A stretch of DNA of 64,000 nucleotides, from NCBI GenBank assembly GCA_027492035.1, contig JAOZFT010000004.1:224001-288000 (forward strand), in the 5' to 3' direction. Numbering within the stretch: the first letter of the stretch is position 1; each line of letters starts with the position of its first letter. This DNA comes from Thermoproteota archaeon. GTDB taxonomy: Archaea > Korarchaeota > JAOZGF01 > JAOZFZ01. Shown one piece after another: positions 1-64,000 of the stretch. The notes under the pieces are model-generated. The model searched no databases, was not told where the DNA came from, and worked only from the letters and a program-made list of their open reading frames with translations. Position numbers and translations under genes: made by a program.

Positions 1-266
1 TTTGACGCTGCAAAACGGGCTAAACCCAAAGTATGGTCGAAACGTAAACCTAACCATCTTCCAGACTTGTCCTGGAAATAATAAATCTCCTCCCTAACTC
101 CACCTCCTCCCTTACTCTCAAGCAACTCTAAAGCTTCAAAAGAGGGGCTAAACATAGGTTCAAAACCAAATCTCGCAAAAACCTTCCATGCAATACTTAA
201 AACTTTACTAAAAACAAAACTGTCAGGAGGAACTATATCCCTAGTACCTCGAGGAGGCCTAAACAT
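1..266 (-). CDS. hisS: Histidyl-tRNA synthetase, N-terminal part (runs off window)
   Basis: Manual translation from ATG at 266: MFRPPRGTRDI...FGFEPMFSPSFE...EEIYYFQDKSGRWLGLRFDHT, the HisRS N-terminal signature. Absent from the ORF track because truncated. Confidence 0.93.
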   Translation of the reverse strand, partial: MFRPPRGTRDIVPPDSFVFSKVLSIAWKVFARFGFEPMFSPSFEALELLESKGGGGVREEIYYFQDKSGRWLGLRFDHTLGLARFAAS

Positions 267-409
267 AACTAGCACACCTTCAAAAACAAATATGTACAAC
301 CTAACATTGAAAACTAAATAAATTTAAAAATTAACCACATAAAAAATATCCTTTGACCCTTAAAAATACTCTAAGAAAAAAGATAAAGGTGCATGAGTCT
401 CTCAAAAAA

Positions 410-495
410 GGGCCCGTAGCGTAGAAAGGAAAACGCACCGGCCTCCTAAAAACAGAGAAAGCCGGAGAACGCGGGTTCAAATCCCGCCGGGCCCG
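410..495 (+). tRNA. tRNA-Arg(CCT) with 11-nt intron at 37/38 (449..459)
   Basis: Acceptor GGGCCCG/CGGGCCC, anticodon stem CCGGC/GCCGG, T-loop TTCAAAT; 18 nt between the stem arms instead of 7. Confidence 0.93.
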
Positions 496-511
496 TTTTT
501 GAAAGGAAAAA

Positions 512-619
512 GCGGGGGTTGCCGAGCCAGGTCAAAGGCGCCAGTGAAGGGTGAGACTTAAGATCTTTTAAAGAAATCTGGTGAGAAGCTCTTCGTGGGT
601 TCGAATCCCACCCCCCGCA
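512..619 (+). tRNA. tRNA-Leu(TAA) with two introns: 30/31 (545..555) and 37/38 (563..575)
   Basis: Acceptor GCGGGGG/CCCCCGC and long variable arm. Removing TGAAGGGTGAG and ATCTTTTAAAGAA gives stem CCAGA/TCTGG with loop CTTAAGA. Intron 1 helix CGCC/GGTG plus AGA bulge. Confidence 0.88.
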
Positions 620-641
620 CTTTTATTTTTTAGCTAGTAAA

Positions 642-762
642 GCCCCGGTAGCTCAAGATTAGGAGATAGAAAACCTCCAATCGGCAAGGCCTGGTGGAGC
701 GCTGGCTTGGTATTGCAAAATCAAAAAGCCAGTGGTCGCGGGTTCAAATCCCGCCCGGGGCT
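642..762 (+). tRNA. tRNA-Thr(GGT) with two introns: D-loop 14/15 (656..688) and 37/38 (713..726)
   Basis: Acceptor GCCCCGG/CCGGGGC; stem CTGGC/GCCAG. Removing 33 nt gives D-arm GCTC-AGCCTGGTG-GAGC, nearly identical to the D-arm of tRNA-Asn in this window. Confidence 0.87.
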
Positions 763-1607
763 TTAAACTTTTTACTCCAATAGCGAAAAACCTTTTAGAA
801 ATTACAGCTTTGTGTCCTTTTTTATACAAGTAATGACATCTATTTTCAAGGATCATTCAGATCATGTAATTCAGGGAATTAAGCATTAAATATTGTGAAG
901 AGGAGTAAGGAATTAACCTCAAATTTTTTTACTATACCTTCACCGGTGTTTGTCCAGATTCAGGACTGGGAAATATATTATAAGCTTATTAAAATTGTAA
1001 AGATTCTAGGGAACGGTTTCAGTAAAGAAGAAGGATATACAACGTTATTGCCGAGATAGGGGGAAAAATGATTATTCTTCATATGAGGCATTGCGGAAGG
1101 TTTGTAAGCATACACAAACTAAGAAGATTAGAAGTAGGGATAGGTAAGTTGTTGTATTCACTCAATATATTGTTTGAGATATTTGTTAGGGTCATGCGGC
1201 AATTCTATAAAAGAATTTTCTAACGCAACGATAGCTTAAGTGAATCTAGAAAGAAGAGGGAAATAAAAAAATTTATGCTGCCAAAAAATGCTGGAAAATT
1301 TCGCTTGAAAGCTAAGGAAATTTTTCACCGAGTGTAAGTCTAGAAAGAAGTTAGATGCACTAAATGAGTGACAATGCCTCCATTCACGAACCTTCTATAG
1401 TTTGGAGTGTCACTTGACGAAGTTTTGTAAAACTATTTTTGCATTCCACCTAAGGTTTTTCATTTACTGAATTCTCTGTTAAATAGATGTGTACAACTAT
1501 CTAAGCTTAGTCTAGGTGTTGACCACATAACTTTACTGGGATTTTTTTGGGAACAATAACGGTAGAAAATTGCGTTGCAGCTCAAAACTGGGCTATGGAA
1601 AAAACAA

Positions 1608-1680
1608 TGGACCGGGCGGGATTTGAACCCGCGACCACCTGGGTGCAAGCCAGGCATTCTCCCATCTGAACTACCGGCCC
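1608..1680 (-). tRNA. tRNA-Ala(TGC), intronless
   Basis: Cloverleaf GGGCCGG/CCGGTCC with G3-U70; anticodon loop CTTGCAC. Confidence 0.96.
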
Positions 1681-2032
1681 AAAGTTCTTACGCCACCTTA
1701 AAACTTAGCTTTGGCAAAAACAATTGAAAAATCAGTTGTTACAATCCTCCCAAGTTAAATTCAGTTTTTCCTTTTCAACTTCCTAGTTGCCCCTTTAGTG
1801 TGGTGAGTATTTAAACTTTATCTCTATCCTGGATGCTGAAAATTGATCAGAATTGATCAGCACTCAAGATCTTAATCATTGATTGTTTTCTCATCTGGGT
1901 TCGATTCATCATGTTAAAAAAAGTCTAGACATACTCTCAATTTTACTGATTTTCATTCCTTTCAACTGTTAAATTTAAATTTTTATCTTTTTTAAAAGAG
2001 AAATGTTGAAGTTTTTAATCGGGGTCTCAATC

Positions 2033-2221
2033 ATGGAAGAGAAGTGTGACGTTGTTGGTTGCAGTGAACCAGCCTTTAAATCTGTTCCGTCATCCTATTT
2101 ACCCCTGTTTGAACAATTAAAAATCAGGGTTGAGGCGAAAAAGAAAAGAATTAAGCTATGCAGGAACCATTATAAAGAAATTAAAAAAATAAGGAGAAAA
2201 GTCCGTAAAACCTTTTTTTAA
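2033..2221 (+). CDS. Small putative Zn-binding archaeal protein
   Basis: MEEKCDVVGC...LCRNHYK (CxxxxC...CxxH); directly upstream of egsA. ATG 2033 preferred over 2003. Confidence 0.7.
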   Translation: MEEKCDVVGCSEPAFKSVPSSYLPLFEQLKIRVEAKKKRIKLCRNHYKEIKKIRRKVRKTFF

Positions 2222-2245
2222 TGCACCCAATTAAGAAGGGTTGAG

Positions 2246-3319
2246 TTGGTTGTGGAAATAACTACAAATTTACACAAGATGCAAATTCCTCGGGAAGTTT
2301 GGGTAGGAGATAACATTTTAACAAAAATCAGTGAACTTTGTCTAAGTGTAGGTTTCAAGAAAGGGGCAGTTACGGTTCTTGTTGAAGGAGAGAAAACTAA
2401 GCATGTAGCCGGAAATACAGTAGCTGAATCCTTAAAAAGTTATGGTTTCGAAGTGCACAGGGTTTCAATTAACAAAGCAGATTCGGAAAACATGGAAAAA
2501 ACCTCTAACTTGATACAGGAAGTAAAAGCCACTTTCGCTATAGGAGTAGGGGGAGGTAAAAACATAGATGTAGCAAAAGTTGCTTCTGTCAAAAACAAAA
2601 TTCCGTTCATAAGTGTACCAACAATAGCCTCCCATGACGGAATAACCTCACCAAGAGCCTCAATCAAAAACAACGGCAAACCATACTCCATCCAAGCCCA
2701 AGCTCCAATGGCTATATTAGCAGACATAGAAACAATAAGTAAATCACCTTTTCGCTTCACTGCCGCAGGTTGCGGCGACCTTTTATCAAATTTCACAGCA
2801 ATAAAAGACTGGATCCTCTCCCATAAACTAAGAGGAGAATATTACGGCGCTTACGCTGCATCTCTCTCACTAACGTCAGCTTCGCATATAGTAGAAAATG
2901 CAGAGTTAATCGGGAGCAAAAACAAAGAAGGGGTCAGAATAGTAGTGGAAGGACTCATTGGAAGCGGGGTAGCTATGGCCATAGCTGGTAACAGCAGGCC
3001 AGCAAGTGGATCTGAACATTTATTCAGCCATGCACTAGACACTATAGCCAAAAAACCAGCACTACACGGGGAACAATGCGGCATCGGAACAATAATGATG
3101 ATGTACCTCCACGGAGGAGACTGGAAAAAGATCAGGCAAACACTAACAAAAATAGGGGCACCTACCACGGCAAAACAACTTGGGATAGACGAAGACACAA
3201 TAATAGAGGCGTTATGTCAAGCCCACAAAATAAGACCTGAGAGATACACAATCCTAGGAGAAAAAGGACTAACTAAAACTGCCGCTAAAGAACTCGCAGA
3301 AAAAACGCTCATAATATAA
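2246..3319 (+). CDS. egsA: sn-glycerol-1-phosphate dehydrogenase
   Basis: GVGGGKNIDVAK, PTIASHDGITSP, SRPASGSEHLFSHALD, HGEQCG motifs. Confidence 0.97.
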   Translation: MVVEITTNLHKMQIPREVWVGDNILTKISELCLSVGFKKGAVTVLVEGEKTKHVAGNTVAESLKSYGFEVHRVSINKADSENMEKTSNLIQEVKATFAIGVGGGKNIDVAKVASVKNKIPFISVPTIASHDGITSPRASIKNNGKPYSIQAQAPMAILADIETISKSPFRFTAAGCGDLLSNFTAIKDWILSHKLRGEYYGAYAASLSLTSASHIVENAELIGSKNKEGVRIVVEGLIGSGVAMAIAGNSRPASGSEHLFSHALDTIAKKPALHGEQCGIGTIMMMYLHGGDWKKIRQTLTKIGAPTTAKQLGIDEDTIIEALCQAHKIRPERYTILGEKGLTKTAAKELAEKTLII

Positions 3320-3334
3320 AGAAGGGAGGGGGAA

Positions 3335-4120
3335 GTGAAAGGGAAAATCGAAAGATACCTAGTGGAAGAAATAAAAGAAAAAGGGATTATTCACTTCACA
3401 CTCATAGATCCTGTAAAAACAACCTTGAAAGAATCAGTTAAAATAGCAAAAAATGCAGATAAAGCAGGATCAACAGCTATAATGATAGGGGGAAGCCTAG
3501 GTGTAGAACAAACAATACTGGACCAAACAATAAAAAAAATAAAGGAGAACTGTAAAAAACCAATAATTCTCTTCCCAGGAGGAGTATCAGGGCTCTCCAA
3601 ACATGCAGACGCAATATGGTTCATGTCTTTACTCAACTCAACCAATCCCTACTTTATCATTCATGCCCAAATGAGCGCAGCCCCCATTATCAAATCATTC
3701 AAAATAGAACCAATCCCACTGGCCTACATAATTTTTGAGCCAGGAGAGGCAGCGGGCTACATGGGAATGGCGCACCCTATCCCAAGAAAAAAACCTGAAA
3801 TAGCAGCAGCGTATGCCTTAGCAGCACAATATCTAGGAATAAGATTCTTATATCTAGAAGCAGGCTCAGGGGCATCCCAAACAGTCCCCGAAAAAGCTGT
3901 TAAATTAATAAGAAAAACAGTTAACATACCAATAATAGTAGGAGGAGGAATAAAAACTGAGCAAGACTTTAGGAAATTAGCAAAGGCTGGGGCAGATGCA
4001 ATAGTAACAGGAACCCTAGGAGAAGAAAAAATAAACGAAAATAAACTTGCAAAATACATAAAAATAGCCCAGCTAACAGCTAAAACAACAAAAAACAAAA
4101 CAAACCATAGTAAACTTTAA
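3335..4120 (+). CDS. Geranylgeranylglyceryl phosphate synthase (group II GGGPS)
   Basis: HFTLIDP, IMIGGSLGV, ILFPG, YLEAGSGA, VGGGI, VTGT motifs; follows egsA. Confidence 0.95.
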   Translation: MKGKIERYLVEEIKEKGIIHFTLIDPVKTTLKESVKIAKNADKAGSTAIMIGGSLGVEQTILDQTIKKIKENCKKPIILFPGGVSGLSKHADAIWFMSLLNSTNPYFIIHAQMSAAPIIKSFKIEPIPLAYIIFEPGEAAGYMGMAHPIPRKKPEIAAAYALAAQYLGIRFLYLEAGSGASQTVPEKAVKLIRKTVNIPIIVGGGIKTEQDFRKLAKAGADAIVTGTLGEEKINENKLAKYIKIAQLTAKTTKNKTNHSKL

Positions 4121-4150
4121 ATACTTTATGTTTACAAAGAAAAAAATGAA

Positions 4151-4235
4151 AGCCCCGTGGTGTAGTGGTCAAGCATGACGGACTCTGGACCAGGGGAGAA
4201 ATCCGTTGACCTCGGTTCGAATCCGAGCGGGGCTA
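4151..4235 (+). tRNA. tRNA-Gln(CTG) with 12-nt intron at 37/38 (4189..4200)
   Basis: Acceptor AGCCCCG/CGGGGCT; stem ACGGA/TCCGT; BHB helix CTCT/GGAG. Confidence 0.94.
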
Positions 4236-4257
4236 TACATCCTTCTTTTGCTTAATA

Positions 4258-4331
4258 GCCAGGGTAGCTCAGACTGGGAGAGCGCACGGCTGAAGACCGT
4301 GATGTCGCAGGTTCAAATCCTGCCCCTGGCA
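4258..4331 (+). tRNA. tRNA-Phe(GAA), intronless
   Basis: Cloverleaf GCCAGGG/CCCTGGC; anticodon loop CTGAAGA. Confidence 0.97.
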
Positions 4332-4855
4332 TTTCCTTTTTTAAAATAGTTGTTCTTTGTTATAATTGTTACATTGCTTAAAAGACTGCTTTCAGAAGAT
4401 GCGTCAATAGGAAGCTGAAAAACTACAGAAATGGTTAAGAACTGGTTAATATATAACTCAAAGAGTTGTTACTTCTCTGAAAAGGTTCATGAAAAAAGGT
4501 GTTACGTTTGAAAAATTGAGGTCTGTTTTAAGAGTATTGTTTCTGGATACTATTACTCATTGTTTTGGTGATTAAGGGGTTAGAGAGAAGGGCAACTTAA
4601 GGGTTTTTCAAAAAAGTTTAGGTTTTTAAGTGTTAATAATGTCTTTTTGTTTGTTAAGCCATCTTAAAACTACCCTTATGGGTAAAGAAAATCAGAAACA
4701 AAGTTGGGGAAATGTCGCTGTATTTTTCACCCTGTAACCATGTTTAGGCTCTAAGAGGGGTTGGTGTTAATGAAAATGTCAACTATTTTAAATACACTGA
4801 TAATCCTGTAGTGGTTACTTATTGTAAATTGTTTCGCTGCTCAAGGTGTTCAGCA

Positions 4856-5797
4856 TTGGGAAAAGTTCTTGTTGCTTCTCTTGGGGATTGCTGCATAGAT
4901 TTAGTTTTTAAGGTTGCTAAATACCCCCATGAAGGAGAAGAAAGCCAAGTTTTGAGTTTTCAGGAGTCTCTTGGCGGCTCTGCTGCTAATGTCGCTGTAG
5001 CTTTAGCTAGGTTAGGTATTAAATCAGGTTTTCTGGGCAAAATAGGGAAAGATTATTTCGGTGATTTGTTGTTTAAAGCCTTTTTAAGAGAGGGTGTGGA
5101 TACTTCTCAGGTGTATTTTTCGAACAGTAAAAGAACCAACGTAATGGTTATTGTAGTGGGTTCGACGGGTGAAAGGACAATTTTTGCCTATCGGGGAGCT
5201 GCTGTTGAACATAAACCTGAAGAAATAAGCAAGGGTTATATTAGGAAATTAAAACTCCTGCACATTTCTGGTTACTCTTTCCTTGAAAAACCCCAAAGTG
5301 AAGCGGCTAAGAAAGCTGTTTATGTAGCTAAGGAAGAAAGTATCCCCGTTTCACTTGATCTAGGTTACTTTTTAGCTGAAAAAGGCCCTTGTGAAACTAA
5401 GAAAATCCTTAAACTTGTTGACATACTTTTCCCTAACAAAGAAGAGTTGGAACTTATTTCCGGGGAAAGTAGAGTTAGAAAAGCTGCAGAGAAAGTTTTA
5501 GATTGGGGAGTTAAAGTGGTTGTGGTGAAGTTAGGTGGAGAAGGAGCTTTCCTTTCAACTAAAAAAGAACATTTTTATTTACCAAGTTTAAAGGTTAAGG
5601 TTAAGGATACAACTGGGGCTGGTGACGCATTCGATGCCGGTTTCATTTTCGGTTACCTAGAAGGCTACACTTTAAAGGAAAGTCTGAAAATAGCTAATTG
5701 GTGCGCTGCACAGAATGTTCAGAGCATTGGTGCAAGAACAGGGTTACCTTTCAGGGATCAACTAAATGACTTTATTAGGGAGAATTTTAAGCAATAA
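4856..5797 (+). CDS. PfkB/ribokinase-family carbohydrate or nucleoside kinase
   Basis: GGSAANVAVALARLG, FPNKEE and DTTGAGDAFDAG motifs. TTG 4856 (after GGTG) preferred over 4811. Confidence 0.92.
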   Translation: MGKVLVASLGDCCIDLVFKVAKYPHEGEESQVLSFQESLGGSAANVAVALARLGIKSGFLGKIGKDYFGDLLFKAFLREGVDTSQVYFSNSKRTNVMVIVVGSTGERTIFAYRGAAVEHKPEEISKGYIRKLKLLHISGYSFLEKPQSEAAKKAVYVAKEESIPVSLDLGYFLAEKGPCETKKILKLVDILFPNKEELELISGESRVRKAAEKVLDWGVKVVVVKLGGEGAFLSTKKEHFYLPSLKVKVKDTTGAGDAFDAGFIFGYLEGYTLKESLKIANWCAAQNVQSIGARTGLPFRDQLNDFIRENFKQ

Positions 5798-5811
5798 AAA
5801 GGGTTTGGTTT

Positions 5812-6897
5812 CTAAATGGTTTTTATGGGTATAGGTGAACTGTAACTAAATATTGCGCTTACATTCATATGAGGACGTAACTTTTTCTCAAAAATTTTTA
5901 TTGCAGGAACTAATGAAACAACGTTCCCTATTTCAGTTTCCACTATGACTTCAAAAAGTGGGTCTACGTACGATATACTTACTATCTTTCCTTCAAGAAT
6001 ATTCTGACCAGTTATTGTTGGGGCGATTTCTGCGATATCTACATCCTCTGAAGGTAAACCTATCAATATCTCTTCTCCTTCCCTTAAAGGAAAATTTTCT
6101 GCAACTGTTTCACCTAAGTTAACCTTTATTCTACATCCCCCACATTTCAGCATTAAAGAATTGGTTTTAACTTGATTAATTTCACACTTAAACAAGTTCT
6201 TTATTCCCAATATTTCAGCTATTTCTTCATTTTTAGGTTTCCTTTTAACTAGAAACGGAGGACCCTCTAAAATTATTTCTCCTTTATAAAGAATCGCTAT
6301 ATTACTAGCTAAGTAAGCAACTTCCTCGAAATCAGTTGTGGCGTAAACTACTGGTTTTTTAAGCCATGAAAACAATTTCTTCATTTTTAACAAGTAGGTC
6401 CTCTTTAAATAGGCAGGAAACCCCTTCAATGGTTCATCTAGTAAAATGGCGGATGGGTTTGCTGCTACTGCACGTGCAAGTGCTACTTTTAATTTGTTAA
6501 CTCTATTAATGTCTCTGATCTTCTTTCCTTCTAGTCCTTTCAAATTGAATGACCCTATTAACTTCTTCAGAAGTTCTTCCTTAACATTTTTCTTTTCTTT
6601 AATAAGGCTGCTATTTAAAGCGAAGGTTATGTTCTCTCTAACTGTTAAATCTTCAAATAAGCCGTAATTATGTGGTATAAAAACTATTCTTTGCCTTTGG
6701 TGGTTGGGACCTGAGGATCCCTCACTTTCAAATATTACTTCCCCCTTAGATGGCTTAATTAAGCCAGCGATAATCTTCAATAAGGTAGTTTTGCCTGATT
6801 TTTCTTTGCCAAGTAAGCCATAAATCAAATTTGGAATCGACACATTAATCTTCTTTAGCACGTGCTTATGAGAAACTTCAACTAATTTTATTACCAT
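5812..6897 (-). CDS. ABC transporter ATP-binding protein with TOBE domains (ModC/WtpC/PotA-like), degenerate motifs
   Basis: Walker A GKEKSGKTT, Walker B ILLDEP, C-terminal TOBE-like region; signature, D-loop and H-loop are diverged. Confidence 0.8.
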   Translation of the reverse strand: MVIKLVEVSHKHVLKKINVSIPNLIYGLLGKEKSGKTTLLKIIAGLIKPSKGEVIFESEGSSGPNHQRQRIVFIPHNYGLFEDLTVRENITFALNSSLIKEKKNVKEELLKKLIGSFNLKGLEGKKIRDINRVNKLKVALARAVAANPSAILLDEPLKGFPAYLKRTYLLKMKKLFSWLKKPVVYATTDFEEVAYLASNIAILYKGEIILEGPPFLVKRKPKNEEIAEILGIKNLFKCEINQVKTNSLMLKCGGCRIKVNLGETVAENFPLREGEEILIGLPSEDVDIAEIAPTITGQNILEGKIVSISYVDPLFEVIVETEIGNVVSLVPAIKIFEKKLRPHMNVSAIFSYSSPIPIKTI

Positions 6898-7609
6898 GGA
6901 AGAAACCTCCTCTTCCCTCTTTCAAAGGAAGGAGCTTCATTCTTTTAAATGAGTAAAATGAAATGACAACTATAAGCAGAAAATAAGATACTTCCAGGTA
7001 TAAAATGTAAATAAACACGGTGTTGGATGGTTCAACACAGAAAGGTTGAGAAGAAAACCCACTAACGATGTCCATAACTACCCTTATTAAGGGGAGAAGT
7101 GACAAGAGCACTATCTCCTTTATAAAGGGCTTAAGTACCCCCTCTAAAAGAACTAATTTTCCAGAAGAGGAAACAGTTAATCCCGACTCCATGCTTTCCC
7201 TAGAAATAGAGCAATATCTTTTGTATAAAAAGAAAACAAAGTATGGGTGAGAGATATAGAATGAAGAAAAGAAAGAAAGGATTAAAAGGTTTACAGTAAG
7301 CCCCCCTCTAAGCAATGAAGAGTAAAAAAGGAAGGAAGGGACAAAAAAAGAATGGAACAGAATTGTTAAAAAAATAATTTTTCCTCTCTCAATCTTTAAC
7401 AAGAACATACCTGAAAGAAAACTTAACATTAGGGAAAAAAGGAAACCTAACAAAGCTGCAGTTATCTCTAAGCTTTTGCTTGGTAACAATTCAAGTAGGG
7501 GTAAGGATAAACCCCCCTTCCCGCACAACATAACAACTAAATATATAATGCAGGAATACAGCAATAAGGAGAATGGCAAGATATACATGTCACCCTTTAA
7601 GCTAGACAA
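6878..7609 (-). CDS. Membrane protein, probably a diverged ABC permease
   Basis: About 5-6 hydrophobic segments; overlaps the ATPase start; vestigial EAA-loop region (SISRESMESGLTVS). Confidence 0.6.
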   Translation of the reverse strand: MSSLKGDMYILPFSLLLYSCIIYLVVMLCGKGGLSLPLLELLPSKSLEITAALLGFLFSLMLSFLSGMFLLKIERGKIIFLTILFHSFFVPSFLFYSSLLRGGLTVNLLILSFFSSFYISHPYFVFFLYKRYCSISRESMESGLTVSSSGKLVLLEGVLKPFIKEIVLLSLLPLIRVVMDIVSGFSSQPFCVEPSNTVFIYILYLEVSYFLLIVVISFYSFKRMKLLPLKEGRGGFFHGNKIS

Positions 7610-7763
7610 AATAAAACCTCCCTCTAAATGTATCCCAGCTTAACCTTTAGCAGGTAATAATTTAAAGAAAGAGTTATTCTTTTAAAAATTATTTAAAGAA
7701 AGGGATGCCAGTTCTAAAGATGAATTTTTCCCTCTTTAAAAAAATAAGAAAAAGAGGGAGGGT

Positions 7764-8087
7764 CTAAGACGTCCTTTTTAAAGTTATTTCAATTAATGAA
7801 ACGTTCCTTTCTCCTCCCTCCCCACCTGTTAAAGTTTCTGTTCCTATTGTCACATTTGACACTTCTACGGCGTCCTGCAGAAACCTATTTTTTGTTATTT
7901 CTGCTACATCCACTGCTTTGCTTATTGATTTGCCTCTAGCCTTTATAATTACTGAATTTTTCCCTTGGTTAAATTGCAGAACAGTTGCTAATACATAATT
8001 CATAGTTGGTGTGCGCCCGTGTCTTTTAAAAACTATAGATCACGGATTACGCCCAATATAGATTTCTCCAGCTTCTTCACTAGTCAC
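7764..8087 (-). CDS. albA: DNA/RNA-binding chromatin protein Alba, split by a 36-nt BHB intron: join(8047..8087, 7764..8010)
   Basis: The spliced product MTSEEAGEIYIGRKPTMNYVLA...IKARGKSISKAVDVAEI...NVSLIEITL is a full 95-aa Alba. RBS GAGGTG lies 7 nt upstream of GTG 8087. The unspliced frame stops at TGA inside the insert. Confidence 0.93.
8011..8046 (-). other. Predicted BHB (tRNA-endonuclease-type) mRNA intron in alba
   Basis: Minus strand: TTGG-GCGT-[AA^T]-CCGTG...CACGG-GCGC-[AC^A]-CCAA. Two 3-nt bulges on opposite strands flank a 4-bp helix, and both outer helices pair. Confidence 0.88.
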
Positions 8088-8159
8088 GTGCATACACCTC
8101 CATCTTTTTTCCTGTTCCTTTGAATGCTCTGACAATGTTTTGAAATACCTATTTATTCC

Positions 8160-8173
8160 TTTATAAAGGTTTC
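8160..8173 (-). promoter_or_regulatory. Candidate BRE-TATA promoter for alba
   Basis: Minus strand GAAACC-TTTATAAA about 75 nt upstream of the start codon. Confidence 0.35.
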
Positions 8174-8314
8174 CTTTATGTTAAAAAGGTTTTATTTTCT
8201 TTTAAAAGATGAAAGATGTTATTGCCTTACTTTCAAAATGAGCCTTTCTTCAGCAAGAAAGTAGGATATCCCTTTATGGCTTCATTAATAAAAACGTTTT
8301 GGAAGGATCTTTTC

Positions 8315-8605
8315 TTAGGCAGTGACTTGTTCCTTCTTTCTATCTTTTTCTGCCCTTATCTTTATTATACCTCTATGGACAGCACACCTTATACAAACAT
8401 ACTTAGTAACCTTATATCTAGGTACCCTCGACCCTTGCTTTATCAACTCTTTCTTTAACTGGTAATCAATTGGAGAGTACCAGAAAGTAACTTTCTTGAT
8501 CTTGTCAGCAGGCATCCTTCTTCCGCAAAAATCGCAAGTAAGATAGCCTGATCTACCTGTTCCGTGACCTTTAGATCTTCCGCCGCTTTTTCTTTTCTTA
8601 GGCAT
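8315..8605 (-). CDS. rps26e: 30S ribosomal protein S26e
   Basis: MPKKRKSGGRSKG, CDFCGR..PADK, CIRCAVHRGIIKIR. Confidence 0.95.
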   Translation of the reverse strand: MPKKRKSGGRSKGHGTGRSGYLTCDFCGRRMPADKIKKVTFWYSPIDYQLKKELIKQGSRVPRYKVTKYVCIRCAVHRGIIKIRAEKDRKKEQVTA

Positions 8606-8620
8606 TTTTTTCCCTCGAAG

Positions 8621-10060
8621 TTAGTAAGATTTACCCAGGAAAATATTAAACTTTGCTTTTTTCCCGCACAGAATACATTTTTTAGATGAGGTTTCTTTTT
8701 GTTTTTCTTCCCAGGGAAAGGGGAACCCAAACACTTTAGCGTTAGTTTTATCTTCTATATCTCTTCCACATTTCTCTTCTCCACACCACCAGGTCTTAAC
8801 TACGAATCCCCTACCAATCTTTTCAACAGCATCTCTCAAATCATGAACTTCAACGATCTTCTCTTGCATCCACTTATCAGCTTTTTCTTTTAATCCCTTT
8901 TGAATCTTATCAAGCAACTCCCTTATTTTTGTAACCAATATGTTTTCCTCAACTCTTACTTTCTGTCTATTATCTCTCCTCACCACCGTTACGCTTTGGT
9001 TGTTCACCTCCTCCATTCCGACTTCAATCCTTAAAGGTATCCCCTTCATTTCCCAAAAGTAAAACTTTGAACCTGGTGTTTCTTCTTCCCTAAAATCTTC
9101 TTTCACCCTGAAGCCTGACTTTAAAAGCTTGTTTTTAATTTTTAGTGAATAACCAAGAACCTTCTCTTTCCCTTCTTTGTAATAAATGGGTATTATCACG
9201 GCATGGTAAGGAGAGATGGAAGGAGGAAGTATTAAGCCGCGTTCATCGGAATGTATAGCAATTACAGCTGCTAAAGGCCGACTAGATATTCCATAACATG
9301 TTTGATAAACATACTCATGTGAACCGTCAGGCTTTAAATACTTAATTTCAAAAACTTTAGAAAAGTTTTGCCCTAAAAAATGTACAGTTCCTATTTGTAG
9401 CCTTTTTCCATTCGGCATAATTGTATCAAAGGCTACTGAGTATTCTGAACCAGCAAATTTATCCCATGCAGGCCTTTTCAAAACAAGGTAAGGTAAAGCT
9501 AACTCATCAAAAATCTTACTATAAACCTGGACAGCTTCCTTTATTTGCTCCTCTGTCTCTTGCCTTGTGGCATGAACAGTGTGAGCTTCTTTAAATGTCG
9601 TAACTTCTCTTACTCGGATAAGAGGACGTGTTGTTTTTGTTTCATACCTAAAAATGTTTACTACCTGGTAATATTTTATTGGTAAATCTTTGTAAGATCT
9701 AATCCATAAAGCATACATTGGGTAAATAGCTGTTTCGCTTGTAGGCCTTAATGCATACTTTATTTTCAATTTATCTTTCCCTCCATGGGTTACCCAGTAC
9801 ACTTCCTCCTCAAAAGCTGTAATATGTTCTGATTCCTTTCTTAGGTTCGTTTCAGGTATTAAAAGTGGGAAAAGAACTTCTTGATGCCCTGTTTCATTTA
9901 AGTATTTACGAATTATTTTTAACATGTTTTCTCGCATAAGGAAACCATAGGGTCTCCAAACCCCCATCCCTTTAATAGGATACCGGTAATCATATATCTC
10001 AGCTGTTTGCAGTATTTCATTAAACCACTCCATAAATTTGCTTTCCTTCTCAATAGCCAA
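8621..10060 (-). CDS. proS: Prolyl-tRNA synthetase (archaeal/eukaryotic type)
   Basis: [44 protein letters not shown]-terminal Zn domain ending KSY. Confidence 0.97.
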
Positions 10061-10076
10061 GGCTACCTACCCTCTC

Positions 10077-10229
10077 CTATTCCCTCCCTAAAAGAATTTT
10101 TTCGGAACAAACAGGACAGAAAACTTTTTTTCTTCTCTTCCTGGGGTTAATGTAAAAAACTGAGTTACATTTTGGGCATTTCATTTCTTTTAATTCACCT
10201 TTCGACCTAACTTTTACAGTTATTAACAT
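10077..10229 (-). CDS. Small Zn-ribbon protein
   Basis: CPKC...CPVC; ATG 10229 follows GAGG; fills the gap between co-oriented genes. Confidence 0.6.
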   Translation of the reverse strand: MLITVKVRSKGELKEMKCPKCNSVFYINPRKRRKKVFCPVCSEKILLGRE

Positions 10230-10240
10230 GTTACTTCGCC

Positions 10241-11251
10241 TCAAGAAAGACCTCTTTTTCCAACAATTTTCCACAGTTCATCTTGAACAGGGGAAATCTC
10301 CATCCATCCATTGTTTCGCAGAATTTTTCTTCCTCTTTCTTTTTCTAACACTTCACCTATCACGGAACAAGGTATATTCATCGATAAAAATTCTTCTGTG
10401 ACTGTTTCAATTTTATTTTTAGGAATGGAAGCTATTACTACCCCTGAACTTATTAATTTTAATGGGTCAAGTTTTAGAGCTCGACATATTTCGCGTGTTT
10501 CTTCCAAAACCCTTATTTTATCCTCGTAAACCCTCAAACCAACGTTTGAAGCTTCAGCCATTTCCCACAAACCATTCAGTACTCCGCCTTCAGTGGGGTC
10601 ATGCAATGCATGACTATAATGAACTAGAACCCCTGCTTCCTTTAATACTGAAGTGTACCTTATTAAGTTTTTTGCTTTCTCAACAGTTTGAGGTGAAACC
10701 TTATTCATTAATAATTTGCTGTAGTCTCTTGCTAAAATAGCGGTTCCTTCTATTCCTGCATATTTCGTCATTAGAATGTAATCTCCAGTTTTGCAGTTTG
10801 AGGAAGGGGTTAGTTTGCTTGTTGTGGTAACCCCAACTACAGTAGCTACAATTGTCGGCTGGGTAACTGCAGAGGTTACCTCAGTGTGTCCTCCAATAAC
10901 TTTAACATTTATTTTTTCAGCATTTTCATGTATTTGCCTCATTACTTCACCTATTTCTTCAAGTTTTGAGTTTGGTGGAAACAAAAGAGTTACTAGAAGC
11001 CACTTCGGCACAGCCCCCATTACTGCTACGTCGTTAGCGTTTACATGTACCGCAAGACGACCTAGATCTTGTTTACTACCTGTTATAGGGTCCGTACTTA
11101 ATACTAGTACCTGGTTTTTCTCCTTTATTGCTGAAGCATCTAACCCTATACCTGGTGGTACCATTATCTCTTCTCCTTTTTTTGCAGCGTATTTCAGCAC
11201 TGCTTTCTTTAACTCTTGTGGTGACAGTTTCCCTCTTCTACCTTGTATCAT
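10241..11251 (-). CDS. AIR synthase-related (HypE/ThiL/PurM-like) protein
   Basis: LSTDPITG, HVNANDVA, IGGHTEVT, HDPTEGG motifs. Confidence 0.88.
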   Translation of the reverse strand: MIQGRRGKLSPQELKKAVLKYAAKKGEEIMVPPGIGLDASAIKEKNQVLVLSTDPITGSKQDLGRLAVHVNANDVAVMGAVPKWLLVTLLFPPNSKLEEIGEVMRQIHENAEKINVKVIGGHTEVTSAVTQPTIVATVVGVTTTSKLTPSSNCKTGDYILMTKYAGIEGTAILARDYSKLLMNKVSPQTVEKAKNLIRYTSVLKEAGVLVHYSHALHDPTEGGVLNGLWEMAEASNVGLRVYEDKIRVLEETREICRALKLDPLKLISSGVVIASIPKNKIETVTEEFLSMNIPCSVIGEVLEKERGRKILRNNGWMEISPVQDELWKIVGKRGLS

Positions 11252-11266
11252 TTTTAATCCTTCACT

Positions 11267-13249
11267 TCATCTTGAAAACTTCTCAACCAAAAAAAGCAAC
11301 AAAATTGTTGCTGTGGCATCATAAAGAAGTATTGAAAGATAGAAAAGTGTAGTATTTACTCTCTCTCTTTTTAACTGTTTCGAGATGTTTTCTGCTAATG
11401 GCGTCTTTGTCGCATTTATTTGAGGTAAATAGATTCTTTTCCCCAAGAATTTTTTTGTTTCAAGCAATACATTACTTAAAATAAGGGATCTTGTTAAGAA
11501 AATAAATGAATTCGTTGCATCCTCACATTTGTTCATAGACAAATAATTCTTGTAATAATTATTGCCGAATTCAAAATAAAGGATGGGTAATAAGGAATTT
11601 ACTCTGTTTTTAAGAGTTAACATGAACCATGCCACTGACTCATCCCTCAAATTCCCTAAGATATTCCGGGCATAGCTTTTATTCAGGCAAAGCGGATAAA
11701 AAATTTCTATTATCAACATGTTTGCATAAACAACTGCGTTCGCAGCTTCAATTAATGCAGTTGAGTACAACTTTTTATTTAGGGCAGTTTCAATTTCTTT
11801 GTTTCTGATGGCAATTTCCTCTCGGACAGAAACAGGCGGTTTTTGCCGTTTATATTCCTGAAGATATTCGTTCAATGTATTCAACGCGTAATCTAGCATC
11901 GTCCTGGCATATTTAACTTTTTGATTTATATATTCCTCCACTCTTTGTGGTTTATTTAATACAGGCAACACATACTTGCCACCTGTTTCGTTTACAAGTT
12001 GGGCAGCGAAATCAGCCCACCAAATAGCTGTCCTAGCCCTTTCTTTCACAAAAACTAATTGCCCAATAGCCTTTCCTATAGATTGGTTCATCAAGTCTAA
12101 TATTGTCGAGTTGTAAATTTCTGCTGCTTCAATTGCCCTCTCAAACGCTGTTGCGGAAGCTTGACCTGGTGTTGTTAGAAACATTTCTAACCCCTTTATC
12201 TTACTTGTTTTTTCCTCGATGTAACTCCACATATAACCAAGGAACTCCTTGTCTTCTTTAACTAGTTCAGAAAGGAATTTATCTTTATTTCCTGCATAGT
12301 AGTAGTTTATTAACATAGATAAGTTTTCAGCATCCAAAATAACTTGAAAGGAGTAACTTAGGGAAGTGTAGTACATACCTTCACATATGAACTGTGAGAT
12401 CTCTTGTATTTTCTTTGAAAGCGCATTTCTTTCCTTTTCAAGTTCCGTTAAATTTATTGGGAATCCATGTAGTTTCCTTTGCAGGTGTTCCAGTTTAAAA
12501 GATAAATTGTTAAATGCTTTTCGAGCCCTTGCTTCCATTTTTTCAGCTTCCTGTTTTAATAGGCATATAGGAATTTGATTCCCTGTTTTCCGGTATAAAA
12601 CAGTAGGTCTATGGATAATGTATCCTGTTAAGTGATAAAAAGCACTCAAAACATTTTTAACTGGGACAATGTCTAAACCTATTTCTTTTGATATTTTCTC
12701 TCCTTCTGCAGAATTAAGGAATGGAATGATAAGTTCTTTGAAACCATGCTCCTCCACTCCCTCAGCTTTATATTTTAGGAAACCGACAGGCCCTATGCTA
12801 CCGTCAGGATTTATACTTCCAGTTATAGCTGCATCATTCCTTATGGGAACTTTAAGTATTGCTGAAATTATTCCCACAGCTAATCCAGCCCCGCCACTTC
12901 CACCTTTTATAGATTCAGCCTTAGCTAAAATATTTATTTCAATGTCATACATGGACATATCTGCTTCCAAAACAAAACCTACAGCTTCTATTGCGGTGTA
13001 AATACTTGCATTCACGCTGGAAAAAATTTTTGATTCACTGTTTACCTTAACTTTACCGATGCCCGGTTTACGGACCTGAATAATAAATTTTGCAATATCT
13101 CCCCTCTTATGTTCCACGTCCACAGAAGGAACTGAAACTTCAACCCAGTAATTCTCACTATAACCTTGCAAATTTGAGAAGTAAAAAAGAGATAACATAA
13201 GGATAAAAAGCAGCAACAAAACTTGTGCTTTCTTTCCTTTGTAAAACAT
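11267..13249 (-). CDS. Membrane-anchored S16 (Lon-protease-domain) serine protease, archaeal type
   Basis: N-terminal signal/TM, GGSGGAGLA (Ser), ITGSINPDGSIGPVG..K (Lys), helical repeats, C-terminal TM. Start uncertain (ORF extends to 13342). Confidence 0.82.
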   Translation of the reverse strand: MFYKGKKAQVLLLLFILMLSLFYFSNLQGYSENYWVEVSVPSVDVEHKRGDIAKFIIQVRKPGIGKVKVNSESKIFSSVNASIYTAIEAVGFVLEADMSMYDIEINILAKAESIKGGSGGAGLAVGIISAILKVPIRNDAAITGSINPDGSIGPVGFLKYKAEGVEEHGFKELIIPFLNSAEGEKISKEIGLDIVPVKNVLSAFYHLTGYIIHRPTVLYRKTGNQIPICLLKQEAEKMEARARKAFNNLSFKLEHLQRKLHGFPINLTELEKERNALSKKIQEISQFICEGMYYTSLSYSFQVILDAENLSMLINYYYAGNKDKFLSELVKEDKEFLGYMWSYIEEKTSKIKGLEMFLTTPGQASATAFERAIEAAEIYNSTILDLMNQSIGKAIGQLVFVKERARTAIWWADFAAQLVNETGGKYVLPVLNKPQRVEEYINQKVKYARTMLDYALNTLNEYLQEYKRQKPPVSVREEIAIRNKEIETALNKKLYSTALIEAANAVVYANMLIIEIFYPLCLNKSYARNILGNLRDESVAWFMLTLKNRVNSLLPILYFEFGNNYYKNYLSMNKCEDATNSFIFLTRSLILSNVLLETKKFLGKRIYLPQINATKTPLAENISKQLKRERVNTTLFYLSILLYDATATILLLFLVEKFSR

Positions 13250-13428
13250 GGTTTCACCTTTCCTTGCGGTTACGCGTTTTTTCTCTAGATACAAAGAGAA
13301 AATGTACTCTAATTTATTTAAAATAAGTCTAAACAATACCATTATAATTGTTTTTTAAACAGTTTAGGAACGCTACCGGCCTTCCCCTTCAGCTTTTCCA
13401 GACCTGAAAGAGAGGAAAGGTTTTTTAC

Positions 13429-14013
13429 ATGTTAATAGATGAAAAATTCTCTTCAAGAAAGAAAAACATACTTAAACAGCTTAAACATGTAATAAATAAT
13501 CAGGAAACAGATTCTGACATAACCCCTTTATTAACTGAACTGAATAAAAAGGAAGGATACGTAACAACTTCCTCTTGCTCTGGAAGAACGATTCTGATCG
13601 AAATACCTCCTAAAAGCAAGAAAAAAGAGGCAAGAATTATTTGGAAGAAACATACATTAATCACCTTCTCAGAATTAAAGGAAGCAATTACGGGAATCAA
13701 AAGCGAGAAACCAATCTGGTTCATGACACAGCCCGTTATTCTTCATGTCCTTGTTAAAGATTTGGAACATGCCAAAAAAATAATTTTAGCTGCAAGAAAA
13801 GCAGGATTCAAGAAAGTAGGTGTGTTGAGTTTATCAGGGAAAATAGTGGTTCAAATAGAGGGGCATCACTTTATAAGTTTAAAAATAATGGATAAGGGCA
13901 ACTTGCTTGTAACTGACTACTACTTGAAGGATTTAGTGAAAGAAGCTAATAATAAACTCCATGAGATAAAAAGGTTTCTCGAAAGATTAATTGAGGAAAT
14001 TAAAAAGTTATAG
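13429..14013 (+). CDS. taw3: tRNA wyosine methyltransferase Taw3/Tyw3
   Basis: YVTTSSCSGR, WKKH and QPVILHV motifs. Confidence 0.92.
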   Translation: MLIDEKFSSRKKNILKQLKHVINNQETDSDITPLLTELNKKEGYVTTSSCSGRTILIEIPPKSKKKEARIIWKKHTLITFSELKEAITGIKSEKPIWFMTQPVILHVLVKDLEHAKKIILAARKAGFKKVGVLSLSGKIVVQIEGHHFISLKIMDKGNLLVTDYYLKDLVKEANNKLHEIKRFLERLIEEIKKL

Positions 14014-14032
14014 TGTAAGGTGACTCAGGGTA

Positions 14033-15757
14033 TTGAAAGAAATATTTGACTTAGTCATAGAGAACGCTTCTTTGGTTAACGTCCTTACAAGCGAAATCCA
14101 GGAAAACGTTTCATTAGCTATTAAAAAAGGCATTATACAACACCTATATTTTGGAAATGAATATGGAAAACTAAAAACTAAAAAGACGATTTCAGCTAAG
14201 AGCTCTTTTATAGCACCTGGTTTCATGGACGGCCATATACATATAGAAAGTTCAATGCTCTCACTGGTACGTTTCGCCCAAGTAGCTGTACCCCATGGAA
14301 CAACAGCAGTCTTTATCGACCCTCATGAAATAGCTAATGTTTTAGGTATGGGGGGGATTATGCTTTTCATAAGAGAAAGCCATGCTTTGCCACTAAAAGT
14401 TTTTGTTGAGGCTCCTTCCTGTGTGCCTGCAACTAAAGGATTAGAAACCTCAGGGGCAACTATTTCAGAGAAAGAAATTGAGGATTTACTTGATAGAAAA
14501 GAAATTATCGGGTTAGGAGAGGTTATGGACTTCCTTTCAGTAATTTCAAGGAACCCTGAAATAATGACGAAAATTTCTTCAGCTTTGGAAAGGAATAAAC
14601 CAGTGGAAGGCCATGCTCCAGGATTAATAGGTGAAGAACTTGACAAATACCTCTCCGCAGGGATTCAAAGTGACCATGAATCTACCTCAGGAAAAGAAGC
14701 ATTAGAGAAAATAAGGAAGGGGATGTGGTTAGAAATAAGGGAAGGAACAGTAATGAAGAACCTCCAAGAAATACTTCCGTATTTACTTAAAAAAGGGATT
14801 AGTTTGGAGAGGTGTTTACTGGTTTCAGATGACCGAGATGTAAATGACTTACTGGATAATGGACATTTGGATTACACCTTAAGAAAGGCAGTAAATGAAG
14901 GGTTAGATCCTGTGAAAGCAATAAAAATGGTTACAATAAACACAGCTTCAAGATTTCATCTTGAAAACAAGTTTGGCAGCGTCTCTCCAGGTAAAGTAGC
15001 CGATCTAGTTCTACTTAATGATTTGGAAAATTTCAGGGTTCTTAAAGTCATTGTGAACGGGGAAGTAGTAGCTGAGAATTATCAGTTAAGGAAGGAAGTG
15101 AAGGAAATCTATTACCCAGAATTCGCTTTAAAAACCATAAAAGCACCTGAAATAAAGGAGCAAGACCTGTACCTGAGGAAATCCAGTCTAGGAAAAAGAA
15201 CTAAAATTGTAGCTATACAAGTTAAAGAAGGAGAGGCTTATACTCGTAAATCTGTACAAGAAATAACGCTGGAAAACGGTGTAGCTCAGCCTTCAATTAA
15301 AAATGACGTTTTACCTATAGCTGTAGTTGAAAGGCATCATTACACTGGGAATATAGGCAAAGGGTTTATTAAAGGGTTACATTTGAAAGAAGGAGCATTA
15401 GCCACAAGCATAGGCCATGACGCCCACAACATCACTGTTACAGGTTGTTCATACAAAGAAATGGCTGAAGCAGTTGATGTTCTTAAGAAAATTTCGGGAG
15501 GTCTGGTGGCAGTTGGAAATGGGAAAGTTAAAAGTGTACCTTTACCACTAGCAGGTTTAATGAGTATAAAGGATCCTGTTGAAACAGGTAAAAAAATAGG
15601 TGAGATACTAAACTTTGTCAGGGGTCTAGGTTCTCCGTTGAAGAACCCCTTTACAGTTTTAAGCTTCATACCCCTCTCCGTTATACCCGAAATAAGATTG
15701 ACGGACAAGGGTTTAGTAGATGTGGCTGCCCGTAAAATTGTCAGTCCTTTCCTGTAA
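14033..15757 (+). CDS. ade: Adenine deaminase
   Basis: DGHIHIESSML, DPHEIANV, GEVMD, EGHAP, SDHE, HDAHN motifs. Confidence 0.95.
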   Translation: MKEIFDLVIENASLVNVLTSEIQENVSLAIKKGIIQHLYFGNEYGKLKTKKTISAKSSFIAPGFMDGHIHIESSMLSLVRFAQVAVPHGTTAVFIDPHEIANVLGMGGIMLFIRESHALPLKVFVEAPSCVPATKGLETSGATISEKEIEDLLDRKEIIGLGEVMDFLSVISRNPEIMTKISSALERNKPVEGHAPGLIGEELDKYLSAGIQSDHESTSGKEALEKIRKGMWLEIREGTVMKNLQEILPYLLKKGISLERCLLVSDDRDVNDLLDNGHLDYTLRKAVNEGLDPVKAIKMVTINTASRFHLENKFGSVSPGKVADLVLLNDLENFRVLKVIVNGEVVAENYQLRKEVKEIYYPEFALKTIKAPEIKEQDLYLRKSSLGKRTKIVAIQVKEGEAYTRKSVQEITLENGVAQPSIKNDVLPIAVVERHHYTGNIGKGFIKGLHLKEGALATSIGHDAHNITVTGCSYKEMAEAVDVLKKISGGLVAVGNGKVKSVPLPLAGLMSIKDPVETGKKIGEILNFVRGLGSPLKNPFTVLSFIPLSVIPEIRLTDKGLVDVAARKIVSPFL

Positions 15758-15775
15758 AAGCAGCATCTTTACAAG

Positions 15776-17143
15776 TTAGAAACAATTAATTATTGATTTT
15801 GGCAAAGCTTCCTTTAAACCTGGCTGCATCTCTAAAGCCTTAGAAATGAGGTTTCTCGCTTCCTTGTCAGCTTTCTCAATAATTTTTGTTTCATTCATTT
15901 TTGTGAGTTTCCCTTCCTCAACTACGATTTCCCCGTCGACAAATACAGTGTCTACGTCGTTTCCGTTTGCGGAATAAACAATAGATGCCTCTTCATTGAA
16001 ATGAGGCGTTAAATGTGATTTTTTAATGTCTATAATTGTAATATCTGCTTTTTTCCCTTTCTCTATAGACCCTATCGAATTACTTAACCCTAGCCTTTCA
16101 GCAGCTAAAGAAGTAACCATTTCTAAGGCTTGAGAAGCAGGAAATACGGTTTCAGAAGAATAAATTGTCCTTTGAGTCATAATTAATGTTCTTAACTCCT
16201 CAATTAAGTCTATATTGTCGTTAGTACATGGGGCATCTGTCCCTATTATTACAGGAACCCCTCTCCTCACTAACTCCGAAGAATTATATTTTAAACCGTT
16301 AAGGGCATATGTAGAGGGACAATGCACCACTGTAGCATTGCCTTTAACTAATAACTCAATGTCTTCCTTGTCTATAAAAGTGCAATGTACAGCTAACAAT
16401 CTTGAATTTAGAACACCTAACTTGTTAAGCAGGTCTATTGGGCTCCTAGCTCCTCCACCCCAGGGTCCTTTAACTTTATCTTCCTCTCTTTTTGTTTGAT
16501 GAACATGCATGTGAATCAATGTATCCTTTTCTTCAGCTAAATCCCTTATTTCTCGGAGCCATTCAGGGTACACTGTGTCAGGAGCATGAGGGGCAAAACA
16601 TGGAATCACTAAGTTGCTTTTTCCTTTCCATTTCTCGACGAAGGATACTCCTCTCCTGAATTCCTTCTCCCCAATCCAGGGACCATCTACACTCATGATC
16701 GTATGTCCTAAAACCCCTCTCAAACCTATTTTTGTTAAAGCTTCAGCTATTTTTTCCATAAAGAAGTAATGATCAACAACTGTGGTTACGCCAAATTTTA
16801 ATGCTTCGCTTCCACCAAGTAAGGCTGCGGCGTGAATGCCCTCAGGCGTCCAAGCTTTTTCAATGGGCCAATAAACATTATAAAGCACGTTGCTTAGGTC
16901 TGATGTGATCCCCCTTAAAAAGCACATAGCTATATGTGTATGCGAATCAATTAAACCAGGAATTGCTAGTTTCCCCTTTCCCTCTATCACCGAATCTACT
17001 GAACCTGGATTTTTAAATCTCGCCATTCTGTCGACATCAGTTATCTCATTGCCTTCCACCAAAATATAACCCTTCTCAATTTTTTTCTTTCCTTTATCCA
17101 TAGTTAAGATTCTTATGTTTCTAATGAGCTTTGTTTCACCCAA
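15776..17143 (-). CDS. Amidohydrolase (MTA/SAH deaminase-like)
   Basis: PGLIDSHTH, APHAP, HMHVHQ, AVHC, GTD, GSIEKGKKAD motifs. Confidence 0.85.
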   Translation of the reverse strand: MGETKLIRNIRILTMDKGKKKIEKGYILVEGNEITDVDRMARFKNPGSVDSVIEGKGKLAIPGLIDSHTHIAMCFLRGITSDLSNVLYNVYWPIEKAWTPEGIHAAALLGGSEALKFGVTTVVDHYFFMEKIAEALTKIGLRGVLGHTIMSVDGPWIGEKEFRRGVSFVEKWKGKSNLVIPCFAPHAPDTVYPEWLREIRDLAEEKDTLIHMHVHQTKREEDKVKGPWGGGARSPIDLLNKLGVLNSRLLAVHCTFIDKEDIELLVKGNATVVHCPSTYALNGLKYNSSELVRRGVPVIIGTDAPCTNDNIDLIEELRTLIMTQRTIYSSETVFPASQALEMVTSLAAERLGLSNSIGSIEKGKKADITIIDIKKSHLTPHFNEEASIVYSANGNDVDTVFVDGEIVVEEGKLTKMNETKIIEKADKEARNLISKALEMQPGLKEALPKSIINCF

Positions 17144-17267
17144 TTTTTTCCACTTCCTTCTTTCTCAAAAAAAGAATTTTTAAAAAGTAATTAAAGGAGA
17201 ATAGGTTGCTATTAAAGTTAATGTTTCTCGGTTTTAGGGAGAAGTAGAAAAAAAATTATAAGAAAGG

Positions 17268-18140
17268 TTGAGGGGAGTGAATCCTGTTTTGTTTTTGTTA
17301 GCTTTATTACAAGGGTTTTTAGAGTGGTTGCCTGTAAGTAGTGAAGGTCAAAGTATGCTTTTCCTTATCCAGCTTTTCCACATCCCTCCTGAAACAGCGT
17401 TTTCTCTTTCTATTTATTTCCATGCTGGAACTTTGCTGTCTGTCATCATTTATTTCAGGAGAATGATACTTAACCTCTTACATGCTTTCCTCCACTTAGT
17501 TCGTTCCTTGATTAAAGGAAAAATTTCCTTAAAGGAAGCTGGAACAGAAATTAATAGATTAGAAAGCAGAATGTTGCTTTTTCTGGCCGTAGGATCCTTT
17601 TCTACAGGTGCAACAGGTGTACCTTTGTTTTTTTTAATTAATGAGGGGATGTTGAATCTGAAAAGTGACATCATCTCCATCCTAATAGGGGGTCTCTTGA
17701 TTTTCAGTGGTTTATTGTTGCTTTTAACAAATAAGAAATATGGTTTAAGAAATTGTGAGGATGTAAGTGCTTTTCACGGCTTTATAGTTGGTTTACTTCA
17801 AGGAATAGCTATTTTACCTGGTATAAGCCGTTCAGGAATAACTATAAGCTCTTTGCTGTTTCTAAACTTTAATGAAGAAGCGTCACTTAAATTATCTTTT
17901 ATGCTCTCCATACCTGCAGTTATTGGGGCTATAGTTTCTGAATTTCTTTTCGGGGCTAAGGGTTTATTTGTTGAATTTCCTTTCCGAGAAATTTTGTTAA
18001 GCATCATATTAACTTGTTTAATAGGGCTGCTCTCTATATTTTTATTGCTTAAGATTTCCAGGAAAATAGGGTTCGTTTATTTTACTCTATTTATAGGTTT
18101 CTTAGCGGTTTTACTTAACCTACCTGCCATTTTCAAATGA
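17268..18140 (+). CDS. uppP: Undecaprenyl-diphosphate phosphatase (BacA/UppP)
   Basis: QGFLEWLPVSSEG, HAGT, LPGISRSGIT and SFMLSIP motifs. Confidence 0.93.
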   Translation: MRGVNPVLFLLALLQGFLEWLPVSSEGQSMLFLIQLFHIPPETAFSLSIYFHAGTLLSVIIYFRRMILNLLHAFLHLVRSLIKGKISLKEAGTEINRLESRMLLFLAVGSFSTGATGVPLFFLINEGMLNLKSDIISILIGGLLIFSGLLLLLTNKKYGLRNCEDVSAFHGFIVGLLQGIAILPGISRSGITISSLLFLNFNEEASLKLSFMLSIPAVIGAIVSEFLFGAKGLFVEFPFREILLSIILTCLIGLLSIFLLLKISRKIGFVYFTLFIGFLAVLLNLPAIFK

Positions 18141-18168
18141 GTACTAGTTGCAATAAATATATTACTCA

Positions 18169-19407
18169 TTAAATTGATTCAATCGCCTTTTTTATTTGGA
18201 AGTAGGGTAAATCATATTTTTCTCTTTTCCTTTCAAAGTAGATGATCGGTAAGTTGAATTTTTCAAAGAAGGACTTGAGTTTCTTGTCGATAAGGAAGAG
18301 CATCTTCAAATTTTGTTTTTTAGAGATTTCCTTAAGAACTTCGATTTTCTTTTCAATATATTCTTTCCTCCAATACCCAATTACTTCGAGATAGACCTCC
18401 TTGCCTTTATATTTTATTTTGAAGTCTGGAAGAAACACTTTATCGCCCACAGGTATGAGCCCTGGTTCTCTAATCAAAATTAGATCTTGAAGCGTTGAAA
18501 GGTTCCAGAAAAGCTGTTTCTCGACTTTGCTGTTGAAATCAAGAAACGTAAGTTGAGGCTGCCATAGAAGTGGTGGTGACGCACTATCAATTTTTAAAAC
18601 ATAATCCTTTCTGTTCAAATGAATGTGTGCTTTCAAAAGCCAAGGCTTGAAACTCTTCATTAAAGGGAATATCCCAACTAGTACCGAACCTATTTTCTCC
18701 CCATATTTCGTTGGTTTACTAAACAATTCATATGGCCCAGAAATTCTTAAAGTAACTGAGTTATGTTTGAGGAAGGTGTTGAACAGCAACCCCTTCCTTT
18801 TCACTCGGTAAATAACCTCTTTTAAAAGATGTCCTGAGCCCAAGTAACTTTTAGATTCTGTTGAAAAATTTAGTGTTATGGAAGAGCTGTGCCTGAGTAA
18901 CGAATTAAGAAGCATGAAATTGTAATACCCTATTACCTCTTCTGGTTTCGGCTCCTTTTTTTTCACTAGTTTTTCTTCATCTTTTTCAGTTGACCAAAGG
19001 AAATCCTCAAGTTCTTTTACGTTTAGGTCTAGATTCATTTCTTCAATGAATTGTTTTAGAAAGGAAAATCTCTCCTCTCTTCTAATAAAGCCTTTCTTTT
19101 CCAACGAGACTTTTCTGAAAAGCTTTTCTCTTAACAAAGAAGGGGACAGAAGATTTTGTTTATCCCTTGAAGCAGTGAATTCGAAAAAGTACATGGTTAA
19201 AGTTTTGAATAATCCAAGAGCTAATTTTTCGTCGCCTACTAAGCAACTGATCGCTGAAAAGTCAATGTTCTTTCTTTTTTTCCCTTCTTGAGAATTAAGA
19301 AAATCAATTAATAACTTCACAAGTTGTGAATGTGTTTTTAGAGATAGCCAAAGCGGGTAAATACCTCCTTTTCTTAATCTATATCTGACTAAGCCGCTTC
19401 CCAACAT
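18169..19407 (-). CDS. DUF790 family (Bax1-like) predicted nuclease
   Basis: ISGP.ELF..PTKYG, FNSKVEK, REP...FLPDF...YLEVIGYW.KEY PD-(D/E)xK-type motif. Confidence 0.85.
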   Translation of the reverse strand: MLGSGLVRYRLRKGGIYPLWLSLKTHSQLVKLLIDFLNSQEGKKRKNIDFSAISCLVGDEKLALGLFKTLTMYFFEFTASRDKQNLLSPSLLREKLFRKVSLEKKGFIRREERFSFLKQFIEEMNLDLNVKELEDFLWSTEKDEEKLVKKKEPKPEEVIGYYNFMLLNSLLRHSSSITLNFSTESKSYLGSGHLLKEVIYRVKRKGLLFNTFLKHNSVTLRISGPYELFSKPTKYGEKIGSVLVGIFPLMKSFKPWLLKAHIHLNRKDYVLKIDSASPPLLWQPQLTFLDFNSKVEKQLFWNLSTLQDLILIREPGLIPVGDKVFLPDFKIKYKGKEVYLEVIGYWRKEYIEKKIEVLKEISKKQNLKMLFLIDKKLKSFFEKFNLPIIYFERKREKYDLPYFQIKKAIESI

Positions 19408-19464
19408 CGCAGGTACTTCTTTTTTGCCTTTTTAACTTTTAAAGGGGGTGAAAGCGTTTTTCCT

Positions 19465-20097
19465 TTATAAAAGGGTTAATGCTGCCGAAAGGGCGCCATA
19501 TTTGACAGATACTAACTTTTCACCACCAGCTATTATTATCACATCTAAGTCTTTAGGCTTAAAGATGGAAATTATTTTCTTTGCAATATTGGGGTACTCC
19601 TCTGAAAGATTTGAAAGCGTAGGCATAATTAAGTTTCCGTCCTCAAAAATTAAGGTAATGGCTCCTGAAGCTCCAGCCTTAATTGCAGCATCACGTTGCT
19701 CAACTCCTCTTGAAACTTTCCTTGTATCTACATGGTGAAGAAGAACCCCTACTTGATATTTTCCCATTCCAAGCTCCTTTATTTCTATAGGTATAATTTC
19801 TTTAATTTTAGACTCTATACTATTAAAAAGGACTAAACCTTTCTCTGTAAGTGTGCAACCAGATTTGCTTGTTGTTATTATGTTTTCGGCTTTAAGTTTT
19901 TTTATTAGTGTCCTAACTGCTCCCTCCCCTAAACTTAATTCTTCAGCTAATTTTTTTCTTCCAATGTTTCTTTTTTTGCCTATCAACCTAATGGCTTGAA
20001 CTAAATGAGAAACATTAAAACTTAAAGAGGGCCCTATATTCTCCTTTTTCAAGATTTTGTAGAGGGAATCAAAGGTCTTTTTTGGATATAAAGTCAT
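19465..20097 (-). CDS. wHTH / DUF4443-type protein
   Basis: IGRKKLAEELSLGEGAVRTLI HTH and GVEQRDAAIKAGASGA motif. Confidence 0.8.
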   Translation of the reverse strand: MTLYPKKTFDSLYKILKKENIGPSLSFNVSHLVQAIRLIGKKRNIGRKKLAEELSLGEGAVRTLIKKLKAENIITTSKSGCTLTEKGLVLFNSIESKIKEIIPIEIKELGMGKYQVGVLLHHVDTRKVSRGVEQRDAAIKAGASGAITLIFEDGNLIMPTLSNLSEEYPNIAKKIISIFKPKDLDVIIIAGGEKLVSVKYGALSAALTLL

Positions 20098-20234
20098 TAT
20101 TGCCCTCCAATAAATTAAAAGTAAGTCTTCTAGAGTAGAGATAATGAAAATTTTGTTTTTAAATTTAAGTTAATTATGGAATAAACTTTTTAATTTTTTT
20201 ACAATATAATTTTTTTATTGAAATGTTTTGATTT

Positions 20235-20585
20235 TCAGTTTATTATTAACCTGTAAATCACATATTTTCCCTTTACTTCTAATTCTTTAAGCTCTAAGAA
20301 GTAGGGGTCTCCTCTTGATCGAATAGCATATCCTTTCTTTACTGCCTCCAGGAAAAAGTGTTTGTCTATTGCTATACTTGGCCCTATGGATGGGTCTCTT
20401 AAGAAGATTTTTTTGTCACCGGAGGAGAAGTAATCAAGAAGTTTCTTTTTACTGAAAAAGTATGCTTTAGCTGATAGAAGGCCGGAATATGCTAGAGATT
20501 CGCAAGTTAAGTTTTTCATTTTCACTATTTTAGGGGAATTCTTCTCTTCACTTTTTAATATGGCACTTTTAATTAACTGTTTCAA
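20235..20585 (-). CDS. Hypothetical protein
   Basis: 116-aa ORF with GGAGGT RBS upstream, co-oriented with neighbours. Confidence 0.6.
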   Translation of the reverse strand: MKQLIKSAILKSEEKNSPKIVKMKNLTCESLAYSGLLSAKAYFFSKKKLLDYFSSGDKKIFLRDPSIGPSIAIDKHFFLEAVKKGYAIRSRGDPYFLELKELEVKGKYVIYRLIIN

Positions 20586-20727
20586 ATACAGATACCTCCA
20601 CTACTTGAAAGAGATGAAACTGCAAAAACAAACTGGATATATATGCGTCAATTGTTTATTTAAGGCTTTCGAATTTCTAGACGAAGTATAAAACAGCAAA
20701 AAACGAAAAAATAGTATATAAAAGATG

Positions 20728-22248
20728 TCACTGCTTCTTCCCACAACGTCCTTCCTTGAGGAGCTTTATAAGTTCCTCTAAAGTAACCAATTTAATTTCT
20801 TGCCCCTTTTTTATGACCACCCCCTCTAAGAGACCTGCTTCAATTTCACCGAGTTTTAAATACTGTATTTTCTCTAGAATCGAGGAGTTTACTTTCAATT
20901 GTCTATGTGTTTCTTTAAAGGAATATTCGTGAATTATTCCATCCTCAGCAAGTTTCACATCAGTAAACTTCTTTATTTTTTCCTTTAATGCTTCCTTAGC
21001 GGGTCTGTTTCCATGAACTAGACACGTTATTTTCGGTTTCATTTTCTTCAAAGTAGTTATTAATCCTCTTTGGTCAGCGTGAGCCGATAAATTTATCTGC
21101 TTAATACCGCACTTAACCTTTACTTTTTTCCTCCTTTTTTCCAGGAAGTCATAAAGTTCTACTTCTTTTGAGCCGTTCAGGATTTCATATGCTGGTGTGT
21201 TGTCTGCGCAGTACCCTGGAAATATTAAGAGATTCCTTTTATCCGGAATTAACTCAATTGCAAGAAATGAACTGAACCCGCCAGTCAACATGCCACTTGC
21301 TGCTAAATAAACGGCTGGTTCAGATAAATCTATTTGATTAGGTGACTCTATCAACTTTATATTTTTGAAGTCAAAGGGGTTCTTTCTAGTTGTTGTAACT
21401 ATGTTTTGTATGCTTTTATTCATCCATGCGGTGTAGTTTTTGTAAATTTGTAAAGCTTTCCGTGATAAACCGGCGCAAAAGTAAATTGGGCAGTTGCCTT
21501 GGAATTTAGTGTAGTTTCTCTCAAAAATAAGCATTAGTTCCTGTATCCTACCTACTGCAAAGCTTGGGATGAGTACAGACCCACCTTCTTTTATAATTTG
21601 AAGTGATGAATCAATTATTTCCTTTTCTCTTTCTTTACGGCTTTTGAAGTTTTTATCTCCATAAGTAGATTCGCTTACAACTATTTCAGGCTTCTTCACC
21701 CCCGAAATGTCCACTTTGTTGAGGTGGTTATCTTTAACATCTGAAAAATCACTCATGTAAATCATTTCGAAACTGTCTAGCTTAAGTTGCACTATAGCGC
21801 TTCCTAGTATATGTCCGGCATCCAAAAACCTAAAAGTTAGAGGCCCAACTTCTTTAGCTTCTTTATAGAATAAAGGCGTCATAAGGTTGAGGGATGAGTT
21901 TATTTCTTTCAATCCAAACATGCTTTTTTTACCTGCACCTAGTTTGTAAGCATCCAAAAGCAAAATCCTTGTGAGATCTCTTGTGGGGTGAGTTGAATAA
22001 ATGGGCCCCTCAAAACCTAGTTTAGCCAGAAGGGGGATGTTGCCAGTGTGGTCCAGGTGTGCATGAGTCAAAATAACCGCATCTAATTCCCTAATTATTT
22101 TTTCGTTAAGTGGTAGAATTTGGCTGTTTGGGGAGGAGTAACTTGATCCACAATCTAACAGTATTTTAGCGCCTTTGTACTCTATTAAATGGCAACTGTT
22201 CCCTATTCTGCTTGCTCCTCCCAAATGGGTTATTTTCAGTTTCGTCAT
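20728..22248 (-). CDS. Beta-CASP metallo-beta-lactamase ribonuclease (aCPSF-like, no KH domains)
   Basis: THAHLDH, AGHILGSA, ESTYG, FAVGRIQE, SGML.GG, SAHAD, VHG motifs. Confidence 0.92.
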   Translation of the reverse strand: MTKLKITHLGGASRIGNSCHLIEYKGAKILLDCGSSYSSPNSQILPLNEKIIRELDAVILTHAHLDHTGNIPLLAKLGFEGPIYSTHPTRDLTRILLLDAYKLGAGKKSMFGLKEINSSLNLMTPLFYKEAKEVGPLTFRFLDAGHILGSAIVQLKLDSFEMIYMSDFSDVKDNHLNKVDISGVKKPEIVVSESTYGDKNFKSRKEREKEIIDSSLQIIKEGGSVLIPSFAVGRIQELMLIFERNYTKFQGNCPIYFCAGLSRKALQIYKNYTAWMNKSIQNIVTTTRKNPFDFKNIKLIESPNQIDLSEPAVYLAASGMLTGGFSSFLAIELIPDKRNLLIFPGYCADNTPAYEILNGSKEVELYDFLEKRRKKVKVKCGIKQINLSAHADQRGLITTLKKMKPKITCLVHGNRPAKEALKEKIKKFTDVKLAEDGIIHEYSFKETHRQLKVNSSILEKIQYLKLGEIEAGLLEGVVIKKGQEIKLVTLEELIKLLKEGRCGKKQ

Positions 22249-22464
22249 TTATATTTTCCCTCTCTAAAAGCTCTTTTGTAATAAAAGACTTTTTATTTAT
22301 GAAATAGTACACCTGTTTGAACTGTGTTTATTCTTTTTAAAAGGGAAAACTACATCTTCAGTCCCGTGTAAATTTAAAATTTCAGAAAAGGTTTTTAAGT
22401 AATGGTTCACAATGAGTGTGTAACCAAGGAAGTCACACTTTAAAAGAGTCCCTCTCGTGTTTAA

Positions 22465-23055
22465 GTGGTGTGTAGTTTGGGGTTAGAGGAAGAAGAAGCT
22501 GCTTTTTTAATAAAGATGAAAAAGAACTACATGAAACAATTGGAAGAGAAGGAGGAAGAAATAAAGGGGTTAAAGTTTCTAATTAAAATTATTGACTATT
22601 ACCTCAGCAGTAAATCATTTGTAACGGCTAAAGAGAAACTAAAAACCGGTGAAGGATTGCGAGGAGGTGAAAAGTTAGTCAAGAAGGGAATCGGTAAGAA
22701 AAGAGAAGTTATTGATTTGGTTTCCAGTGATGGATCACATTTGGGCGTTGTGACAGTTGATGAAGGATCTATAGAAATAGTGCCTGATAAAGATTATGAA
22801 TTTGGCGTTAACACCTCTCCCTTCTCTGTTTTCTTTGTAAGGAAAGTTTTGCTGGGAATGAAACTTATGGACGAGAATGCAAGGGTAAGAGGTGAATTAA
22901 ATAAAAAGGATGTCCTTGACTTCAAAATAGAGGAAATAGATAATAAACTGAAAAGAGTATTGATAACGAATTATAGAGATCCTAAAAGAATTAATCAAAT
23001 AGTTAGGGCAGCAAAATGGACATTAGAAACCATGTTGAAGAAGAGGGAACGATAG
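22465..23055 (+). CDS. Hypothetical protein with N-terminal coiled coil
   Basis: 196-aa ORF, normal composition, likely operon with the next gene. Confidence 0.7.
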   Translation: MVCSLGLEEEEAAFLIKMKKNYMKQLEEKEEEIKGLKFLIKIIDYYLSSKSFVTAKEKLKTGEGLRGGEKLVKKGIGKKREVIDLVSSDGSHLGVVTVDEGSIEIVPDKDYEFGVNTSPFSVFFVRKVLLGMKLMDENARVRGELNKKDVLDFKIEEIDNKLKRVLITNYRDPKRINQIVRAAKWTLETMLKKRER

Positions 23056-23708
23056 CTGGAAAGGTGCAGCATTACTATTTAACATTTCTGGATTTAATTA
23101 AAAATAGCCCCAATTTATCTGTTAGAATGAAAACAATAATTATGGAAAGAAGGATGCAAATTTTTGATTTACTTCTCTTGTTTATGGAGAAAAATAAAGG
23201 GTTTAAAGTCAGAGATAAAACTTCTTTTCTTTGCGGATTAATTTATGTTGTTTTAAAAATGTTAGAAAATTACCCTAAAACTAAGGAAGTAACTAAAACT
23301 TTAATATCAAAAAATTTTGATGTGAATTTTACCACCTTGAAAAAAAGCATTGAAATGATAGAGTCCAAACTTAATTTGATCAAAATCTACTCCAAAGATA
23401 ATGTGCCAGCTTACCTTAACCCTCAAACTTCGCTTTTCCAACTCGTACAACACCTAATTAAGAAATCGGTAAGGAGAAAGTTTCTTATTTACCTTTTTGA
23501 TGAATCTATGATAGGATACAATGACTTAGACAATCTTTCAGGCGAGAAAGATAAAATAAAAAAGTTTGTATCCAGCGTGGTTAACTCAGAAATTTCTTCT
23601 ACCGTAAGTTCATTTGTTCATGAGGACTTCAAAGAGAACATAAAACTAATACTTCCTGAACTTGTGGAGAGGGAAGTTACTGTAACCATACGTAAATTAA
23701 TCAGTTAA
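23016..23708 (+). CDS. Hypothetical protein with a TFIIB/cyclin-box-like segment
   Basis: RDKTSFLCGLIYV...TKTLISKNFDVNFTTLKKSIEMIESKLNL resembles a TFB C-terminal cyclin repeat with its HTH. Confidence 0.55.
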   Translation: MDIRNHVEEEGTIAGKVQHYYLTFLDLIKNSPNLSVRMKTIIMERRMQIFDLLLLFMEKNKGFKVRDKTSFLCGLIYVVLKMLENYPKTKEVTKTLISKNFDVNFTTLKKSIEMIESKLNLIKIYSKDNVPAYLNPQTSLFQLVQHLIKKSVRRKFLIYLFDESMIGYNDLDNLSGEKDKIKKFVSSVVNSEISSTVSSFVHEDFKENIKLILPELVEREVTVTIRKLIS

Positions 23709-24942
23709 AAATCCTTACCGGGAAGACCCGTACTTCTCGATCTAATATCCCTGTAATTAATTTTGTTGCTTCCTTTACTGCATCATACCTCTTGACTTCA
23801 CTTGCTACATATTTAGCCCTCTTTTTGTATTCATCGCTTGATACTAAAGTAATCAATGCATTTATGAGGGTTCTATCATCTTCATTTTGCTGCACAACTC
23901 TTGCAATGCCTAATTTTTCCGCGTTTGAAGCTATCTCTTGGTGTTCAGGATGGTTTGGGGTTGGAATTATCAACATAGGCTTACCGTAGTATATAGCTTC
24001 AGAAACTGTGTTGTGGCCTCCTCTAGTTACTAATACGTCGCATGCCTTTAAATAAGGGAATCGATCAGCAACCCAACTATGAATGGATAACCTTTCTGAT
24101 CTCCAAGAATAGTTAGAGGAAGGATCTCCCTTGGTTACAATAAAATGAAACCTTTTGTTGAAAGATTTAAAATATTTAATTAGAGGTTTTACTCTTTCAA
24201 ACAAGGACTTTCTTTCTCTAGGGGTGCCGGAAATGCTAATATAAATCAAGTTTTTACCTGGCAGTTTTAGTTTCTTTTTTATTTCCTCTTGAGGAGGGTA
24301 CTCCTCTGGTTTTCGTAGAAGTATGGGGCCTATGAAGCTAAGTCTTTTCTTGTATTTCTCTAAAACGTTTAAGTGAGACTTGGCAAGAGTGTATGGTGGT
24401 TTAAAATCTGGGACGAGAATTTTTTCTCCTTTAGACCAAAAAATATTCAATATATGACTTACAGCTTTCTCTATTCTGGTATGTAAGAATTTGTCGTTTT
24501 TATTTTTTACCGTAAATAAGGGTGGGAGTAAAAGCTTTATTTGGTGCACTATGGTTACAATTGGTTTCTGTAATAAAGTGGCAGCTAAAATTGTTGAAAT
24601 CCTTGAGTCAGATACTATAACATCTGGGGTCTCTTTCCTTATTAACAAGGCCTCGTTTTGAAGATGGTTAAATAGCGTTTTGAAATATAATGGTCCCTGT
24701 TTAAGTGTAGTTTTTGCGTCAACCTCACCTTTTTCGTTTTCGGACCAAACCATAGGGAGTGTTTCATAAACTTTGAAACCTTTGTTCTTTATAATCTTTA
24801 CAGCATCTCCGTAACTTGAAAAAACAAGCTTAACATTCCTCTGTTGTATTAAACATTGTGCAACGGCTAAGCATCTACTTGCGTGTCCTAGTCCCATTCC
24901 ATTTACGCCAAAATATATCTTTGCTTCTCTTTTCATTTTCAA
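23701..24942 (-). CDS. GT-B glycosyltransferase (MurG/GT28-like)
   Basis: GMGLGHASR, TRGGHNTVSEA and HPEHQ motifs. Confidence 0.88.
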   Translation of the reverse strand: MKMKREAKIYFGVNGMGLGHASRCLAVAQCLIQQRNVKLVFSSYGDAVKIIKNKGFKVYETLPMVWSENEKGEVDAKTTLKQGPLYFKTLFNHLQNEALLIRKETPDVIVSDSRISTILAATLLQKPIVTIVHQIKLLLPPLFTVKNKNDKFLHTRIEKAVSHILNIFWSKGEKILVPDFKPPYTLAKSHLNVLEKYKKRLSFIGPILLRKPEEYPPQEEIKKKLKLPGKNLIYISISGTPRERKSLFERVKPLIKYFKSFNKRFHFIVTKGDPSSNYSWRSERLSIHSWVADRFPYLKACDVLVTRGGHNTVSEAIYYGKPMLIIPTPNHPEHQEIASNAEKLGIARVVQQNEDDRTLINALITLVSSDEYKKRAKYVASEVKRYDAVKEATKLITGILDREVRVFPVRIFN

Positions 24943-25541
24943 TGTTCCCCTAAAACCTTTTCTACTACCTCCCCTCCAGGTTGAGTTTCACTGAATATTT
25001 GTGCTTGGAATTTATAGATCTCAGTTTCAGGATCCAACCAGGCTTCACTGTTTAAGCCTGCCTTTAAACAAGTGTAAGAAAGGAATTCCTTGGTACTCCA
25101 ATTCTCTTCAACAGGAACTTGGGGCAAGAGTAAACCGGAAAAAGGGCCCTTTTTGATGATAAGGCCGTCTCTCCCTATTTTTATTTGTCTAAAAACTTGT
25201 TTTTTATCTATTGGCTGAGGTGGAGTCAATACACTTACTTCAATGATTATTTCTTTCATTTCTTTCCATGTAACAGCGTGAAATCTAGGGTCTTCCGTTG
25301 CTGCAGCTATGGCTGCGTTTGTCAAGGCTTGGATTAAAGGATAAATTGGCAAAGGAAAACCTATACATCCACGCAGTTCATTGTTTCTGGATCTTTTAAG
25401 AGTTACGAATACCCCTCTCTTCTGTAAAAGTTCCTTGGTGGGCACCCTTTCCGGAACCTTTTTTATTCCCCTTTGTAAATACACCTCAATAACTTCTCTA
25501 GCTGTTTTGACTAAGTACTTCCCTATTTCTAGGTTGAACAT
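24939..25541 (-). CDS. AMMECR1-domain protein
   Basis: GVFVTL, LRGCIG, EDPRF, EVSVL, GLLLPQV, CLKAG motifs. Confidence 0.94.
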   Translation of the reverse strand: MFNLEIGKYLVKTAREVIEVYLQRGIKKVPERVPTKELLQKRGVFVTLKRSRNNELRGCIGFPLPIYPLIQALTNAAIAAATEDPRFHAVTWKEMKEIIIEVSVLTPPQPIDKKQVFRQIKIGRDGLIIKKGPFSGLLLPQVPVEENWSTKEFLSYTCLKAGLNSEAWLDPETEIYKFQAQIFSETQPGGEVVEKVLGEH

Positions 25542-25570
25542 TTTCTTATAGCCTCTAGTATGTCATTAAT

Positions 25571-26143
25571 TTATGAGGTTTGGGAAGGGCTTAGGTAACA
25601 TTCTTCGCAAACAAATAAGCCATTTTTCAATTTGAGAGAATCACTCCATTTTCCGCATACTTCACATATCCCCACCAGTTGGCTTTCATAACTTGCTATT
25701 AATTCCTCCCCTCTTTCGGCATGCAGCCTCTCTGTTAATATTTCTATAAGATAAGGTGCATACTGCAGAATATCTCTTGAGGAAATTACGCCGACCATTT
25801 TTCCCTTATCCATGACAATTAATCTTCTAATGTTGTTTTTAGCCATTAATTTTGAAGCATCTAACAAACTTTTGTTTGGAGAAATAGTTATTACTGGAGA
25901 TTTATAGATTTGTTTTGCTTTGACTTTTTTTGGATCTAGCTCCTTAGACAAAACTTCTCTTATTAAATCTCCCTCACTCATTACCCCAACTGGTTTACCG
26001 TTACTTACTACCACTATGAACCCTATTTTATGTTCAGCCATTTTTTTCGCTACAGAAACTATGCTGTCGTTTAAGTCACAAGTTATAATGTTCGCCGTCA
26101 TTATCTCTCCTACATTTAAGTTTTTACGCATCCTAGCCATCAA
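25571..26143 (-). CDS. CBS-domain protein with C-terminal Zn ribbon
   Basis: Two CBS repeats plus CEVC...CEEC. Confidence 0.9.
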   Translation of the reverse strand: MMARMRKNLNVGEIMTANIITCDLNDSIVSVAKKMAEHKIGFIVVVSNGKPVGVMSEGDLIREVLSKELDPKKVKAKQIYKSPVITISPNKSLLDASKLMAKNNIRRLIVMDKGKMVGVISSRDILQYAPYLIEILTERLHAERGEELIASYESQLVGICEVCGKWSDSLKLKNGLFVCEECYLSPSQTS

Positions 26144-26180
26144 CTCCTATCAAACACGGCTTTTATATTAAACAAAAGCT

Positions 26181-28121
26181 TTAGGGGTATATTTTTGTGA
26201 CAAAGGAGCTTCCTGAGGGAACAAATTTCTCTAAACATGAACGAATTTCCTTTAACAATTTTTTTCCTACAGCTCCCTTATAAAAACTTGTAATTTCCTT
26301 AATTATAAAGTTTATAGTAGCCTGTTTTGTTAAATGGTTTGGTGTCAATTTAAAAACTAAGTCGTTTCTTTCACTCTTATACAGGAAAGTTGAGGGGAGG
26401 ATTTGTAGGTAATCATTTACCCTTTTTATTTTTAAAAAAAGTAGTAGAGGAACCTTCCTCATGTATTTCCTTTCACCTTTGACGAAGAAACTTCCGTGGG
26501 GAAGATATTGTCCTGAAGGAGCTGACACCTTAATTTGCTCCCCTCTAGTGAAGTAAACATCAACGGAATTATAGCCCCTTCTCCATGCGGAAGAATAACT
26601 CGCAGTGAAAATTGCAGCTTCTTCCACCTCTTTCTCAGTTATTTTTCTTCGGTCGGTTTTAATTACAGTTGCAGGTGAGCCATGGATATCTGCGTGCAGA
26701 AAAAAGTCCTCTTTAGACATGTGTTTTCTCACAATTGCATTGTTTTGTTTAATGTTTCTCCCTGCTACCACAAGATGATTAAGGGAAGTATACATCCAAC
26801 GATATTGTGAATACCACTTATTAATGAGTAAAATCCCTTCTAGCGGTTCAGTTGGGAGTTGAGGTTTTGATTTAACAGCCTTGATTTTTTGAATTGTGGC
26901 TTTAATTTGTCTTTCAGCCTTCTCAATTTTAGACTTTAATTTTTTAGATTTTTCGTAAAGTTCATTTATTACGTCTGTGACCTTTTTATCAAAGGGAAAA
27001 AGGATTTCGCCTACGTTAGAGCATAAAACAGCTTTCTTTTTGATTCTGTCCACTTTCCATTTAGTGAGGCGCGGAGTTTCATTTCTCTTTAATAACTCTA
27101 AATCCTCTTTTATTTCATCTAGATGAAGAGATGCAAATTCAGCTTTCCTTTTATATGCTTCAGCCTCTGCCAAATATCTCCTCACTGTTTCCCTTTGGCT
27201 TTCCAGTACCCTTTTCAATTTTTCAACTTCTGGTTTCTTCATTTTGACTTGTTTTATAGAATAAAAAAATGAATCAACTGCCTCGTTAAAGGAGTTGAAC
27301 TCTATTCTTCGGAGTTTCTGGTAAAGGGCAAGCTGAAGAGGGGAAAAATCGTAATACTTCGAATCTTTAAGATAAATGTACCCCCTAATTCTTCCTGGTA
27401 GTGCATTAAACAGTTGCTCTCGAAGCTGTTCAATAGATGAAATCAATCTATCGATTTCTTCATCCTTTAAAGAATTTACATGCTCTTTTTCATCCACACT
27501 CGCTCTTTTATGGATTTCTTTTATTTCCTTAGTTCCTAAATTAAGATTTTTGTAGAAAAAGCCGAAAACATCCATTTCCGAGCTTTCTTTAAGCCTGCTT
27601 AAAAGGTCTTTGATCCAGTAATCACTTATAATGCTGATCTTTTCGTTGGGTGGGGGAATATACCTCTCTCCCTTAACTATCTCTCTATGTCTCGTTTTTA
27701 GGGGTCTTAAAGCACGAATTATCTGCCCAGCCGAGTCGGTTAAAATTAAATTTCCATTCCTAAACATTTCAACTATAAGCTTGAATGATTCCTTTCCTTT
27801 AGTTACCGTTAACTGGATTACTCTGTCGAAGTTAATTTGTTTTATTTCAGTAAGAAACCCTCCATTCAAGTATTTCCTCAAAGTCATGGAAAAGGGGGGT
27901 GCAATTTTTTTCTTTTCAATTTTGTGGCTTGTTAAGTGTAACCTTTTACCTAACTCAATAATTAATTCCCTGTTTCCTTGTGACGGTGTATAAAAAATGA
28001 TTGTGAAAAGGTTATTGCTTAACTGATAAATCCTCCTGACTCTACTTTTTAACAAAACATTTTTTAATTCTTCAACTATAAACCTTAAATCTACATTTGA
28101 CATAGCCTTTTCTTCGGGCAT
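26181..28121 (-). CDS. rqcH: Ribosome quality-control factor Rqc2/NEMF (NFACT)
   Basis: QINFDRV, EMFRNGNLIL, coiled coil, WY..YRW...AGRN, HADIHG, YLPHGSF motifs. Confidence 0.92.
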   Translation of the reverse strand: MPEEKAMSNVDLRFIVEELKNVLLKSRVRRIYQLSNNLFTIIFYTPSQGNRELIIELGKRLHLTSHKIEKKKIAPPFSMTLRKYLNGGFLTEIKQINFDRVIQLTVTKGKESFKLIVEMFRNGNLILTDSAGQIIRALRPLKTRHREIVKGERYIPPPNEKISIISDYWIKDLLSRLKESSEMDVFGFFYKNLNLGTKEIKEIHKRASVDEKEHVNSLKDEEIDRLISSIEQLREQLFNALPGRIRGYIYLKDSKYYDFSPLQLALYQKLRRIEFNSFNEAVDSFFYSIKQVKMKKPEVEKLKRVLESQRETVRRYLAEAEAYKRKAEFASLHLDEIKEDLELLKRNETPRLTKWKVDRIKKKAVLCSNVGEILFPFDKKVTDVINELYEKSKKLKSKIEKAERQIKATIQKIKAVKSKPQLPTEPLEGILLINKWYSQYRWMYTSLNHLVVAGRNIKQNNAIVRKHMSKEDFFLHADIHGSPATVIKTDRRKITEKEVEEAAIFTASYSSAWRRGYNSVDVYFTRGEQIKVSAPSGQYLPHGSFFVKGERKYMRKVPLLLFLKIKRVNDYLQILPSTFLYKSERNDLVFKLTPNHLTKQATINFIIKEITSFYKGAVGKKLLKEIRSCLEKFVPSGSSFVTKIYP

Positions 28122-28152
28122 AAAATCATCTGAATCAAAAATTTTTAGGAGG

Positions 28153-29109
28153 ATGGATATGGAACAAACAGAAATAATTTTCTACATACATGTTTCGTCC
28201 GCCGTTTTTTCAGGGCTGATTGCCAGTTTCCTCAACTTGGATGCAATTACTGGTTTCTCTCTTTTCATAATTCTGTATATAAGTGTTTCCCAAGCACTTG
28301 GGCTCCTAAAAATAATTGATATAAAATTATTGGAAAAACCTGGAAAGCTTTATACCACTGGGTTGGTTACTTCTTTAGTAATTTTTATTGTGGTATGGAT
28401 AATTTCCACCAACCTTATCTTAGGAATAGCACCTAAAGTTGTTTTGATTCAATTAACTAATAAACCTGGTGTGGAAAAAATCACTTCCGAAAATTCAGCA
28501 GTAAAATACGTAACCGTTGACGGCTTCAAGTGTAATTCCTACTTCATAATTAAGCCTTACCAAAAAGACTTGAAAAGCGAAGAAGTTTACTTCGGGAAAC
28601 TGGTAAAGGATATTAAAAAGGAAAGGTACATCTTACTTAATGAACAGTTAAAAGAAGGGATCTTTTTTAATGTTAGTGATGAATCTATTCGCCCGTTTAA
28701 AAACTTTGTTGTAAAGGAAAATACAGATATTCAAATTCCTTGGATTTCAGGTAATTACGTTTTTAAAGTTTTTTCCACCCATTTGGTAATGGGTAACAAC
28801 TTGGTTTATTTCAATAACCTTGGTTACTCAGAATTACCTATCAACTTTAGTGGTAAAACATTCTTTTTCACCTTGAAAAAGGAAGGACAAAATGCAAGCG
28901 GAATCAACCTTACAATTTACGGCCCGGTTTTGCCGGAGGGAAACCTTTCCAAGAACAATACCCTAAATCTTTCCTCATTAACACCTTTAATACTACGTGA
29001 AAAAGAGGGTTTATTTGTGGCAAAGCCTCCCAAATATGTTTTAAAGGTTAATAAACCTATTCTGTTGGGGGAAGTTTACATAGTACTTTCTGGTATCCCC
29101 AGCGATTAA
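28153..29109 (+). CDS. Membrane protein: N-terminal EMC6-like three-TM domain plus a C-terminal soluble domain
   Basis: SAVFSGLIASFLNL..ITGF...LYTTGLVTSLVIFIVVW matches the EMC6/Rab5ip pattern by eye; followed by about 220 aa of beta-rich sequence. Confidence 0.6.
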   Translation: MDMEQTEIIFYIHVSSAVFSGLIASFLNLDAITGFSLFIILYISVSQALGLLKIIDIKLLEKPGKLYTTGLVTSLVIFIVVWIISTNLILGIAPKVVLIQLTNKPGVEKITSENSAVKYVTVDGFKCNSYFIIKPYQKDLKSEEVYFGKLVKDIKKERYILLNEQLKEGIFFNVSDESIRPFKNFVVKENTDIQIPWISGNYVFKVFSTHLVMGNNLVYFNNLGYSELPINFSGKTFFFTLKKEGQNASGINLTIYGPVLPEGNLSKNNTLNLSSLTPLILREKEGLFVAKPPKYVLKVNKPILLGEVYIVLSGIPSD

Positions 29110-29110
29110 A

Positions 29111-29974
29111 GTGATCATAGACATGAGAAAAAAACCTTTAGAAAAAGTTTTATGCGGTGTAGTAGGAGATGAAATGTTGAAGCATGTCCCTTCTTCCTTT
29201 GATTTAGTTGGTAACATCGCAATAATTAAAGTGCCTCCTGAACTGGAAAATTACAAATTTAAAATCGGAGAAGCAATATCTAGACTTTATAAGAGCGTTA
29301 AAACAGTTTTAAACGTTTCAAAACCTACTGAAGGAAGTTATAGATTGAGAAAGTATGAGGTAATCTGGGGAGAAGAAACAACCCAAACAATACATAAAGA
29401 ATATGGTTGCAGGTTTAAAGTGGATTTACAAAAGGTTTTCTTTAACCCAAGGCTCTCCTTTGAAAGGAAAAGGATAGTTGATTCCGTCAAACCCTTCGAA
29501 ACAATCATAAACATGTTTGCAGGAAGCGGTATAGTCTCTGTATTAATAGCTAAATGGAAACCAGAAATTGACAAGGTTTACTCGATAGACATAAACCCAG
29601 AAGCTTATCTTTCAATGAAAGAGAACATGTTCTTAAACAAAGTAGAAAACAAGATCATTCCCATACTAGGAAACGCAGAAAAGGTTATTAAAGAATTTCT
29701 CTTGGGTGTAGCAGACAGGGTTATAATGCTCCTACCTTCATTTGCATTAAATTATTTAGAAGCTGCAATAGAGGGTTTAAAGAAAGAAGGAGGTGTAATA
29801 CATTTTTACCATGAATGCCGAGCAGCCAATAAAGATGAAGCCATTAAAAAAACCTTGAATGCTTTAAAAGAAAAATTTAAAAACGACATCTCCTTCAAAT
29901 ACGGAGAGAAAAGAGTTGTTAGGTCTGTATCTCCTCACATATACCACGTCGCGGTTGACTTAGTTTTTAGGTAA
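29111..29974 (+). CDS. Trm5/Taw2-family tRNA SAM-dependent transferase
   Basis: FDLVGNIAI, HKEYGCRFKVD, FFNPRLSFER, MFAGSG, DINP, DRVIM motifs. Confidence 0.9.
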   Translation: MIIDMRKKPLEKVLCGVVGDEMLKHVPSSFDLVGNIAIIKVPPELENYKFKIGEAISRLYKSVKTVLNVSKPTEGSYRLRKYEVIWGEETTQTIHKEYGCRFKVDLQKVFFNPRLSFERKRIVDSVKPFETIINMFAGSGIVSVLIAKWKPEIDKVYSIDINPEAYLSMKENMFLNKVENKIIPILGNAEKVIKEFLLGVADRVIMLLPSFALNYLEAAIEGLKKEGGVIHFYHECRAANKDEAIKKTLNALKEKFKNDISFKYGEKRVVRSVSPHIYHVAVDLVFR

Positions 29975-30046
29975 TGAACCGAGTTTGTCTAAAAGTAACT
30001 TGTAAATGTATGGTCTACATAAGTGCATATCTGATCTGGAAGGAGA

Positions 30047-32008
30047 ATGAGTGAGTTGGAACTAAATAACCCAACAAAGATGTGGAAAAGGAATTTATCA
30101 GTTTTTATGATTAGCTTCTTTTTCGGGATTTTCTGGGCAGTTCTTCAGGTTGTTTTTGAAGTGATAGGTTATTTTTGGCTTGGAGAAATAGCGATAACCG
30201 CAATGATGTTTACTTATCTCCTCTTCTTCGCCATGAACAAGTTAATGAAACAAAAAACAGGGCAATACAGTGACTATGGGTTCGTTTTCGGAACCATTGA
30301 AATGGTTTTCGGCATAGGATACGGTTATCTTTCTCTCCTAATAAGTCTGATTTTCATGGCTGCTTTACCGGAGAAATTCAGCCCAGTAGCGCAGTATCTC
30401 CCAAACTTTTTACTGCCACCCAAATCTAATCTGGAAAATTTTGTGAACGGGGGAGGGTTCAGTTTTTCATCTTGGCTACCACAAATAATTATCTACTTCT
30501 TTCTTGGTCTAACAATGGTTTTCCTTTCGTTTTTCATTGTTTTATGGGTTAGAAAATTCGTAGTAAGGGATAGTAGAGCCGTTTTTCCAATTGCAGAAGC
30601 AGCTTCAATTCTAATTTCTTCTTTTGAAAGAGGAAACAAAAAAGTTTTAAGGTATGTTTTGCTGGGTGTACTTGTAGGTTACTTTTTGCAAGCCTTTAGA
30701 ACCGGACATATTTTGTGGTTTATGGCTCCAGGTTTCCCAACTTTACCTGAGTATCTTGACTTAAGTTCATATTTACAAAAGTATTTACCAGGCGCGTCCT
30801 TAATGCTTGATTTGAGGGTACCAGTATTCGCTTTCTCTTACTTCATTCCTCTAAATGTACAAATAAGCACTTTCATTTTCTCCGTTATAGCCTATCTCAT
30901 GCTATCCCCCCTGGGAGTGAAGCAGGGGATGATTCCTTGGGAACAAGGTAGAACAGGGTTATTTTATCAACTTTCTGCTGGAAGAACAGGGTTCTACTTT
31001 CTTTACCAAGTTATAGGAGGGTTAATAGCTGTTTCTTGCATCCCATTAGTAATAAAGTGGAGTGAAATGAAGAAAACATCTAAAACTGAGAATAAGAGAT
31101 TAAGGGGAGGAAAAGATAAGATACTACCCCAAAATTATCTTTTTATAGGTTTGCTTACCCTCTTTTTGGTTTCAGTAGTTCTGCTGACCTTGTTGAACGT
31201 TTCCTTTTATATAAGCCTATTTATAGTGTTAGCTAATGTCTTATTCGCAATAGCGAATATCTGGGTTTTTTCTTCGTCAAACTTGTTTATTCCTACCAGA
31301 TGGATGGTGACTAGGTCGCTATTTAATTTCTTCTTCCCTACACATGAAATAAATAAAGAAACAGTAGGGAGCGTAGTAGCTTCTCATGTAGTTGGAGAAA
31401 CAGTGCAACCTGTTTCAGTTACTGGAATGGAAACATTTAAATTAGCTTTTAAAGGGAAAATGGAAGGGAGAAAAATGCTTATAGCCCAAATACTTGGAGT
31501 AACTATTGCATTAGCTGTAACCCTCACCTTCACTATATGGCTATCCTCAACTATCGGAACGTTTACCAGAATTTTCCCTTTACAATCTACAGCGCAGCAC
31601 ATACCCCTAGGGATTATAGGGCTTTTCAAGGACAAGTTAAAAGTAGAAAACTGGTCATCAGTTGGTGTAGGATTTATAGTCTCAACCCTCCTATTCTACC
31701 TTGACAAACTCTATCCCTTTTTAGAGCTTTCTCCCTACGGTTTCATATTAGGCCTTTTCTTTGGTACAAGTTACGGCTTCCTTTTCTTTCTAACTGGCTT
31801 ATTTAAAGTAGCAACCAAGAAATATAAAGAAAAGGTTCTACCGTTTATGATTGGGCTAGGTATAGGCAGCATATTAGAAATTATTGTTTTCCTTTTCTCG
31901 TGGGTGATTTTCAACTTAGGTTATAGCTCCTCTACGGTACCTGGTGTAGCATCTATTGTTATTGCAGCTGCTCTTATTTATGTTATAGTGTTTAGTTTAA
32001 GGGAATGA
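30047..32008 (+). CDS. Polytopic membrane protein, OPT-like transporter
   Basis: About 16 hydrophobic segments; FPIAEA and ETFKLA motifs resemble OPT/YSL-related archaeal proteins. Confidence 0.65.
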   Translation: MSELELNNPTKMWKRNLSVFMISFFFGIFWAVLQVVFEVIGYFWLGEIAITAMMFTYLLFFAMNKLMKQKTGQYSDYGFVFGTIEMVFGIGYGYLSLLISLIFMAALPEKFSPVAQYLPNFLLPPKSNLENFVNGGGFSFSSWLPQIIIYFFLGLTMVFLSFFIVLWVRKFVVRDSRAVFPIAEAASILISSFERGNKKVLRYVLLGVLVGYFLQAFRTGHILWFMAPGFPTLPEYLDLSSYLQKYLPGASLMLDLRVPVFAFSYFIPLNVQISTFIFSVIAYLMLSPLGVKQGMIPWEQGRTGLFYQLSAGRTGFYFLYQVIGGLIAVSCIPLVIKWSEMKKTSKTENKRLRGGKDKILPQNYLFIGLLTLFLVSVVLLTLLNVSFYISLFIVLANVLFAIANIWVFSSSNLFIPTRWMVTRSLFNFFFPTHEINKETVGSVVASHVVGETVQPVSVTGMETFKLAFKGKMEGRKMLIAQILGVTIALAVTLTFTIWLSSTIGTFTRIFPLQSTAQHIPLGIIGLFKDKLKVENWSSVGVGFIVSTLLFYLDKLYPFLELSPYGFILGLFFGTSYGFLFFLTGLFKVATKKYKEKVLPFMIGLGIGSILEIIVFLFSWVIFNLGYSSSTVPGVASIVIAAALIYVIVFSLRE

Positions 32009-32070
32009 AAGAAAAAAATTAAATAAACTTTTAAAGAAGGATTTTTTTAAATAAAAGAAGTGGTGAGGAT

Positions 32071-32292
32071 ATGAGGCCTCCTCTTACAGAATTAAGGAAA
32101 GCTATTCAGAGTCAAATAACGGTAAGGTTAAAGGATGGAAAAGAGTATAAAGGCAGACTGGAACAGATAGATGATCACATGAATTTAGTGTTGAGTGGTT
32201 GCACTGAAGTAAGCTGCGACGGTGACCCTGTGAAAAGAATAGGAGATGTATTCCTGCGTGGGAACAATATAATGTTTATTATTCTTGGGTAA
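32071..32292 (+). CDS. Sm-like (LSm/SmAP) protein
   Basis: Sm1 VRLKDGKEYKGRL..IDDHMNLVL; Sm2 VFLRGNNI. Confidence 0.95.
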   Translation: MRPPLTELRKAIQSQITVRLKDGKEYKGRLEQIDDHMNLVLSGCTEVSCDGDPVKRIGDVFLRGNNIMFIILG

Positions 32293-32422
32293 TTTAGTAA
32301 CCTTGCTAAAGACATTTTCTAAACAGTGCCTTATCCTTAACGTGAAAACTCTATTGTATTTTACATTGAATATGTAAGGTTCTTGGAGGCAAAAAGTGAA
32401 AATCAAGCTGTAAAGGGAGAAA

Positions 32423-32539
32423 TGGGCCGGGTGGGATTCGAACCCACGACCTCCGCCCTTTCGATTTCCTTAATCGTCAAGGCGGCATCATCTCTGGAGT
32501 TGTTACTTAAACAACTTAGCCAGGCTAGACTACCGGCCC
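32423..32539 (-). tRNA. tRNA-Val(GAC) with two introns: D-loop 20a/21 (32492..32517) and 37/38 (32459..32474)
   Basis: Acceptor GGGCCGG/CCGGCCC. D-loop intron: CTGG/CCAG helix, CTA and AGA bulges, AGTTGTT/AACAACT stem. Anticodon intron helix TTGA/TCGA. Confidence 0.92.
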
Positions 32540-32652
32540 ATTGTTGCTACACTTAAAGATTAAACTTAAGCACTGAGAAAAATTATTTTACTCCTCTATA
32601 TAAAAAATTTTCCTCTCGGTAGGGAGGTTGTTACAAAATCATCACTTTATTC

Positions 32653-33027
32653 TCACAAAATCTTATTTTTTGCAGGTTCTATAGATAGGTAAACGCTTGC
32701 ACTCGACTCAATTTCTTTAAAAATGCTTTTTTCTCCACGAAATATAGCCAGTAATCCACCAAAAGAGAAAACAACTGCTTTATCGCTGTATTGTTTAAGT
32801 AAACGTCCTTTCATAAGTATCCTTTCTTCACTACTTTTTTCAGGCTTATTTGTTGAGAGATTAACAACATAGATAGATGAACTCCTTAAATAAGGCAAAA
32901 AATCCCTTGGCAGATCTACTTCTAATGAAATCTTCCTCTCTAGCGAAATAAAGGAGCAGGTAACTATTTTTTTCAGCTTTGTTGAGGCTTTCTTCTCCAG
33001 CTTACATTCTAAGTTTAAAAGCAACAT
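32653..33027 (-). CDS. rpo8: RNA polymerase subunit Rpo8 (RpoG/RPB8)
   Basis: OB-fold size; ILMKG...VFSFGGLL, the RPB8 GGLL signature; RBS GGAGGTG. Confidence 0.8.
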   Translation of the reverse strand: MLLLNLECKLEKKASTKLKKIVTCSFISLERKISLEVDLPRDFLPYLRSSSIYVVNLSTNKPEKSSEERILMKGRLLKQYSDKAVVFSFGGLLAIFRGEKSIFKEIESSASVYLSIEPAKNKIL

Positions 33028-33251
33028 ACACCTCCTCTCTACCCAAGAATCAAAAATCACCCCTTCGCTTTTTCTAGGGCCCAGAAACTAAGATCAAAAA
33101 ATAATATCATAATTCTAAAAAGTGAAAGAGAAAATTTTGGAGGGAAGGGATAAGTTTAAAGAAGCATTTTTAAACATTATTTACCCCACTATTTAAAAGT
33201 TTAAGGTAAGGAATCAGGATATGGAAAAAATAGCATTTTACTTCCCTTATT

Positions 33252-34061
33252 GTGGTGAGAAAAACAGTGCAAAGGACCCTCTTCAAATTCATCTATAAAC
33301 TTAGTTCTTTCTTCGGCAGACCCATTTATGAGAGATACCTATACAATGAAGTAAAGAGAGGTAAAGTGCCTAAACATATAGGGATAATTCTTGACGGAAA
33401 CCGCAGGTACGCTATTGAAAAAGGAAAAGAGCCTTGGTGGGGACATTACCGTGGAGCGGAGAAATTAAAAGAAACGTTAGAGTGGTGCCTTGAATTAGGA
33501 ATAAGAAATGTCACAGTTTATGCTTTTTCTACAGAGAACAGTGGAAGGTCAAAAAAGGAGGTAGAAAATCTCTTCAAACTTTTCATTGAAAAATTAAAAG
33601 AAGCCTCAGAAGATGAAAGGATACACAGGAATAAAGTTAGAATAAAGATTTTTGGTAAAAGAGAATACTTGCCCAATGACTTAAAAGAAGCAATAAAAGA
33701 AGCTGAAGAGAAAACAAAGGATTACAGCAATTACCTACTTGGGATATGTCTCCTATATGGTGGAAGACAAGAAATAGTTGATGCTGTAAAGAGGATAGCT
33801 TTAAGTGTTAAGCAGGGGAGAATTGAACCTGAAGAAATATCTGAAAAGGTAATTGAGGAAAACCTTTACACGCAAGGAATGCCTGATCCTGACCTAATAA
33901 TAAGAACTTCAGGGGAAGAAAGGCTAAGTAACTTTCTACTTTGGCAATCTGCATATTCAGAACTGTATTTTTGTGAAACATACTTTCCTGAATTCCGGAA
34001 GATAGATTTCTTAAGAGCAATAAGGGATTATCAAAGGAGAAAAAGGAGATTTGGGAAATAA
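33252..34061 (+). CDS. uppS: cis-prenyltransferase (polyprenyl diphosphate synthase)
   Basis: HIGIILDGNRR, YAFSTEN, YGGRQEI, IRTSGEERLSNFLLWQ, RRFG motifs. Confidence 0.96.
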   Translation: MVRKTVQRTLFKFIYKLSSFFGRPIYERYLYNEVKRGKVPKHIGIILDGNRRYAIEKGKEPWWGHYRGAEKLKETLEWCLELGIRNVTVYAFSTENSGRSKKEVENLFKLFIEKLKEASEDERIHRNKVRIKIFGKREYLPNDLKEAIKEAEEKTKDYSNYLLGICLLYGGRQEIVDAVKRIALSVKQGRIEPEEISEKVIEENLYTQGMPDPDLIIRTSGEERLSNFLLWQSAYSELYFCETYFPEFRKIDFLRAIRDYQRRKRRFGK

Positions 34062-34153
34062 ATCACTTTGAAAAGTTTTAAAAGTAATAGTTCAAAAAAA
34101 TAATTAACTTGGAAAGGTATCTTTAGGAAAAAATTCCATCCTATTTCTGGAAA

Positions 34154-34672
34154 ATGGGTGAGGAGGAGAGGTTGCTCTACAAAGTAACAACTTTAAAGAA
34201 GCAAGTTAAACAATTGACCAAAATTAAAAAGAAGAAAAAGAAAATTTATCTTGTAATCGACGGGCCAAACATTCTTAGGAAGGATTTACCCACTTCCCTT
34301 TCCCTTATTAAGTCAGTCTTAGATGATTTAGGAGACTTAAGAGTCGGTGTAGTCATACTAAACAGAAATGCACCGGAAAAACTAATTGAAGCAGTTACCA
34401 ACCATGGATTTAAGGCTGTTGTTTCCCCTGGCGACCCAATGGTAACCTTAACCATAACAGCCATGGAATTAATTCATGATTCTAAGGCAGATATTTTTGC
34501 GTTGGCTACTAGGAAAGCTGATTTCCTTCCATTGATTATTAAAGCTAAAGAAAAAGGGTTAGAAACTATAATAATAGGTGCTGAGCCTGGATTCAGTGTT
34601 GCACTTCAAAACGCAGCTGATTACTCAATTAACTTAAGCAGAGTAGGGGAAAAAGGAAACGAAAACAGTTAA
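34154..34672 (+). CDS. NYN-domain protein (TIGR00288-like)
   Basis: IDGPNILRK, KLIEAVTNHGF, ATRKADF, GAEPGFSVALQNAAD. Confidence 0.85.
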   Translation: MGEEERLLYKVTTLKKQVKQLTKIKKKKKKIYLVIDGPNILRKDLPTSLSLIKSVLDDLGDLRVGVVILNRNAPEKLIEAVTNHGFKAVVSPGDPMVTLTITAMELIHDSKADIFALATRKADFLPLIIKAKEKGLETIIIGAEPGFSVALQNAADYSINLSRVGEKGNENS

Positions 34673-34765
34673 ACCTTCTGTCGAAGATAATGGAAAGCAA
34701 AGAATGAATTTAAAAAGAAATAGAAACTTAAAAAAATATGTAGTGACATAGAGTAGTGGATTCTA

Positions 34766-35974
34766 ATGCAACCACCATCTGAAACTTCTTATCTGCGGGT
34801 GGGCTTAAAATATAACCCCTTCTTTTTCCTTTCAAGTGAAGCTATACAAACTTCTCTTCCAATAGAAATAGAGAAAATACATGTATCCTCCGACATAGAC
34901 ACCAAAATAGCCTCAGCACTAAGGGACTCCATAGTCAACAAAAAAAGGAAACTAATTTTCTTAACTGGGGTGTTTGGGTTAGGGAAAACAGAAAGGGCAA
35001 AACTCATCAAAAAAATACTTGAAGAGAAGGGGTTCATTGCAGTGTATATTAAAATAGATACTTCAAACCCGAAAACTCTTGTTCACGTGATACTAAGGGA
35101 ACTAATAAATAAACACCAAGAAATTTACAGCATCCCCTTCTTAGGAAAACTGAAAAAAAGCGAGTTGCATAATGAAATAAGTGTTAGTAACTTGGTTACG
35201 AACCCAGAAAAAACCTTGTTGAAAGTTAAAAAAATCATTAATGAACTTTCCCCTTTTGCTTTGATTTGTGACGAATTAGAAAATGTTTTCCATGCTCATG
35301 TAGATGAACAAAAATTTTTCTTTTCATTCCTTCTTTCTCTCTACAAAATGATGCCTACTAACTCTCTTCTGGTGGTTGCATGCATACCTGCTGCCTTAAA
35401 CCTGTTAAAAAGCTTAAAAAATGACTTTTACCAAGAAATAAATGAAGTAATTCATTTAACTCCTTTAAAAGGGAATGAAAGCCTAAAACTGGTTGAAAAA
35501 AGGATTCAATTAGCTAGAGACAAGAATTTCAACATGGAAAATCCACTTTACCCCTTTACCCAAGAAGCAATTCTTTACGCAAACGAAGTAGCGAAAGGAA
35601 ACGCTAGATACCTACTTAAAATATTAAGAACAGCCTTAGCCACACTAATAGCTGACCCTAATAAGGAAATCGTGGATAAAAAGTTTATAGAGAAAGTTGT
35701 TAAAAACCTTAGATATGAAAAAGCAATAAAGAAAGAAGCTAAAAAGAAAATTAAAGAAGAAGTAATACCACAGGAGTACCTAAATGAACTGAAAGTAATA
35801 ATTAACGAATTTGAAGGAGGGCCTGTTAACTATATCCAGTTAGCGAAAATAAATAAGATACCTGCTGTTTTACAGCTTAGGAAACTGAAAGAAATGGAAA
35901 AAAAGGGTTTAGTGATGGAAGAAGCCGGTAGATTCTACATAAAAGAAGAAATAAAAAGGAGAATACAGAAATAA
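34766..35974 (+). CDS. AAA+ ATPase with C-terminal winged helix
   Basis: GLKYNPF, Walker A GVFGLGKT, Walker B ICDELE, YPFT..A...GNAR lid, wHTH-like tail. Confidence 0.8.
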   Translation: MQPPSETSYLRVGLKYNPFFFLSSEAIQTSLPIEIEKIHVSSDIDTKIASALRDSIVNKKRKLIFLTGVFGLGKTERAKLIKKILEEKGFIAVYIKIDTSNPKTLVHVILRELINKHQEIYSIPFLGKLKKSELHNEISVSNLVTNPEKTLLKVKKIINELSPFALICDELENVFHAHVDEQKFFFSFLLSLYKMMPTNSLLVVACIPAALNLLKSLKNDFYQEINEVIHLTPLKGNESLKLVEKRIQLARDKNFNMENPLYPFTQEAILYANEVAKGNARYLLKILRTALATLIADPNKEIVDKKFIEKVVKNLRYEKAIKKEAKKKIKEEVIPQEYLNELKVIINEFEGGPVNYIQLAKINKIPAVLQLRKLKEMEKKGLVMEEAGRFYIKEEIKRRIQK

Positions 35975-36031
35975 ATATATCCCTAGAGTAAGCTATAGTT
36001 ATCCCTTATCTGATTTCTTTTGTAAATTGAG

Positions 36032-36105
36032 GGCCGGAGGCGGGATTTGAACCCGCGTCGAGGGCTCCACAGGCCCCTAGGCTACCAGGCTGCCCCACCC
36101 CGGCC
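36032..36105 (-). tRNA. tRNA-His(GTG) with genome-encoded G-1
   Basis: G + GCCGGGG/CTCCGGC + C73; anticodon loop CTGTGGA. Confidence 0.95.
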
Positions 36106-36451
36106 ACATGTTAAAGAAAGGCTTCAACCTTATAGTGAAGTGTTGAATAATATTTTTTGTTTTAAATAGGTTTTTCAAAGGAAAGCTCAGAAGAGCACTT
36201 TTCCATATGGCTCTCTTTTTTTTAAAAATTTTCTTCTTCATTTAAATGCTTTCACTTTTTACTGCTCTTTTTCATTTATTCTCAAGAATTAAAATTCTTG
36301 AGCCCTATGCTGGGAGAGTTATTCTGAAGTTGTTCGGATCTAAAACACTAAAACTCTCGTTATTTAATGCATCATACAGTATAACACTGCGATTAAAAAG
36401 GCAAATTTAATATACATGAATTTCGTCTGTTTTGAAAATTAATCATCACTA

Positions 36452-37080
36452 TTACGTTATATTCTGTAGAGTCTTTATAGGGATGAATACAAATAATTTA
36501 TCAAATTCATAATAGTTTGATCTAAATATTCCTTTTACTTTAAATTTAGCTTTTATGCCGTTTGGGAATAACAAATAGAAGGTATCACTAACCTTTAAAT
36601 GCATTTCATTTGCTAGTCTATATCCCAAGATAGCTTCATATCCGTTATCATCTGAGAGATAGGTTCCAGAAACTATTATCTTTTTAATATCAGTTACACT
36701 AGACTCATTTTCTGGCGAAATTCCTATGGCTCTACAAAACATTGTACTTGGCAAATTATTTAAATAAATTAATGCATCTGTATTAACTCTAGTTGAAATT
36801 CCAACTATATTTCTTGAGATACTGAAATTTTTTATTAATTTGTGAATAATTTCTTTGGAATTATCTATATAAGCAGTATCCTTAATAGGGAGTATTTTCA
36901 TATGTGCAGTATACAAGTTAATTGTTTTATTTGCTATATCTTCACTCCATCCTGTCATCAAAGCATCGGTAACGACATATGCAATAACACCAGTAGATAT
37001 GGCAATAATTATTAAAGTAATTTTCCATTTTTTTTAGCATATAACTCTTTTTTAGCTATAAAAAAAGCTGCTCTCAACAT
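36452..37080 (-). pseudogene. FtsX/LolE/MacB-type ABC permease fragment, frameshifted and 3'-truncated
   Basis: MLRAAFFIAKKELYAKK / WKITLIIIAISTGV...ALMTG split at an A8 run (about 37028..37035). Periplasmic-domain motif ILGYRLA...LKVSD...FKVKGIF, then stop. Very AT-rich. Confidence 0.75.
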
Positions 37081-37509
37081 ATATCATTCACAACTATTGT
37101 TTATCTATACATAACATATATAAATATTAATTTAAAAGAATAAAGCATAACGATTTTTGTTCCGAAAGTCTGTTCTATATGAGAATTCTCCCAAGCTGGG
37201 TTCTAATTAAGATGTAGAAGGTCATTAAGCATTAAAGCCGCCTGGAGATTAAGGAGAGGAAGAAGGAATTATTGAGGATGATTGCCCCAGAAATGATTAG
37301 GCAGATGATACAGAAGAAAGTTGAGAGGATTCTTTCAATGTACCTGCCTAGAGATAAAGTTGTTGAAGCTGAGAAGATTGGGGTAGTATGAGATGCGAGT
37401 TCCAAAGTATTCAAGAGCTTATGGAATATGTAGAGAAGGAGGCTTGGAGAAGAGCGAAGGCTATACTGGAAAAGAATGGTATAAAGGTACAAGCACCAAA
37501 ATTGAACAG

Positions 37510-37646
37510 TGGTGCGGGGGGTGGGATTTGAACCCACGCAGAGCTTCTCACTAGGTATCTTGCACATGAAGTAAGACCTAAGCCTAGCGCCTTTGGCCGT
37601 AACCGTCAATGTTTGGTCTACTTTGACCAGGCTCGGCAACCCCCGC
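37510..37646 (-). tRNA. tRNA-Leu(TAG) with two introns: 21/22 (37593..37622) and 37/38 (37557..37576); CCA encoded
   Basis: Acceptor GCGGGGG/CCCCCGC-ACCA. D-loop BHB: GGTC/GGCC helix with AAA bulges. Stem CTAGG/CCTAG. Confidence 0.91.
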
Positions 37647-37655
37647 AGTTTATGA

Positions 37656-37730
37656 TGCCCCGGGCGGGATTTGAACCCGCGTCAATGGCTCGAAAGGCCA
37701 TTATGCTTAACCGGGCTACACCACCGGGGC
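37656..37730 (-). tRNA. tRNA-Glu(TTC), intronless
   Basis: Cloverleaf GCCCCGG/CCGGGGC; loop CTTTCGA. Confidence 0.96.
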
Positions 37731-37736
37731 TTATGA

Positions 37737-37826
37737 CGCCGCCGGCAGGATTTGAACCTGCGACCATCTGGTGGCTGCACTTAATTTTTAACAGCCAGAC
37801 GCTCCACCGGGCTGAGCTACGGCGGC
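37737..37826 (-). tRNA. tRNA-Asn(GTT) with 16-nt intron at 37/38 (37773..37788)
   Basis: Acceptor GCCGCCG/CGGCGGC; stem TCTGG/CCAGA; helix CTGT/GCAG. Confidence 0.94.
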
Positions 37827-37905
37827 TGCCTTTTTAGAGTTGTTGATAACCTTTTTTAGTCCCTTTTTCTTTTTAAAATTTATTAGTTTGATAAGGTTTT
37901 CCCTC

Positions 37906-38451
37906 TCACACCTTTAAATTTTTTTCTTTTCTAGCTCTTTGTCTTCTTTCAAGAAACGAATAGACTGAATTGTGAGGTGCACCATTCAGTAATAGTTGTA
38001 TAGCCCTTTTTGCATCTAGAACATTAAGGTAAGGACCTATTATAGAAACTGTTTTCCCGTACACGGAAATGAAGGTGGATGTATACTTTTCAATTTTTTC
38101 TCTTGCTTTGCCGTTTTTACCTATTATTCGGCCGCGTAATCTTACTAATGAATTTTTTGACCGTCCTGAGTATTCCTCTAAATCTATTATTTCGAGTGTG
38201 TTTTCTTCATCTAACAATTTCAGGGCTTTTTCCGGCGTGAATCCTCTAGCTATCGCTAATATCACATTTTTTGCTGTTAAAGTGTTCATAGCGTCGGCAT
38301 TGTTTATAGGTGTTATTTTTACTTCTCCTGTTTGACTGTCTACCTCGATAATTGTTTTTGTTAATTTCTGTATCTTTGTTTTTGTTTCCCCCTTTTTACC
38401 AATTACTACTCCTATTCTTTGTTTAGGTATGATAATTTCAACGGGGTTCAT
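37906..38451 (-). CDS. KH-domain ribosome biogenesis protein (Dim2/Pno1)
   Basis: RIGVVIGKKG, AIARGF.PE, GRIIGKNG, GAPH..VY; adjacent to rio1. Confidence 0.93.
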   Translation of the reverse strand: MNPVEIIIPKQRIGVVIGKKGETKTKIQKLTKTIIEVDSQTGEVKITPINNADAMNTLTAKNVILAIARGFTPEKALKLLDEENTLEIIDLEEYSGRSKNSLVRLRGRIIGKNGKAREKIEKYTSTFISVYGKTVSIIGPYLNVLDAKRAIQLLLNGAPHNSVYSFLERRQRARKEKNLKV

Positions 38452-39163
38452 TCCCCTTACCTTCTTTTAAAAGTTGCTTCAGGAAAGATAAAGGGTCACC
38501 AGTTGTGACTCCATTTTTTTTAAAGAAGAAAAATATTCTTTCAATGTCTCTCCTTAAAAAATCTAAGGCATAAGGATGCGAAGATAAAACAGCTTGTGAA
38601 ACATCTATTATAAAAGGGATGTCCCAAATCAAGATATTATATTCACTTAAGTCTCCATGGACAAGGTTTGCATTCTTATACATTTTTTCTATGTCCTTCT
38701 TTATAAGGGTGAAGATTTTATTTGCATCGTTGATCTCTATGTCTTTAAGTAAAGGTGCTGGAGTGCCTTTTTCTCCAATAAACTTCATTACAAGGATGTT
38801 TTTTTTGCAGATGATGGGTTTTGGGACATTTACTCCTGCATCGTACATCCTTTTAAGGTTTTTGTATTCTTTAAGGGCCCATAAGTAAACGAGATGCTTC
38901 ATGTCTTTCTTCATTCTTTTAAACCTTAGATCTCCTTCAATATATACTCTTCTCTCTTTAAAGTTACTGGTTAATGTTTTATAAACTTTGATAGCAACTT
39001 CCTTTGCACTCTTTCTCCCATGAAGCAGCACAGCCTCTTTACCTGAATTAATAATTCCCCCTACTTCAGTTATAAATTTCTTTCGGATTAATGTGTAAAG
39101 TGTGAGTAAGGTTTCTTTATCGAAAATGCCTCCATAAATTTTCAAGTCCTCTTTTGTCTTCAT
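38438..39163 (-). CDS. rio1: RIO1 serine kinase/ATPase
   Basis: NSGKEA, AIKVY, WALKEYKNL, LVHGDLSEYNIL, IIDVSQAV. Frame is open upstream to CTG 39208. Confidence 0.95.
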   Translation of the reverse strand: MKTKEDLKIYGGIFDKETLLTLYTLIRKKFITEVGGIINSGKEAVLLHGRKSAKEVAIKVYKTLTSNFKERRVYIEGDLRFKRMKKDMKHLVYLWALKEYKNLKRMYDAGVNVPKPIICKKNILVMKFIGEKGTPAPLLKDIEINDANKIFTLIKKDIEKMYKNANLVHGDLSEYNILIWDIPFIIDVSQAVLSSHPYALDFLRRDIERIFFFFKKNGVTTGDPLSFLKQLLKEGKGNEPR

Positions 39164-39209
39164 CCTCCTTTTAGTTTTTCTTCTAAGCAGTTTATCTTCT
39201 GCATCCAGT

Positions 39210-39551
39210 TTAAAGCTCCTCCGTAACTCCCTTAATAAAGTCTAAATACCCCTTCCTTTTAAGCCATCCCACTTGTGAAGAAGTATATCTATGTACTATA
39301 TCTCCTTTTTTTGGTTGAAACGGCCAAAGAGCTACTAAAACAATGTCCCCCTCTTTCATCCAGACCCTTTTCCTAATCCTGCCAGGTATCCTGCAGAATC
39401 TAGTGACTCCATCCGAGCAAAAAACCTTTAAGTGTCCAGCCCCTAGAAATTCAGTTATTATACCTAGCTTTTCTTCTTTTACAGGCAAAATTATTTTGCG
39501 CCCTATTTCTTCATCTGTTTCTCTTTGAACTGTTTTCCTTTTTTTACCCAT
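39210..39551 (-). CDS. eif1a: Translation initiation factor aIF-1A
   Basis: LGAGHLKVFCSDG..R.CRIPGRIRKRVWMKEGDIVLV..W motif. Confidence 0.95.
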   Translation of the reverse strand: MGKKRKTVQRETDEEIGRKIILPVKEEKLGIITEFLGAGHLKVFCSDGVTRFCRIPGRIRKRVWMKEGDIVLVALWPFQPKKGDIVHRYTSSQVGWLKRKGYLDFIKGVTEEL

Positions 39552-39563
39552 TCTGATCAACTG

Positions 39564-39872
39564 TTAAGGTTTCACTATTTGAACATGCAGAACTCCCCCT
39601 ATGTTTTTTGAAAATTTTTTGTTTAACACCCCTTTTTTGTCAAGTTCAGTTATTATTTTTGTCCCGAAGATGTTGATTATATCACTCTGGCCCATTAGAT
39701 CAATTATTTCTTTCAGATTTTTTCTCCCTCCATCATAAAACTCTTTATTTATTTCTATTTTTAAACCATTTTGGTAAATTTTTTTGCCAAGAATTTCTAA
39801 GTCACAAATTGCTAGTATAGTTTTTCCATTTTTAATATGTACCTTGGTACAGAAAACAAGGTTGCTGTTCAT
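39564..39872 (-). CDS. DUF424 family protein
   Basis: ILAICDLEILGK, EFYDG, IINIFG, IGGVLHVQ; usual position between eif2b and eif1a. Confidence 0.85.
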   Translation of the reverse strand: MNSNLVFCTKVHIKNGKTILAICDLEILGKKIYQNGLKIEINKEFYDGGRKNLKEIIDLMGQSDIINIFGTKIITELDKKGVLNKKFSKNIGGVLHVQIVKP

Positions 39873-39886
39873 TTACAGCCCTTTTC

Positions 39887-40300
39887 CTATATCTTTTTGA
39901 TAGGGGTTAAAGCTCCACATGCTTCACATTTCAGGTAATGAATCCCTTTCTCTTTAATGATTCTTGTGTCTGGTCTTTCACAAACTGGACATATTACGTA
40001 TAAGTTTATGTATTTCCTTAACTTTTTGTTAAGCCTTGAAAATTGGAACTTCCCATGAAGTAATATTACAGTACCTTTTTTTGTATATGAGGTCCCTAAT
40101 TCTCTGCATAGGAAAAGCAAAATATGGTTTTCGTCTCTGTTCAAAACTCTCCTTACTTCGTTAAAGTTTTGAATCACTGTGCTTGATCCTTCAATGTAAC
40201 CTCTTAGCACAGGGATTTGAAATCTTCCCCCTTTCTTAATTACTAAAGGTGTTTCACTTCTTGCCTTTTCGAGGAGAGAAATGTATTGATCGATTTCCAT
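39887..40300 (-). CDS. eif2b: Translation initiation factor aIF-2 beta
   Basis: RFQIP, LNRD..H, ELGT, YVICPVCERPDT...CEACG. Confidence 0.96.
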   Translation of the reverse strand: MEIDQYISLLEKARSETPLVIKKGGRFQIPVLRGYIEGSSTVIQNFNEVRRVLNRDENHILLFLCRELGTSYTKKGTVILLHGKFQFSRLNKKLRKYINLYVICPVCERPDTRIIKEKGIHYLKCEACGALTPIKKI

Positions 40301-40386
40301 GTTTCCTCATCACTCACTACATTGGTTCTATCCTTCTATAAAAATTTTCTCCCGGATTTTCTTTTTTGTGGGCTTTATATACCACT

Positions 40387-40836
40387 TTATTTTCTATTTT
40401 CTTCTCCAATTTTTTCACTAAATTCCTTTAAATCCTTTTTCTTTGCTCTCTTTTTAAGCCTATGTATTATTTCTAATTTCCGTGTGATAAACCAGTTTGG
40501 GTCAGATACTTTTATGACTAACTCAGGCAATAAGAACCTTCCATTTCCAATTACCTTTATTAACCCTATCACATCCACCAGGTCTCCGAATCCTATCTCA
40601 TGAATAGAGGGAACATAAGCTAAATTAATCGAGAAACCACTACCATCTTCTATTCTCACTACTTCAGTTTCAATTCGTGAATTGTAAGCTATGTTTGTTA
40701 CTACACCCATTACTCTGACCTTTAAAGCTTTAAAGCCGGTGCTGGTTGTTAAAACTGGATTTTTTACTCCAGAGACATATGAAAGCTTAGCTTCACATAT
40801 TTCCTTAATTTTCATTTTGTAAGCTACTTCAAACAC
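40387..40836 (-). CDS. OB-fold nucleic-acid-binding protein (RPA2-like)
   Basis: KVRVMGVV, RIEDGSG, GDLVDVIG, PE.VIKV.DPNW pattern. Confidence 0.7.
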   Translation of the reverse strand: MFEVAYKMKIKEICEAKLSYVSGVKNPVLTTSTGFKALKVRVMGVVTNIAYNSRIETEVVRIEDGSGFSINLAYVPSIHEIGFGDLVDVIGLIKVIGNGRFLLPELVIKVSDPNWFITRKLEIIHRLKKRAKKKDLKEFSEKIGEENRK

Positions 40837-40865
40837 TTCTCTCCTGCCTTTTCACTACTTTTAAA

Positions 40866-42158
40866 CTATTCTCTGTTTTCCACTACCACACGACCCTTCA
40901 AAAAATTTACTAAAGCTTGCTCGACAAATGCAACATAAAATTCCCCCGCTTCAATATCACCTTTCAAATGAATAGACTTATAGTTGAATAAACGGCCCTT
41001 GACCATTTTATCTTTCTTTTCAGTAATTAAAACTTCGTGGTTACTGTTCACTAGTTTCATGTTTCTTTCAAGTGAAATGCTTTCAGTTACTTTTCGCAAT
41101 TTTTTAATCCTAGGTTTAAGTTTATGTGGTGGAATAAGAGGCAATGTTGAAGCCTTGGTTCCAGGTCTTGGGAAAAATTTTGAAATATTTACTTTGTCAG
41201 GCTTTATCTCTTTTAAGGCTTGTAGTGTTTTGTTGAAATCTTCCTCTGTTTCAGTGGGATAACCTACTATAACATCTGTAACAATGGTTAAGAGGGGGAA
41301 TTTACTGCGTAAAGTTTTTAGGGTAGATATTACTTCCTCTATTTTATAGGGACGGTTCATGTCTTCCAAAACCTTGTTTGAGCCGCTTTGAATAGGTACA
41401 TGAAGGAAAAGATACATTTTTTGGCTACTGTATACCTTAATTAATTCATGTAAATATTTTCTTGCGAAGTAGGGGTTCATCATGCCTAGTCTGATCTTGA
41501 ACTTGTAAGGCAGTGCAATTATCCTTTTCAGTAAGTCAATAATGGTGGTTTTTAAATCTAAACCGTAAGCGCCTGTGTCAAGTGATGAAAGATATATCTC
41601 TTTTACTTCAGCTTTCAAACTGTTACTTACTTTGGAAAGAATGTCCTTTGCTTCGTAAGAGTAGAATGTCTCGTATATTTTCTTTTCGGCACAGTACGTG
41701 CAATTGAAGGGGCAGCCTTCTGATATTTGAATGATTTCTCTGAACTTGTTTATTCTTTCTTTAGGTAAATGTAGCTTAGGTACCGGCTTGTTTGGAAAAT
41801 AAAGAATCCCTCTCTCTCCATTTAACACTTTTCGGCTTATTTCAACGATTTTATTTATTGCATAAGGCCCTAAAATAGCACCATAATTTGGTATGGCTTT
41901 TATTATGGCTGATAAATGCAGCTTTGTTAGACAACCTGCAACAATGACTGGTTTATTGATTTTTGAGAGTTTCTTTAACTTAAAAAGGATTTTATCCTCC
42001 GTAGGTTTCTTTACCCCGCATGTATTAATTATTATTAGGTCAGATTCTTCTTTTCTGGACTGTACGAATCCTGCATTTCTCAACTGGCCAGTTATTATCT
42101 CTGTATTGCTTTGGTTTAATGCACAACCGTAAGTCTTAATCCAAAATTTCTTCTTCAT
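40866..42158 (-). CDS. mtaB: tRNA t6A methylthiotransferase (archaeal/eukaryotic MtaB, CDKAL1-like)
   Basis: TYGCALN, NTCGVKKPTE, radical SAM CPFNCTYC, RLGMMNP, C-terminal TRAM. Confidence 0.9.
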   Translation of the reverse strand: MKKKFWIKTYGCALNQSNTEIITGQLRNAGFVQSRKEESDLIIINTCGVKKPTEDKILFKLKKLSKINKPVIVAGCLTKLHLSAIIKAIPNYGAILGPYAINKIVEISRKVLNGERGILYFPNKPVPKLHLPKERINKFREIIQISEGCPFNCTYCAEKKIYETFYSYEAKDILSKVSNSLKAEVKEIYLSSLDTGAYGLDLKTTIIDLLKRIIALPYKFKIRLGMMNPYFARKYLHELIKVYSSQKMYLFLHVPIQSGSNKVLEDMNRPYKIEEVISTLKTLRSKFPLLTIVTDVIVGYPTETEEDFNKTLQALKEIKPDKVNISKFFPRPGTKASTLPLIPPHKLKPRIKKLRKVTESISLERNMKLVNSNHEVLITEKKDKMVKGRLFNYKSIHLKGDIEAGEFYVAFVEQALVNFLKGRVVVENRE

Positions 42159-42175
42159 TGTATTCTTTCCAAAAT

Positions 42176-43720
42176 CTAGCCTTTCATCTTGTTTAAAAAC
42201 ATTTTCCAAGAAAGGATAGGATGCCTTGAGGCCTTTACTTCATCCAATCTACCAATTGATGCCTTGAATGGGGCTTTTTTAACTTTTTCAGGGTTAGTTT
42301 CAGCTTCTTTCATTATTTCCAAAAGGGCTTGACAGTAGCCATCGAGGTTTTCTTTTGTTTCACATTCCGTGGGTTCAATCATGAGACAGTTTTTCATTAT
42401 CAAAGGAAAGTTGATTATGGGGGGGTAAAGTGAGTAGTCAAGAAGTCTCTTTGCAACATCTGCTACATTTATTTTTCCAGCCCCTACTTCCGCTAATGAA
42501 ACAACAAATTCATGTTTTCTAACATTCCCTGGTGAATAAACAGGGTCGAAGAGCTTCTTCTCTTTAATTAGTCTTCGGTAAAGATAATTCGAGTTTAGTA
42601 CTGCCATGTCCGAAACTTTGTTTAAACCCTCAAAACCCAGCATGTAAATGTAAATATAAGCCTTTATCAGAACTTCAGTGTTTCCATAATAACTTCTGAC
42701 TTTACCGATGCTGTGGGGGACATTGTAATCTAGAATATACTTATTTCCTTTTTTTGAAATTAATGGGACAGGCAGAAAATCTTTCAATTCCCCTTTTACA
42801 CCAACAGGTCCAGCTCCAGGCCCTCCCCCACCGTGAGGGGAAGCAAATGTTTTATGCAGGTTTAAATGCATTAAGTCAAAACCCATGTCCCTGGCTCTGA
42901 CTTTGCAAAGTAATGCGTTCATGTTGGCGCCGTCCATGTACATTAAACCACCGTAGTTATGTACTAACTTTGAAACTTTCTGTATTTCTTTCTCAAATAT
43001 CCCTAAAGTGTTTGGGACAGTGATCATTGCAGCTGCTGTTCTTTCCGATAAAGCGTATTCTAAAGCATCCAAGTTTATGCATCCATCTTCACCACTTGGA
43101 ATAGTAACCACTTTGAACCCTCCCATAACTGCACTGGCTGGGTTAGTTCCGTGTGCAGAGTCGGGGATTATTATTTCTGTCCTTTTTCCCCCCTCCCCCC
43201 TAAACTTATGGAATGCTTTTATTATGCTTACCCCTGTAAATTCCCCGTTGGCGCCGGCAGCTGGCTGTAAAGTAAACCTATCCATTCCAGTGATTTCACA
43301 AAGCCACTTCTCCAGTTTATAAAGGATTTCAAGCAATCCTTGAACTGTTTCCTCTGGTTGTTGAGGATGTAGGTTAGCCACTAAATTAGGGATGTATTGA
43401 AGTATTTTTGGTGTATATTTCATTGTGCAGCTTCCTAACGGGTAAATGGTTTGGTCAACTGAGAAATTCATTTGTGAAAGCCTAATATAATGTCTCACTA
43501 CTTCTACTTCAGTTAATTCAGGTAAATTAGGTTTTTGTTGTCTAAGTATCACTTCAGGAATTTTCTTTTCAAGAGAGAGATAAAGTTTTTTGAAGAACTC
43601 TTCTTCCGGAAGAGGCAAAATCCCTGTTTTACCCTCTTTTGACAATTCAAAAACTGTAGGTTCCAGTACTTCTTTGCTTTTCGTCCATTTAGCTTGATGA
43701 AAACCGGAACACATCCTCAT
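42176..43720 (-). CDS. gcvPB: Glycine dehydrogenase subunit 2
   Basis: YPLGSCTMKY, SAHGTNPAS, HLNLHKTF..PHGGGGPG motifs. Confidence 0.96.
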   Translation of the reverse strand: MRMCSGFHQAKWTKSKEVLEPTVFELSKEGKTGILPLPEEEFFKKLYLSLEKKIPEVILRQQKPNLPELTEVEVVRHYIRLSQMNFSVDQTIYPLGSCTMKYTPKILQYIPNLVANLHPQQPEETVQGLLEILYKLEKWLCEITGMDRFTLQPAAGANGEFTGVSIIKAFHKFRGEGGKRTEIIIPDSAHGTNPASAVMGGFKVVTIPSGEDGCINLDALEYALSERTAAAMITVPNTLGIFEKEIQKVSKLVHNYGGLMYMDGANMNALLCKVRARDMGFDLMHLNLHKTFASPHGGGGPGAGPVGVKGELKDFLPVPLISKKGNKYILDYNVPHSIGKVRSYYGNTEVLIKAYIYIYMLGFEGLNKVSDMAVLNSNYLYRRLIKEKKLFDPVYSPGNVRKHEFVVSLAEVGAGKINVADVAKRLLDYSLYPPIINFPLIMKNCLMIEPTECETKENLDGYCQALLEIMKEAETNPEKVKKAPFKASIGRLDEVKASRHPILSWKMFLNKMKG

Positions 43721-45123
43721 TCACCTTTCTGGCTTTCTAAAACATCAAAGATATTATTTATAAGCAAGTCTAAGTCTTCTTTTGTATGGATTTCGGTGAC
43801 AGCTAAAATAAGGGAGTTGGTGAGTGCTTCCAAATCGGTGTATTCACTTATTCGGCCAGCTAAAATATCTCTTTTTAACAGTTCCAGCCACACTTCCTTC
43901 GCTCTTGTGGAAATGAATTTTAGAACGAAATCCGAAAAATAAATTGCATTTTTAAAGGGAATCTTCAAATGTTCAGAATTCTTTAAGGCTGAAACCACAT
44001 AAGATGTTTTAGCTAGAATATTTCGTGATATCTCTTCAAATCCTTTCTTCCCTATTAAAGACAGGTAAATAGCTGTTCTGAGGGCGACTAATGCTTCATT
44101 GGTACATATATTAGATGTTGCTCTTTCTCTTCTTATATGTTGTTCTCTATTCGGCAAAGTCATTACGTAGCCGCGTTGGGAACCGTCTAAAGTCGTTGTT
44201 AATCCAATTATTCTACCAGGCATTTGATATATGATTCTCTTTTCTCCTTTACAGGCGAAAATCCCCAATGCTCCTCCTCCGAAACTTAAGGGGTTGCCTA
44301 GTGCCTGTCCTTCACCTATAACTATATCTGCATTATATTCTCCTGGGGGCTTGAAAATCCCTAGTGCGAATGGATTAACGCCTACAATTAGTAGAGCCCC
44401 GGCTTCATGGACTATTTCACTTATTTCTTGGGTTTTTATTTCTATTGTTCCTATGTCGTAAGGAAATTCAAAATAGAAAGCACTTGTCGCTTTTGAAATC
44501 TTATTTTCTAAATCTTCAACGTCCACTGTACCTGTGTTTTTATTGAAATTTATAGTTCTGATTTTCAGTCCAAGAGCTTCCGTGTAAAGCTGTAAAGTTT
44601 TTAACCTGTCTCTCGGTATTATTTTTGGAATTGTTATTTCTCTTCTTTTGTTTATTCTGTAAGCCATTCTTGCGGCTTCACCCAAGGCTGTGTTCCAGTC
44701 ATACATGGAAGAATTAGCTACATCCATTCCTGTGATTTCACAAATTAATGATTGGTATTCAAATAAGCTTTGGAGCATTCCTTGACTTGCTTCAGCAGTG
44801 TATGGGGTATAGGAAGAGTAAAATTCAGTCCTTGAAGAAAGCTCTTCTACAGCATAAGGGATGTAGTGGGGATAGAAGCCTCCGCCTGCAAATATCAGTA
44901 ACTCTTTATTTTTTGAAAGAATGTTTTTGAGGTGGCGCCAAGTCTCGTACTCTGTGTGGGGTTCAGGCAAGTTCATTTTTCCTTTAAATCTTATCTCGCT
45001 AGGTATGTCCTGGAAAAGCTCTTCCATGCTCTTAAATCCAGCCTCTGCTAACATTTCATTGGTATGAGGTATATTGGGTATGAATGGGAAGTAGGGGGGA
45101 GAAGATTTGTTTCTTTCTCTCAT
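43717..45123 (-). CDS. gcvPA: Glycine dehydrogenase subunit 1
   Basis: YTPY..EASQG.LQSLFEYQ, NSSMYD, REQHIRRERATSNICTN. Confidence 0.96.
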   Translation of the reverse strand: MRERNKSSPPYFPFIPNIPHTNEMLAEAGFKSMEELFQDIPSEIRFKGKMNLPEPHTEYETWRHLKNILSKNKELLIFAGGGFYPHYIPYAVEELSSRTEFYSSYTPYTAEASQGMLQSLFEYQSLICEITGMDVANSSMYDWNTALGEAARMAYRINKRREITIPKIIPRDRLKTLQLYTEALGLKIRTINFNKNTGTVDVEDLENKISKATSAFYFEFPYDIGTIEIKTQEISEIVHEAGALLIVGVNPFALGIFKPPGEYNADIVIGEGQALGNPLSFGGGALGIFACKGEKRIIYQMPGRIIGLTTTLDGSQRGYVMTLPNREQHIRRERATSNICTNEALVALRTAIYLSLIGKKGFEEISRNILAKTSYVVSALKNSEHLKIPFKNAIYFSDFVLKFISTRAKEVWLELLKRDILAGRISEYTDLEALTNSLILAVTEIHTKEDLDLLINNIFDVLESQKGE

Positions 45124-45124
45124 T

Positions 45125-45547
45125 TCACTCCTTCTCTATTTCCTTTATGTAATTTTGATATTGTTCAGAAGTCATCAATTTTTGTTTTTCCAAGCCAAGG
45201 CTTGTGGTTTCTATTTTTGCGAACCAACCGGAATCATAAGGTTGTTCATGGACTATTGCCGGATCTTCCAGTAACTTTTCGTTTAACTCAATTATTTTTC
45301 CTGACACAGGTGAATAAACAGGTTCAGAGCTTTTTTGTGTGTTGACAACTGCATATTCCTCAAATTGTTTCACCGTGTCGTTTACGTTTTTGGTGAATTC
45401 TATGTAAGTTATTTCCCCCAATTTTTGTTGTGCATAGTCACTTATTCCCGTCACAATTTTTCTTTCATCAACCTTCTTTAACCATTCATGCTCTTTTGTG
45501 TAGAGGAGGTTTTTAGGTATGTTATAGGACATTTCCCCTTCACCCAT
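45125..45547 (-). CDS. gcvH: Glycine cleavage system H protein
   Basis: YTKEHEW, GISDYAQQKLG, lipoyl-Lys in VNTQKSSEPVYSPVSG, PY..GW. Confidence 0.95.
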   Translation of the reverse strand: MGEGEMSYNIPKNLLYTKEHEWLKKVDERKIVTGISDYAQQKLGEITYIEFTKNVNDTVKQFEEYAVVNTQKSSEPVYSPVSGKIIELNEKLLEDPAIVHEQPYDSGWFAKIETTSLGLEKQKLMTSEQYQNYIKEIEKE

Positions 45548-45640
45548 ATTAATCTCAAAAATTACTTTGTTTAAAATTATTATTCTGGATTTCTTAGGTG
45601 CTGTTCTCCCACATTTAAATTTTTAGTGTTTAAGGAGTCT

Positions 45641-46420
45641 TTAATAAGGGATGTCTCGTATTCCCTCTTGAGTTATAATGAAAGCAGCTTCTCCCACTGG
45701 AAGATAAGGATTGTCAACTAACTTTATTATTCTCTTAGTGTTTCCAGCTTTTCTAATGTGAAGTATAGATATGGGTGTATGGGCCAATATGTGGCCTCCT
45801 GTGGCTACGGCTTCTTTCTCAAATAAATTGTCAGGTATGTCCATTACATGGTTAGTTACCACCACTGCAACGTTTTCGGTTAAGCTTAATCGATTTAGGA
45901 CGTGTAAGTGTTTTTTTAATTCTTGTTGACGTCTAAACAAGTCTTTTCTTCCGTGGAATTCACTCCTGAAATAGTTAATAAGTGAATCAATTACTATAAG
46001 TTTAACGTTCTCTCTCTCAACTAATTCTTTGAGGTTGTTAGTTGCTTTCTTCTGGTCGTCAAGTGACAATGCTTTTTTATAATAAATATTTCTTAAAGTG
46101 ACTGATGGGTCTAGATTTAAGGCTTGTGACATTTGTTTAATTCTTAGAGGGTTAAAAGTTCCTTCAGTGTCTATAAAAGCCGCTTTGCTACTAAGTCCAC
46201 CTAGTTTTTCGGGTAATTGAACATTTACACATAATTGAAAAACAAATTGGGTTTTTCCAGTTCCATATTTTCCATATATTTCAGTGATTCCCCCAGTTTC
46301 GATGCCTCCTCCTAATAACTGATCTACAGACTTACTTCCAGTAGTTATCCTCTTCTTTTGTGAAGAGTATTTTTTTAAGAATTCATGGGCGGTCATGAAA
46401 CCTAAATCTTTGTTTTCCAA
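45641..46420 (-). CDS. RadA/Rad51-family ATPase lacking the N-terminal HhH domain
   Basis: GFMTA polymerisation motif, ITTGS...LLGGGIETG, GKYGTGKTQ, IDTEGTF, FRSEF.GR..L..RQQ, GGHILAH. Confidence 0.88.
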   Translation of the reverse strand: MENKDLGFMTAHEFLKKYSSQKKRITTGSKSVDQLLGGGIETGGITEIYGKYGTGKTQFVFQLCVNVQLPEKLGGLSSKAAFIDTEGTFNPLRIKQMSQALNLDPSVTLRNIYYKKALSLDDQKKATNNLKELVERENVKLIVIDSLINYFRSEFHGRKDLFRRQQELKKHLHVLNRLSLTENVAVVVTNHVMDIPDNLFEKEAVATGGHILAHTPISILHIRKAGNTKRIIKLVDNPYLPVGEAAFIITQEGIRDIPY

Positions 46421-46431
46421 TTTCGCGTCAC

Positions 46432-47106
46432 TTACAAGTCTTCACTGTCCACTATTTTTATTCCATCCTTTACAATTCTATATCTTACTTTACTTCCTTC
46501 TTTCAATCCCTTAACTAATACTGCCTCTTTATAGTTATTTAAATTCACAAGTTTTATTATGTTATCTGGCCACGAAAGCGACATTTTACCTCCAAGTGGC
46601 CATATTTCTTTTGAAACTGCCGAATTAAGTGGTTTATGTATAGCTTGGTTTGTAATTAAAACTTCTAGGTTGAAACTGTTTGATAATTCCTTTAAGCGGG
46701 CAAATTGTTTATTTAACATGAGATTAACCGTTATTCCCCTCTTTTTAACTAAAGCCAACCTGTATAGTTCAGTGAACGAATCAAAAATTACTAGTTTAGG
46801 TTGAATAGAAGAAAGCACTTCTTCTAGATAATTTACCACGGTTAATTGTTCATGGAATGAATTCAATTTACTAACAATAAGGTTTCGTGACTCCTCAACC
46901 AACTCATATCTCTTAATCAAGTACGTTAATTTTTCTTCGAATAAACGCACTCCAGTTGAAAAAAAGAGCACCCTGTTTCCCTTAGATATGTGTTCAAGGG
47001 CATAAAGTATTGACATTATGGTTTTGCCTGTGAAGGGTTCACCAAATATCTCTAAAAAACCGACGTTGTCCCCAAGAACCCTTTTAAAAAGATTAAAGGA
47101 GAACAT
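46432..47106 (-). CDS. radB: RadB-like RecA-fold protein
   Basis: GEPFTGKT, VIFDSFTELYR, LITNQ, PLGG motifs; diverged. Confidence 0.65.
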   Translation of the reverse strand: MFSFNLFKRVLGDNVGFLEIFGEPFTGKTIMSILYALEHISKGNRVLFFSTGVRLFEEKLTYLIKRYELVEESRNLIVSKLNSFHEQLTVVNYLEEVLSSIQPKLVIFDSFTELYRLALVKKRGITVNLMLNKQFARLKELSNSFNLEVLITNQAIHKPLNSAVSKEIWPLGGKMSLSWPDNIIKLVNLNNYKEAVLVKGLKEGSKVRYRIVKDGIKIVDSEDL

Positions 47107-47316
47107 CTTCTATGCTCCAAAGTAAGTCAGTAACCTACCATATTCTAAATTTCTTTTTTAGAATATAGAATAAGTGTGACTCTTTTTTAACTTAACCTCC
47201 CCTTCCACCTTTGGAAACAAGGAAGACTTAGAAATTTACGAGGTCTCATCCCTCCCTAAAACGGCTTTACTCCAAGGTCTCATGGTTAAAAACTATTTTT
47301 TAGGACAGAGTCTCTT

Positions 47317-47631
47317 TCAAAAATTTATTAAAGACAAAAGCAGCATTAGAACTAACCCTGTTAAAGCTAGTTTTTTTCCTTTATAAGGGTGTAAATCAGA
47401 TGCCCAAAGAACTAAACCTATACCTACTAAAGCACCACCCATAGCTTTCAAAATGTTTATGGAAACATCCTTTAAAGTTACAAGTAAATTCTTTGCAGCT
47501 TCCCCGAAATCCTTCAATCCCTCTGAAATACCATGCAACCCAGTTGTTGAAGGTTCAGAGTAGGAAACAACTACGTTAATGCTTAAGAAAAGTATTGAAG
47601 ATAGGAAAAAAAGGAACAGGTGCCTCCACAA
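47317..47631 (-). CDS. Small membrane protein (signal peptide plus 2 TM; VirB2/TrbC-pilin-like topology)
   Basis: Hydrophobic N-terminus, amphipathic helix, TM-loop(YKGKK)-TM. Confidence 0.6.
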   Translation of the reverse strand: MWRHLFLFFLSSILFLSINVVVSYSEPSTTGLHGISEGLKDFGEAAKNLLVTLKDVSINILKAMGGALVGIGLVLWASDLHPYKGKKLALTGLVLMLLLSLINF

Positions 47632-47641
47632 GAAAAATCAC

Positions 47642-47905
47642 CTAAGATAACCCGAACATTTCCTTTAAAATATTTAAAACCCAATTCAAACCACTAGATA
47701 TGCCTGATTCTCCTTGGGCTAGTTTTTCGCTTATTCCTCCCCATAACTGGCTCAACCAGTTAGTTATTTGTGTTACAGGGCTAAGTATAGCAACCATAAA
47801 CAGTGAAATTGAAGCAGCTATCAAAAGAGCCTCTCCTATTACTTCCGAAACCCCCTTATTACTTTTTAGATATTTTTTTAAAAACGAAACAATTAACTGT
47901 AACAT
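47642..47905 (-). CDS. Archaeal type IV pilin-like protein (class III signal peptide)
   Basis: KSNKG|VSEVIGEALLIAASISLFMVAIL: basic leader, PibD/FlaK-type cleavage site, hydrophobic H-domain. Confidence 0.75.
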   Translation of the reverse strand: MLQLIVSFLKKYLKSNKGVSEVIGEALLIAASISLFMVAILSPVTQITNWLSQLWGGISEKLAQGESGISSGLNWVLNILKEMFGLS

Positions 47906-48025
47906 CCCTAGATTACCTTCTTCCTTAAAAAATTGAAGCCCTTATTTTATTGTAAAGATCTTGGGAAGAAGAATTTTGCTTCAACTTTTTTGAAAACAAA
48001 GTTCATTTAAGTAGAGAGAGAGGAA

Positions 48026-49369
48026 ATGAAAAATAAAAAACAAAGTTTACTAAGGCTAGCTCTTAATCAGTTAATTGAGAAAGGGCTAGTAAAAGTTTAT
48101 AGCGAAGAAATTCTACTGAAGCATGTGGCTGAGCTGCAAAGGGAGAACCAAGGCACCCCTCTCTTTTTTAAAAAAGTGAAAGGAGGAAAAGGCCTTTTCA
48201 GAACATCCTTTTTAACAGGTTTATTCAGCAACAAAAAACTTATTTCTTTAATGCTTAATGTAGATGAAAATAGTTTAAGAGATAAATTACTTGAAGCCAT
48301 GTTTTCGAAAGGGAAGGTGCAAATATCAACTGGAGACAAGTTTGAAATGGAAGCCTTCTATAACCCTGACTTACTTAGTCATCTACCAATTCTTAAACAC
48401 TATGAAAGAGAGAAGGGACCATATATTACTTCCTCTGCTGTTATAGCTAAGGACCCGGAAACTGGCAGAATGAATGTTTCAATACATAGAATGACTCCCC
48501 TAAAGAAAAATTTTCTAGTTTTAAGAGTGGTTGAAGGGAGAGATCTCTACAATTTCGTAGAGAAAGCTAAGACAAGAGGAGAGAATTTACCTGTAGCAGT
48601 GATTATAGGGTTCGATGCAGCTTTAATGCTATCTGCAGCCACTTCCCTCCCAGGAAAAAACGAGCTTGAAATGGCATCTGTTTTAAGAAACAGGCCGGTT
48701 GAATTAGTTAAATGTGAAACAGTGGACGCTTACGCTCCTGTAGATGCTGAAATAATTTTGGAAGGGGAAATATTAACTAGAAAATCGGAACTTGAAGGCC
48801 CGTTTGTGGAAATAGGCGGCGTCGATGTAGTAAGGAGGCAGCCTATTCTTGAAATCAAAGCTTTGAAAATGAGGAAAGACGCAATTTATTACGACATATT
48901 ACCGGCAAGTGAAGAACATGCTTTGCTCATGGGCCTAACCAAGGAACCCTTAATATATGCAGCTGCTAAAGAAAAAGTTGATTTAGTAGATGTTAAAATG
49001 ACTCGTGCAGGAATGTATTGGCTGGAAGCAGTGATAAAGATAAGGAAGAGAAGGAATGGGGACCCCTTAGCCGCTGCCTTTGCAGCTATTAACGTTCATC
49101 CAAGCCTGAAAAGAGTAATAATTACCGATGAGGACGTTGAAATAAATAATTACATAGAAGTAAGCAGAGCTATACTTACTAGATGTTATCCCCCAATGGA
49201 CGTGTATGTCTTCACAGGAATTCCAGGTTCAAGTTTAGATCACTCCAACATTCGAAAAGTAAAATTGTATAACTCAGGTAATAGAAAAGAAATATTTATA
49301 GAGTTGCCTCCAGCGAAAATTGTAGTCGACGCTACATGGAAAGGTCCTAATGAATTGCTTAAAAACTAA
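48026..49369 (+). CDS. UbiD-family prFMN decarboxylase (possibly anhydromevalonate-phosphate decarboxylase)
   Basis: PILKHYE...GPYITS, NVSIHRM, EIILEGEI, EGPFVE, GSSLD motifs. Confidence 0.88.
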   Translation: MKNKKQSLLRLALNQLIEKGLVKVYSEEILLKHVAELQRENQGTPLFFKKVKGGKGLFRTSFLTGLFSNKKLISLMLNVDENSLRDKLLEAMFSKGKVQISTGDKFEMEAFYNPDLLSHLPILKHYEREKGPYITSSAVIAKDPETGRMNVSIHRMTPLKKNFLVLRVVEGRDLYNFVEKAKTRGENLPVAVIIGFDAALMLSAATSLPGKNELEMASVLRNRPVELVKCETVDAYAPVDAEIILEGEILTRKSELEGPFVEIGGVDVVRRQPILEIKALKMRKDAIYYDILPASEEHALLMGLTKEPLIYAAAKEKVDLVDVKMTRAGMYWLEAVIKIRKRRNGDPLAAAFAAINVHPSLKRVIITDEDVEINNYIEVSRAILTRCYPPMDVYVFTGIPGSSLDHSNIRKVKLYNSGNRKEIFIELPPAKIVVDATWKGPNELLKN

Positions 49370-50624
49370 AGGAGCTACCTAAAACTTTCAATGCTTCCTT
49401 AGAAACTTTTTCCTTAAACTCCTTTGTAGTGTAGATCCTTATTACGTCGAAATGCCTCTTCAATAAATTAACGAATTCTGAAAACTCAGATATCAACCCT
49501 AAAAATTCAACTTCTCCTTTTACACGCTTAACTACCGGAAAATGAGTCAATCTCTCCTCTTTAACCTGATAAGGAATTGAAGGCAGGGTAGGTGTGTCAA
49601 TTATAACAAACTCTTTATCAACCCCGGCCTCCTCAGCTATCTCCAGTTCAATACTCCTTTTAACTTCCTCATTGGTTATTATCCTCGTGAGCAAGTCCTC
49701 CTCTGGCTGAAGCATCCTTTCAAAGGCAACTTTGAAAAGTCTCCTTTGAACTAACATTTCAAAAAAGTACTTCGCCCTCTTCAAGTTTTCATCCACCGGG
49801 TTAATATTTCGAAGCTGTCTAAGTTTTTCAAAAACAAATACATCATCTAGTCTTAAGTAATTTAAGGGTTCTGTCAATTGATCCAAACCTAAATAGTCAG
49901 AGGCTAGTTTCATTGAGTTGGAAAGCAGAAGTTCAGCGGATCTCACTGTTTTGTGGTAATAAACATTTTTAAACATCTCGAATCGTGCAATTAAAAACGC
50001 TTCTAAAGCTGATAAACCACCATAATCAATAGCTAAGCCTTCATTCAGCACTTCTAAGCTATAAATAAGCCTGTAAATATCTATTTTTCCGTATTCCACC
50101 CCCGTAAAATAAGAATCCCTCACCAGATAATCCATTTTATCCACATCAATAACTCCTTTTATTATTTTTCCAGGTATACCTTCTCCCTTTAAAACCGAGA
50201 CAACTTCCTTCAGCTGAAAACCAAGGTCCTCAATTAACTCCCTTAAAGAAGATTGTTTAATGATCCACAAAGTTAATTCTTCATGTCCTTTGGCCAAAAC
50301 AGATTTCAAAGCTTCCTCAAAAACGTGGCTGAAAGGTCCGTGGCCTATATCGTGAAGCAGGGCACAAACCTTCACTAACTCCATTTCTTCTTTGCTCAAC
50401 ACATTCTTTTCAAGTAATTGTGACGCTGTCCTGTCAGCTAAATGGAAAGTCCCCAGTGAATGATCAAACCTGGTGTGTACAGCCCCAGGATAAACTAGAT
50501 AAGCAGCTGCCAACTGCTTGATATTCCTTAATCTCTGAAAAAAGAGGGTATCTACTATTTCCATTTCATTTTTTGACAGGCGAATGTAGTTATGCACCGG
50601 ATCCTTTATTTCGACATAATCCAC
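49359..50624 (-). CDS. HD-domain dNTP triphosphohydrolase-like protein
   Basis: IKDPVH, QRLR.IKQL, HTRFDHSLG, LLHDIGHGPFSH, DVDKMDYLVRD, VYYHK. Confidence 0.93.
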   Translation of the reverse strand: MDYVEIKDPVHNYIRLSKNEMEIVDTLFFQRLRNIKQLAAAYLVYPGAVHTRFDHSLGTFHLADRTASQLLEKNVLSKEEMELVKVCALLHDIGHGPFSHVFEEALKSVLAKGHEELTLWIIKQSSLRELIEDLGFQLKEVVSVLKGEGIPGKIIKGVIDVDKMDYLVRDSYFTGVEYGKIDIYRLIYSLEVLNEGLAIDYGGLSALEAFLIARFEMFKNVYYHKTVRSAELLLSNSMKLASDYLGLDQLTEPLNYLRLDDVFVFEKLRQLRNINPVDENLKRAKYFFEMLVQRRLFKVAFERMLQPEEDLLTRIITNEEVKRSIELEIAEEAGVDKEFVIIDTPTLPSIPYQVKEERLTHFPVVKRVKGEVEFLGLISEFSEFVNLLKRHFDVIRIYTTKEFKEKVSKEALKVLGSSFSF

Positions 50625-50643
50625 AGAACCACCGAAATAGTTA

Positions 50644-50985
50644 CTAAGCCTTTTTCTTATAGAGGAAGTTCTGGATTTCTCTGCGGATAAGTATTATGTC
50701 TCTTTCGTTCATGCTACGAATGTTTTCGAACGATTCAGAAACTTTCACGATGTTCCCCACTGCATTAATTTTTTCAATTGGAACCTCTAATTCAATGTTT
50801 CTGCCCTGTGAATTAATTCCTTGAATCAAGATGCTTAATTTAGCCTCAGGAAAAGTAAATTTCAAAGACTTAACTACACCCACATACTTAGCATCTTTAT
50901 CAACCACTGCCTTACCTATAAATAAGCCTGGGAATTTTTTCTCAAACAACTCAGTTGACCCTGTCAGAGCAATCACCATCGCCAA
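50644..50985 (-). CDS. PRC-barrel-like protein
   Basis: IGKAVVDKDAKYVGVV...EVPIEKINAVGNIVKV pattern. Confidence 0.7.
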   Translation of the reverse strand: MAMVIALTGSTELFEKKFPGLFIGKAVVDKDAKYVGVVKSLKFTFPEAKLSILIQGINSQGRNIELEVPIEKINAVGNIVKVSESFENIRSMNERDIILIRREIQNFLYKKKA

Positions 50986-51040
50986 AATTCACTTTTTTAG
51001 ATAATTTGAGGTTTTCTTACTCGAAACATTTTTATATTTC

Positions 51041-51421
51041 TTACTGTTTTTCCTCCTTTAAAGTAATGGAATCCATTATTTCAATTAATTTCTTAAACAA
51101 AGATAACTGCAAGTTTAAAATATTCAACGTTTCCCTTATTTCTTCCTTTTCCTCCTCCCCCAATTTACTCAACAAGTCCGAATAACTTGAAATTTTCCCT
51201 AAAAGGTTTTTCTTCAAAGAGAAAAAAACCCCTAAGTCTTTGCTATAACCCTTTCTCTCCTTTTTCAAGAAAATTACTTCTCTTTTACAGTTGGGACACC
51301 AAGTTTTTCCATTCTGTTCAAACAGGGGGGATTTACAAATAGGACATATTTCAGGCAGCATCTTAGCCCCTTTCTTCAATAACTCAGCCATTTCTTTAAT
51401 GTTCCCACCCAAAAAAATCAA
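51041..51421 (-). CDS. UPF0148 (SSSCA1-like) Zn-finger protein
   Basis: MAELLKKGAKML...CPICKSPLF...CPNC. Confidence 0.88.
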   Translation of the reverse strand: MIFLGGNIKEMAELLKKGAKMLPEICPICKSPLFEQNGKTWCPNCKREVIFLKKERKGYSKDLGVFFSLKKNLLGKISSYSDLLSKLGEEEKEEIRETLNILNLQLSLFKKLIEIMDSITLKEEKQ

Positions 51422-51599
51422 CTCTTAAATTTTTATCAAGTTATACAAAGGCAGTGTAGGATAATGTCTCCTTTTCTCAATTAAATGGAAGAAAGAGAAA
51501 ATTTAAAAATTAACGCTAGTTAAGTATGAAGTAGCTCTGCTACGGAAACGTGACTGCTGAAAGTAATGAATAAAAAGAAGTAAATGTTCCTTTTTCTCG

Positions 51600-51896
51600 G
51601 TGACAAATCAATTCCAGGTGGCTTCTATGAGTAAAGAAGAAAAATATAAAGAAACAATAAATAGGATAGTCTCTATTCTAAGAAGTATAATAGAAGACAC
51701 TTCTGTCCCAAGAAATATAAGAAAAACAGCAAATGAAGCAATAACAACTCTCCTGAACAAAAACCAAACACCGGGTTTGAGAGCCAGTATCGTTACTTCT
51801 ATCCTTGATGAAATAAGTAACGATCCAAACATGCCTATGCATACAAGAACAAAAATATGGGCATGTATGAGCCAATTAGAAACAATAGTTGATTAA
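51600..51896 (+). CDS. UPF0147 family protein
   Basis: DTSVPRNIRK, LDEISNDPNMPMHTRTKIW; true start may be ATG 51627. Confidence 0.92.
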   Translation: MTNQFQVASMSKEEKYKETINRIVSILRSIIEDTSVPRNIRKTANEAITTLLNKNQTPGLRASIVTSILDEISNDPNMPMHTRTKIWACMSQLETIVD

Positions 51897-51929
51897 AGTT
51901 TCTGCCATGAAAAATATTTAGCTTTTCCG

Positions 51930-52014
51930 GCGGGGGTTGCCGAGCCAGGTTAAAGGCGCTAGCTTCAGGAGCTAGTGGATAAGCCCTGCGTGGGTTCAAA
52001 TCCCACCCCCCGCA
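51930..52014 (+). tRNA. tRNA-Leu(CAG), intronless
   Basis: GCGGGGG/CCCCCGC; stem CTAGC/GCTAG; loop TTCAGGA; long variable arm. Confidence 0.96.
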
Positions 52015-52057
52015 TAACTTAAACCTGTTTAAATTTCTCAATGGAGGAAAAAATCCG

Positions 52058-52573
52058 GTGAAACCTTGGGAATATATAATTCGAAGCATCTCCCGAAACG
52101 AAATAGATAATGTGATAAGGATTAACCGGGAATGCTTGCCCGAAAATTATTCCCGTTTCTTCTTCGAAGAAATCTTTAGGAATTTCCAAAGGTATTTTTT
52201 AGTAGCCGAATTTAACGGCAAAATTGTTGGTTACGCCATGGCTCGTGTGGAAACAATATTTCATTTGTTTAAATTGCAAAAAAAACTTCATTTAATCTCA
52301 ATAGCAGTGCTTCCATCCTTTAGAAGAATGGGGATCGCCTCTTCACTCCTTAAAAAACTGGAGGAAGAAGCAGTTTCGGCGGACATTTTTTCAATTTTTT
52401 TAGAAGTGAGGGTAAGTAATTACGGAGCTCTTTCATTATACAGAAAGATGGGTTTTAAAATGGTTCAGGTTTTGAAGAAATATTACAGGGACGGCGAAGA
52501 CGCTTATTTAATGGAAAAAATATTGTCGAGGGGAATGGGGCCGCCCGGATTTGAACCGGGGTTTCTCGGATGA
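52058..52573 (+). CDS. ard1: N-terminal acetyltransferase (Ard1/RimI GNAT)
   Basis: CLPENY, HLISIAV...RRMGIA, LEVRVSN..A..LY, YYRDGEDAYLM. Confidence 0.92.
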   Translation: MKPWEYIIRSISRNEIDNVIRINRECLPENYSRFFFEEIFRNFQRYFLVAEFNGKIVGYAMARVETIFHLFKLQKKLHLISIAVLPSFRRMGIASSLLKKLEEEAVSADIFSIFLEVRVSNYGALSLYRKMGFKMVQVLKKYYRDGEDAYLMEKILSRGMGPPGFEPGFLG

Positions 52574-52626
52574 ACACTCTCGAGAGCCCGAGTCTCGAAG
52601 GCTAGACCTAGCTACCCCACGGCCCC
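52536..52626 (-). tRNA. tRNA-Pro(CGG) with 16-nt intron in the variable loop, 45/46 (52563..52578)
   Basis: GGGGCCG/CGGCCCC; stem CGAGA/TCTCG. The 20-nt variable region has helix CTCG/CGAG with AGA and AAA bulges; splicing leaves AGAC. Confidence 0.91.
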
Positions 52627-52757
52627 CCTAATCCTTTACTTTTACTTAAGTAATTTTACGTTCAATTTTTCTAGGCAGTGAAACATTTATCTTTTTAAGT
52701 CCTATTCCTTAAATTTATTTTTGTTGTTTTTACTTTCAAAATTGAAAGGTAGATTTT

Positions 52758-53492
52758 GTGCTGTCAGAATTCATAAAGGATAAGTTAGCGGCTAGAATAG
52801 CTGGAGAGATAGTTCTATCTAAAAACCCGGGAGAAACCATGAAAAAATGGAGATTAATCTTTGGCGTCAGGCAATTGCAGTTAGCCAGTTTTTTAGGTTT
52901 CTCACCAAGCGTAATTTCGGACTATGAAGGGGGAAGGAGAAAATCACCAGGTTCACAAATAATAAGAAGGTTTGTTCTATCTTTAATAAAAATAGATGAA
53001 CTCAAGGGAGGAGAAAAACTTAACGAATTGGCAACTAAGCTTTACCCTGAATTTCTCACTCCTGCACTTGTTGACATGGGTGAATTCACTTTCCCTGTGA
53101 AAATAAAAATGATTCAAGAAGTCTTGGAAGCTAAAGTGCTTTATGGTACAGAGGAATCTCTAAACAGCACAATTTATGGGTATACAATAATTGACAGTAT
53201 AAAAGCCATAAAAACACTCTCCGGGGATGATTTTCTGAAATTCTTTGGACTTACAACCCAAAGAGCCTTAATTTTCACAAAGGTTGGAAGTGGAAGGTCA
53301 CCAATGGTTGCAATAAGAGTTAGAGGCTTTAAACCTGCAACTGTTATACTTCACGGCCCTGAAGAAGTGGATCCTCTAGCTATAGAACTAGCAAAAATAG
53401 AAAACTTGCCTTTGATGGTTTCAAGGTTACCCACTCCTGAAGAAATAGCTAAGAAAATACGTTCCTTAATGGAGAGAGGGGGAGGAATATAA
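52758..53492 (+). CDS. HTH transcriptional regulator (COG1709 type)
   Basis: IAGEIVLS..PG.TMKKWR, SPSVISDYEGGRRKSPG, TKVGSGRSPMVAIRV; upstream of the mevalonate cluster. Confidence 0.9.
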   Translation: MLSEFIKDKLAARIAGEIVLSKNPGETMKKWRLIFGVRQLQLASFLGFSPSVISDYEGGRRKSPGSQIIRRFVLSLIKIDELKGGEKLNELATKLYPEFLTPALVDMGEFTFPVKIKMIQEVLEAKVLYGTEESLNSTIYGYTIIDSIKAIKTLSGDDFLKFFGLTTQRALIFTKVGSGRSPMVAIRVRGFKPATVILHGPEEVDPLAIELAKIENLPLMVSRLPTPEEIAKKIRSLMERGGGI

Positions 53493-53699
53493 ATTAGTTT
53501 ATTAACGTAAAATAATTTATTAATAAACGAAAAATTTATAAATAAGTATGTAATAAAAGGCTTAATTTACCAAGCAACACCCTTTAAAGGGGTTAAATGG
53601 AAGTCCAGTTTCCAAATTCTTTTTGCAGTGTCAACAGTAATCATCTTTCAAAGTTAAAGGCACCATTTTCTTCTGCAGTTATTTTCATGAGGTGATCCA

Positions 53700-54761
53700 T
53701 TGAAAAACAAAATTGATGTCGACATACTAGGTTGGGGAGGATATGTCCCAATTTACAGGATTTCAGTTGATGAAATAAGTAAAGAATGGGGTGAAAACCC
53801 TTTAAAATGGAGAAAAATGCTTGGGTTATGTGAAAAATCAGTCCCTTCCCTAGACGAGGACTCAACCACACTGGCTGTGGAGGCATGTAAAATTTGCTTA
53901 AAAAGGGCTCAGGTGGATCCCTCTGAAATTACTGCCATTTATGTAGGCACTGAGTCGAAAGCTTACGCTGTAAAACCCACTTCCACAATTATAGCTCAAG
54001 CGCTAGGGTTATCGCCATCTATTTCTTCCGCAGATATGGAATTCGCTTGTAAAGCTGGCACTGAAGCCTTAACCGTCTGTATGAGCCAAGTTATCTCGAG
54101 AGGAGGGGTGGGTTTAGCCATAGGGACCGATACTGCTCAAGGCAGACCTAAAGATCCCCTAGAGTACTCTGCCGGAGCTGGAGCTGCTGCATTTATTTTG
54201 GGCAGTAAACACTCTAAAAGGGAGTCAGCTGCAAAAATCCTTTTTCATTACTCCTATGTTACTGACACACCTGATTTTTGGAGAAAGAATGGCGATAAAT
54301 ATCCCTGCCATGCTGAAAGATTTACCGGCTCCCCTGCATACTTCAAACATACAGTGAATGCAGCTAGAACATTAATGAAAACAGTTGGAACTAACCCTTC
54401 AGATTACCAGCATGTAATTTTTCACCAGCCTAATGGTAAGTTTCCTCTTAAAGCCGCTAAACTTTTAGGGTTCGTTAAGAAACAGCTAAAATATGGTTTA
54501 CTGGTGGATAAGATAGGGAATACTTACTCAGCTAATTCCCTTCTTGGACTTGTTTCAGTTTTAGATAATGCAGCCCCAGGCGATAAAATATTGCTTGTGT
54601 CCTTCGGCTCAGGAGCTGGTAGTGACGCCTTCCACTTAGAGGTTCAAGAAGGAATAAGTGAAAAGAAGAGGTTAGCTTTACCGCTTGAAAAATTCATTAA
54701 CAGAAAAATAAATGTTTCCTATGGGTCTTATGTTAGGAAACGTGCAATGCTTTATGTTTAA
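53700..54761 (+). CDS. hmgB: HMG-CoA synthase (archaeal)
   Basis: DEDSTT, GTESKAYAVKP, EFACKAG, FHQPNGKFP, IGNTYS, SFGSGAGSD. Confidence 0.95.
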   Translation: MKNKIDVDILGWGGYVPIYRISVDEISKEWGENPLKWRKMLGLCEKSVPSLDEDSTTLAVEACKICLKRAQVDPSEITAIYVGTESKAYAVKPTSTIIAQALGLSPSISSADMEFACKAGTEALTVCMSQVISRGGVGLAIGTDTAQGRPKDPLEYSAGAGAAAFILGSKHSKRESAAKILFHYSYVTDTPDFWRKNGDKYPCHAERFTGSPAYFKHTVNAARTLMKTVGTNPSDYQHVIFHQPNGKFPLKAAKLLGFVKKQLKYGLLVDKIGNTYSANSLLGLVSVLDNAAPGDKILLVSFGSGAGSDAFHLEVQEGISEKKRLALPLEKFINRKINVSYGSYVRKRAMLYV

Positions 54762-54785
54762 TTAACTGTTTAAGGTGTTTTTATT

Positions 54786-55943
54786 TTGAGAAGGGTTGTC
54801 ATGGCTGGCTACGGCTTAATCAGGGTTGGTGAGCATTGGAATAAGTCATTAAGGCACTTAGGTGCTGAAGTCTACTTGGATTTAGTTAGCAGGGTTGGTG
54901 AAGTGAAAATAAATAAAGTGTATGTCTCAAGCCTATTTGCCGCGGAGTCATCTCATCAATATCTATTTGCTCCCCTACTAGCGGACCATTTAGGTTTAGA
55001 GCATGTTCCTGCTACAAGAGTAGAAGCTGGAGATGCTTCTGGTGGAATAGCTGTTCATGAAGCGTTTTTAAGTATAAAATCAGGAATGTTTGACAGTGTC
55101 TTGGTTATTGGTGCAGAGAAAATGACAGAGCATGTTGCTTCTATTTCTACAGAGAGTAGAGCAAAACTACTTGATTCAAAATATGAATCCCCCCACGGTT
55201 TAACTTTGGCAGGTACTTATGCATTAATGATGCGTGAATACATGGACAAATACTCTGTACCAAGAGAAGCTTTCGGCATGTTTTCTGTAGAAATGCATAA
55301 AAATGCAGTAAATAACCCGTACGCCCAATTAAGATTTCCAATTACCCTAGAAAAGTATTTTGAATCACCTACAACAGCTGACCCTTTAAAACTCTACGAT
55401 TGCGCCCCTATAAGTGACGGAGCTGCAGCTTTGCTCCTAACTTCCCTAGATTACGGGAAGGAAATCAGCGACTCATTAGTTGAAATAAAGGCTAGTTCAG
55501 CAGCCACAGATAATTTCTCAATTATTGACCGTGACTCTATACTTGAACTTAAAAGTACAAGTAAAGCTTTAGAAGAAGCTCTTTCAGAAGCCAAAGTTAA
55601 GAGAAGAAACATTGACGTCTTAGAAATACATGACTCCTTCACAATTGCCGCTTTCCTTTCTCTTGAAAGTTTAGGTTTCTCACAGAAAGGCAAAACTCAT
55701 GAACTTGTTTTAAATAATTATTTCTCCAAAGATTCAGATTTACCTGTTAACCCAGGTGGTGGATTAAAAGCTAGAGGCCATCCTATGGGAGCAACAGGTG
55801 TTTATCAGCTTGTGGAAAGCTATATGCAACTCACTGGTGAAGCTGGTCACTTCCAAGTACCTGACCCGAAAAATATCCTTGTTCAAAATATGGGGGGCAC
55901 AGGTTCCATTACTGCAGTTCATATTTTAAGTAGAATCGAATGA
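54786..55943 (+). CDS. Acetoacetyl-CoA thiolase-family protein (nucleophilic Cys replaced by Asp)
   Basis: GAEKM, NPYAQ, CAPISDGAAA, EIHDSF, NPGGGLKARGHPMGATG; lies in the HMGS-thiolase-DUF35 operon. Confidence 0.9.
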   Translation: MRRVVMAGYGLIRVGEHWNKSLRHLGAEVYLDLVSRVGEVKINKVYVSSLFAAESSHQYLFAPLLADHLGLEHVPATRVEAGDASGGIAVHEAFLSIKSGMFDSVLVIGAEKMTEHVASISTESRAKLLDSKYESPHGLTLAGTYALMMREYMDKYSVPREAFGMFSVEMHKNAVNNPYAQLRFPITLEKYFESPTTADPLKLYDCAPISDGAAALLLTSLDYGKEISDSLVEIKASSAATDNFSIIDRDSILELKSTSKALEEALSEAKVKRRNIDVLEIHDSFTIAAFLSLESLGFSQKGKTHELVLNNYFSKDSDLPVNPGGGLKARGHPMGATGVYQLVESYMQLTGEAGHFQVPDPKNILVQNMGGTGSITAVHILSRIE

Positions 55944-56359
55944 GAAAGAGATGGTTACTTGTGGCTAGTGCACCTCAGGTATGGAGGGAATCAAAGCAAA
56001 GGTATAAATTAATAGGTTTCGAATGTGAAAACTGCAAAAGACCCTTCTTTGTTGAAAGGGTAATCTGTCCCAACTGTAAATCAAGGAAAATAAGGGAAAT
56101 AAGGTTGGGTGCTGAAGGAACAGTAGAAAGCTTTACTGTCATATTTAACCCACCTAAAAAATTTGAGTACCACTCCCCTTATATAATTGGGTTAATTAAA
56201 TTGAAGAAAGGGGTTAAAGTAATTGGGCAAATTGTTGATTGTCTCCCTCAAGAGGTTAAAGTAGGGTTGGAAGTGGAAGTCTCCTTCAGAATTGTTTCTA
56301 AAGATGAAGACACGGGTTTAATTATGTATGGCTATAAATTTAGACCTAAAATCTATTAA
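55940..56359 (+). CDS. DUF35 Zn-ribbon/OB-fold scaffold protein
   Basis: CENC...CPNC, GTVESFT, YGYKFRP; third gene of the operon. Confidence 0.93.
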   Translation: MRKRWLLVASAPQVWRESKQRYKLIGFECENCKRPFFVERVICPNCKSRKIREIRLGAEGTVESFTVIFNPPKKFEYHSPYIIGLIKLKKGVKVIGQIVDCLPQEVKVGLEVEVSFRIVSKDEDTGLIMYGYKFRPKIY

Positions 56360-56370
56360 AAACAACTTCT

Positions 56371-56727
56371 CTACTTTCCTGATTTTAATTTAAGGATTGC
56401 ACCAGCTAAATCTCCCTTTTCCTCAATTAACGCTTTTTTAGCTGCTTCATAATCAACTCCAGCTTTTTCTGCAACCAAGGCAATATCCTCTTCGGGTATC
56501 TCTAATTCTTCCTCTATCTCCTCTTCTATTATTTCCCCCTCGATTTGAATAACCTTTCTTGGACCGTAGCTTACAACTGAAACTACAGGATCGTAAACAA
56601 CGAGTTTTTTTTCATTTCCCTCCAGAACAACTTTATTTATATCTTCTAAAGGCTCAATACTAACCCCCATTTTCTTCATTAACCGTGTTATCTCTCTTTG
56701 ACTCGGCATTTTTCTTAAAGGCTTCAA
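56371..56727 (-). CDS. nac: Nascent polypeptide-associated complex protein
   Basis: MKKMGV NAC domain and UBA-like EEDIALVAEKAGV...GDLAGAILKL. Confidence 0.93.
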   Translation of the reverse strand: MKPLRKMPSQREITRLMKKMGVSIEPLEDINKVVLEGNEKKLVVYDPVVSVVSYGPRKVIQIEGEIIEEEIEEELEIPEEDIALVAEKAGVDYEAAKKALIEEKGDLAGAILKLKSGK

Positions 56728-56920
56728 GTAAATCCCTCCCTAAGTTTTCGGCTCTAAGTAGTTGCGTTAAGTTTTTAAACTGCTTAAATATAAATTAAGT
56801 GTTTAAATTTTAAAAACATATCAAACTATTCCTTTAACAAGGAAGAATTTAACCATTTTAAACTAAACCTAACACCTTTAACGGAAACAATAAAAACCTA
56901 AAGGGGAAAATGGGGGAATT

Positions 56921-57445
56921 ATGTTTTGTGAAATTTGCGGGAAAAAAATAACCTCTACCCTCTACCGAATAACTCTTGAGGGGAGTGTGTTAATAGTTTG
57001 TAAAGAGTGTTCAGTTTTTGGAGAAAATGCAAAACCCTATATACCCAAAAAAACTGTACCTAAACCAAAAGAAAAAAGGGGGACTAAAGAAACCCGGTAT
57101 AAGAAAAATCTCAAGGTAATTAAGGAACCAAAAGATAAAGGTTTCGACGAAGAGTATGAGATAGTTGAGAATTACAGTGAAATAATAAAGGGTATAAGAT
57201 TGAAACTAGGCTTAAAACAGGAAAAATTTGCAGAAATCCTCAATGAAAAAACTTCCTTAATTAAGAAAATAGAAAAAGGAGCTATAGAACCCTCTTTAGA
57301 TCTTGCAAGGAAAATAGAGAGAAGGTTTAATGTAAAAATTATCAAAGAAAAGGTCCAGGAAGAAGTATTAAATTCCAAGTTTTCAGGTAAGGAAGAAGCT
57401 TTAACTTTAGGTGAAATAGCAAGAATCAAAGAGAAGCGTAGTTGA
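56921..57445 (+). CDS. mbf1: Multiprotein bridging factor aMBF1
   Basis: CEICG...VCKEC Zn ribbon, EIVENY, HTH, LTLGE. Confidence 0.93.
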   Translation: MFCEICGKKITSTLYRITLEGSVLIVCKECSVFGENAKPYIPKKTVPKPKEKRGTKETRYKKNLKVIKEPKDKGFDEEYEIVENYSEIIKGIRLKLGLKQEKFAEILNEKTSLIKKIEKGAIEPSLDLARKIERRFNVKIIKEKVQEEVLNSKFSGKEEALTLGEIARIKEKRS

Positions 57446-57455
57446 AGGCCCTTTC

Positions 57456-57980
57456 CTATATAGCAATTACTTTTTTTCCCTTTTCTGAAGGCAAAATTTT
57501 TACTTTAGCATTAGGGTATTTAAAATAAATTTCTCTTCCATCAAATAACCTATCCAGAAAAACAGCTAATGCAGCTATTTCGGAATGTGGTTGGTTAGTT
57601 ACTGAAATGTTATAATCTGAAACTTCATACACCCAACCAGGCACTTTCTCCGCTCCTACCACAACCATGATTTTTTTTTCCTCCCTAAGTTCATTCACTT
57701 TTTCCAATAAGGGCACACCATACATCGTTAAATGAACAACCACCCCTCCCTTCTTTCTCCATTCCAGAACTAGTTCTCTAGGTTTTTCGGTTGAGTTTAC
57801 TTGGAACTTTCCTCCAAAGATTTCACAAACCCTTTTTACCCTTTCTTCTATTTCTTTTTCGTAAATGTTTGCGAAAATTATTTCCTTAGCTCCGAAGGCT
57901 CTAGCAACTAAAGCTACATGTGTACTAACTCTTTTATCCCTACTTAACCTATGCCCAAGCCTTAAAACCACAATTTCCAT
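57456..57980 (-). CDS. trm56: tRNA (cytidine56-2'-O)-methyltransferase
   Basis: RLGHR..RDKRVSTH, VHLTMYG, VGAEKVP, NQPHSEIAALA. Confidence 0.96.
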   Translation of the reverse strand: MEIVVLRLGHRLSRDKRVSTHVALVARAFGAKEIIFANIYEKEIEERVKRVCEIFGGKFQVNSTEKPRELVLEWRKKGGVVVHLTMYGVPLLEKVNELREEKKIMVVVGAEKVPGWVYEVSDYNISVTNQPHSEIAALAVFLDRLFDGREIYFKYPNAKVKILPSEKGKKVIAI

Positions 57981-58098
57981 TAATCCTCTCCATTTTTGGA
58001 AAGGGATAAATGTATAAATTTATATTTTTCATTTACCCTTACAACCTCTTAAAAACAAAAAAAGTTAAATTCTTCCAGTTTAGAAAGGGGAGGCTTTT

Positions 58099-58614
58099 AT
58101 GTCACTTACTTTGCAACATATTGAGAAGTATCCTTTTTTTGATGTTATTGAGCAAATAGCAGGAGAAGAAGCATGTGAAATAGTGAAATCTCTTCTCTTC
58201 GAAGATAAAACAATTAAAGAGATAGCTAAAGACACAGGGTTAAAAATTAACTTAATAAGGAAAGTACTGTATAAATTAAACAAATACTATATTGCCACTT
58301 ACGAAAAAAGCGAGAAGAAAATAAACCCTATCTTCAGGGAGTTCACATGGAGATTTAACCCTCAAGCAGTTGTGAAGTATGTAGAGAAGAGAAAAGAAGT
58401 TCTAATTGATAACTTAAAAAAGAACCTTAATTACCTAAGCCAAAAACAAGTATTCTTCTGCGGAAACCAAGGCTGCTCAACCTATGATTTCGAAAAAGCC
58501 TTTGAATTAAATTTTAAATGCCCTAACTGTAATACCGCTTTGAAACTTCTAGATTCCACAACTACAATAAATAAAATAAAGACCTTCCTAAGCAAAGTCT
58601 ACACAAATTACTAA
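58099..58614 (+). CDS. tfe: Transcription factor E alpha
   Basis: wHTH (EIAKDTGLKINLIRKVLYKL) and Zn ribbon FFC...C...FEKAFELNFKCPNC. Confidence 0.9.
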   Translation: MSLTLQHIEKYPFFDVIEQIAGEEACEIVKSLLFEDKTIKEIAKDTGLKINLIRKVLYKLNKYYIATYEKSEKKINPIFREFTWRFNPQAVVKYVEKRKEVLIDNLKKNLNYLSQKQVFFCGNQGCSTYDFEKAFELNFKCPNCNTALKLLDSTTTINKIKTFLSKVYTNY

Positions 58615-58655
58615 TGGAAACGATCTTATTTTAAATTTGTTTATCCTAAACCTGT

Positions 58656-58745
58656 GGGCCGGTGGTCTAGACGGCTATGACGTCGCCCTTACGTGACATT
58701 TGCTGAGTAAGGCGGAGGTCGTGGGTTCGAATCCCACCCGGCCCA
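58656..58745 (+). tRNA. tRNA-Val(TAC) with 16-nt intron at 37/38 (58694..58709)
   Basis: GGGCCGG/CCGGCCC; stem TCGCC/GGCGG; helix CTTA/TGAG. Confidence 0.94.
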
Positions 58746-59330
58746 CTAAATTTTTTTAAGTGAATCCTTAAGTTTTTAACATGGCTTCAACCTTTAACTT
58801 AACTTGATGAGAGTTGCCAATAAATATTCTTACCTTCTTTCAGGATGTGGATGTTCAATAACCTCTCCGCCTCCCCTAATCATGATAGGGTGAGTTAAAA
58901 CCTAAAAGATCACCAAAAAGACTAAAGCCAATAATTACGTATAAAACGCCTTGGTGCATCCTCCCCCATTTTTCATCTCACTTCTCCTTTACTCCCAAAA
59001 TGTTTAAAGTCTGCGTTTAAATAAATACAATTCAAATAAATCCTTCTAGTTTAAAACGCTATGTCTTTGTACAGTTGTACAAACCACTTGCACAAGGAAA
59101 GGTTGACACTGTTGGGGACACCATTCCCAACGTCATTGAAGAGCTTATATCGTAAAAAAGAGGAGGAAATTTACAATAAAATTATAAAACGATTTTGAAG
59201 AGAAGCAGAAAGGACCGACGTTTAGAGCTGGTTTTAGATTTAAAAACGCTCATATGAGAAGTGATATATGGTTGATCCCTCGAATTTATTCTTAAGAAGG
59301 ATTCTTCTGTTACAATTTTAACTAATACAC

Positions 59331-59630
59331 TAACTAATCTTTCTTTTCTTATATATCTTATATAATAAGCGTTCTCATTTATTGATTTAATTAGCTTATT
59401 CGTTACTTGCCTATAAGGCTTTATAGCTTGGAAATAGCATAAATCCAGAAATTCACGTCCAAAGTTTCCAGAGTCTCTTTTTCATCTTTGTCGTAGATGT
59501 AAATTGTGCCACTCCTAACTTCACCAGCTAATTTCTCGTCTCCTTTGGAGATCCATTCAACTTTAAGCTCGTAGCCTAGCCTAAACTTGTTTTTCAATCT
59601 CTCAATCTCTTTTTTAAGCTCCTTCCTAAG
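59331..59630 (-). pseudogene. Frameshifted remnant of a small hypothetical gene
   Basis: Protein-like pieces in different frames: LKKEIERLKNKFRLGYELKVEW...LAGEVRSGTIYIYDKDEKETLETL / REFLD / AIKPYRQVTNKLIKSINENAY. Boundaries approximate. Confidence 0.5.
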
Positions 59631-59823
59631 TTTAAAGCTTAACCCTTTTAAAGCTCGATTAGTTCTTCCTTTCTATGGTTTAAGGCATCCTCTTCACTAT
59701 GTTTCCTTTTGTAAAGGGTTTTCTTTGTTGATTTACCCTGTTCCTTTTAAAAAAAGAGATAGTTAAAAAGGAAACTTAAGTTTTTAAAAAGTGGAGTTTT
59801 GTGTTTGGAGGTGTTTTGAATTA

Positions 59824-60264
59824 ATGAGGGTTTGTGTTACATCTCACTTTTCGATCGCTCACGTTGTGAAAAGACGAAACAGCTGGGAGACACTTCACGG
59901 CCATAATTACAAGGCTGTTTTATGTGTTGAAAAAGAATTAGATGAATTAGGGATGGTTATGGATTTTAAAGACTTAAAACTTGTTTTAAATGGAATAATT
60001 AAGAAACTGGATCATAAAACTCTCCTGCCAAGTAAAAACAAGGAAATTAATTTACGACTTGAGGGAAATTTAGCGTCTTTTCAAATTAGAAATAAAAAAT
60101 ACACTTTACCCTTGGAAGATGTAGAATTAATTCCTACCACGAATGTAACCGCTGAAGAAGTTGCACTCTACCTAGTTTCTAAATTAAGAGAAAAAATTCA
60201 GGCTTCAAAACTTGAGTTATCAATTTACGAAAGCCCTGACATGTTTGTGGTTGAGAGGGTTTAA
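59824..60264 (+). CDS. PTPS/QueD-family T-fold enzyme, PTPS-III type motif
   Basis: FSIAH, ETLHGHNY (Glu, no Cys), GMVMDF, LDH, TAEE, IYESP; first gene of the folP operon. Confidence 0.85.
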   Translation: MRVCVTSHFSIAHVVKRRNSWETLHGHNYKAVLCVEKELDELGMVMDFKDLKLVLNGIIKKLDHKTLLPSKNKEINLRLEGNLASFQIRNKKYTLPLEDVELIPTTNVTAEEVALYLVSKLREKIQASKLELSIYESPDMFVVERV

Positions 60265-60267
60265 AAA

Positions 60268-61479
60268 ATGTTTCTGAAGGCTGAACTTGGGAAATTGAAA
60301 GTAGGTCTTGGAGAAAAAGTTGCGGTAGTAGCTGTAATGAATTTAAGTCCTGAATCCTTTTATAAACCCTCTGTGCAAACGCGTGAAAATGCTTTAATTT
60401 ATGCACAGAAATGTATAGAGGAAGGAGCAGATATAATAGACGTGGGGGCTGTTTCCTCTGCCCCCCCAAGTATTTACGGGTTAAAGGAAAAAATTTCTGT
60501 TAGAGAAGAAATTAAAAGATTAGAACCCGTACTAAAGGAGCTAACGGCCAATTTAAGCATTCCTCTTTCTGTGGACACTCACAGGTGGGAGGCAGCAGAA
60601 TTAGCCCTTAAAAAGGGTGTAAACATTATAAATGACATTAGTGGATTTAAAAAAGACTTGAGAGTGGCGGAGAAAGTGGCTGAATACGGTGCATCAGCTT
60701 TCCTTATGGCTTGTAAACAGGAGCCAGGCGATGTTTGTGGAATAAATGAAATATGTAAAGTTTTGGGTGATAGCTTAGCTATAGCTTCATCTTCAGGTGT
60801 GAACCTTAACAAAATTGTTCTTGACCCGGGAGTAGGATTTGGCAAAGATCCACAATGTGACTTAAAAATATTAAGGGATTTAAGGAGGTTTTACTTGTTG
60901 GGTAGGCCCATCATGGTTGGTGTTTCCCGTAAACACTTTATAGGTGAATGCTTAGGAGGAGTTCCCCCTGAGGAAAGACTAATAGGTTCTTTAGCCGCAA
61001 CTTCCATTGCTGTTTTTAAAGGTGCACATGTAATCCGCACCCATGACGTTAAGGAAACTGTTGAAGCAGTGAAAGTTGCTGAAAGAATTAGAGGAGACAT
61101 TAAGACTTTGTCTTCTGGTTGCGTTTCAGCTGTGGACATAGATTTTTTGGAAACATGTGAGGACTTAGAAAATTACTTGTTTACGTTGGGGGTTGGTAAA
61201 GAAGGGATTAAAAGAATGCGTGAGAAGGGAGTGTTTCATGTTTTCCTTTTACGAAACTTAAGCACTCCTGCAGTGTTGGTTTTAAAACAATTATTCCTTG
61301 CTGCGGGGGGTGAGTTAGCAACTCATAAAGATGTCATAGATTTCAATATTGAGAGGTCAGATGTTTTAGTTTTAGCTACTGAGGAACAAGTTAGGAAAGT
61401 TGTTAAGAACCTTAGAACAAACTCTTTTGGTTTAAGAGAGGTTAAGTTTGTACTTGAAAGAATGTTGGAGATGGGATAG
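60268..61479 (+). CDS. folP: Dihydropteroate synthase with an extra C-terminal domain
   Basis: MNLSPESF, GADIIDVGA, SVDT, INDISG, DPGVGFGK, GVSRK, RTHDV; about 125-aa C-terminal extension. Confidence 0.93.
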   Translation: MFLKAELGKLKVGLGEKVAVVAVMNLSPESFYKPSVQTRENALIYAQKCIEEGADIIDVGAVSSAPPSIYGLKEKISVREEIKRLEPVLKELTANLSIPLSVDTHRWEAAELALKKGVNIINDISGFKKDLRVAEKVAEYGASAFLMACKQEPGDVCGINEICKVLGDSLAIASSSGVNLNKIVLDPGVGFGKDPQCDLKILRDLRRFYLLGRPIMVGVSRKHFIGECLGGVPPEERLIGSLAATSIAVFKGAHVIRTHDVKETVEAVKVAERIRGDIKTLSSGCVSAVDIDFLETCEDLENYLFTLGVGKEGIKRMREKGVFHVFLLRNLSTPAVLVLKQLFLAAGGELATHKDVIDFNIERSDVLVLATEEQVRKVVKNLRTNSFGLREVKFVLERMLEMG

Positions 61480-61509
61480 TATGCTTTTTAAGGGATTTAA
61501 AGGTGGTTT

Positions 61510-62022
61510 GTGACGATATCTCGTGATTTACGTCTTTCAGCTGGAACTCTTGAGAAGGAATTGAAGAAACCGAAAGGAGAACTTTTCAAGAAGTTTCAGG
61601 AACTTGATAAAGTCTTGTTAGAAGCCAAGTACTTAGTTACTGTCGGTGACTTTGTTTCCTTTTCAGCTTTAGAAAACAATATTCAACCTAACCTGATGAT
61701 TATAGATAGGAAAGTTGAAAGGAAAGAATTTGTTTTTAGAATCCCAAACAACTACCTTCTGCTTAACACAATCAACCCTAAAGGGTTTGTAACTGTTAAG
61801 GCTTTTAAGGCTGTTAAAGAATCACTTAAACTTATTGGGACTGGTTTTAGGGTTTGTTTAATTGTTTGTGGTGAGGAAGATTTGTTAGGGTTCCCGGTTG
61901 TTTTACTTTTCCCATTAAGCACTGTAATGTTGTATGGGCAGCCTGGTGAAGGAATTGTAGCTGTCAAAATAGATAACGAAAGCAAAAACGAAGCAAAAAA
62001 GCTTCTTTCCCTTTTTGAGTAA
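61510..62022 (+). CDS. GTP-dependent dephospho-CoA kinase (DUF359)
   Basis: LKKPKG, VTVGD, NPKG, GEEDLL, YGQPGEG motifs. Confidence 0.9.
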   Translation: MTISRDLRLSAGTLEKELKKPKGELFKKFQELDKVLLEAKYLVTVGDFVSFSALENNIQPNLMIIDRKVERKEFVFRIPNNYLLLNTINPKGFVTVKAFKAVKESLKLIGTGFRVCLIVCGEEDLLGFPVVLLFPLSTVMLYGQPGEGIVAVKIDNESKNEAKKLLSLFE

Positions 62023-62033
62023 GGGTCTCTTTT

Positions 62034-63140
62034 CTAACTTAACCAGTCCCTTTCCTCCATTTTCTTAGGAATGTAGACATCTGACAAGTAAGTTATGTTT
62101 TTTGAACACAAGGCCTGGACTTCAGCTTTTTCCTTCCTTTCTAGCATTAACTGGAATTCTTCTTGGTACCTTTTGTTTTTAAACCATGGATAATTACTTA
62201 TTTCACTTAACCTTTTTATATCTGCTTCAGTCATTTTTAACCTTGCATATTTAGGCACTTTATATTTATCTAAGTCGCTTGGAAGTAGGCCAAGTAATTT
62301 AGCGTCTTGTGTGGCTAGTCTAGGTGTGTCGAAAGAGAGCTGTATAGAACCTCTTTTATAAACGCTTGCTATGTAAAAACCGTAAGGGTCGCTGTCCACC
62401 AAAATATAAACTGGCAGTTTCAATTCTTCCCTTAATCTTTTAACGAATCTACGAGTTGCTACATCTGCTTGACCTTTACCTGTGACAAGTATACACTTCT
62501 GTTTCTTCCATATTTTGTCTTCAACCAGTCTGAAAAAAGCTGCATCCTTTTCAATCACTAAAACGTACTCTGCACCATAATCTACAAATTCTACTTCGTC
62601 CACTAAGGGAGTTATTGACCAACCGCCTGTGCCCAGTCTGGAGCAATCAATTAAATCCCCCTTATCCCTGATTTTTATTTCCCCTACGCAAACTCCTTTC
62701 GCACTTGCAATTACTCCTAAGTTTTCTCTGTATACCCCCATCATAGCCGCTATGTCTTCTATTATTGCGTCTGATTCATTCTGCGTCTCAAAAATATATG
62801 CTCTGTTATAGAAGATGTCTCTTAACTGGGCGTGAATATTTCTTCTTAAAAGTTCAGTTATTGTGGAACTTACAGCAACTGTTTGAGTGAATTTTCTGAC
62901 GTTTTTCATGTTAAAGAAGTCTCTTTTCATTAAAATCTTTTTCAATAGAATTAAGTCTTTCTCTTCATCGTAAACTACTACCTCCTTTTTTCTAGCAGGT
63001 ATTTCAAGGAAAGGGTTTTGTCTTTTCCTTATTTGTGAAAGGATTCTAAGGAAAATTTCATTTAACATTTTGTCAATTAGTTTTTCCCTTTCTATTTTCT
63101 CCGCAAGAATTATATATTCCTCATTTTCCTTCTTTTTCAA
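62034..63140 (-). CDS. top6A: DNA topoisomerase VI subunit A
   Basis: LRDIFY (catalytic Tyr), FETQNESD, IEKDA, TGKGQ...TR, DSDPYG TOPRIM, KAEVQAL. Confidence 0.96.
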   Translation of the reverse strand: MKKKENEEYIILAEKIEREKLIDKMLNEIFLRILSQIRKRQNPFLEIPARKKEVVVYDEEKDLILLKKILMKRDFFNMKNVRKFTQTVAVSSTITELLRRNIHAQLRDIFYNRAYIFETQNESDAIIEDIAAMMGVYRENLGVIASAKGVCVGEIKIRDKGDLIDCSRLGTGGWSITPLVDEVEFVDYGAEYVLVIEKDAAFFRLVEDKIWKKQKCILVTGKGQADVATRRFVKRLREELKLPVYILVDSDPYGFYIASVYKRGSIQLSFDTPRLATQDAKLLGLLPSDLDKYKVPKYARLKMTEADIKRLSEISNYPWFKNKRYQEEFQLMLERKEKAEVQALCSKNITYLSDVYIPKKMEERDWLS

Positions 63141-64000
63141 GTGAAACCTCCTCCCGATATTTTCTCAGAAACAAAGTTGAGAAATTCTCTTCTCACCTTT
63201 TCTTCATCCACTCCCTTCACTGTTTCAGCTATGAATCTTGAAACAAGTTCTGCGTGTTTACTGAATAATTTGAAAGCCTTCATTTTCCTTTCCTTTGCCT
63301 CTTTTTTATGCAGGAAATTTTGTAACTCTTTACAAACTTTTAAAATACCTAAATGTATTTCTCTTCTTATTTCAGGTTTGTTTGCAATGTATTCCTTACC
63401 TAAGGTTTTGTAAGGTACACTTGTTGAACAGATATGTACAAAGACAGCTAAGGGTGAATTTGTCTTTACATCATACCTTTTCCAATTTATTTTCTTTATT
63501 ACTCTTGTTGAAACGTCGTTCCATTCATCGTAGAGTAAAGGTATCCTGTTTGCGAATCTGTACAGTTTAATTTCTTCATTTACAGGGATCTTGCCACCCC
63601 AAGCTAAAGCCACTTCCACAATGAAAGGGTGTCCTTCATAGGCTTTCGGTGGTCTTTGAGTGGCGGTTACAAATTCAGGTTCCAAAACCCTTTTTATACC
63701 CATTACAAACGTCTCTACCCCTATCGGAGCAAGTGAAGATGCATCTGGAGGCTTTATTCCTTCGAAATTCCTTAGCCCTTTCACTATCCTTCTTTTCTCT
63801 CCTTCGCTTAACTCTTTAACCCTTTTATTTGGATCCACTTTTGCCATTTCCAAAATCTTTAGACTTGTTTTCTTCCCTAAAGCTTGAAACTCCTTTCTAA
63901 GAAAATTAATTACTTTATCCCTTTCTCTCCTCCTGCATAATCTGTTAAATAATTCGAAATTCGCTCCTTTTGGGTGAGGTTTTGATTCCTTCGGTGTGGA
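63137..64000 (-). CDS. top6B: DNA topoisomerase VI subunit B, C-terminal part (runs off window)
   Basis: Frame is open to the window end (KPHPKG); GHPFIVEV, RFANRIPLLYD and VHICSTSVPYK motifs. Confidence 0.95.
   Translation of the reverse strand, partial: STPKESKPHPKGANFELFNRLCRRRERDKVINFLRKEFQALGKKTSLKILEMAKVDPNKRVKELSEGEKRRIVKGLRNFEGIKPPDASSLAPIGVETFVMGIKRVLEPEFVTATQRPPKAYEGHPFIVEVALAWGGKIPVNEEIKLYRFANRIPLLYDEWNDVSTRVIKKINWKRYDVKTNSPLAVFVHICSTSVPYKTLGKEYIANKPEIRREIHLGILKVCKELQNFLHKKEAKERKMKAFKLFSKHAELVSRFIAETVKGVDEEKVRREFLNFVSEKISGGGFT

What the first reader, a model, noticed from the sequence alone, without database searches (positions are those of the whole stretch)
7995..8093. tRNA-type (BHB) intron inside the alba mRNA
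Seen: the minus strand reads ATC TAT ATT GGG CGT AA|T CCG TGA TCT ATA GTT TTT AAA AGA CAC GGG CGC AC|A CCA ACT ATG AAT TAT. The 36-nt insert (8011..8046) has an in-frame TGA, so the ORF finder reports only a truncated 79-aa Alba. The RNA folds into a strict BHB: exon helix UUGG/CCAA, 3-nt bulge ACA, 4-bp helix GCGU/GCGC, 3-nt bulge AAU, intron helix CCGUG/CACGG. Established: the archaeal splicing endonuclease (EndA) cuts after the second nucleotide of each bulge and RtcB ligates. Applying that rule blind joins AA+A into a Lys codon and gives IYIGRKPTMNYVLA, the canonical Alba IG[K/R]KPxMNY motif. The well-documented archaeal mRNA intron is in crenarchaeal cbf5; I know of none in alba, but could not check the literature. 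Inference: a major chromatin protein here depends on tRNA-splicing machinery for expression.
Basis: partly seen in the sequence, partly recalled or inferred. Interest (0 to 1): 0.95.

Follow-up and report, generated by a model that had tools for sequence, protein, structure and literature searches.

The report
tRNA-type intron splitting the alba gene
The only gene for the chromatin protein Alba in this archaeon is interrupted by a 36-base insert with the shape of a transfer-RNA intron, so the cell most likely has to splice the messenger RNA with its tRNA-splicing enzymes to make the full protein, something reported so far inside the coding region of only one other archaeal gene.

Summary
On the minus strand, alba is split into exon 1 (8093..8047), a 36-nt insert with an in-frame TGA (8046..8011) and exon 2 (8010..7764). 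The minimum-energy fold is a strict helix-bulge-helix-bulge-helix: UUGG/CCAA, GCGU/GCGC, CCGUG/CACGG, with bulges AAU and ACA.

Cutting after the second base of each bulge rebuilds a Lys codon that is invariant in 132 of 132 unique relatives. That product is the best-scoring Alba of 378 possible in-frame deletion products. It also matches, over 26 residues across the junction, an uninterrupted Alba from a close relative, P0003.

This is the only alba found in the genome, and it is under purifying selection. The sister genome G001 has an unrelated 62-nt insert 8 nt downstream, with a weaker BHB that also restores the best frame. In the same genome cbf5 carries the textbook BHB intron, and a blind genome-wide screen ranks cbf5 first and alba second. 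EndA and RtcB are encoded.

No RNA data could be obtained, so splicing is inferred. Five literature searches found no alba intron.

The parts
8160..8171 (-). Promoter-like box AACCTTTATAAA upstream of exon 1
   Evidence: Twelve invariant columns between G000 and G001 in the DNA alignment, although synonymous sites are saturated between the two genomes. Calling it a TATA/BRE-type promoter is inference from sequence.
8095..8101 (-). GGAGGTG ribosome-binding-like site in front of exon 1
   Evidence: GGAGGTGTA is identical in G000 and G001. It lies just upstream of the ATG at 8093 and the GTG at 8087. No comparable motif precedes the internal ATG at 8003, by my reading.
8047..8093 (-). alba exon 1: 47 nt, 15 codons plus the first two bases of a Lys codon. 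The start may instead be the GTG at 8087.
   Evidence: The GEIYIG block keeps its amino acids in G001, with changes at synonymous sites, and is present in P0003. Exon 1 adds 18 bits to the Alba HMM score (139.0 against 121.1).
8011..8046 (-). 36-nt BHB intron with an in-frame TGA
   Evidence: It is not alignable to the G001 insert. It is not repeated elsewhere in the genome; other matches are 17 nt or shorter. No Rfam family covers it.
8006..8056 (-). The BHB motif. Outer helix 8056..8053 with 8009..8006. Central 4-bp helix 8052..8049 with 8016..8013. 5' bulge 8048..8046. 3' bulge 8012..8010. Intron helix 8045..8041 with 8021..8017.
   Evidence: The minimum-energy and centroid folds both give this structure. 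The geometric scanner finds it as the only hit in the window at this helix quality. It ranks first of 5,012 ORF-joining candidates in the strict genome screen and second of 45, behind cbf5, in the relaxed screen.
7764..8010 (-). alba exon 2: the third base of the Lys codon, then PT-MNYV... to the stop
   Evidence: Pfam Alba at 66.3 bits against a cut-off of 25, profile positions 12-66. Against G001, pN is 0.099 and pS is 0.80 over 59 codons.

Best explanation
The single alba gene of this archaeon carries a 36-nt bulge-helix-bulge (tRNA-type) intron inside the codon for an invariant lysine near the N-terminus.

The proposed mechanism has four steps.
1. The gene is transcribed from a conserved promoter-like box upstream of exon 1.
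2. The pre-mRNA folds into a strict hBHBh' motif built partly from exon sequence.
3. The genome's splicing endonuclease (EndA, here a fused two-unit 378-aa protein) cuts after the second base of each 3-nt bulge.
4. RtcB joins the exons. The mRNA then encodes a full-length Alba of about 95-97 aa, and a 36-nt intron is released, probably as a circle.

Shown here: the motif; the unique fit of its predicted junction to the protein family; the single-copy and selected state of the gene; a second, different BHB insert in the sister genus; an intron-less close relative with the predicted sequence; and the presence of the enzymes and of a working-looking cbf5 intron in the same genome.

Inferred: that cleavage and ligation actually occur, and that the intron circularises.
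For: (1) Structure. The minimum-energy fold is the BHB. It is the only hit of this helix quality in the window. The chance rate is 7.7e-6 per position/length pair genome-wide.

(2) Junction. Of 646 in-frame deletion junctions (378 distinct products) scored with an HMM built from 132 unique uninterrupted Albas, the BHB junction ranks first: 139.0 bits against 121.1 for exon 2 alone.

(3) Invariant residue. The rebuilt codon is a Lys that is present in 132 of 132 unique relatives.

(4) Intron-less relative. P0003 is a 94-aa uninterrupted Alba, 82% identical over exon 2. It is identical to the spliced G000 product over 26 consecutive residues spanning the junction.

(5) Single copy. One Alba match in G000, which is 93% complete, and one in G001.

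(6) Selection. Over exon 2, pN is 0.099 and pS is 0.80. The exon-1 block GEIYIG is kept at the protein level, with changes at synonymous sites. The promoter-like box and the SD lie upstream of exon 1 and are conserved.

(7) Sister genome. G001 is interrupted by an unrelated 62-nt insert. A 4-bp helix with 3-nt bulges is present there, and its junction also ranks first, of 560 distinct products.

(8) In-genome control. [quoted passage not shown] That is the published cbf5 position (PMC2738675 passages).

(9) Blind screen. Of 183,471 relaxed BHB hits genome-wide, 45 join broken frames with a good core helix. cbf5 is first and alba second.

(10) Enzymes. EndA and RtcB are encoded.
Against: - No RNA evidence of any kind. 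No sequencing run was listed, so neither the junction nor a circular intron has been seen.
- Only two intron-bearing genomes exist. Their inserts sit at different sites (8 nt apart, or 6 in an alternative register) and do not align. No covariation test of the helices is therefore possible.
- G001's BHB is weak. Its minimum-energy fold does not show a BHB, and the fold is no better than shuffles (z -0.24; 81 of 200). The outer helix pairs at only 3 of 6 positions and the intron helix at 5 of 6. A motif of that grade occurs by chance at 4.4e-4 per pair.
- The loose BHB pattern is common in this AT-rich DNA (326 in the window).
- The substrate range of this fused EndA is unknown. [quoted passage not shown]
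- Exon 2 begins almost at an ATG, so a 79-aa product could be made without splicing.
Confidence: 0.87

Rival explanations
1. The insert is not spliced. The functional product is the 79-aa Alba made from the internal ATG at 8003, and the upstream 17-codon frame is a leader peptide or untranslated leader.
For: Exon 2 starts 7 nt before an ATG, and public gene callers report exactly this 79-aa protein (P0001). There is no RNA evidence for splicing.
Against: The exon-1 peptide block GEIYIG is conserved at the protein level across saturated synonymous divergence, and it is contiguous with MNYV in P0003. All 187 alba loci from other lineages read [IVL]G.K.. straight into the M.Y motif. Solved Alba structures align from this strand onwards. 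The SD-like site precedes exon 1, not the internal ATG. This reading gives no reason for a BHB whose cut sites restore the frame in two genomes.
Confidence: 0.06
2. The ribosome bypasses the insert (a translational hop like phage T4 gene 60), taking off at GGG in exon 1 and landing at the GGG 36 nt downstream.
For: GGG CG occurs both at the end of exon 1 and near the 3' end of the insert, and a stop codon follows soon after take-off. The resulting product ranks third of 378 in the HMM test, at 135.3 bits.
Against: The hop would replace the Lys that is invariant in 132 of 132 relatives with Thr, and P0003 has Lys there. In G001 the only matching take-off and landing pair I can read (CAG...CAG) would add five residues. 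Bypassing is not known in archaea (recalled).
Confidence: 0.02
3. alba is a decaying pseudogene in this family, or the insert is an assembly artefact.
For: The frame is broken by a stop, and both genomes are metagenome-assembled.
Against: Purifying selection acts on both exons. Two genomes of different genera each carry an insert, and the inserts differ. The locus sits on the contig that one search lists with a longest-contig length of 666,448 bases. It is the only alba copy found in either genome. Random decay would not leave a BHB whose cut sites restore the optimal frame in both.
Confidence: 0.03

Closest known systems
BHB intron in crenarchaeal cbf5 pre-mRNA (Watanabe 2002, Yoshinari 2006 and Yokobori 2009; I read passages of PMC2738675 only)
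   Same: It is a short intron inside a protein-coding sequence, defined by a bulge-helix-bulge built partly from exon sequence. It is cut between the second and third bulge residues and needs EndA plus a ligase. It is patchily distributed among related lineages. The same genome carries a cbf5 intron at the published Asp-codon position.
   Different: The host gene is different: a chromatin/RNA-binding protein rather than a pseudouridine synthase. The G000 alba motif is a strict hBHBh', whereas the paper describes most cbf5 motifs as unconventional. The cbf5 intron keeps its site in G000, G001 and G002, whereas the two alba inserts sit 8 nt apart with unrelated sequence. cbf5 splicing has cDNA and in-vitro support in the literature; alba has none.
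BHB intron in the 5' UTR of Haloferax volcanii HVO_1309 mRNA (PMC7714728; passages read)
   Same: It is an mRNA substrate of the archaeal splicing endonuclease other than cbf5.
   Different: That intron lies in the untranslated leader, so it does not interrupt the reading frame. It was shown by knock-down and in-vitro cleavage.
Archaeal pre-tRNA introns with hBHBh' motifs
   Same: The geometry is identical (3-nt bulges, 4-bp central helix, flanking helices), the size is in range (36 nt), and the predicted enzymes are the same.
   Different: The motif sits in an mRNA with no tRNA body. One arm of each of the outer and central helices is coding sequence, so it is constrained by both the protein and the fold.

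Membership tests
Archaeal BHB (tRNA-type) intron cut by EndA and joined by RtcB | Two 3-nt bulges on opposite strands separated by a 4-bp helix | tested here: met
   G000: GCGU/GCGC with bulges AAU and ACA in the minimum-energy fold and in the scanner. G001: CCAC/GUGG with bulges AAA and UAU, found by the scanner only.
Archaeal BHB (tRNA-type) intron cut by EndA and joined by RtcB | Flanking helices on both sides (strict hBHBh') | tested here: met
   G000 has a 4-bp outer helix and a 5-bp intron helix. G001 meets this only loosely: outer helix 3 of 6 pairs, intron helix 5 of 6, and the BHB is not in its minimum-energy fold.
Archaeal BHB (tRNA-type) intron cut by EndA and joined by RtcB | Cutting after the second bulge base on each side yields a functional mature RNA | tested here: met
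   In silico only. The junction gives the top-scoring Alba (rank 1 of 378 in G000; rank 1 of 560 in G001), an invariant Lys, and identity to uninterrupted P0003 across the junction.
Archaeal BHB (tRNA-type) intron cut by EndA and joined by RtcB | Splicing endonuclease and RtcB ligase encoded by the organism | tested here: met
   EndA: PF01974 twice and PF02778 twice in one 378-aa ORF. RtcB: 578 bits.
Archaeal BHB (tRNA-type) intron cut by EndA and joined by RtcB | Spliced junction and excised (circular) intron seen in RNA | not testable with these tools
   No sequencing run was listed for the locus, so read laying could not be used.
Archaeal BHB (tRNA-type) intron cut by EndA and joined by RtcB | Helices kept by compensatory change in relatives | tested here: inconclusive
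   Only one other interrupted genome exists, with the insert at a different site and not alignable, so no homologous pairs can be compared. For the cbf5 control the central helix does vary compensatorily: CCCU/AGGG, CCUU/GAGG, CCUU/AAGG.
Alba (Pfam PF01918) | Match above the curated cut-off | tested here: met
   66.3 bits against a cut-off of 25 for exon 2 alone, covering profile positions 12-66.
Alba (Pfam PF01918) | N-terminal strand with the G-x-K motif directly before M-x-Y | tested here: met
   Met only for the spliced reading. The motif is present in 132 of 132 unique relatives.
Translational bypass (T4 gene 60 type) | Matching take-off and landing codons that give the family-typical product in both genomes | tested here: not met
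   In G000 the GGG-to-GGG hop would give Thr in place of the invariant Lys. In G001 no pair gives a product of the normal length, by my reading.

The most novel reading that the evidence does not exclude
The codons for Alba's conserved N-terminal lysine loop are a recurrent landing site for BHB introns. Two sister genera would have gained unrelated introns independently, 8 nt apart, while a third lineage (P0003) has none. The intron would then not be neutral. It would tie the amount, or the form, of a major chromatin protein to tRNA-splicing capacity: spliced mRNA gives full-length Alba, and unspliced mRNA gives a 79-aa form lacking the lysine strand. That would amount to alternative splicing in an archaeon.
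Probability: 0.15. Interest if true: 0.9.

Novelty: new member of a known kind. Interest (0 to 1): 0.72.

Why it matters
Introns inside archaeal protein-coding sequences are reported for a single gene, cbf5. A 2020 paper says so explicitly (PMC7714728). A 2023 review counts two archaeal mRNAs in all and expects more (PMC10485636).

Alba would be a second coding-sequence host, and a prominent one. The interrupted codon aligns with Lys17 of Sulfolobus Alba1, using the offset. From memory, that residue lies next to the acetylated Lys16.

The family offers a natural series: 36 nt at one site, 62 nt at a neighbouring site, and no intron at all. That makes gain, loss or sliding of protein-gene introns directly testable.

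There is also a practical point. Gene callers report a truncated 79-aa Alba here (P0001), so BHB-aware annotation is needed for such lineages.

Tried and rejected
**Transcript evidence.** The look-up of sequencing runs on window 7000-10100 listed no run and no RNA holder.

**Earlier findings.** A second request sent in the same turn returned a format error. I did not try the tool again.

**More family members.**
- The scans of genome contigs and metagenome contigs returned no further interrupted alba: 79 and 80 other loci, all uninterrupted.
- The GTDB family holds only G000 and G001. G002 (same order, 71% complete) gave no alba match with the protein or with the Pfam family.

**Short Alba calls of 76-78 aa.** I first suspected P0004, P0006, P0029 and P0077 of marking more introns. 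For the first three, the matching DNA is L112, L135, L136 and L044, and it reads straight through, so these are late start-codon calls. The DNA for P0077 itself was not found; its nearest locus, L062 at 76% identity, is uninterrupted.

**Other split genes in this genome.** The strict screen gave 59,882 hits and 5,012 ORF-joining candidates. The relaxed screen gave 183,471 hits, of which 45 passed the ORF-joining and core-helix filters. Nothing convincing turned up beyond cbf5 and alba. Pairs of long frames such as C9:121424 have a start codon at the junction and look like adjacent genes. The strict screen missed cbf5, so introns with weak outer helices or very short exons may still be hidden.

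**Mobile or repeated intron.** Rejected: no second copy exists in the genome.

**Rfam.** No family covers the site. The one match has E = 0.72 and is chance level.

**Read-through of the TGA.** Rejected: the G001 insert is 62 nt, not a multiple of three.

**tRNA genes in the window.** The strict scanner found no hBHBh' in the three ~90-nt tRNA genes. I did not work out their intron structures.

**Papers.** Supplementary files were not consulted. Full lists of predicted archaeal introns in supplements could bear on the novelty claim.

Full report
**Observation.**
An ATG at 8093 opens a short frame, MHVTSEEAGEIYIGRNP-stop.
- The ORF list gives only this piece and a 79-aa ORF (7764..8003) that starts MNYVLATV. 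The 79-aa ORF matches Pfam Alba at 66.3 bits, but only from profile position 12 of 66, so the N-terminal strand is missing.
- Between the two pieces lie 36 nt (8046..8011) containing an in-frame TGA.
- Folding 7995..8065(-) gives, as both minimum-energy and centroid structure, a helix-bulge-helix-bulge-helix (-15.7 kcal/mol, z -2.46, 3 of 200 shuffles as good). The outer helix is UUGG/CCAA, the central 4-bp helix is GCGU/GCGC, the 3-nt bulges are AAU and ACA, and the intron helix is CCGUG/CACGG.

**Is it more than chance?**
- A loose BHB pattern is common in this AT-rich DNA: 326 hits on the two strands of the window, about 1.9e-5 per position/length pair. The shape alone therefore proves little.
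- At the helix quality seen here (one G-U, 9 G-C of 13 pairs) it is the only hit in the window. Genome-wide, this grade occurs at 7.7e-6 per pair (2,334 of 302,041,710).
- The stronger argument is that two independent criteria pick the same junction. I built an HMM from 132 unique uninterrupted Alba sequences (187 loci of other lineages). I then scored every in-frame deletion around the insert: 646 junction pairs giving 378 distinct products.
- The junction given by the published cut rule ranks first, at 139.0 bits against 121.1 for exon 2 alone. The rule places the cut between the second and third bulge residues (PMC2738675 passages).
- The junction rebuilds a Lys codon (AA+A). That Lys is present in 132 of 132 unique relatives.

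**Relatives.**
- Of the 111 alba loci from the first two searches, 107 read straight through [IVL]G.K.. into M.Y. So do all 80 metagenome loci.
- The four exceptions are two genomes fetched twice each: G000 (L001/L002) and its only family-mate G001 (L003/L032).
- G001 reads MASEAEIGEIYIGKKPT, then 62 nt containing a stop, then MNYVLATV. Its insert does not align with G000's and sits 8 nt further downstream, or 6 nt in an alternative register.
- G001's minimum-energy fold does not show a BHB and is no better than shuffles. A frame-aware scan does find a 4-bp helix CCAC/GUGG with bulges AAA and UAU, an intron helix pairing at 5 of 6 positions and a weak outer helix at 3 of 6.
- That junction again ranks first, of 560 distinct products from 922 pairs. 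A motif of this grade occurs by chance at 4.4e-4 per pair, so G001 supports the model but more weakly than G000.
- The large protein collection holds P0003, a 94-aa uninterrupted Alba that is 82% identical over exon 2. Its natural sequence GEIYIGRKPTMNYVLATVLQFNQGKN is identical to the spliced G000 product over 26 residues across the junction.
- The lineage therefore contains three states: a 36-nt intron, a 62-nt intron at a neighbouring site, and no intron.

**The gene is in use.**
- Only one Alba match exists in G000, which is 93% complete, and one in G001.
- Between G000 and G001, synonymous sites of exon 2 are saturated (pS 0.80) while pN is 0.099 over 59 codons.
- The exon-1 block GEIYIG keeps its amino acids, with changes at synonymous sites.
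- A promoter-like box AACCTTTATAAA and the GGAGGTGTA ribosome-binding-like site are conserved upstream of exon 1.

**In-genome control and blind screen.**
- cbf5, the one archaeal gene with a documented coding-sequence BHB intron, is also split in this genome. ORFs of 87 and 223 aa share the TruB_N profile between them.
- A BHB (CCCU/AGGG, bulges AGA and AAA, intron helix CCCCU/AGGGG) removes 23 nt and gives a continuous 314-aa Cbf5.
- G001 and G002 have 15-nt introns at the same place, with different central helices: CCUU/GAGG and CCUU/AAGG.
- A genome-wide screen that knew nothing about gene identity found 183,471 relaxed BHB hits. Forty-five of them join broken frames with a good core helix, and the screen ranks cbf5 first and alba second.
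- The stricter screen (59,882 hits, 5,012 ORF-joining candidates) ranks alba first. Nothing else looked convincing.

**Enzymes.**
- RtcB is present at 578 bits.
- EndA is a single 378-aa ORF with two N-terminal and two catalytic domains.
- Its C-terminal half is closest to separate endonuclease chains of about 180-186 aa (2cv8, 3p1z_B, 3ajv_B, 2zyz_B). Its N-terminal half is closest to their partner chains (2zyz_A, 3iey_B). It therefore reads as a fused two-subunit enzyme.
- The same fused frame occurs in 5 of 5 other genomes of the phylum that I sampled.
- Its tolerance for relaxed motifs is unknown. The strict G000 motif should not need any.

**Rivals.**
- *A truncated 79-aa Alba made without splicing.* This cannot be excluded, but it does not explain the conserved exon 1, the position of the SD, or the frame-restoring BHBs.
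- *A ribosomal hop from GGG to GGG.* This would give Thr in place of the invariant Lys, and it has no counterpart in G001.
- *Read-through of the TGA.* This is impossible in G001, because 62 nt is not a multiple of three.
- *Pseudogene or assembly artefact.* This conflicts with purifying selection and with two different inserts in two genera.
- The insert is not repeated in the genome and matches no Rfam family.

**What is known.**
- Five full-text searches found no alba intron.
- Passages read in PMC7714728 (2020) say cbf5 is the only other BHB intron reported in an archaeal mRNA, besides the HVO_1309 5' UTR case that the paper itself reports.
- Passages in PMC10485636 (2023) count two archaeal genes and expect more.
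- The reference list of PMC12397907 (2025) cites only the cbf5 papers for protein-coding genes.
- PMC2738675 mentions earlier unconfirmed predictions in other genes, citing a rudivirus paper and a Sulfolobus book chapter that I did not read.
- Supplements were not available.

**Verdict.** This is a real feature and most likely a genuine tRNA-type intron in the alba coding sequence. It is a new host gene for a known mechanism. The sequence and comparative evidence is unusually tight, but there is no transcript evidence yet.

Noticed in passing
outside the window: G000:C9:310022-310044 (L195 1494-1516); L196 1547-1561; L197 1547-1561: cbf5 carries a BHB intron at the catalytic Asp codon in G000 (23 nt), G001 (15 nt) and G002 (15 nt), and the central helix differs between them. 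Across the phylum the TruB_N search suggests a patchy distribution. Of 40 genomes with a match, 7 have in-frame stops inside it and 10 have open frames of only 259-270 aa whose match starts at profile position 11 or later. Only G000-G002 were inspected.
   Followed up: partly
outside the window: G000:C9:442896-444032 (L192 649-1785): The splicing endonuclease is one 378-aa chain with two N+C units. Its halves are closest to the separate partner and catalytic subunit chains of solved two-subunit enzymes. A frame of 366-384 aa with two catalytic-domain matches occurs in 5 of 5 other genomes sampled from the phylum.
   Followed up: partly
window 37737-37826 (-), 52536-52626 (-), 58656-58746 (+): Three tRNA genes of about 90 nt, one of which ARAGORN could not assign, probably carry introns. 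ARAGORN in intron mode calls introns in 16 of the 23 tRNA rows my script parsed, and some calls look doubtful. My strict scanner found no hBHBh' in the three genes in the window.
   Followed up: partly
L112, L135, L136, L044 (proteins P0004, P0006, P0029): Public gene calls of 78 aa starting at MNYV exist for another Alba group, but the DNA reads straight through ...IFIGKKPT|MNYV. These are late start calls, not introns.
   Followed up: yes
L003 about 286-294 (-): In G001 the first ATG after the GGAGGTG site is out of frame and opens a short frame of about 8 codons. The alba-frame ATG follows 5 nt later. In G000 a GTG at 8087 is spaced from the SD much as G001's ATG is, so the true start of exon 1 is uncertain.
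   Followed up: no
outside the window: G000:C9:520317-520444 (-) and C24:12712-12808 (+): Two high-quality BHB-like motifs share similar arms (CAGC/GCUG with CCCU/AGGG or CCCA/UGGG). They lie where the downstream frame is already open far upstream, so they do not repair a gene. They are unexplained.
   Followed up: no
window 8315-8605 (-) and 8621-10060 (-): The genes upstream of alba on the same strand encode ribosomal protein S26e and an archaeal-type prolyl-tRNA synthetase.
   Followed up: yes
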